This document shows, piece by piece, positions 1 through 27,123 of a stretch of 27,123 bases of DNA. The stretch is from IMG/VR virus record IMGVR_UViG_3300037483_000586, positions 1 through 27,123 of that record; one strand, written 5' to 3'. Under the pieces are notes generated by a model. The model saw only the letters and a list, made by a program, of their open reading frames with translations. It had not been told where the DNA came from and searched no databases. Source of the stretch: a virus (Duplodnaviria; Caudoviricetes). Position 1 is the first letter of the stretch. Every line of letters begins with the position of its first letter. A program made the translations under genes and the position numbers.

Positions 1-881
1 TGCAGCTCGGCCGTGACGGCATCCTTGATCGCCTGCGTGCTCGGTAAAAGCTCAATCGTGAAGTCGAGCGGCACGGCCACAGGCGCGACCACCGTCACCT
101 GAGCGGTCACCGGCCTGAGCGCGTCGATGTAGGCTTGCACGGCGGCCACTTCGCCAGCGTCGGGGATGATCGACGCGTCATCGTCGCGTACGAATCGCAC
201 GGTCACCGTGCCCAGGCCAAGCTCGGCCGCATACACCCAGGCGCGGGTCACGCCGGCCACCTCCTTCGCCCACTTCACGTAGTCGAACGACGCGCCGCCG
301 TGCGGCGGCTGCTGAATGCGATCGATCAGGCGTTCGCGCAGGCTGTCGTCGGTCTCCGCGTCCGTGCCCTGGGCGAGGCCGCCCGCCGCGACGACGGCGT
401 TGCCATCGATGCCCGCGATCGGCGAGCTGAAGGTGAGCTGCGAATTCTGCGCGGTGTTGCCGGCGGCGCCGGCCACGCTGGCGGTCACCGCGGCGATTGC
501 CGTGCCGGCGGCGATCACCGCTTCGGCGTCGGTGGTGAACTCCGCGCCATCGGAGCGCTGCAGCGTCGTGCCGGCGGGCACGACCACGCCGTTGTTGCCG
601 GTGATCGTCACGTTGCCGGCCGCCTTGACGGCGGCGAGGCGCGCGATGCCCCACACGCTCGACCAGCGTTCCAGGTAGGCATCCTCCGCCGTGTCGACGA
701 TGATTTGCAGCGAGAGGAAGTCCAGGTGCCCGTAGAGGCCGTGCACGGCGCCCGAATGCACGCGCGACAATACTTCCAGGTTCGAGCGCCGCAGCCTGGC
801 GTCGGTGCCGGGCAGGCGCGCCTGGATATCGCCCGCGGCGCGGTCGATCAGCTCGGCAAGGGTCGGCCTGGCGAACGGCAT
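1..881 (-). CDS. Baseplate J / Mu gp47-like wedge protein (3' part runs off the window)
   Basis: Not in the ORF track. Read manually from ATG 881: MPFARPTLAELIDRAAGDIQARLPGTDARLRRSNLEVL...PPHGGASFDYVKWAKEVAGVTRAWV...GLGTVTVRFVRDD. Frame stays open to the window edge; follows the gp46-like gene. Confidence 0.93.
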   Translation of the reverse strand, partial: MPFARPTLAELIDRAAGDIQARLPGTDARLRRSNLEVLSRVHSGAVHGLYGHLDFLSLQIIVDTAEDAYLERWSSVWGIARLAAVKAAGNVTITGNNGVVVPAGTTLQRSDGAEFTTDAEAVIAAGTAIAAVTASVAGAAGNTAQNSQLTFSSPIAGIDGNAVVAAGGLAQGTDAETDDSLRERLIDRIQQPPHGGASFDYVKWAKEVAGVTRAWVYAAELGLGTVTVRFVRDDDASIIPDAGEVAAVQAYIDALRPVTAQVTVVAPVAVPLDFTIELLPSTQAIKDAVTAEL

Positions 882-1328
882 TTACGCGCCGCTCCAGAAG
901 CTGTCGAAGCGGTACATCGCGACCGGCTTGTCCGATCGCACGATCTCGATCGAGAGGCCGAGCACGCCGTTGCGCACCACTTCGGCGGTGACGTTCACCG
1001 CGCGCGCAACGCCGTCCTCGATCAGCCATTGCAGGGCTTCGATCGCATACTCGCGCGCGCGGGCGAGCACCGAGGGGAGCTGCTTTTCCCTGGCGAGCAT
1101 CCACAGGCGCGAGCCGATCCGGTCGCCCGCCACGCTCGGAAAACTGTCGCCCCACCAGCCGCGCCGGTTCAGCACGCCATCGGGCAACGGGTCGCCGGCC
1201 TTCGCGCGCCGGTCGGTGAAGAGCGAGATCACGACCGCCGTCTCCAGGCCGTCGTCGTTCTCCAGGCTCGGGCCGCTGACGGTGAGGTCGCCGGCAAAAT
1301 CAACGAAGACGGTGCGGATGTCGCTCAC
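882..1328 (-). CDS. Mu gp46-like baseplate protein
   Basis: Motifs LETAVVISLFTDRRA, RGWWGD, IGSRLWML.REK, AREYA.EALQWLIEDG. GTG start at 1328 chosen, just after the gp45 stop. Confidence 0.92.
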   Translation of the reverse strand: MSDIRTVFVDFAGDLTVSGPSLENDDGLETAVVISLFTDRRAKAGDPLPDGVLNRRGWWGDSFPSVAGDRIGSRLWMLAREKQLPSVLARAREYAIEALQWLIEDGVARAVNVTAEVVRNGVLGLSIEIVRSDKPVAMYRFDSFWSGA

Positions 1329-1329
1329 G

Positions 1330-1893
1330 TCACATCGCCTGGTTCGGCACGCCGGTCGGTCCGCCGGCATCGTTCTCGGGGTGCGTGTGGATGTTGTACT
1401 GCTCGCGCATGCCGGCCATCGTCCGGTTGTTCGTTGGGCGGTTGTCGCGGATGTCGCCGTCGGCTTCGATCTTCCCGGTAACTTCCAGCAGGGGCGTGAC
1501 CATGCGGATCTTGGTGGCCGCCGTCACCTCGATCACGTTGCCGCGCTTGAGCACCACCTTGCTGCCGAGATCGTCGTAGATCGCGACCTCGCCCTCTTCG
1601 AGACCCGTCAGCCGGTAGCGCCGGTCTTCGCACTTGATCACGACCACGTGGTTGCGCGTGCCGCCGACGGCGAGCGAGAGCGCCTCGGCGCCGGGGTGCG
1701 GATGCGACGTGAAGCCGTATTCCTGCATCCGCTCGACGTTGTCGATTGCCTCGTCGGCGAGCAGCGTGATCTGCACGCCCTGCATCTTCAGCGCGTCGTT
1801 CACCAGCTTCACCGTGCAGCGGCCGACCATCAGCGCGATGCGTCGGCGCAATGGCTCCGTCAGCTTGCGAATCGCGCCTGCCGCGCCGCTCAT
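1330..1893 (-). CDS. Mu gp45-like baseplate central spike
   Basis: VERMQEYGFTSHP, DRRYRLTGLEEGEVAIYDD, C-terminal HTH (HxH) metal-binding tip motif YNIHTHPE. Confidence 0.93.
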   Translation of the reverse strand: MSGAAGAIRKLTEPLRRRIALMVGRCTVKLVNDALKMQGVQITLLADEAIDNVERMQEYGFTSHPHPGAEALSLAVGGTRNHVVVIKCEDRRYRLTGLEEGEVAIYDDLGSKVVLKRGNVIEVTAATKIRMVTPLLEVTGKIEADGDIRDNRPTNNRTMAGMREQYNIHTHPENDAGGPTGVPNQAM

Positions 1894-2987
1894 TTCTTTT
1901 TTTCCGCATCGCGCTTCAGCTTGTCTATTTCCTGCTGCTGCTTGCCGAGCATTTCCCAGGGATCGGCCTTCTTCTTCGGCATCGGGATCAGGTCGTACGC
2001 CTGCGGCAAGGTCAGGGCCAGCTCAGTGACTGTCCCTTGCTCGTCGAGCTTGAACGTCACGCCCTTCACGAGCAGATCCGCGTCGGTGCGCAGCCAGGGG
2101 TCTTTGACGTGCACCGTCGTGTTCGGCTGCCACAAACCGTTGGAATGGCTCCAGCCCTGGACGAACACCGAGAGCTGCGCCGACTTTCCGGAGCGCACGT
2201 TCGCTTCCCACAGCGCGCGGCGCTTGAGGCCGGCGCCGTCGATTAGATCCTCAGCGACGATGATCTTCGGGCGATAGCGCGCGATCATCGGGTCCACGGT
2301 CTCGGCCTTCAGGCGCGTGGCGTCGCCGAACAGCGCGTCGCTGCTCGCGCCCTGGCCCTTGACGATGTAGCGGCCGAAACGCTCCTTGAACGACAGTTGC
2401 AGGCGCGCCCGGAGGATGTTCACGCCGCGTTCAAGGCCGATCGGCGCGCGCCCGCCCTTGCCGGCGCGGGTGATCACCAGCCCGCCCTTGCCGTCGCTCA
2501 GCAGCAGCACGCCCTTCATCTTCGCCAAGCGATCAAGATTTGCGAATGCTTCCTCGGCCTCTTCAATCTTCCATTCGATCGCCACGCCGGTGTCCACCTC
2601 GGCGCGCACCGGGATCTTGAATGGCGCGCACAGATTGGCGGCGATCGTCTCGGCCTTGCCCTTCGCCCACTTGCCGCTCTTGTGGATCGCCGAGGCGTCC
2701 ACCAGATCGCCGGTCGCGTCCCGGCCTTTCACCGAGACCTCGTGGGTGTCCTTACCGTAGTCCACGTCCACATCGTCGACGTAGCCGGTGATCGCGACAG
2801 TGCCGTCGACGGTCACCGTGCAGCTATCGCCGGGCGCGATGTTCTTCACAATCTTCTGGCCGGGCCACAGCTCGGAGACCCCGAGATCGAACGTGCCGGC
2901 GATCTGCTCGATGCCGCGCGCGAGGCGCATCGACTTCCAGCCGCCGTAGTCGATGCCGTTGACGGTGAGCTTCACGTCAGGCATCAC
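1890..2987 (-). CDS. Mu gp44/P-like baseplate hub (tail) protein
   Basis: YGGWKSMRL.RGIEQIAGTF, ITGYVD, GRDATGDLVDAS, VQGW...LWQPN; lies between gpN and the spike gene. Confidence 0.92.
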   Translation of the reverse strand: MMPDVKLTVNGIDYGGWKSMRLARGIEQIAGTFDLGVSELWPGQKIVKNIAPGDSCTVTVDGTVAITGYVDDVDVDYGKDTHEVSVKGRDATGDLVDASAIHKSGKWAKGKAETIAANLCAPFKIPVRAEVDTGVAIEWKIEEAEEAFANLDRLAKMKGVLLLSDGKGGLVITRAGKGGRAPIGLERGVNILRARLQLSFKERFGRYIVKGQGASSDALFGDATRLKAETVDPMIARYRPKIIVAEDLIDGAGLKRRALWEANVRSGKSAQLSVFVQGWSHSNGLWQPNTTVHVKDPWLRTDADLLVKGVTFKLDEQGTVTELALTLPQAYDLIPMPKKKADPWEMLGKQQQEIDKLKRDAEKKK

Positions 2988-4243
2988 ACATCCGCCAGCA
3001 CCTGCAGCGGCCGGCCGCCGCGCACGAATCCGGGGTGCTGCACCCGGTTTCGGCTCACGATCTCACCGTCGCGCGACGCATCTTCGTAGAGATCGTAGGC
3101 AAGCGTGAGCGCCGGCAGCGTGCCGGCGGGGGTGTAGTTCACCAGGCGGGCGAGGTCCGCGCCTCGCGCCGTCAGGTCGTTGACCATCGCCGTGCGCAGA
3201 TCGACCAGCGCGTTATAGGTGTCGTCGTCGCCGGTGGCGAGCAGCAGCGTGTCGAGCCGATCCGCCAGCTCGGTGCGCACCGATTGAGCGTCCTGGAACA
3301 CCGCGAAGTCCCTGTCGCTGGAGGCGCGCACCGCGGTGATCACGGCCGCGCGCTGCACGAGTGCCGTGATCGCCTGCTGATTATCGGCCTGCTGAATCCG
3401 GGAAGGCGTCGTCGCCGGCACGATCGGCACCGGGTACGGCGTCCCGGCCTCGCCGAAATCGAACAGCTTGCGCAGCATCTTCAGCCCGTTGAACGGATCG
3501 CGCGCGTCGATCCAGAGCAGCTCGACGGGGTTCTCCGCGAGGTCGCGCAGCTCGTCGATCTGCGAGAGCACCAGCGCGCCGAGCTGCGACGGCGTCTGCA
3601 TCAGCGTGTCCAGAGTGCCAGACAGCTCCGACAGGTTCGGCACGAATTCCGCCATCGCCTCCTTGATGGCCGGCACCAGGCGCGGCAGGCTGCCAATCAG
3701 CGTCGTCGCATTGCCCAGGATCTCCTTCGCGGCGTCGGCCACGAACGCCGGCTCGTCGGCGATGCTGAACTGGTCAGAGAACTCCGTCAGCACCGCCTCT
3801 TCGGCGGCATCGGCGCGCGAGTTCACGATCGAGGGCGTGTTCTCCGATGCGCTCGGGAACGTCACTTCGCCCGCCTCGACGAACGTGAGCGCGAACCGCG
3901 CCATGCCGCCCTCGGCGGTCTTTTCGCTGAGCTTGGATTCCGTCAGCGAGACGCGCAGCTCGCCCAGGTACGGATGCACCAGCACGCCGGGGCCGGCTTC
4001 TTCCAGCGCCGCGATCAGCGCGTCGCGGCGGGGCATGTAGTTAAAGCCGTTCGCCGCCGTGGCGAGCACGAACGCCTCCAGCTCGATCGTGCGCGCCTTG
4101 CGGCCCAGATCCTCGACGTACGGCTTGTCGCGCAGGGGGTACTCGTGCGTCACCGTGCGCCTGCCGAAGCCGCCGCTCGCTTCGTGGGTCAGGAACTCGA
4201 CGCCGCGGAACGATGCCTTGCGAAGCTGATCGCGCCAGCTCAT
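2984..4243 (-). CDS. Mu gpN-like DNA circularisation protein
   Basis: True start inferred at ATG 4243: MSWRDQLRKASFRGVEF...HEYPLRDKPYVEDLGR...GPGVLVHPYLG. C-terminus LPALTLAYDLYEDASR..EIV.RN..HPGFV. Confidence 0.92.
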   Translation of the reverse strand: MSWRDQLRKASFRGVEFLTHEASGGFGRRTVTHEYPLRDKPYVEDLGRKARTIELEAFVLATAANGFNYMPRRDALIAALEEAGPGVLVHPYLGELRVSLTESKLSEKTAEGGMARFALTFVEAGEVTFPSASENTPSIVNSRADAAEEAVLTEFSDQFSIADEPAFVADAAKEILGNATTLIGSLPRLVPAIKEAMAEFVPNLSELSGTLDTLMQTPSQLGALVLSQIDELRDLAENPVELLWIDARDPFNGLKMLRKLFDFGEAGTPYPVPIVPATTPSRIQQADNQQAITALVQRAAVITAVRASSDRDFAVFQDAQSVRTELADRLDTLLLATGDDDTYNALVDLRTAMVNDLTARGADLARLVNYTPAGTLPALTLAYDLYEDASRDGEIVSRNRVQHPGFVRGGRPLQVLADV

Positions 4244-4244
4244 C

Positions 4245-5918
4245 TCAGCTCCCCACGCCGAGCATGCCGGAATGGATGTCGAAATCGACGCCCGGGTTGT
4301 CGCTCTGCATCGACGCGACCTTCGCGCGGCCCTCCTGGTCGATCTTGATGTTGATCGTGCCGCCGACCTCGGCGCGGGCGGCGCGGGCGCCGCCGGGCAA
4401 AGCCGAGGGCGCGGCGCCGGCCGGCCGCCGCGCGTTCGCTGCCGCGATCGGCGCGACCGCCGGGGCCACAGCATTGGCCGCCGCGACGGCGGGCGCGACC
4501 GCGGGACGAATGGCGTTCGCCGCCGCCGCGAGCATACCGCCGGGCAGCGTCCACTTCTTCACCCATTCGGGCGTGATGCTGTCGAGCTTCAGGATCACGC
4601 CCTGGACGAACGCGAGCACCGCGTTAACCTTGCCCATGATGAACTCGATGCCGTCGGTCGCCGCCCCGACGATGCCGTCCCACAGGTTCGTGAAAAACTC
4701 GCTGATCGGCGCCCAGTTCCTGTAGACCAGGTAAGCGGCGCCGGCCAGGAGCGCGACCGCGCCCAGGAACCAGCCGATCGGCGTCGTCAGCAGAATGGCG
4801 CCGAACGTGATGATCGTCGGGATCATGGCCACGATCGCGGCGCCGAGCGCATAGATCGCGACCACCAGCTTCAGCGCGAGGACTCCGGCAAGCGCCGTGA
4901 TGACGTTGTCCCATCCACCCATCACCTGCGCGATCCTGTCCATCACCACAATCGCCGCGCCGACCGCGCCGACGATTCGGAGCGTGGTGTCCACGATCCG
5001 CGGCAGGTTGGTCATCAGGCGCTCGACGAACCCGGTTACGCGTGTGGCGATCAGCGCGCGGTTGGCCACGGCCCATGCCTTGATCTGCGCGGCTATCTTG
5101 TCGATCACCGGCAACGCCGCCGCCGTAATGACGCGCGCGACTCCGGTTAGCACAGCGCTCAGCTTGGTCAGCTCGTCGCCGGTGTCCTTGAACCGCTTGA
5201 CCATGTCGTCGCTCAGGACGGTGCCGGTGGCCTCCGCTTCGTCGCCCAGACGCCTGATCACGTCCGATCCCTGGGATAGCGTCTGAATCGTCTTCGCGCC
5301 GCCGTTGCCCATCAAGGTCATTCCCGACTCGATGCGAGCTGCCTGCGTGGGCAATTTCTCCATGCCGTCCGACAACCTCATGAGCAACGCGGCGGGATCG
5401 CCCAGGTTCTTCGTCACGAACTGGGCCGACATACCGACCCTCTCGAACGCTTTTTGCAGTTCCTTGTTGCCCCTGATGGCATCCTGGGCGTTCTTCTGCA
5501 GGAATCTCAGTGACGTGGCGGCATCCTCCGCGCTGGAGCCGTCCAGCGTGAGCGCGTAGCTGATGCGCTGGAACTCGCGCGCCGACATTCCGAGCATGTT
5601 GGCGGTGTCGCCGATCTTGCTGGCATCATCGATGACGCGCTTCATCGGGAACCACAGCGCCGCCACGCCGGCCGCGGCGACCAGGCCGGCGGCGCCGATG
5701 CCGCGCAGCGCGCTCGTGACGCCTCTGAACTTCTCGCCGACGACCTTGGCCTGGTCGGCGATCCTGGTCAGGCCGCTCTCGCGCACCAGCGAGTTGAACG
5801 ACGCTCGAACGCGGCGCACCGGCTCGGTCATCTTCTCAATGCGCTCGTTCACCTTGCGCACAGGCTCGGTGGCCTTGTCGATCGCCGCGATGATGAAGCT
5901 GAGTTTAAGCGCGCTCAT
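4245..5918 (-). CDS. Tail tape measure protein (557 aa)
   Basis: Ala-rich helical protein with N-terminal AIDKATEP and hydrophobic PIGWFLGAVALLAGAAYLVYRNW..I..FF segment; follows the tail chaperones. Confidence 0.9.
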   Translation of the reverse strand: MSALKLSFIIAAIDKATEPVRKVNERIEKMTEPVRRVRASFNSLVRESGLTRIADQAKVVGEKFRGVTSALRGIGAAGLVAAAGVAALWFPMKRVIDDASKIGDTANMLGMSAREFQRISYALTLDGSSAEDAATSLRFLQKNAQDAIRGNKELQKAFERVGMSAQFVTKNLGDPAALLMRLSDGMEKLPTQAARIESGMTLMGNGGAKTIQTLSQGSDVIRRLGDEAEATGTVLSDDMVKRFKDTGDELTKLSAVLTGVARVITAAALPVIDKIAAQIKAWAVANRALIATRVTGFVERLMTNLPRIVDTTLRIVGAVGAAIVVMDRIAQVMGGWDNVITALAGVLALKLVVAIYALGAAIVAMIPTIITFGAILLTTPIGWFLGAVALLAGAAYLVYRNWAPISEFFTNLWDGIVGAATDGIEFIMGKVNAVLAFVQGVILKLDSITPEWVKKWTLPGGMLAAAANAIRPAVAPAVAAANAVAPAVAPIAAANARRPAGAAPSALPGGARAARAEVGGTINIKIDQEGRAKVASMQSDNPGVDFDIHSGMLGVGS

Positions 5919-6018
5919 TGATCCTGCGGGCTTGCCGGTGCCACTCCATGATCTGCGGCCACGTCAGCCGGTCCAGTTCGGACGGCTGGAAATGAAAGAT
6001 GTAGGCGAGATCCGCCAT
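5905..6018 (-). CDS. P2 GpE'-like tail chaperone extension (-1 frame of the upstream chaperone)
   Basis: Manual translation MADLAYIFHFQPSELDRLTWPQIMEWHRQARRINERA*; this frame is open from the slippery site at 6048-6057. Confidence 0.85.
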   Translation of the reverse strand: MADLAYIFHFQPSELDRLTWPQIMEWHRQARRINERA

Positions 6019-6305
6019 CACCTCGCGAGGGTTTGGGGGATATCCCCGAAAAAACCCGCCGCGGCGGCGGCCTCGCCCGCCGCGATCAGCTCGAACAGAG
6101 GAAGCTTGGCGACCGTCGATGGCGGCAAGTCCGAGGCGGCGCCGACCATCTGGATCAGGATCTGCATCGGTGCGGTCGCGGTGAGCCGCTCCGCGTCGGC
6201 GCCGACCAGCTCGCGCAGCGAGAGCGTGGAGATCGTCTCGATGGTCTCGCCATCCTTGTTCTTCAGCTCGAACGGCTTCTTCAGCGTGTACGTGAATCGT
6301 TCCAT
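6018..6305 (-). CDS. Tail assembly chaperone (Mu gp41/P2 gpE-like)
   Basis: YTLKKP...LSLREL.GAD; lies between tube and tape measure; ends near GFF at a slippery run. Confidence 0.85.
   Translation of the reverse strand: MERFTYTLKKPFELKNKDGETIETISTLSLRELVGADAERLTATAPMQILIQMVGAASDLPPSTVAKLPLFELIAAGEAAAAAGFFGDIPQTLAR
6048..6057 (-). other. Programmed -1 ribosomal frameshift site G GGT TTT TTC
   Basis: X XXY YYZ heptamer in the correct phase; the -1 frame encodes the GpE'-like domain. Confidence 0.8.
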
Positions 6306-6325
6306 GATGTCCCTCGCCTGGAATT

Positions 6326-6346
6326 AAAAAACCGGCGACCGCCGGT
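6326..6346 (-). terminator. Intrinsic terminator after the tail tube gene
   Basis: Minus strand ACCGGC-GGTC-GCCGGT followed by TTTTT. Confidence 0.65.
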
Positions 6347-6396
6347 CGCGGTCACCCTGAGCACCTCGATCATTGCTGACTCTTACCGAGGTACGC

Positions 6397-6759
6397 TCAG
6401 TTCACCTGGTCGGCCGGCTGCCCCGCGAACTTGAGCGGCACCTTGCCGCCTTCCTGCGCCGTCAGCTCCGGCGGCTCGGTCAGGAACGCGTCCTTGACGA
6501 CGAACGTCTGCCCGGTGTCGCACTCGAACGTGATGGTGACGTTGTCCATCTGCGCGTAGTCGAGCACCTTGGTGTCCTTGCTCACCGAGATCTCGCACTC
6601 GACCGTCGAGTTGACGATCTCCTCGGCGAAGCCATGCACGTTGTTCCCGCCGACCACCGGGTTGCGCTTCTTGCCGCCGACGTTGATCTTCGCGCCCGGC
6701 ATCGATTCCAGGAGCTGGCCGTTGACCTTGATGAACGCTTTTCCGAGACGTTGACTCAC
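6397..6759 (-). CDS. Tail tube protein (Mu gpM-like)
   Basis: GKAFIKVNG, TITFECDTGQTFVV..AF; 120 aa, immediately after the sheath gene. Confidence 0.9.
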   Translation of the reverse strand: MSQRLGKAFIKVNGQLLESMPGAKINVGGKKRNPVVGGNNVHGFAEEIVNSTVECEISVSKDTKVLDYAQMDNVTITFECDTGQTFVVKDAFLTEPPELTAQEGGKVPLKFAGQPADQVN

Positions 6760-6768
6760 GGCATCTCC

Positions 6769-8229
6769 TTACAGTCTGAACTGCACTTTGCCCGCGAACA
6801 CGCGGAACTGGTTGACCACGTCTGGCGGGATGATCGCGTCCACGCGGTTGGGGTCCTGCGCGTTGCGCTCGACGATCAGGTCCGTCTTGAACTGCTCGAA
6901 CCCCTCGGCGAGGCCCGCTTCCTCCCACTCACGGAAGAGCGCGAGCAGCTCGGCGCGGATGATGAGCGGCGTCACGATCGCCTGACCGGGGCCGAAGCGC
7001 GTGCCGTCGTTCGCCAGCTTGCAGCGCGGGTACCGGAGCGCGATCCGCACGCGCACCGAGAAGCGCAGGTAGGCGAGCGTGCGCATCGTCTCGATGTCGA
7101 GATAGCTGATGTCGGGCACGCCGAAGGCGTTGGTCTTGTACGTCGTTATCAGGCGCTCGATCAGCGCGTTACCGCCGGCATCGACCAGGAACGTCGAGAT
7201 GCCGTGGTTGAGCAGGATGTCGCGCTCGGCGCGCGTGTAGCGGTCCTGCGGCGCGGGCGGCAGCATGCCGGGGAGCTGCAGCGTCTGGCGCGGGCGCGCC
7301 GGATCGGGCTCGAACGCATCGACCGCGCCGGTGACCGCGGCCCACTCCCACCAGGGCGTGGGCGACTTGCCGGCGTTGACGATCGACGTGAGGAAGCTGT
7401 TCCTCGCGTCGCCCATCGTCACCGCCTCGGCGTGCGTGCCGGAAGTGCCGACGAACGCCTGGCCTTCCTTCTGCTGCAGCGGCCCCCAACGGTCGAGCAG
7501 CTCGGCCTCGATCTTGTCGAGGTTCGCGTCATCCTCGTAACCGACGATCACGGTGTGGTACTGCTCGTTGCCGATCGCGGCGATCGCGGTGGCGACGTCC
7601 GGGTTGGTCGCGCCCGTGGCCATCGCCACGATCGCGAGCGCCACGCCCTTGGGCGTCTTCTCGCCGAAGTAGTAGTTCTCGCGCACGTCGATGTAGTTTC
7701 CGTAGGTGCCCTTGTGGCGCGCGGTGAGCGTCACCACGGCCGCCGCCACGCCAGAGACGACATCGAGGTCGGTGTTCGCGTTGATCGCCGCATTGATCGC
7801 CGCAGCGATGTCGTTCGCCGCATCGGCCGAGGCCACGGCCACCTGCACCACGCGCCCGCCGATGTAGAGGTTGATCGTGCCGGCCTCGGTCGCCGGGCTG
7901 GTGACGGTGACGGTGCCGGTCGCCTTGACGCCCGCCGCGTTCTCGTCCAGCGCGATACCCCACACCTCGGTGTACGGGTTCGCTTTCTTCAGCGCCTGGA
8001 ACATGTGCGACATCTGCGAGCCGCGGCCCCAGTAGTCCTCGGCCTGCGACGCCGAGAGCACCATTTTCGGGATCGCCTGCGCGACCGAGCCCGCCGCCAG
8101 GCGCGTGCCGATCACCAGGATCTTCTGCTGGACGACCGGCAGGCCCTGCACGGCCTTCGTGTTGTCGAACTCGATGTACTGCCCGGGCGTGCGCAGGTTG
8201 ATCGGGATCTGATTGAAAGAGATGGACAT
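6769..8229 (-). CDS. Tail sheath protein (Mu gpL-like)
   Basis: MSISFNQIP.NLRTPGQYIEFDN, DPARPRQTLQLPG, ERLITTYK.N..G.PD.SYLD, PD.VNQFRVFA. Confidence 0.96.
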   Translation of the reverse strand: MSISFNQIPINLRTPGQYIEFDNTKAVQGLPVVQQKILVIGTRLAAGSVAQAIPKMVLSASQAEDYWGRGSQMSHMFQALKKANPYTEVWGIALDENAAGVKATGTVTVTSPATEAGTINLYIGGRVVQVAVASADAANDIAAAINAAINANTDLDVVSGVAAAVVTLTARHKGTYGNYIDVRENYYFGEKTPKGVALAIVAMATGATNPDVATAIAAIGNEQYHTVIVGYEDDANLDKIEAELLDRWGPLQQKEGQAFVGTSGTHAEAVTMGDARNSFLTSIVNAGKSPTPWWEWAAVTGAVDAFEPDPARPRQTLQLPGMLPPAPQDRYTRAERDILLNHGISTFLVDAGGNALIERLITTYKTNAFGVPDISYLDIETMRTLAYLRFSVRVRIALRYPRCKLANDGTRFGPGQAIVTPLIIRAELLALFREWEEAGLAEGFEQFKTDLIVERNAQDPNRVDAIIPPDVVNQFRVFAGKVQFRL

Positions 8230-8232
8230 GCG

Positions 8233-8436
8233 TTACTCCTTGCTCTTGGCCGCGGGTTTGGCCGATGCGGCGGACGCCGCGGGCGCCTTGCCCTCTGTTA
8301 CGTCGCCCTCGTTCAGGCGGCGTATCCAATACACGCCCGCATCGACTGCCTTGCCATCGGGCGGCAGCGCCCGCCCGTTGGCCGGGTCGATCACGGTGAG
8401 GCCCTTGGCTGGGATGACGTAGATTTTTTCGTTCAC
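8233..8436 (-). CDS. Mu gp38-like / DUF2635 protein
   Basis: V.PA.GL.V.DP....LP.DG..V...YW.RRL..GDV; lies directly before the sheath gene. Confidence 0.88.
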   Translation of the reverse strand: MNEKIYVIPAKGLTVIDPANGRALPPDGKAVDAGVYWIRRLNEGDVTEGKAPAASAASAKPAAKSKE

Positions 8437-8458
8437 GCGTTGTTCTCCTGTCTCCTGG

Positions 8459-9082
8459 TCAGCTCTGCGGCAGCGACACGGTGTCTCTCGCCTCCGGGTT
8501 GCTCGCGCTGAAATCGTCCGCCAGCCAGCTCGCGTACTCCAGCTCGCCCGCGAACGGCGGGATGTCGTATTTCGCGTCGAAGGTCTCGAAGGGGTCGATC
8601 GTCGATTCGTCGAGCGCGAACGGCAGCGTCATCGGCAGCGCGAAGCGCATCGCGTAGACCGCGAGCCCCTGCTTGTCGATTTCGCCGGAATAGAGATTCT
8701 CGATCGAGACCAGGCTGAGCGAGCCCTCGTCGGGGATCGTCTCGCCGTGCAGCTTCGGGATCATGCTCTCCAGGATCTCGTAGGCGCCGATCTGCTGCGA
8801 GTCGCCGCGGCGCCGCGCCGCCTCCCCGCTCGCGTGCGCCGTCACCGCGATCACCGACCACTGCGCGTCGATCGTCACCGCGTCGTTCGCGCCGACTTCC
8901 CTCACCGGCCCGCCCGAGAAGGCGATCAGCACCGCGGGCGCGAGGCGCAGCAGGCGCTTCATGGTGTCGGCGTCCCAGTCGCCCGGCAACGAATCGACGG
9001 TGCGCACCTTGAGCTGGCCGCCGACGGTGAGCGCCGCCGTGCATTTCGCGATGAGCTGGTCCTCGACGTTCTTGATGCCCAT
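8459..9082 (-). CDS. Mu gp37-like (DUF1834) tail terminator/neck protein
   Basis: VDSLPGDW, PAVLIAF.G, ARRRGD...IGAYEIL; follows the gp36-like gene. Confidence 0.82.
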   Translation of the reverse strand: MGIKNVEDQLIAKCTAALTVGGQLKVRTVDSLPGDWDADTMKRLLRLAPAVLIAFSGGPVREVGANDAVTIDAQWSVIAVTAHASGEAARRRGDSQQIGAYEILESMIPKLHGETIPDEGSLSLVSIENLYSGEIDKQGLAVYAMRFALPMTLPFALDESTIDPFETFDAKYDIPPFAGELEYASWLADDFSASNPEARDTVSLPQS

Positions 9083-9083
9083 G

Positions 9084-9512
9084 TCACAGGTAGTCGCTCA
9101 GCTTTTCGCTGGAGAACGTGCGCTCCGGGCCGTCCACCATCGGCGCGTTGCTCGACGACGCCGGCTGATCCGCCGCGTCCAGGCTGAGCGACAGCTCGCC
9201 CTTGCCGACGCGCACCAGGTACTTGACCGCATCGTCGTACCTCTGCCGCACGTGTTCGGTCGCGCGGTCGTCGTACAGCTTGTAGCGCGCGATGTCGCAC
9301 GCGATGTCCACCAGGTTCTTCGGCACGCTCGCGAGCGGGAGCTGATAGACGCCCACCAGGTAGCCGTCGATCTCCGCGTCGGCGCCGCCCAGGGCGCGGT
9401 TCAACACCGCGTCAACGATCGCGCCGGTCGCTGGCGTCTCGCGATCGGTGAGCTGGATCAGCTCGGCCTGCGAGAAGCTGTCGATCATGTTCTGTTTGGT
9501 CGCGTAGCCCAT
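9084..9512 (-). CDS. Mu gp36-like (DUF1320) head-tail connector
   Basis: YAT...ELIQLTDR, ADAEIDGYL..Y.LPL..VP..L..IACDIARYKL, RYDDAVKYL. Confidence 0.93.
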   Translation of the reverse strand: MGYATKQNMIDSFSQAELIQLTDRETPATGAIVDAVLNRALGGADAEIDGYLVGVYQLPLASVPKNLVDIACDIARYKLYDDRATEHVRQRYDDAVKYLVRVGKGELSLSLDAADQPASSSNAPMVDGPERTFSSEKLSDYL

Positions 9513-9516
9513 CAGC

Positions 9517-9912
9517 TCAGATCGCTCCGGCGCCTCGCGCCGTGAACCTCGCCTTCGGTACCACGTGCTGATCGCCGTCCTCGAACAGCAGGTAGAACGC
9601 CCCCCCCTGTCCTCGCATCTCCGCGTCGGTCAGCTCCATCCAGCAGCCGGCGAAGTCCTGGCGCGCGCCGTTGCGCAGCGTGAAGGTGCTCGTGAGGTTG
9701 CGGAAACGATCGCGATACTGCGCGGGCGCCGACTGCGTGATCCGCGCCGCGACCTTTCCTTCGCACTCACCTTCCCACAGGCTGACGATAGTCTGCTCGT
9801 CCTGGTAGACGTGCAAAGGCACGCGCGACGCCAGGCTCGCGCAGCCTTGAACGAAGAGGCTGGCCGCGACGGCGATGACGAGTGAAGCCGCCTGACGGGC
9901 GGCGTTCCTCAC
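9517..9912 (-). CDS. Putative lipoprotein, 131 aa
   Basis: GTG 9912 gives MRNAARQAASLVIAVAASLFVQG-C (basic n-region, h-region, lipobox-like). It fills the gap between head genes; the start is inferred. Confidence 0.6.
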   Translation of the reverse strand: MRNAARQAASLVIAVAASLFVQGCASLASRVPLHVYQDEQTIVSLWEGECEGKVAARITQSAPAQYRDRFRNLTSTFTLRNGARQDFAGCWMELTDAEMRGQGGAFYLLFEDGDQHVVPKARFTARGAGAI

Positions 9913-9944
9913 GCTCTTTCGACGGTCGCGGTGGAAATTCCGGG

Positions 9945-10205
9945 TCACTTCTTCTTGCCGTCCCTGTCGGGCTTGCCTTTGCCAGCCGTTTCTTCCTTCT
10001 CCTTGCGCTGGCCGGGGACGATCGACGGCGCCGACGCCTTGATCGGTTCCTCGATCGCGCGCGTCGGCTCCGGCGGGTTGTGCGGCTCGACGGTGCCGCG
10101 CGCAAGCGCGAGCTTCGCGTGCTCTTCTTCCAGCTCGACGATCGAGCCGGGCTGGTGGATCTTCCCGCCCGTCTTGATGGGCGACTTCACGAGATAGCTG
10201 TTCAT
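9945..10205 (-). CDS. Small head-associated protein (Mu gp35-like position)
   Basis: YLVKSPIK.GGKIHQPGSIVELEEEHA..L...G.V followed by a low-complexity tail; lies after the capsid gene. Confidence 0.7.
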   Translation of the reverse strand: MNSYLVKSPIKTGGKIHQPGSIVELEEEHAKLALARGTVEPHNPPEPTRAIEEPIKASAPSIVPGQRKEKEETAGKGKPDRDGKKK

Positions 10206-10218
10206 GGCTCTCTTCACT

Positions 10219-10246
10219 AAAAGGGGCGGCTCGCGCGCCGCCCCTT
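10219..10246 (-). terminator. Intrinsic terminator after the major capsid gene
   Basis: Minus strand AAGGGGCGGC-GCGCGA-GCCGCCCCTTTT. Confidence 0.7.
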
Positions 10247-10280
10247 GTCGTCAATCGAATGCGGCCAGGGGCGCGGCCTG

Positions 10281-11366
10281 TTACGCCGCTGCGTCCTGGA
10301 TGAAGTACCCCAGGTCGTTCGCCATCAGCAGTTCCTTCACCGACTCGCCCACGCGCACGCGCTGGCCGCCGCGCATGCCGATCTTGCCGTCGTACTCGCT
10401 GCCGGCGATGCGCGAGCCCCACTGCGCGGTGTAGCCGAAGGTGACGCCGCGCTGCGTGTCCGCGTTCTTGTTGCGATGGATGAGCGACAAGTGCGGCCCC
10501 CACACGCGCTGTATGACCGGTGCCTGGCCCTTCTTGGCGGTGTTCACCCATCCCTGGCCGACGATCACTTCCTCAAGCTCGAACAGCTCGCGGATGAAGG
10601 CGAGTGGCACGACGCCTTCGTCGCCCAGGCTGCCGTTGTAGGACTTCAGGATCGAGCGGTGCGTGCGCAGCGCGATCGACGCCTTCTGCCCGAGCACCAT
10701 CACGTTCGGGCGCATGATGCAGGCGTCCAGGCCGGTGAGGATGTCGGTGATCGGTTTGCTGTCGGCGTGATTAGTCGACCAGATCGCGTTGCCGTTCAGG
10801 TCCACTTTGTTGGCGGCGGCGTACTGCGCCGCGTCGAACACGAGGCCCGCCACGCGCACTTCGCGCGCGAGAAAAATCAGCTCGGTCGTACCTTCGGTCG
10901 CGCGCATCAGCGGGTCGGGCACGCCCGGCTGCGCCCTCGCGTTCTCGATGTCGGCGATCGGCACCTCGTCGTCGAGCGCGTGATCCTGCGTCGAGCTGTC
11001 CACTTCGGTGCCGGTGAATTCGACCGTATTGGGCGCCCCTTTTCGGCCCACCTTGGTCTCGGGCACCGTGAACATCTCGCCCTTCGGGAACGAGTTGTAC
11101 TTGAAGTTCTGCAAACTGACCGGCACGCGCGGCAGCACCGCGTCGGCGATCATCGCGTTGTTGCGATACGCGAGCGTCACCGCCTGCAGCTCGGGCGTGA
11201 CAGGGAAAGGTGCGACCACCGCGCCGGCCATGCCGAGCAACAGCGGCGTGTTCTCGAAGCCCGGCACCTGCGGCAACGCGCCGGCCAGGTGCAGCGCGAC
11301 GAGGGCGATGACCGCCACCAACACCAGGAGGTGGCCGGCACTCATGTTCTTGAACAGGGGTTTCAT
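10281..11366 (-). CDS. Major capsid protein with a hydrophobic N-terminal extension
   Basis: APFPVTPEL.AV.LAYRN...IADAVLPRVPV, REVRVA, RPNVMVLG, TFGYTAQWG.R, DLGYFIQDA; AAGGAG Shine-Dalgarno before ATG 11366. Confidence 0.9.
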   Translation of the reverse strand: MKPLFKNMSAGHLLVLVAVIALVALHLAGALPQVPGFENTPLLLGMAGAVVAPFPVTPELQAVTLAYRNNAMIADAVLPRVPVSLQNFKYNSFPKGEMFTVPETKVGRKGAPNTVEFTGTEVDSSTQDHALDDEVPIADIENARAQPGVPDPLMRATEGTTELIFLAREVRVAGLVFDAAQYAAANKVDLNGNAIWSTNHADSKPITDILTGLDACIMRPNVMVLGQKASIALRTHRSILKSYNGSLGDEGVVPLAFIRELFELEEVIVGQGWVNTAKKGQAPVIQRVWGPHLSLIHRNKNADTQRGVTFGYTAQWGSRIAGSEYDGKIGMRGGQRVRVGESVKELLMANDLGYFIQDAAA

Positions 11367-11405
11367 GGTTCTTGTTTCTCCTTGGGTTTTAGGTGAGCGC
11401 GCCGG

Positions 11406-12194
11406 TTACGCGAACTCGAGATCGACGCTGCGGTAGCGCACGCGCACCTTGAGCGGCGAGTCGCCGGTGATGATCTCGCCGACGAGCATGTGCAGCACCA
11501 GCGCCTTGTTGGCGAGGAACTCCTTCGCGGCATCGGCGAGCGGGTACACGACGCGGTGCTCGTCGGCCACCTGGTCGAGAAAGCCGGTCGTCTCGATCTG
11601 CGCGGCGATCGGGCCGGCCGCGTTCTCGTACTTGATCGCGAGATCCTCGCCCGCGGCGATGCCGGCGTAGGCCGCGGCGTTGAAGTCGAGCCAGAGGCGC
11701 TGCGCGCCTTCGAGCACGAGCAGCTTGCCGGCGCCGGGCGCGGCGACGAGTTCCTTCGGCACGGCGTTGAGGGCGAGCAGTTCGGCGGGGGACACCGTGA
11801 CGGTGGTCTCGGCCACGCCGTCGGCGCCGATCACGGTGGGCTGCACTCGCACCGGAACGAGATCGCCGGCCACGCCCGTTTCGAGCGCGACGCCGCCGAC
11901 GTACTTCGTCGCGCCCGCGACGATGTTGGCGTCGACGGCCTTGCCGTTCGCGTCGGGTTCGACGAACTGGCCGCGCGTGACGGCGCCGCCGCATTCGACG
12001 AGTTCGATGCCGTCCATCACGACATCGACGGATTGATCCAGCGCGGCGGCGACGTTCGGCACGCTGACGCCCAGGATCGGGGATGCGGCGTCGCTCGCCT
12101 GCAGCGCGGCCCAATCGGCGACGCCCATCTTGACGAAGCGGCTCGCGGCGATGGCCGCGCCGGCCTTGAAGCTCTTGGTGAGCAGTGCGTTCAT
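11406..12194 (-). CDS. Capsid cement/decoration protein (DUF2190-like N-domain plus extra C-terminal domain), 262 aa
   Basis: Start inferred at ATG 12194. AGAAIAASRFVK...ILGVS...VECGGAVTRG...DANGKAV...GVALETGVAGDLV; lies between protease and capsid. Confidence 0.75.
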   Translation of the reverse strand: MNALLTKSFKAGAAIAASRFVKMGVADWAALQASDAASPILGVSVPNVAAALDQSVDVVMDGIELVECGGAVTRGQFVEPDANGKAVDANIVAGATKYVGGVALETGVAGDLVPVRVQPTVIGADGVAETTVTVSPAELLALNAVPKELVAAPGAGKLLVLEGAQRLWLDFNAAAYAGIAAGEDLAIKYENAAGPIAAQIETTGFLDQVADEHRVVYPLADAAKEFLANKALVLHMLVGEIITGDSPLKVRVRYRSVDLEFA

Positions 12195-12225
12195 GGTCTC
12201 GTGGGTCCTCTGTGATCGGCGCGCG

Positions 12226-12723
12226 TTACTGCGCGGCCTGCTTCTTGACGTGGGTGACGGCGGCGGTGATCGAGATCTCGCGGCCCGCCTTGCGCTCGGT
12301 TTCCTGGAACTCGACCGCCTTGGCGGCGAGCGCCGTGGCGTCCAGCTCCGCGCCCGCCTCGACATCGCCCGCGCCGCGCTCCTTGAACTCGACGGCCTTG
12401 GGCAGCGTCTTGAGGAAGCCGCGCAGCCAGTCGATGCCCGGCGTGGCGATCTTCTTGTCACTTTCGCCGAACTCGATCTTCGTGTCGGCGGGCAGCGTCT
12501 CCATGAACGCGACCAGGCCGGACTTGTCTTTCGGCAGGATCTTGCCGGCGGCGACCAGGGCGTCGACCTCGGCGGTGATCGCCGTGCGGCGCGCGGCCGT
12601 CTCGTCGGACTTGATCTTCGCCTCGCGCTCGGCGAATGCGACATCCTTCTTGCGCTGCTCTTCGGCCTTCGCGTCCTGCTCGCGCTTCTGCGCGTCGAGC
12701 CGTTCCTTTTCCTTGGGGTCCAC
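12226..12723 (-). CDS. Internal in-frame scaffold protein (Mu gpZ-like)
   Basis: AGGAG-AGAAACGAC-GTG in frame at 12723, just before the charged coiled coil; Mu I/Z has the same nested arrangement. Confidence 0.6.
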   Translation of the reverse strand: MDPKEKERLDAQKREQDAKAEEQRKKDVAFAEREAKIKSDETAARRTAITAEVDALVAAGKILPKDKSGLVAFMETLPADTKIEFGESDKKIATPGIDWLRGFLKTLPKAVEFKERGAGDVEAGAELDATALAAKAVEFQETERKAGREISITAAVTHVKKQAAQ

Positions 12724-13335
12724 GTCGTTTCTCTCCTGGTAGCTGATGCCCGGTGCGGGCTCGGGGTTGTTCTTGACGGCTTCTTCCTGGATCGACGACA
12801 CCGCGTAATCGGGGATCACCTTGTCGGCTTCGTCCTTGCCGAACTTGCCGATCATCCAGTCGCGCAGCCCGCGGAACAGCATCGCGATGTCGCGCGTGGT
12901 CCAGTCCATGAACTCGATCACGTTCGCCTCGTCGTCGGCGAACTCGGCGGACTTCAGGCCCTTCACCGCGGGCGCCTGCGCGCCCAGGAAGCCGACGTGG
13001 CGCAGGTAGTAGCTGCCCGGCTTCGGGTTGTTCGGATCGTCGGGCGCGTACAGCGCGATGCTGATCTTCTTGAACGCGCCGCCGTTCACCAGCTCGGCGA
13101 ATTCCTGGTTGACCTGGTGCGGCTCGGCGACGAGCTTGCCGTCGACGACGCTCAACTTCTTCGCCCAACCGTAGGCGGGCGAGTCGCCCTTCGGGTGACC
13201 GACGACGAACGGCGCCTCGTGCAGCTCCGGCGAATACACATCGGCGATGGCTTGCACCATCGCCGGAGTGAACGGATAGGTTTTCCCGTTCGTGGCCGGA
13301 TGCCGGCCAGGCTTGAAGATCTCCTGAGCCTTCAC
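12226..13335 (-). CDS. Mu gpI-like prohead protease/scaffold
   Basis: EIFKPGRH, APFVVGHP, PAYGW, YYLRHVGFLGAQAPAVKGL; coiled-coil C-terminal half. Confidence 0.92.
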   Translation of the reverse strand: MKAQEIFKPGRHPATNGKTYPFTPAMVQAIADVYSPELHEAPFVVGHPKGDSPAYGWAKKLSVVDGKLVAEPHQVNQEFAELVNGGAFKKISIALYAPDDPNNPKPGSYYLRHVGFLGAQAPAVKGLKSAEFADDEANVIEFMDWTTRDIAMLFRGLRDWMIGKFGKDEADKVIPDYAVSSIQEEAVKNNPEPAPGISYQERNDVDPKEKERLDAQKREQDAKAEEQRKKDVAFAEREAKIKSDETAARRTAITAEVDALVAAGKILPKDKSGLVAFMETLPADTKIEFGESDKKIATPGIDWLRGFLKTLPKAVEFKERGAGDVEAGAELDATALAAKAVEFQETERKAGREISITAAVTHVKKQAAQ

Positions 13336-13397
13336 TTACACGCGCGCGTTCTTGGGCATGGTTGCTCGGTCTCTGAGATTGAAAATCAGCAGACCGC

Positions 13398-13440
13398 ATC
13401 CTGCGCGAGCGCTGGCGGGAAAGCCTTTAGCCTGGGTCAA
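13398..13440 (-). promoter_or_regulatory. Putative Mor/C-activated late promoter of the head-tail operon
   Basis: Dyad TTGACC-CA-GGCTAA (13427-13440), a 23-nt spacer, then -10-like CAGGAT (13398-13403). Same dyad and spacing as at 26866-26908. Confidence 0.7.
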
Positions 13441-13490
13441 AAGACGAGGTTAATCCGGGAGAGCCTTTCGGCTTTCCAGGATCGACCTCG
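13439..13490 (-). terminator. Long hairpin/terminator ending the accessory operon
   Basis: About 21-bp stem (3 mismatches, 1 GU) with a GAAA tetraloop, followed by UCUUUU on the minus strand. Confidence 0.6.
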
Positions 13491-13511
13491 ATGCGGCGGG
13501 GGAACTGCGGA

Positions 13512-13709
13512 CTACTTGACGAGCGCGGCCAGCTCCAGCTTCAGCAGGCGCAGCGCGCGGTCGGGCATGTTGCGCCAGGCTCTCGCAGCGCGCGGCAGCA
13601 GCCAGGCATTGAGCGTGTGGATCGAAACCCTGCCGCACAACTCGGCCGCGCGGGCGCGCGATAGGTTGTGCTGACGGATCAGCGTGCGGAGCTGCTCGGC
13701 ATTGCTCAA
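13512..13709 (-). CDS. Small HTH protein, Aca1-like (65 aa)
   Basis: TTG start overlapping the upstream stop (TTGA) with GGGAG SD. MSNAEQLRTLIRQHNLSRARAAELCGRVSIHTLNAWLLPRAARAWRNMPDRALRLLKLELAALVK has an XRE-type HTH. Confidence 0.75.
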   Translation of the reverse strand: MSNAEQLRTLIRQHNLSRARAAELCGRVSIHTLNAWLLPRAARAWRNMPDRALRLLKLELAALVK

Positions 13710-14086
13710 GCGGATCTCCCGGCGCGCCGTTGCTCGCGCTTCCACTGGCGCTCGCGCCTGGCCAGGTTCGCGGCCGACTGCGCCGCGAGATCGAAGGCAC
13801 CCTCCAAGCTCAACGCGAAGCCGCTGCGCCGGCCCTTCAGGCGCAGCTCGATCCGCGTCTCGCCCTTGTCCTGGTGGACGTGCATCACCACCGGCCGCGC
13901 GTCGCGGTGCGGCCGGTAGCCGCGGATCACAACGTGCCGCCGATCGGCGCGGCACTCGCTGCAGCGCGCGACGATCCGCGCGCCCTTGCCGATCGGCGCC
14001 AGGTCGAACGCCGCCGCGCCGTCGATCGACGTCTCGCCGGTGACCAGGTAGCGCCGGCCGGCGTGCACCACGTAGAGCGCGGTCAT
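13706..14086 (-). CDS. Hypothetical protein, 126 aa (accessory operon gene 5)
   Basis: ATGA-coupled to the upstream gene; basic, with CxxC. Confidence 0.65.
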   Translation of the reverse strand: MTALYVVHAGRRYLVTGETSIDGAAAFDLAPIGKGARIVARCSECRADRRHVVIRGYRPHRDARPVVMHVHQDKGETRIELRLKGRRSGFALSLEGAFDLAAQSAANLARRERQWKREQRRAGRSA

Positions 14087-14448
14087 GACAGCCACCGCTT
14101 GGCGCGCACTCCGCCCTCTGCATGCGCGAGCATCTCCAGCAACTTCTCGGTGCTAATTTCTGCCTTGGCCGCGAGAACCGACACCACCAGGTGCAGCGCG
14201 TCGCGCTTGACCGTCAGCTCCGTTTCGACCGAATCCCAGGTCTTGCCCTTTTCGAGATCGTCGGTGTCGATACCGTCGCATGCGTTGACGCACGAGACGA
14301 ATCGGCGTGCGGTCGCGGCGTCACCGCACGTCGCGATCCACGCGCCCTGGGCATCGACGACAGTGTCAGTGCGCCGCGCGCCGACCTTCAATGGCATCGC
14401 GTAAAGCGACGCCGGCATTGTTCCCCGTGAAACTTTTTCCGCGCCCAT
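14083..14448 (-). CDS. Hypothetical protein, 121 aa (accessory operon gene 4)
   Basis: TGATG-coupled; contains an ARRFVSCVNACDGI motif of the type seen in phage accessory proteins. Confidence 0.7.
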   Translation of the reverse strand: MGAEKVSRGTMPASLYAMPLKVGARRTDTVVDAQGAWIATCGDAATARRFVSCVNACDGIDTDDLEKGKTWDSVETELTVKRDALHLVVSVLAAKAEISTEKLLEMLAHAEGGVRAKRWLS

Positions 14449-14678
14449 CAGTGCGCTCCCTGGCGAAAAAGAAAGGTCAGCGTGCTGGACAGGTCGTCGT
14501 CGAGATTCAAGTGCTCGATCGCGTCGGGCGTCAACCCTTCCGCCATCAGGAGCTGCGCCTTGCCGGACGGCCGCAGATCGCGCAGCCGCGTGCCGATCGC
14601 TTCGACGTAGGCGCTCTCGTCGAAGGTGAGCGAGCGCGACGTGCGTGCCAGATCCTTGAGGATGTCGATGAGCCTCAT
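14448..14678 (-). CDS. Hypothetical protein, 76 aa (accessory operon gene 3)
   Basis: ATGA-coupled with GGAGG SD; MRLIDILKDLARTSRSLTFDE... Confidence 0.7.
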   Translation of the reverse strand: MRLIDILKDLARTSRSLTFDESAYVEAIGTRLRDLRPSGKAQLLMAEGLTPDAIEHLNLDDDLSSTLTFLFRQGAH

Positions 14679-14968
14679 GCCGACCTCCGCTTCGCTTCGT
14701 AGCGTTCGATGCGGCGAGCGAGGGCGGGCTTGCCGAGACATTCCTCGATCCTGGCCTGGAGGCGCACGAGCGCCGCGCTGCGCTCATCCCAACAGGTCGC
14801 CTCGGGCAGTCCAGGAACGAGCAGCGTCTTGCCGTCGTATGCGCGGCGCGCGAGACCCGCCACGGCTTCGCGCAGCTTCTTCGCCGGGCCGCTGGTGATC
14901 GGCAAGGTGTTGCGCTCGACTTTGCGGCCGAAACTGATGACGCCGTTGGCTTGAGCGAGTGCGATCAT
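14675..14968 (-). CDS. Conserved Mu-like small protein, 97 aa (family often labelled host nuclease inhibitor; accessory operon gene 2)
   Basis: ATGA-coupled; motif A.ANGVISFG...LPI..G..KKLR..V...ARRAYDGKTLLVPGLPEA recognised from memory. Confidence 0.7.
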   Translation of the reverse strand: MIALAQANGVISFGRKVERNTLPITSGPAKKLREAVAGLARRAYDGKTLLVPGLPEATCWDERSAALVRLQARIEECLGKPALARRIERYEAKRRSA

Positions 14969-15411
14969 GACGCTCTCCAGACTTGTTGCATCAGCTCGCG
15001 GGCGTCCTTGATCAGCGCGGCCGGCGCGATCGACTCGTCGCTCCAGTCGTCGATGCCGAGGAAGCGATCGATCAGCTCGGCCGCGCCCTTCGCGACGTCG
15101 GCCGCGCGCGCCATCTTCATCAGTTCGACCGTGGCTTCCTGCTTTCCCTTCGGCGTGCCGTCCTGGAGTACCGCGATGAAAATCTGCGCGGCCTGGCACC
15201 AGGTCATGCGCATGTCGGTCGCGTGCGTCGTTCGTTCCTCGTGCTTCGACGGATCGATCAGCGTTCCGACGCGAGGCATCTCACCATTGACCTCGGCAGG
15301 CAAAACCCAGAAGGCCCGCCCGCCTGCCGTCTTTATCAGCGCGGTCCTGGTGCCGTCTGGCTTCTTCGTCGAGCCGTACACCTCGATGATGGTGTTGGGA
15401 TTCGTTTTCAT
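14965..15411 (-). CDS. Hypothetical protein, 148 aa (accessory operon gene 1)
   Basis: AAGGAG SD before ATG 15411; first gene after the 15462-15490 promoter. Confidence 0.8.
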   Translation of the reverse strand: MKTNPNTIIEVYGSTKKPDGTRTALIKTAGGRAFWVLPAEVNGEMPRVGTLIDPSKHEERTTHATDMRMTWCQAAQIFIAVLQDGTPKGKQEATVELMKMARAADVAKGAAELIDRFLGIDDWSDESIAPAALIKDARELMQQVWRAS

Positions 15412-15440
15412 GTCCGTCTCCTTGTATGTGCTCGCCGCAT

Positions 15441-15501
15441 GGTGCAGCAAGCTGCACCATCAGACTACATACAATGTACGCATGGTGCAAGTAGCTGCAC
15501 C
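15441..15501. promoter_or_regulatory. Two operators GGTGCA-N6-TGCACC (15441-15458, 15484-15501)
   Basis: Perfect 6-bp arms; they overlap the predicted start site and the -35; the same motif recurs at 16560-16577. Confidence 0.8.
15462..15490 (-). promoter_or_regulatory. Sigma70 promoter of the leftward accessory operon
   Basis: TTGCAC-17 nt-TAGTCT on the minus strand; AT-rich patch in a GC-rich background. Confidence 0.75.
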
Positions 15502-15710
15502 ACCAGGCCGGCAAGCAGGCCGGAAGGGGGGTCTAGGCCGGGATCGGGGCCGGAAGGCCGGTTTGGGGATGCCGGGGGTGCCCGGATCGGGCGGCACCCC
15601 GTTCAAATTGGCGCCAGCCTGTTCAAAAAATCCGGCGTGGGTGGAGCTGGCGGGCCTGTATGTAATCGCGCAACCTGCGCGATCCTGGCCGGTCGGCCCG
15701 ATTGGCGGTC

Positions 15711-15971
15711 TCAGTCCATGTCGTCGGTCGGCGGGCGAGCCGGCTTTCCGGCTACCCGGCGCAGCAACCGAATCAGTCTCGTGAAGGTCGTCTCGTAGTC
15801 GTGCTCGATCAGGATAACGGTGCTGTTGTTGATGTTGACGACGTTGTGGTGACCGCGCAGTCGTGTAGGCGGCCGGGCGTCGAATGTGCCCGTTGCCTTC
15901 CTCTCATCATCGATGGCATCGGCAAGAATGCGGCGCACCCTCGCCTTGACGTCATCGTCTTTGGATGCCAT
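15711..15971 (-). CDS. Hypothetical protein, 86 aa, downstream of the repressor
   Basis: ATG with AAGGGGG SD; co-oriented with the repressor. Confidence 0.55.
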   Translation of the reverse strand: MASKDDDVKARVRRILADAIDDERKATGTFDARPPTRLRGHHNVVNINNSTVILIEHDYETTFTRLIRLLRRVAGKPARPPTDDMD

Positions 15972-16039
15972 AGCGCGCCCCCTTCAGAGCGTGATGCTCT
16001 CGGCGATCGCCATTATTTTTTTAAATGACCGTCTGCCGA

Positions 16040-16151
16040 GAAACTGAACGTGAAGTCCTACGCAGCCAGCGTGACGAGATTTAGCACAGTCGCGCGAAAC
16101 TGAACGTGAATTCCTACGCAGCCAGCTTGACGAGGTTTAACACGGTCGCGC
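16040..16151. repeat. 56-bp imperfect tandem duplication of the repressor 3' end
   Basis: 16040-16095 vs 16096-16151, 5 mismatches. Confidence 0.95.
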
Positions 16152-16542
16152 GATCCACCGCGCCTTTGCCGCGCGCATCTTCGTAGAGCGCGGTCACCAG
16201 CATCGCCTTCTTTGCCGCTGGCAGCCGGATCTTCCGGTCGACCAGGATCTCTTCCACCGCTTCCATCACGGCGGCGAGCAGCTCATTGTAGACGGCAGGC
16301 TGTTGCAATTTGTGCGCGGCCTCCGGCGCCGTCTTGCGACCGGTGATGATGTATCCGACGTCGGCGCCGGCCTCCGACCACAGGTACAGCGTGACGGCGT
16401 TGGGCGTGGGCTCGCCTTCCTTCTCCCATTCGATCATCGAGCGCTTGGAGGCATTGCCGAGTTGAGCGAACGCCTCGACCGTGAAGCCGAGCCGCTTCCG
16501 CTCTTCCCTGAGCCGTGTCCCGATGGATGAAGTTTTCTGCAC
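16114..16542 (-). CDS. Phage repressor (XRE HTH), about 142 aa
   Basis: SIGTRLREERKRLGFT.EAFA.LG.ASKRSMIEWEK...P....L......GADV.YIITG; divergent from the ner-like gene. The GTG 16542 start is inferred and has no SD. Confidence 0.88.
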   Translation of the reverse strand: MQKTSSIGTRLREERKRLGFTVEAFAQLGNASKRSMIEWEKEGEPTPNAVTLYLWSEAGADVGYIITGRKTAPEAAHKLQQPAVYNELLAAVMEAVEEILVDRKIRLPAAKKAMLVTALYEDARGKGAVDRATVLNLVKLAA

Positions 16543-16579
16543 CGTGCCAGTTGACAGGCGGTGCAGATTTCTGCACCAT
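16526..16579 (+). promoter_or_regulatory. Early promoter with operators
   Basis: TTGACA (16551-16556)-17 nt-CACCAT. Operator GGTGCA-GATTTC-TGCACC at 16560-16577 and degenerate GATGAA-GTTTTC-TGCACC at 16526-16543. Confidence 0.75.
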
Positions 16580-16610
16580 ACCCAGACATTCACAGAAACC
16601 AACAGGCTAC

Positions 16611-16835
16611 ATGGCGCAGGCACGCAAAGTAAAGACACCCCCCATCAAGACTGGCCGGGAGGTCGAGGCTGAGTTCGAGCGCACCGGCACCTCCGTATCG
16701 GAATGGGCGCGCGAGCACGACTTCAACCCGAACCTGGTGTTCGAGGTGCTGAAGGGCCGGGTGAAGGGCAAACGCGGCAAGGCGCACAACATCGCCGTGC
16801 TGCTCGGCATGAAGCACGGCGAGATCCGCGCATGA
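16611..16835 (+). CDS. Ner-like DNA-binding protein (BcepMu gp16 family)
   Basis: GTSVSEWAREHDF.PNLV.EVL.GR.K.KRGKAHNIAVLLGMK; first gene of the early operon. Confidence 0.88.
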   Translation: MAQARKVKTPPIKTGREVEAEFERTGTSVSEWAREHDFNPNLVFEVLKGRVKGKRGKAHNIAVLLGMKHGEIRA

Positions 16836-19162
16836 GCGCGGGCGCGAATCCGGCCGGCGCGGAGCCGGCGAACGACGATGCCTTCCTTCCTGCGGGCGAC
16901 CTGGTCGGGTTGCCCGGCCTGCCGGCGACGCCGAGCGGCGCGATCCGCTGGCTGCGCAAGAGCAACATCACATCGAGAGCGGTTCCCGGCCGCGGCGGTC
17001 CCGGCGGCAAGCGCGTCGAGTACGCGGTCGCCGAGCTGCCCGCCGCCACGCGCGCCGCGCTCGCCGCGCGCGCGATCAACGCAATCAACGGCCCGCGCGC
17101 GTCGATCGCGCCGGTCGAGCCGGCCGCGGTGAAGGCGGGCGCGGTCGAAGGCGCGAAGCTCGCGCTGCGCGAAGGTCTCACCGAGCGCGCGGCGGAAGCG
17201 GCGCGCCTCAACTCATTGAAGGGCAGCACCGCGCTGCGCGGAAGATCGCGCGAGCGCATGGACGCGAAGCTGGAGATCCTGCGCGCGCTGGCGCTCTACC
17301 AGGAAGCGGGCAGTTTGTCGGTGCAGGCGAGCGAGGTTCATTTTGCCGCCGCCTACGCGAAGCGCGAGATCGAGGTCAGCGACGCGGCGCGGTCGATGAT
17401 CCCCGACGTCGGCGCATCGACGCTCGCCAACTGGCGGCGCCTCATCCGCACCAGGGGCATCACCGCGCTCGCGGGCTCCTACGGCAACCGCAAGGGCGAC
17501 GGCACGATCGACCGGCAGCCGCAACTGCGCGACTTCATCATCGGCATGCTGGTGCGCTCACCGCACGCGCGCGCCACGCACGTCAGGGACGGCATCCGCG
17601 CGCGCTTCGGCGCCACGGCCTCGATCGTCGAGCCCTCGCTGCGCCGGCTGGAGAAGTGGCTCGCCGACTGGCGCATTGATAACGCGCAGACGATCACGGC
17701 GCTCGCCAACCCCGACGCCTGGAAGGGCAAGTACATGGTCGCCTTCGGTTCGCAGTCCGAAGGCGTCGTGCGTTTGAACCAGCGTTGGGAGCTGGACGGC
17801 ACGCCCGGCGACGTGATGCTGACCGACGGCCGGCACATGGTGATCGGCGGCATCGATGTCTATTCGCGGCGCCCCCGCATCCTCGTGAGCAAGACCGCGA
17901 AGGCGACCGCCGTCGCCGCGCTCAACCGCAAGATGCTGCTCGACTTCGGCCCGCCCGAGGAAGTCAAGACCGACAACGGCTCGGACTACAAGTCGAAGCA
18001 CATGATCCGGGTGTTCAGCGCGCTCGACATCGGGCAGACCTTCTGCCCGCCGTTCCAGCCCTGGCACAAGCCGCACATCGAGCGGTTCTTCGGCACCTTC
18101 ACGCGCGACCTGGTCGAGCTGCTCGACGGCTTCATCGGCCACAACGTCGCCGAGCGCTCCGCGATCGAGGCGCGCCAGTCGTTCGCCGAGCGCCTGATGA
18201 CGCGCGGCGAAGCGGTCGATATCACGATGAGCGCCGCCGAGTTCCAGAAATTCTGCGACGATTGGATCGACGCGGTCTACATGCACCGGCCACACGACGG
18301 CCTGGACGGCAAGACGCCGTTCGAGGTCGCGGCGGCGTGGCCGCACCCGGTGCGCCGCATCGAGGACGAACGCGCGCTCGACGTGCTGCTCGGCGAGGGC
18401 GTGTGGCGCACGGCGCAGAAGAAGGGCATCGAGATCGACGGCGCCTGGTTCATCGCGCCCGAGCTGGAACGGCACGTCGGCGAAAAGGTGCTGTGCCTGC
18501 AGCTCCCGGATCTGGGCCGCGTCGTCGTCCAGGGTGGGCCGGATCTCGCCTTCGTCTGCATCGCCGAATGCCCGGAGCGCACCGGCATCGACCGCAAGGA
18601 AGTCGCCGCGGTCGCGCGCGAACGGCAGAAGGCGCGCGTGCAGGAAGAGCGCCGCGCCCTCAAGGCGATCGGCAAACGCGAGCGCACCGAAAACATCGTC
18701 GACGAGATCCTGGCCGACCGGGCGCGCAAGGCGGCGCGCCTCGGCGCGTTCCCCAGGCCCGCGATCGTTCACGACTCGGCCGGCTTGTCCGCCGCGGCCG
18801 ACGCGGTCGCCGAGCTGCACCGGCCGGCGCGCAGCTCCGCCGAGCTGATGAGCGAAGACCAGGCGCGCGCCGAGCGCGCGCGCATCGAGCAGGACATCGC
18901 GGCCGGCGCCGACAACGAACTCGCGCGACGCCGGATCGAAAGCGGCGCCGAAGAGCTGCAGCCGGTGTTCGAGAACCGTTACGAGCGCGTGGTCTGGATC
19001 GCGCGGCGCGCGAAGTTCCGCGCGCTCACCGGAGAAGAGACGGAATTCCTCGCCGCCTACCGGCGCGAGCAGCCGACGTCCTACAGGCAGTTGATGCAGA
19101 TGGTCGACGAGCAGTCGGCGCCGCATGAGAAGGAAGCGCCGGAGCGATCCGGCGCGGCGTAG
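16832..19162 (+). CDS. MuA-like DDE transposase (776 aa)
   Basis: ATGA-coupled start; N-terminal Mu-type DNA-binding domain (LPGLP...GRGG...EYAV.ELP); catalytic WELDGT, KTDNGSDY, KPHIERFF. Confidence 0.96.
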   Translation: MSAGANPAGAEPANDDAFLPAGDLVGLPGLPATPSGAIRWLRKSNITSRAVPGRGGPGGKRVEYAVAELPAATRAALAARAINAINGPRASIAPVEPAAVKAGAVEGAKLALREGLTERAAEAARLNSLKGSTALRGRSRERMDAKLEILRALALYQEAGSLSVQASEVHFAAAYAKREIEVSDAARSMIPDVGASTLANWRRLIRTRGITALAGSYGNRKGDGTIDRQPQLRDFIIGMLVRSPHARATHVRDGIRARFGATASIVEPSLRRLEKWLADWRIDNAQTITALANPDAWKGKYMVAFGSQSEGVVRLNQRWELDGTPGDVMLTDGRHMVIGGIDVYSRRPRILVSKTAKATAVAALNRKMLLDFGPPEEVKTDNGSDYKSKHMIRVFSALDIGQTFCPPFQPWHKPHIERFFGTFTRDLVELLDGFIGHNVAERSAIEARQSFAERLMTRGEAVDITMSAAEFQKFCDDWIDAVYMHRPHDGLDGKTPFEVAAAWPHPVRRIEDERALDVLLGEGVWRTAQKKGIEIDGAWFIAPELERHVGEKVLCLQLPDLGRVVVQGGPDLAFVCIAECPERTGIDRKEVAAVARERQKARVQEERRALKAIGKRERTENIVDEILADRARKAARLGAFPRPAIVHDSAGLSAAADAVAELHRPARSSAELMSEDQARAERARIEQDIAAGADNELARRRIESGAEELQPVFENRYERVVWIARRAKFRALTGEETEFLAAYRREQPTSYRQLMQMVDEQSAPHEKEAPERSGAA

Positions 19163-19167
19163 CACCG

Positions 19168-19194
19168 CCGGCAGCATTTTGCTGCCGGTTTTTT
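19168..19194 (+). terminator. Intrinsic terminator-like hairpin between A and B
   Basis: CCGGCAGCA-TTT-TGCTGCCGG-TTTTTT. Confidence 0.7.
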
Positions 19195-19222
19195 AACGCA
19201 CCACTACGACGGGAGATTTGAG

Positions 19223-19948
19223 ATGCGATACAAGATGGCGATCGTCAAGAACATCATGAACCTGCGCACCGCCTACGAGGCGCTCGCGCAGCGCGGCCAC
19301 GGCGTCGAGGGCATGGGCCTGGTGTACGGCGATGCGGGCTTCGGCAAGACCTCGGCGCTCACCTGGCTGCGCGGGCAGACCAACGCGGTCTACGTGCGCG
19401 CGCTCTCGACCTGGACGCAGCGTTCGATGCTGGCCACGATCATGCGCGAACTCGGCCACGAGCCGCTGCACCGCGCCGCCGACAACGTGAGCGCGATCGT
19501 GCGCCTGATGATCGCGAGCAACCGCGGCCTCTTCGTCGACGAGCTGGACTACCTGGTCGGGCGCGGCGAGCTGCTGCCGGCCCTGGACACGCTGCGCGAC
19601 ATCCACGACATGGCGAAGATGCCGGTGCTGCTGATCGGCATGAAGGGCGTGCAGGCGAAGATCGCCAACCGCCTGCAGCTCGCGCGCCGCATCACGCAAT
19701 GGGTCGCGTTCCTGCCCGCCGACGCGGCCGACGCCCGCGTGCTCGCCGACACGGTGTGCGAAGTCGGCGTCGACGACGAGCTGCTCGCGGATCTGCACGG
19801 CGAGGCGAACGGCAACATCGGCCTCGTCTCCAACGGCCTCGCGCGCATCGAACACTTCGCGAAGGCCAACGGCAAGAAGACCGTCACCCGCGAGCTGTGG
19901 GGCCAGCGGCAGTTCTTCCTCGGCCAGCCGGGAGCCGCGCGCAAATGA
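19223..19948 (+). CDS. MuB-like AAA+ transposition ATPase
   Basis: Walker A GDAGFGKT, Walker B LFVDELD, LRDIHD...PVLLIGM; follows the transposase. Confidence 0.94.
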   Translation: MRYKMAIVKNIMNLRTAYEALAQRGHGVEGMGLVYGDAGFGKTSALTWLRGQTNAVYVRALSTWTQRSMLATIMRELGHEPLHRAADNVSAIVRLMIASNRGLFVDELDYLVGRGELLPALDTLRDIHDMAKMPVLLIGMKGVQAKIANRLQLARRITQWVAFLPADAADARVLADTVCEVGVDDELLADLHGEANGNIGLVSNGLARIEHFAKANGKKTVTRELWGQRQFFLGQPGAARK

Positions 19949-20316
19949 GGCAGCGCGCTTTCGGACGCCACAACGTGACGACGCGGCCGACGCCGAAGCG
20001 CGACACGTTGTGGCTGGCGATGCGCCAGATGATCCGCTTCGACATCCCGACGCTCGTGATGACGACCGAGGCGAAGAAGCGCAGCACGGCCGACTTCGTC
20101 TACGCGCTCGCGGGCGCCGGGTACCTGCGCAAGCAGCGCATCGGCAACGGCGCGGGCGTGGTCGGCGGCTGTCGGTTCATGTGGCAGCTCGTGCGCGACA
20201 CCGGCCCGAAGACGCCGATCACCAAGCGCGACGGCAGCGTGGTCGACCAGAACGAGCAGAAGACCTATCCGCCGCTCAACGCCGAAGGGAGGGCGGATGC
20301 TCAAGACGCTCCGTGA
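19945..20316 (+). CDS. Conserved winged-helix-like early protein
   Basis: ATGA-coupled; LW.AMR...F, L..AGYL, W.LVRDTGP.TP, V.DQN. Confidence 0.75.
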   Translation: MRQRAFGRHNVTTRPTPKRDTLWLAMRQMIRFDIPTLVMTTEAKKRSTADFVYALAGAGYLRKQRIGNGAGVVGGCRFMWQLVRDTGPKTPITKRDGSVVDQNEQKTYPPLNAEGRADAQDAP

Positions 20317-20635
20317 CGCCCGCAAGGATTGGCTCGGCGTGCTGCGCACGGCCGTCGAGCGCGACGGACTGCGCAAGGTATCCGCGCAGCTCGGCCGCTC
20401 CAAGGGCTGCATCAGCGACGTGCTCGCCGGCAAGTACGGCGCGAGCACCAAGCGCATCGAAGAGCGCGTGCGCGGCGCGCTGATGGACATGCGCATCACC
20501 TGCCCGGTGCTCGGCGAGATCCCGCCGGGCGAATGCCAGGACTGGCAAGAGAAGCCCTTCGCCGCAACCAACCCCGAGCGCGTCGCCGTCTACAAGGCGT
20601 GCCGCGCCGGCTGTCCGAACTACAGGAGGTCGTGA
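20297..20635 (+). CDS. HTH protein with a Cys-rich C-terminus
   Basis: VSAQLGRSKGCISDVLAGKY HTH; CPVLGEI...C...C...CP. Confidence 0.8.
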   Translation: MLKTLRDARKDWLGVLRTAVERDGLRKVSAQLGRSKGCISDVLAGKYGASTKRIEERVRGALMDMRITCPVLGEIPPGECQDWQEKPFAATNPERVAVYKACRAGCPNYRRS

Positions 20636-20636
20636 C

Positions 20637-20843
20637 ATGGAGAAACCGAAGAAACCCCGCATCTCGATCCTCGATCGCCGCTTCAAATGGGTCGACTCGG
20701 CCAACACCGACGTCGGCCGGCACCTGCGCGCGGCCAAGCGCGCGCAGCGCGCCCAGGAGAAGGCGCGTGCGCTGGAACAGCAGCGCGAGGTCGAACAGCA
20801 GCGCGAAGTCGTGCCCATGCGCAAGCGGAGCGCGCAGTCGTGA
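20637..20843 (+). CDS. Hypothetical protein, 68 aa
   Basis: GGAGG SD; tiles the operon. Confidence 0.7.
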   Translation: MEKPKKPRISILDRRFKWVDSANTDVGRHLRAAKRAQRAQEKARALEQQREVEQQREVVPMRKRSAQS

Positions 20844-21034
20844 TCCGGCACGCGACGGTCGCGCAGCGCGAGAGCGTCGCGCTGGTGCTGCCCGACGAGC
20901 TGATCGACTTCCTCGGCGAGCGCTATCTCAAGCTGCCTGCGATCTGGCGGCGCCGGATGCCGTTTGAACGCTACCTCTGCATGCGCGTACGCAACGGCGC
21001 GCTGTTCGAGAAGCTGCGCCGGAGGCCGGCGTGA
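20840..21034 (+). CDS. Hypothetical protein, 64 aa
   Basis: GTGA overlaps at both ends; GGAG SD. Confidence 0.65.
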   Translation: MIRHATVAQRESVALVLPDELIDFLGERYLKLPAIWRRRMPFERYLCMRVRNGALFEKLRRRPA

Positions 21035-21561
21035 ACCTCACCGATCGCGCGATCGAGCTGATCCGCAGGCGCGGCACGATGCGCTCGCCAGAGCTGAGCA
21101 AGGCGCTCGGCCACAGCGGCATCTCGGCGCTGCTGCGGCCCAAGGTCGAAGATGGCACGCTCGTCGCGTGCACGGTGCGCCGGCCCGAAGGCGGCATGCC
21201 CGTCAACGAGTACCGGCTCTCGGTCGCGGGCGGCGGGAAGCTGACCGATTTCAACGACATCAGCCGCGCCAACGCGGCGCGCCAGGCCGCGCGCCCTGCA
21301 GCACCCGCGCCGGCCGCGAAGGCGCCGCCGCACGATCCGGTCAACCCGCGCATCGGCGCGATCGAGAAGGACATCGCGATTCCGGCCAGGTCGAACCGGG
21401 GCGAGATCCGCAAGGCGCTCGAAGCGATGGCGGTCGGCGACTCGCGCGTCCTGAGCTACAGCAAGCAGGCGATCCGCTACGCCGCCGGCAAGGCGGGCAT
21501 CGAAGTGCTGATGCGCTCCGGCGACGTTGAGGGCGATCTGCGCGTCTGGAGGATGAAGTGA
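21031..21561 (+). CDS. Hypothetical DNA-binding-like protein, 176 aa
   Basis: GTGA-coupled with GGAGG SD; wHTH-like N-half, Ala/Pro linker, C-domain ending in LRVWR. Confidence 0.7.
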   Translation: MNLTDRAIELIRRRGTMRSPELSKALGHSGISALLRPKVEDGTLVACTVRRPEGGMPVNEYRLSVAGGGKLTDFNDISRANAARQAARPAAPAPAAKAPPHDPVNPRIGAIEKDIAIPARSNRGEIRKALEAMAVGDSRVLSYSKQAIRYAAGKAGIEVLMRSGDVEGDLRVWRMK

Positions 21562-21908
21562 GCCGCATCGCGATCACCGCCAACCGGGTGCTCGGCGTGC
21601 TCGGCGCGCACGTCGGCGCGAAGAACGGCATCCACGCCGAGCAGCTCGTGATGAAGATCTCCGGCCTGCCCGAGCGCGACCTGTTCCTCGAGCGCGAGCT
21701 GCGCAAGGTGATCGAGGGCCTGCGCAACGAAGGCTTCCACATCTGCGGCACGCCGGGCGACGGCTACTACCTGGCCGAGACTGACGACGAGCTGAACCGC
21801 ACCTGCGAATTCCTCTACGCGCGCGCCATGACCTCGCTGCAGCAGATCTCGAGAATGAAGAAGGTCAGCCTGCCGGATCTGCGCGGCCAACTGAAGCTGC
21901 CGACCTGA
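21558..21908 (+). CDS. Winged-helix protein, 116 aa
   Basis: H.GAKNGI, RELRKVIE.LR.EG.HICG.P..GYYLA. Confidence 0.78.
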   Translation: MSRIAITANRVLGVLGAHVGAKNGIHAEQLVMKISGLPERDLFLERELRKVIEGLRNEGFHICGTPGDGYYLAETDDELNRTCEFLYARAMTSLQQISRMKKVSLPDLRGQLKLPT

Positions 21909-21910
21909 CG

Positions 21911-22147
21911 ATGGCCGTGCTCTCCATCAACGCGCAGAACCGCATGTGCCACGGCAAGAACCGCTATCCGGCCGAGATCGCCGCGCTGATTGCGGCGCAA
22001 CGCTACGCCGAGCTGCGCAAGGTGCGGCTGCGCGTCTACGCCTGCCCGGTCTGCGACGGCTGGCACATCACCAAGCAGTTCGGCAGCGAATTGAAGAAGG
22101 GTACGTCCCGGCCGCGCCCGGCCCAACGCCAGGCGCGCCGCCCTTGA
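21911..22147 (+). CDS. Small Zn-binding-like protein, 78 aa
   Basis: C.GK.RY ... RVYACPVCDGWHIT. Confidence 0.72.
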   Translation: MAVLSINAQNRMCHGKNRYPAEIAALIAAQRYAELRKVRLRVYACPVCDGWHITKQFGSELKKGTSRPRPAQRQARRP

Positions 22148-22719
22148 TGACGATCGCCAAGGAGAAAGCAGACGTGAACGCAAGAACCAACGATGTCCAA
22201 ATCACCGAGATCGACCAGCTCGCCCGCCAGTACGCCGACGCGCAGATGGCGCTCGACGGCCTCACCAATGACCTCAGAACGAAGATCGACCAGGTCGTGC
22301 GTAACGCCTGGCCAGAGCTGCGCCGCGCGACCACGCGCGCGGCCGAGCGTTACGAGGCGCTCTACGCGCTGGTCAGCGAATCGCGCGCGGTCTTCGACAA
22401 GCCCAAGACCAAGATCCTGCACGGCGTGCGCGTCGGCTTCCGCAAGTCCAAAGACACCGTCCAGGTGCTGAACACCGAGAACACCGTCGCGCTGATCAAG
22501 AAGCACCTGGCAGACCAGGCCGAGGTGCTGATCTCGACGACCGAGAAGCCGGTGCAATCCGCGATCGAGCAGCTCGGCGACGGCGACCTGAAGCTGATCG
22601 GCTGCAAGCGCGTCGCCGGCAGCGACGAGCCGGTCGCCGCCATCGCCGAGACCGAGATCGACAAGGTCGTGCAGGCGCTGATGAAGAGTGCGATCGAGAA
22701 AGCCGAGGCCGCGTCATGA
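22147..22719 (+). CDS. gam: Gam-like host-nuclease inhibitor (DNA end protection)
   Basis: N-terminal coiled coil then F.KPKT.ILHGVRVGFRK and LI.TTEKP; Mu early-region position. Alternative start GTG 22174 with AAGGAG SD. Confidence 0.65.
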   Translation: MTIAKEKADVNARTNDVQITEIDQLARQYADAQMALDGLTNDLRTKIDQVVRNAWPELRRATTRAAERYEALYALVSESRAVFDKPKTKILHGVRVGFRKSKDTVQVLNTENTVALIKKHLADQAEVLISTTEKPVQSAIEQLGDGDLKLIGCKRVAGSDEPVAAIAETEIDKVVQALMKSAIEKAEAAS

Positions 22720-23288
22720 ACCGCGAACTCATCGCGCAGCTCGATAGCGCCATCCGCTTCGGCACGCCGACGACACCGGCATTCCTGGAGAAGATCAAGG
22801 CCGCGCTCTCACCGGAGAGCACACCGCAGATGTCCACGCTCAATGCGATGAGCCCGGAAGGGTTGCATCCGGCCACCAAGAAACTCGTCTTTGATTTCGC
22901 ATGCGCCCTTGCCGACAAGCTCCACGAAGCCGAGAAGAAATACGGCTACTCGGACGGCTGGCGCGACAACGACTGGATGGACGAATGCCGTGTCAAGTTG
23001 CGCGAACACGTAGAGAAGGGCGATCCGCGCGACGTAGCGGCCTACTGCGCATTCCTCTGGCATCACGGGGAAAGCACCGCGCCAAAGATCCGAGGCGCGG
23101 TGTACGAAAGCTGGAAACGCCTAGCCGAGCAGCGCGGCTGGAAGGTTCCCCTCAACGACGCATTCCCCGATCAGACCTGGATCGACTATTGGGCGGCGAT
23201 GGCGAAGTACGAGACACAGCTCGCGGCAGGCGATCCCGATCCAGGACGTCCTGTGGTGCCACATCGGTCAGGCGGGGGCGCGTCATGA
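22716..23288 (+). CDS. Hypothetical protein with an all-alpha EHVEKGDPRDVAAYCAFLW domain
   Basis: ATGA-coupled at both ends; the motif is widespread in phage early proteins. Confidence 0.75.
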   Translation: MNRELIAQLDSAIRFGTPTTPAFLEKIKAALSPESTPQMSTLNAMSPEGLHPATKKLVFDFACALADKLHEAEKKYGYSDGWRDNDWMDECRVKLREHVEKGDPRDVAAYCAFLWHHGESTAPKIRGAVYESWKRLAEQRGWKVPLNDAFPDQTWIDYWAAMAKYETQLAAGDPDPGRPVVPHRSGGGAS

Positions 23289-23923
23289 CCCTCTACGACC
23301 GAGCGCCTGCACCGGGAGCTGACGGCATGAACGGCCCGCACATCTTCACCGTCACCTTCGACGACGCGATCATTTCCGAGTGCGGGCAGTACCGCTACCG
23401 CCTGACGCGGCGCATCACGCCGCATGATCTCGGCCACTTCGGCTGCGACGGCCATTATCGCTACACGCCAGAGCGGATCGCGAACTTCATCATGCTCAAC
23501 CCGAGCACCGCGGACTGGACGACGAACGATCCGACCATCCGGCGTTGCATCGGCTACGCGATGGCGTGGGGCTGCGCTGCGCTTGTCGTGTCCAACCTGT
23601 TCGGCTTCCGCGCCACCGACCCGCGCTACATCGCGATCGTTCGAGATCCGGTCGGCCCACTGAACAACGACTACGTGATCGGCGCCGCGTGCCGCGCGCA
23701 CGAGAGCGGCGGCGTGGTCGTCGCGGCCTGGGGCGTGAACGGCTGGCACCGCGACCAGGACCGCCATGTGATGTCGCTGCTCACGCAGACGCTCGGCATC
23801 CCGGTCAAGTGCATGGGCACGACGGCCGAAGGCTTTCCGCGCCATCCGCTCTACCTCACCAGGAAAACGCCGCTCGCGCCCTACGCCGGCCGGCCGCTCA
23901 TGGAGGTCAAGCCGCGTGGATAG
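23285..23923 (+). CDS. DUF1643 family protein
   Basis: S.CG.YRY.L.R, FIMLNPSTAD...DPTIRRC, NLF.FRATDP, VAAWG, PRHPLY. Confidence 0.9.
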   Translation: MTLYDRAPAPGADGMNGPHIFTVTFDDAIISECGQYRYRLTRRITPHDLGHFGCDGHYRYTPERIANFIMLNPSTADWTTNDPTIRRCIGYAMAWGCAALVVSNLFGFRATDPRYIAIVRDPVGPLNNDYVIGAACRAHESGGVVVAAWGVNGWHRDQDRHVMSLLTQTLGIPVKCMGTTAEGFPRHPLYLTRKTPLAPYAGRPLMEVKPRG

Positions 23924-24017
23924 GTTCCTCGAGACGCTGCCGCTCTGGCTCGGCCTGGCCGGCGCGCTGCTGTTCGTCGCGTCGATGTCCATTCAACTCT
24001 GGACGGCCTACCGCTGA
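23916..24017 (+). CDS. Small single-pass membrane protein, 33 aa
   Basis: GGAGG SD, GTG start, MDRFLETLPLWLGLAGALLFVASMSIQLWTAYR*, TGATG-coupled to the next gene. Confidence 0.6.
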   Translation: MDRFLETLPLWLGLAGALLFVASMSIQLWTAYR

Positions 24018-24475
24018 TGGACCGCGCTCCCATCGAGCAGATCCAGCTCGGGAATATCTACGCGATATTTCCCGAGTTCCGGGCGTTCAAGCACCGGGTG
24101 CCGTTCCTCACGCCGAAGCAACAGCACATGCTGATCCTGCGCATGGCGCTGAACAGCATCCGCGTTGGCGAATGCATCTGCTGGTGCGCCCATTGCAACA
24201 ACGACGGCTACCCGAAGACCAACTTCAACGTCTTCGGGTCGCCGCGCAGCCTGTACGTCCACCAGCTCGCGCTGAGCATGAAGACGGGGCGCGATCCGCG
24301 CCATTGGGAGGAAGCCGGCCACGGCTGCGACATGCCGGGCTGCATCAACCCCAAGCACCTGGCGTTCGAGCGCATCGTCAGCAACCGCCGCCGCTCGGCC
24401 GACAACACCAACCGCAAGAAAGCGCGCGGGCTGCGCAGGCGCCGCCGCGAGCACGAGGAAAGGGCATCGGCATGA
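24017..24475 (+). CDS. HNH / His-Me finger endonuclease-like protein
   Basis: C..W......DGY, VHQLA, H.CD.P.CINP.HL....N. Confidence 0.82.
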   Translation: MDRAPIEQIQLGNIYAIFPEFRAFKHRVPFLTPKQQHMLILRMALNSIRVGECICWCAHCNNDGYPKTNFNVFGSPRSLYVHQLALSMKTGRDPRHWEEAGHGCDMPGCINPKHLAFERIVSNRRRSADNTNRKKARGLRRRRREHEERASA

Positions 24476-24825
24476 GCTGCGCCCTCCGATACCTGGGCGT
24501 GGCCACGCGGCGCGCAATCCTTAGCGGCGATGAACCTGCGTGGCTGCTGGCTCACCCGCGTCGCAGCTACGTTCGCCAGGGTTACCTGTCGTGCCCCGAG
24601 TGGGTCGATCGCACTGAGATGCGATGGATCGACTGGTGCCGCCGTTCCTGGTCGAAGGCGACGGGCGTCGAGCATGTGCTCGACCACATCCAACCGTTGA
24701 ACCATCCGCGCGTGAACGGTCTTACGGTGCCCTGGAATTTTCGCCTGGTGCCGCGCATGACGAACGCGACGAAGGGAAACACCTGGTGCGACACCCAGGG
24801 CGAAATCTTTGGAGATCGCGCATGA
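24472..24825 (+). CDS. HNH endonuclease-like protein, 117 aa
   Basis: ATGA-coupled; P.WVD, HVLDHIQPL....V.GL.VPWN......N..KGN. Confidence 0.8.
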   Translation: MSCALRYLGVATRRAILSGDEPAWLLAHPRRSYVRQGYLSCPEWVDRTEMRWIDWCRRSWSKATGVEHVLDHIQPLNHPRVNGLTVPWNFRLVPRMTNATKGNTWCDTQGEIFGDRA

Positions 24826-25766
24826 GCGACGGAAGCAAGATCGAGTGGCTGCACGACGGCGTGAAGAAGGCGCTGACCTGGAACCCGACCACCGGCTGCA
24901 CCAAGGTGAGCGCCGGCTGCAAGCACTGCTACGCGAAGCGCGAGTGGGTACGCCTCTCGGCCAACCCGAGGTCGATCTACTACGGCCGCAAATTCGAGGA
25001 TGTCGCCATGCATCCCCAGCGACTGATGGTGCCGCTGCTGCTGACGAAGCCGCGCCGGATCTTCGTGGACAGCATGTCCGATCTGTTCCATGACGACGTG
25101 AAAGAATTGTTCATCGTGGCGGTGCTCGGCGTCGCCGCGATCTCCAGCCATCACACGTTCATCATCCTCTCGAAGCGCGCGGAGCGGATGCGATTGGTGC
25201 TCTCCTATCGGAATCAGGGAGCGCGTTCGTGGATGGTGAGCGCACTCTTGCATTACGGCCTCGTCGGCTACATCGACAAGCTGCCCGAGACGATCACCTG
25301 GCCGCTGCCGAACGTGCAGCTCGGCGTCAGCGTCGAGAGCCGCGAGCACCTGGATCGCGTCGACGCGCTGCGCGCGACGCCGGCCGCGGTGCGCGTGATC
25401 TCGGCCGAGCCGCTGCTCGAGGATCTCGGCGGGTTCAACCTGCAGGACATCCACCAGGTGTATGCCGGCGGCGAGACCGGGCCGAAGTCTCGGCCGTCGC
25501 ACCCGGACTGGTTCCGCTCGCTGCGCGACGAATGCTCGCGCCAGGGCGTGGCGTTCTTTTTCAAGCAGTGGGGCGACTGGTCTCCGGCCTATGCCTGGGC
25601 GCGTGCGGTGAATGTCGATCCGGCTACCGGAGCCGTCGACGATCCGAACTCGCGCATGGGCAAGAAGGGACTTCCGGTTCAGGGCGTCAACTCCATGTTC
25701 CGGGTCGGAAAGAAGAACGCCGGCCGTACGCTCGACGGCAAGCTGCACAACGAGCTGGTGGCCTGA
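24822..25766 (+). CDS. Phage Gp37/Gp68 family protein (DUF5131)
   Basis: SKIEW, TWNP.TGCTKVS.GC.HCYA, IFVDSMSDLFH, S.EPLLEDL, GGE.G...RP.HPDW.RSLRD.C, FFKQWG, AGR.LDG. Confidence 0.93.
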   Translation: MSDGSKIEWLHDGVKKALTWNPTTGCTKVSAGCKHCYAKREWVRLSANPRSIYYGRKFEDVAMHPQRLMVPLLLTKPRRIFVDSMSDLFHDDVKELFIVAVLGVAAISSHHTFIILSKRAERMRLVLSYRNQGARSWMVSALLHYGLVGYIDKLPETITWPLPNVQLGVSVESREHLDRVDALRATPAAVRVISAEPLLEDLGGFNLQDIHQVYAGGETGPKSRPSHPDWFRSLRDECSRQGVAFFFKQWGDWSPAYAWARAVNVDPATGAVDDPNSRMGKKGLPVQGVNSMFRVGKKNAGRTLDGKLHNELVA

Positions 25767-26032
25767 TGGACTGCGCGCACGTTCGCATGCCTGGCGGTGG
25801 CGTGGCGATCGTGTGCGGGCGCGGCATGCGCCGCGCGCGCCGCTGCCGGCATTGCGCGTGCGACGCGTCTTTCCTGTGCGACGGGAAGATCGAGGCGCTC
25901 GGCACGGTGAATACGTGCGACCGTCCGATCTGCTCAGCGCATGCCTTCGAGATCGCGCCGGAGAAGCACCTTTGCCCGGCGCACCTGGTCGCCTACATCG
26001 CCTGGCTGCAGCGCCAGTGCATCGCGTATTGA
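25766..26032 (+). CDS. Cys-rich putative Zn-finger protein, 88 aa
   Basis: TGATG-coupled; CxxC, LCD, TCD.PIC..HA, CPAH. Confidence 0.75.
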   Translation: MDCAHVRMPGGGVAIVCGRGMRRARRCRHCACDASFLCDGKIEALGTVNTCDRPICSAHAFEIAPEKHLCPAHLVAYIAWLQRQCIAY

Positions 26033-26045
26033 ACGGAGATCGAAC

Positions 26046-26513
26046 ATGAGCACGACGCACGCCGACAACCACCGCAACGCCGAGCTGGCGAAGATCCACA
26101 TCGCGGCCGAGCAGCTCGGCATGGACCCGGGCGACAAAGACCCGAAGAGCGAGTACCGGCAGATGCTCTACGCCGTCGCGCGCGTGCATTCGGCGCGCGA
26201 TCTCGACTACGCCGGCCGGCAGCGCGTCATCGAGCACCTGAAATCCTGCGGCTTCCAGGCGCGGCGCGGGCGCAAGCCCTTTCCAGGCCGGCCGCACAAC
26301 GCCGACCGGCACCCGCAGCTCCTGAAGATCGAGGCGCTGCTCGCCGACGCGAAGCGCCCCTGGGCCTACGTGGACAGCATGTGCGAGCGGATGTTCGGCA
26401 AGGATCGCGTGGCGTTCTGCGACCCGGCCGAGTGGCAGGCGCTGATCGCCGCGCTCGCGAAGGATCAGAAGCGCCGCAAGGAGAAGGCACGTCATGATGA
26501 ACCTCGGACCTGA
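26046..26513 (+). CDS. gemA: GemA (Mu gp16/DUF1018) regulatory protein
   Basis: LAKIHIA..QLGM, YR.ML, S.RDL, KIEALL....PW.Y; lies directly before mor. Confidence 0.9.
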   Translation: MSTTHADNHRNAELAKIHIAAEQLGMDPGDKDPKSEYRQMLYAVARVHSARDLDYAGRQRVIEHLKSCGFQARRGRKPFPGRPHNADRHPQLLKIEALLADAKRPWAYVDSMCERMFGKDRVAFCDPAEWQALIAALAKDQKRRKEKARHDEPRT

Positions 26514-26856
26514 ATATCCGGAGCTGCTCGCGGATCTCGCGCTGCTCACGCGCGAGTTCCTGATCGACCGGGCGCGCATGCCGGCCGACCAGGCCGAGCT
26601 GCTCGCGCGAGAGCTGGCCGAGCACGTGCGGCGCGACTGGGGAGGACAGATCATTTACGTGCCCTCCGGCCACGGGCATGATGTCGCGCAGCGCTGGCAG
26701 CAGATCTGGGCCGAGTTCAAGGGCGACAACCACGCGGACCTGGCGCGCAAGTTCGATTGCAACGTGACCCACATCTACCGGATCATCCGCCGCTTGCGCG
26801 AGATCGAGCGCCGCAAGACGCAGGGCTCGCTCTTTCCGGCCGCAGTGGCGAAATAG
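26494..26856 (+). CDS. mor: Mor/C family transcription activator
   Basis: YPELL.DL, WGGQ.IYVP, IW.EF.G.N...LARKF......IYRII. Confidence 0.93.
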   Translation: MMNLGPEYPELLADLALLTREFLIDRARMPADQAELLARELAEHVRRDWGGQIIYVPSGHGHDVAQRWQQIWAEFKGDNHADLARKFDCNVTHIYRIIRRLREIERRKTQGSLFPAAVAK

Positions 26857-26865
26857 CCTTCAGCT

Positions 26866-26908
26866 TTAGCCTGGGCCAATAGCCCGCGAGCGGCACGCCG
26901 CCGATGAT
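26866..26908 (+). promoter_or_regulatory. Putative Mor/C-activated late (lysis) promoter
   Basis: Dyad TTAGCC-TG-GGCCAA (26866-26879), a 23-nt spacer, then -10-like GATGAT (26903-26908). Confidence 0.7.
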
Positions 26909-26967
26909 GGCGTCATGCACCCGGCCAAGACGCTGGTAATCGCCGTTCATCGCACCGGAGATCTCCG

Positions 26968-27123
26968 GTGACCTCGTTCACGAAGCGCTTTCCCGAGCTG
27001 CGCATGCTCGAATGCATCGTGATCGCGCTGGTGACGCTGGCGATCATCGCCGTCACCTCGCCGCAGCAGCTCACCGTCGCGGTCTACAAGGTGCTGCTGG
27101 TGACGCTGTTCGCGCTGCTCGGC
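26968..27123 (+). CDS. Putative holin (partial, runs off the window)
   Basis: GGAG SD plus GTG; MTSFTKRFPELRMLECIVIALVTLAIIAVTSPQQLTVAVYKVLLVTLFALLG has two TM helices and a SPQQL...YK motif; first gene after mor. Confidence 0.78.
   Translation, partial: MTSFTKRFPELRMLECIVIALVTLAIIAVTSPQQLTVAVYKVLLVTLFALLG

Follow-up and report, generated by a model that had tools for sequence, protein, structure and literature searches.

A block of six small genes next to the head protease gene of a Mu-like phage raises the question of whether it is an anti-CRISPR or other anti-defence operon closed by an Aca1-like regulator, as the initial annotation had proposed, and how it is controlled. In this work, the window (the whole stretch of DNA that was analysed, a virus record of 27,123 bases) was recognized as a portion of a contractile-tailed, Mu-like phage. 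Its minus strand encodes the protease, head and tail genes, which are read leftward, and ner, transposase A, B, gam, gemA and mor are read rightward. The cassette is placed between the protease gene and an 86-aa ORF together with the immunity repressor gene c (Table 1). We consider it, with a probability of about 0.6, to be an accessory early operon that is built like an acr-aca locus and whose promoter is likely under two repressors. Overall, the locus has an Aca-like design with an added regulatory layer, for which an anti-defence function is plausible; an anti-CRISPR activity of the cassette is unsupported.

Six minus-strand ORFs span positions 15411 to 13512, and their sizes and their overlapping joins (ATGA, ATGA, TGATG, ATGA and TTGA, in order) are as first described. 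Independent gene calling recovered 6/6 of them, with alternative starts for genes 4 and 5, and gene 1 has a good ribosome site. The contigs of run X1, a possible source of the window, cover 12200-17200 with three abutting pieces and 0 differing letters. The last gene does encode an HTH protein, the protease gene (PHROG 976) does adjoin it, and the cassette has its own sigma70-like promoter (TTGCAC, 17 nt, TAGTCT), although a stricter promoter scan missed these boxes. On the other hand, the location attributed to the cassette, that of D3112/JBD30-like phages, has to be given up. Terminase, portal, gpF and gpG were not recognized within the window, so the gene order differs from the gpG-acr-aca1-protease order of D3112; the cassette sits between c and the protease gene and not in the gpG-protease slot. 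The hairpin before the protease gene, previously read as the terminal hairpin of the operon, received no terminator score in a terminator scan. It is also found before the protease gene of a locus (L150) in which there is no cassette and gpG is directed away. It was therefore rejected as cassette terminator, and its recurrence suggests that it is likely a late control element. Hairpins predicted in the leaders were weak overall (z -0.6 to -2.4).

Table 1. Positions of the cassette genes, their flanks and the predicted control elements in the window.
Feature	Position	Strand	Basis
Head maturation protease/scaffold gene, PHROG 976	12226..13335	-	Flank; family match
Hairpin before protease gene; likely part of late control region	13455..13480		Kept with or without cassette
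Gene 6, 65-aa HTH, TTG start; Aca1/Aca3-superfamily, predicted autorepressor	13512..13709	-	Profile comparison
Gene 5, 126 aa, basic	13706..14086	-	Precedes HTH in 3/3 cassettes seen; early operon in L003
Gene 4, 121 aa; weak relatives in phages; 37% to L001 counterpart in the N-terminal part	14083..14448	-	Sequence comparison
Gene 3, 76 aa, pI 5.2	14448..14678	-	No relative found
Gene 2, 97 aa, basic, PHROG 1518 (E 2e-13); confident alpha/beta model	14675..14968	-	PHROG search, structure prediction
Gene 1, 148 aa; weak PHROG 22670 match over residues 65-106	14965..15411	-	PHROG search
Predicted 10-bp 5' leader hairpin, ends ~20 nt before first start codon	15430..15452	-	Weak, z -1.8
Perfect 18-bp palindrome at predicted transcription start; predicted immunity-repressor operator	15441..15458		Recurrence at switch
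Cassette promoter: -35 15490-15485, 17-nt spacer, TG-extended -10 15467-15462	15462..15490	-	Promoter scan
Inverted repeat, 3-nt centre, abuts -10 box, Aca1 IR2 register; predicted gene 6 operator	15468..15480		Comparison with D3112
18-bp palindrome overlapping -35 box; predicted immunity-repressor operator	15484..15501		Recurrence at switch
Immunity repressor gene c, HTH; predicted binder of 18-bp palindrome	16114..16542	-	Family match, two-phage comparison
Degenerate 18-bp palindrome copy over start of c	16526..16543		Motif scan
18-bp palindrome in spacer of predicted early promoter (-35 16551-16556) before ner	16560..16577		Motif scan
ner-like gene, first in early operon, then transposase A, B	16611..16835	+	Family match

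Aca regulators are in general small HTH proteins encoded last in their operon, and the same applies to gene 6. Among 50% representatives, gene 6 had 109 matches at E 0.001, itself counted. The family alignment comprised 81 short rows (79 of the 109 plus P0001 and P0002), with long and fused relatives left out. Against the PDB, the profile of these rows matched Aca3 (9vt3) at E 5e-5 over positions 6-55, its best full-length match with the tail after the HTH included, and Aca1 (7c0g) at E 0.016 over positions 8-49. These were among 48 matched sequences, mostly generic HTH proteins over shorter stretches, and two designed repeat proteins and Pli0006 scored equal to Aca3. By comparing the family with the Aca1 of D3112 in hhalign, a probability of 94% was obtained over 48 columns at 25% identity. 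With gene 6 alone, BLASTP gave no alignment to D3112 Aca1, and phmmer against the PDB matched neither Aca1 nor Aca3. In the Aca1-DNA structure, the half-site is GGCAC with a 3-nt centre, the outer bases are read by Arg44, Val45, Arg47 and Tyr48, Arg59 contacts the inner C:G, and Ser42 and Tyr49 contact the backbone (PMC8633003, in the part available). The four base-reading residues are replaced in gene 6 by H31, T32, N34 and A35. The other three contacts are retained as S29, the aromatic W36 and R46, which are kept in 63/81, 81/81 (W or Y) and 74/81 rows, respectively. Gene 6 as Aca1 itself was thus rejected. Since it keeps S29, W36 and R46 and changes the four base readers, gene 6 is, judging from its residues and profile, a distant relative of Aca1, and probably of Aca3, that stands outside Aca1. 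Of the Aca1-like HTH of the initial annotation, and of the comparison with the Aca families suggested there, the distant relationship through the family profile has survived, but membership in Aca1 and any match of gene 6 alone have not. The superfamily is broader than Aca and touches the PRK11891 (N-terminus) and VC1465 family models. A tblastn search of gene 6 against GenBank phages gave no match, and ESM Atlas placed it near unnamed HTH clusters. Its single-sequence structure model was poor (pLDDT 67), and Foldseek with this poor model returned nothing at E 0.001. Predicted Aca sets of AcaFinder or the motif tables of PMC13551039 could already include the gene 6 family.

An inverted repeat inside the core promoter is a general criterion for Aca regulators (PMC9410906, in the part available), and the cassette promoter contains one. 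In the D3112 acr promoter the repeat occupies the last 13 bases of the 17-nt spacer, and in both the window and a sister phage, L001, a repeat lies in the same 13 bases. The Aca1 half-site GGCAC is absent from the window; the centre length and the inner AC-N3-GT of the Aca1 site are retained and the outer bases are changed, as the changed base-reading residues predict. A degenerate DNA scan for the HTH yielded true family loci in 15/21 cases in viral contigs and 2/115 in genomes, and the remaining 113 genome-scan loci served as controls. GTAC-N3-GTAC, with at most one mismatch, was found in a promoter-like core in the window and in 3/18 family loci (L001, L013 and L109), and in 0/129 control cores from the 113 control loci. 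This test is partly post hoc, because the motif was guessed from the window and L001 and widened after L109; L013 was met in an unbiased palindrome scan. The repeat of L013, a RadC-containing operon, is in the same register as in the window, and that of L109 is offset by 4 nt. Among the 15/18 family loci without the GTAC repeat in the promoter core, 8 have another recognition helix, two (L010 and L014) are without upstream DNA, L018 has its site outside the core, and L024/L026 and L025/L028 have no GTAC-N3-GTAC site. The subfamily with the different recognition helix carries CTTCC-N3-GGAAG at the -35 box in 8/8 loci, which come from one phage group, are not independent and are uncontrolled. 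A third repeat type with a 3-nt centre is present at two promoters in L156. A metagenome scan with close HTH relatives gave two loci, the L001 phage again and one false, and L008 was also false. Gene 6 is predicted from these comparisons to bind the inverted repeat as an autorepressor.

The cassette promoter carries a further kind of site, common to it and to the repressor/ner switch. The palindrome GGTGCAG-N4-CTGCACC with at most one mismatch was observed three times in the window, where 0.02 occurrences would be expected. If two mismatches are allowed, the count rises to four, all at the cassette promoter and the switch (shuffle control at two mismatches: mean 0.28, maximum 2 in 40). This palindrome, and with it the second operator, had been overlooked in the initial annotation. 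The window palindrome is absent from the L001 phage. There, GTATTC-N4-GAATAC has exactly two copies in 15,077 bases, one in front of ner and the other across the -10 box of the cassette, and this palindrome is in turn absent from the window. In L003 a third palindrome was found, before ner only. A test for shared 12-mers was insensitive and missed the known L001 site, and a spaced test was used in its place, in which all switch palindromes were compared with four promoters (16 pairings, 12 of them short-switch). A recurring site was found in 2/12 short-switch pairings, those of the window with itself and of L001 with itself. In D3112, 0/19 switch palindromes match any of the four promoters, its own acr promoter included, which sets it apart from the window. 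The switch of L109 (570 nt, GC-rich) gave only noise at 1-2 mismatches with all four promoters, so dual control is unsupported in L109. As the 18-bp palindrome is shared with the switch and differs in the sister phage at both places, the cassette is likely under double control, by autorepression and by the immunity repressor. For the acr-aca operons known so far, autoregulation is what has been described. Aca control has been extended to other anti-defence genes, and immunity-repressor control is not named in the part available (PMC13551039). Furthermore, a literature search that lay mostly outside subscription papers met no report of an immunity-repressor operator in an acr-aca promoter.

The L001 phage, which is a single phage also represented by L002, L004, L006, L007, L145 and L151, has a cassette at the same place. 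Its identity to the window is 84-86% for gene 6 and 89% for gene 5, 71% over residues 63-148 only for gene 1, and 37% over the N-terminal part for gene 4; its cassette contains no match to genes 2 and 3. In L014, gene 5, the HTH and the protease gene follow in this order, and the record begins inside the cassette. By comparing four protease loci, the cassette was found missing in three (L150 and the mutually identical L152 and L153). In L003, relatives of gene 5 (80%) and gene 1 (45%) sit between ner-like genes and the transposase, and the family HTH is absent from this 19-kb record. With relatives that lack the cassette or carry other cargo, the cassette is, on sequence comparison, accessory. 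The possibility that its genes are conserved core genes of the phage group, which the initial annotation had named as a refutation, is contradicted by the absence from these three loci and by the different cargo in L001.

No Pfam or NCBIfam family was found for cargo genes 1-5. The C-terminal part of gene 1 is common to L001 and L003, and its N-terminal part is swapped. PHROG 22670 is also matched in an unrelated phage, L024, by a 56-aa ORF that lies upstream of its family HTH; tblastn gave no link between gene 1 and this ORF. Gene 2 matches 74 phage records, 65 of them of Pseudomonas (40 rows inspected). Its relatives come after gam in D3112-like early regions. The model of gene 2 is confident (pLDDT 93); the best VIA Z was 4.5 and Foldseek gave no match in PDB and BFVD, by which a new fold is not established. 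For gene 3 no relative was found, the best tblastn result in GenBank phages having an E of 0.9. Gene 5 had no tblastn match in GenBank phages and no usable match in ESM Atlas, and PDB searches with the profiles of genes 2 and 5 gave no sequence match below E 0.1. The products of genes 2 and 5 are basic, and gene 3 is the only acidic cargo protein. Three cargo families (the C-terminal part of gene 1, gene 2 and gene 5) are found elsewhere in ordinary early operons.

A link to known anti-CRISPRs was not found. As the initial annotation had itself stated, none of the proteins is a recognizable Acr: 0/6 cassette proteins matched an Acr model in Pfam, PHROGs or NCBIfam, or in the PDB for genes 2, 5 and 6. 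As a positive control, Pfam detected AcrF2 and AcrF31 in D3112. The survey of HTH homologues that had been proposed showed no known acr among family neighbours, with 0/55 in NCBIfam and none of 29 and 27 in Pfam, in a small sample of about 12 distinct contexts. The family neighbours that were matched comprise RadC, DUF932, DUF6011, PF25735 and a DEAD-type helicase. Of these, RadC and DUF932 are anti-restriction companions. Helicases have been reported in Aca2 operons (PMC13551039, in the part available). The classical gpG-protease acr slot is occupied by the HTH family only in L109, and not in the window. L109 is a Burkholderiales Mu-like prophage with the order gpF, gpG, an 89-aa ORF (pI 4.4), the HTH, a 103-aa ORF and the protease gene. 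In L154 a 74-aa ORF of pI 4.1 precedes the family HTH. Neither the L109 ORF nor the first ORF of L024 (PF25735) had a match in the PDB. As Acr candidates, the acidic ORFs found in L109 and L154 are to be preferred over the cargo of the window.

We hypothesize that the cassette acts as follows. On entry of the DNA into a naive cell, the cassette promoter would fire at once, because no repressor is present, and five small proteins would be made. Gene 6, the last gene and with a TTG start, would accumulate, dimerise on the repeat beside the -10 box and, very probably, damp the burst. In the lysogenic state, binding of the c repressor to the two 18-bp sites flanking the promoter would probably keep the cassette shut, and induction would free the cassette and the early promoter together. 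With two kinds of switch site at the promoter, expression of the genes would be confined to infection or awakening. The cargo would most likely serve host takeover or counter-defence in the first phase after entry. We give even odds that at least one cargo protein blocks a defence system, and consider it quite unlikely that one of them is an anti-CRISPR. The most far-reaching version of this proposal is less likely than not. It takes gene 6 as the founder of a new Aca family and the cassette as a counter-defence operon wired into the lysis/lysogeny switch, whose promoter has adopted the operator of the phage's own immunity repressor. Its five new anti-defence proteins would be silent in the lysogen, burst on infection or induction, and then be trimmed by the Aca-like repressor.

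Mu Ner also binds in the switch region, and the 18-bp palindrome lies inside the promoter that drives ner. If Ner and not c bound the shared sites, the cassette would be turned off later in lytic growth and might be on in lysogens. This is improbable, since three phages have three different spacer palindromes even though their Ner proteins share 63-66% identity and an almost unchanged HTH; identity among their repressors is 35-54%. Between the window and L001 the identity is 35% for the repressors and 63% for Ner, which makes c the likelier binder, in a covariation of repressor and operator that covers two phages only. The same regulation by c and gene 6 could also govern relocated semi-essential early genes, that is, host-metabolism, replication or exclusion helpers with no role in counter-defence. 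Such an origin would agree with the place of the gene 5 relative (80%) and of the gene 1 domain (45%) between ner-like genes and transposase in L003, with the gene 2 relatives after gam in D3112-like phages, and with a cargo GC equal to that of the genome; immunity-repressor control is moreover typical of any early lytic operon. However, the added Aca-type autorepressor, the variability of the cargo and the slot before the protease gene are typical of acr loci, and in L109 the classical acr slot contains the family HTH behind an acidic ORF of 89 aa, so we regard this origin as rather unlikely.

The proposal of the initial annotation, a true acr-aca operon in which at least one of genes 1-5 inhibits CRISPR-Cas, draws on the position before the protease gene, the HTH as last gene, the repeat in Aca1 register and a leader hairpin close to the place of the RNA motif of Aca1. 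To our knowledge, new Acr families as a rule resemble nothing, and the missing resemblance of the cargo would thus be usual. On the other hand, no known acr lies beside any family member examined, the profiles of genes 2 and 5 remain without a PDB match, and the cargo is not acidic except for gene 3; we consider this proposal very unlikely. The doubly controlled accessory early operon is kept as the main reading.

By comparison with known systems, the acr-aca1 locus of D3112/JBD30-like Pseudomonas Mu-like phages likewise consists of small genes followed by an HTH gene, and as in this acr locus (RGP G) the accessory block of the window stands directly before the protease gene. Both have a repeat with a 3-nt centre that abuts the -10 box in a 17-nt spacer, and their HTH proteins are homologous by profile. 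In contrast to D3112, the half-site and the base-reading residues of the window differ, and its locus adjoins the repressor gene instead of following gpG and is without a known Acr. The D3112-type locus is low in GC relative to its genome (PMC4378225, in the part available), whereas the cargo GC of the window is not low (0.63-0.73 against about 0.67 for the rest of the window). In contrast to the Aca3 systems, no acrIIC-type neighbours were seen. The semi-essential early region of Mu-like phages likewise has short coupled accessory genes under repressor control, and three of the cargo families occur there in other phages, but the cassette of the window forms a transcription unit apart, divergently oriented and equipped with an autorepressor of its own. 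An operator that is shared with the immunity switch and changes with the repressor would, if true, allow a temperate phage to limit its counter-defence to lytic entry, and silence in the lysogen would leave the host defences intact for the prophage. If the proposal is true, the HTH family and its GTAC-type operator would also give a new marker by which anti-defence genes of uncultured phages can be recognized. The family (109 at 50% clustering), with a readable code from helix to operator, offers a handle on candidate anti-defence genes, e.g., the acidic ORFs of L109 and L154.

The affiliation of gene 2 was also traced. Its resemblance to a family labelled host nuclease inhibitor was right as to the family, PHROG 1518, but not as to the function. 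The PF07352 domain of Mu Gam was not found in gene 2, and the phage's actual gam lies at 22147-22719. In D3112, the counterpart of gene 2 is the tail of a 266-aa ORF called gam. In JBD93, a separate 92-aa counterpart follows a 172-aa gene, and both are labelled host nuclease inhibitor. Judging from these fused and split genes, the label of PHROG 1518 was most likely carried over from the Gam fusion, and gene 2 was rejected as a nuclease inhibitor. Gene 2 has only this label in common with Mu Gam; what it matches in the record of D3112 is the segment fused behind Gam, and a misleading annotation is thereby removed.

In a Burkholderiales Mu-like prophage (L109), an acidic ORF with its own promoter accompanies the family HTH, and together they occupy the classical acr slot between gpG and the protease gene. 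Its 89-aa product had no match in Pfam, NCBIfam or the PDB, and it is a good candidate for an Acr. On a Magnetospirillum plasmid (L154), an acidic ORF (pI 4.1) is followed by a 228-aa protein containing the family HTH. The phage group with the CTTCC repeat (L009, L011, L015, L022, L023, L027, L029 and L055) has operons of small genes, a family HTH and a DUF932-like gene; beyond the repeat, another motif is conserved in the spacer of several of its promoters.

The label of PHROG 1518, host nuclease inhibitor, likely stems from the gam ORF of D3112, in which Gam and the PHROG 1518 protein are joined in one annotated ORF; the stretch linking them looks frameshifted.

Coordinates of the features discussed
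Locus	Position	Strand	Feature
Window	13242-13265		10-bp hairpin, T-rich tail, within start of protease gene
Window	15711-15971		86-aa ORF downstream of c
Window	16037-16148		56-nt sequence, two tandem copies
Window	23327-25766		early-region genes
L003	1293-1838		181-aa protein, after ner
L005	7567-8367		gam
L109	4139-4408	minus	89-aa ORF
L150	729-1366		inverted gpG
L154	3156-3380		74-aa ORF

Because the repressor gene ends in one of the two tandem copies (89% identical), its 3' end appears to have been duplicated in the window. The ORF after c, which is absent from the sister phage L001, has a start that by eye is similar to that of a longer ORF in L003, a phage record lacking the family HTH, where this ORF likewise comes after the repressor. 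Judged by eye, the protein encoded after ner in L003 seems to consist of Ner-like repeats in tandem.

The early region of the window also contains a gene for a DUF5131 protein, an ORF resembling His-Me finger endonucleases and an ORF of 198 aa. The early operon and the head/tail genes are divergent, so that the latter do not lie downstream of the former, and in L150, a relative without the cassette, the inverted gpG adjoins the protease gene, which points to a rearranged Mu-like genome plan. The hairpin, on the coding strand of the protease gene, is terminator-like by score.
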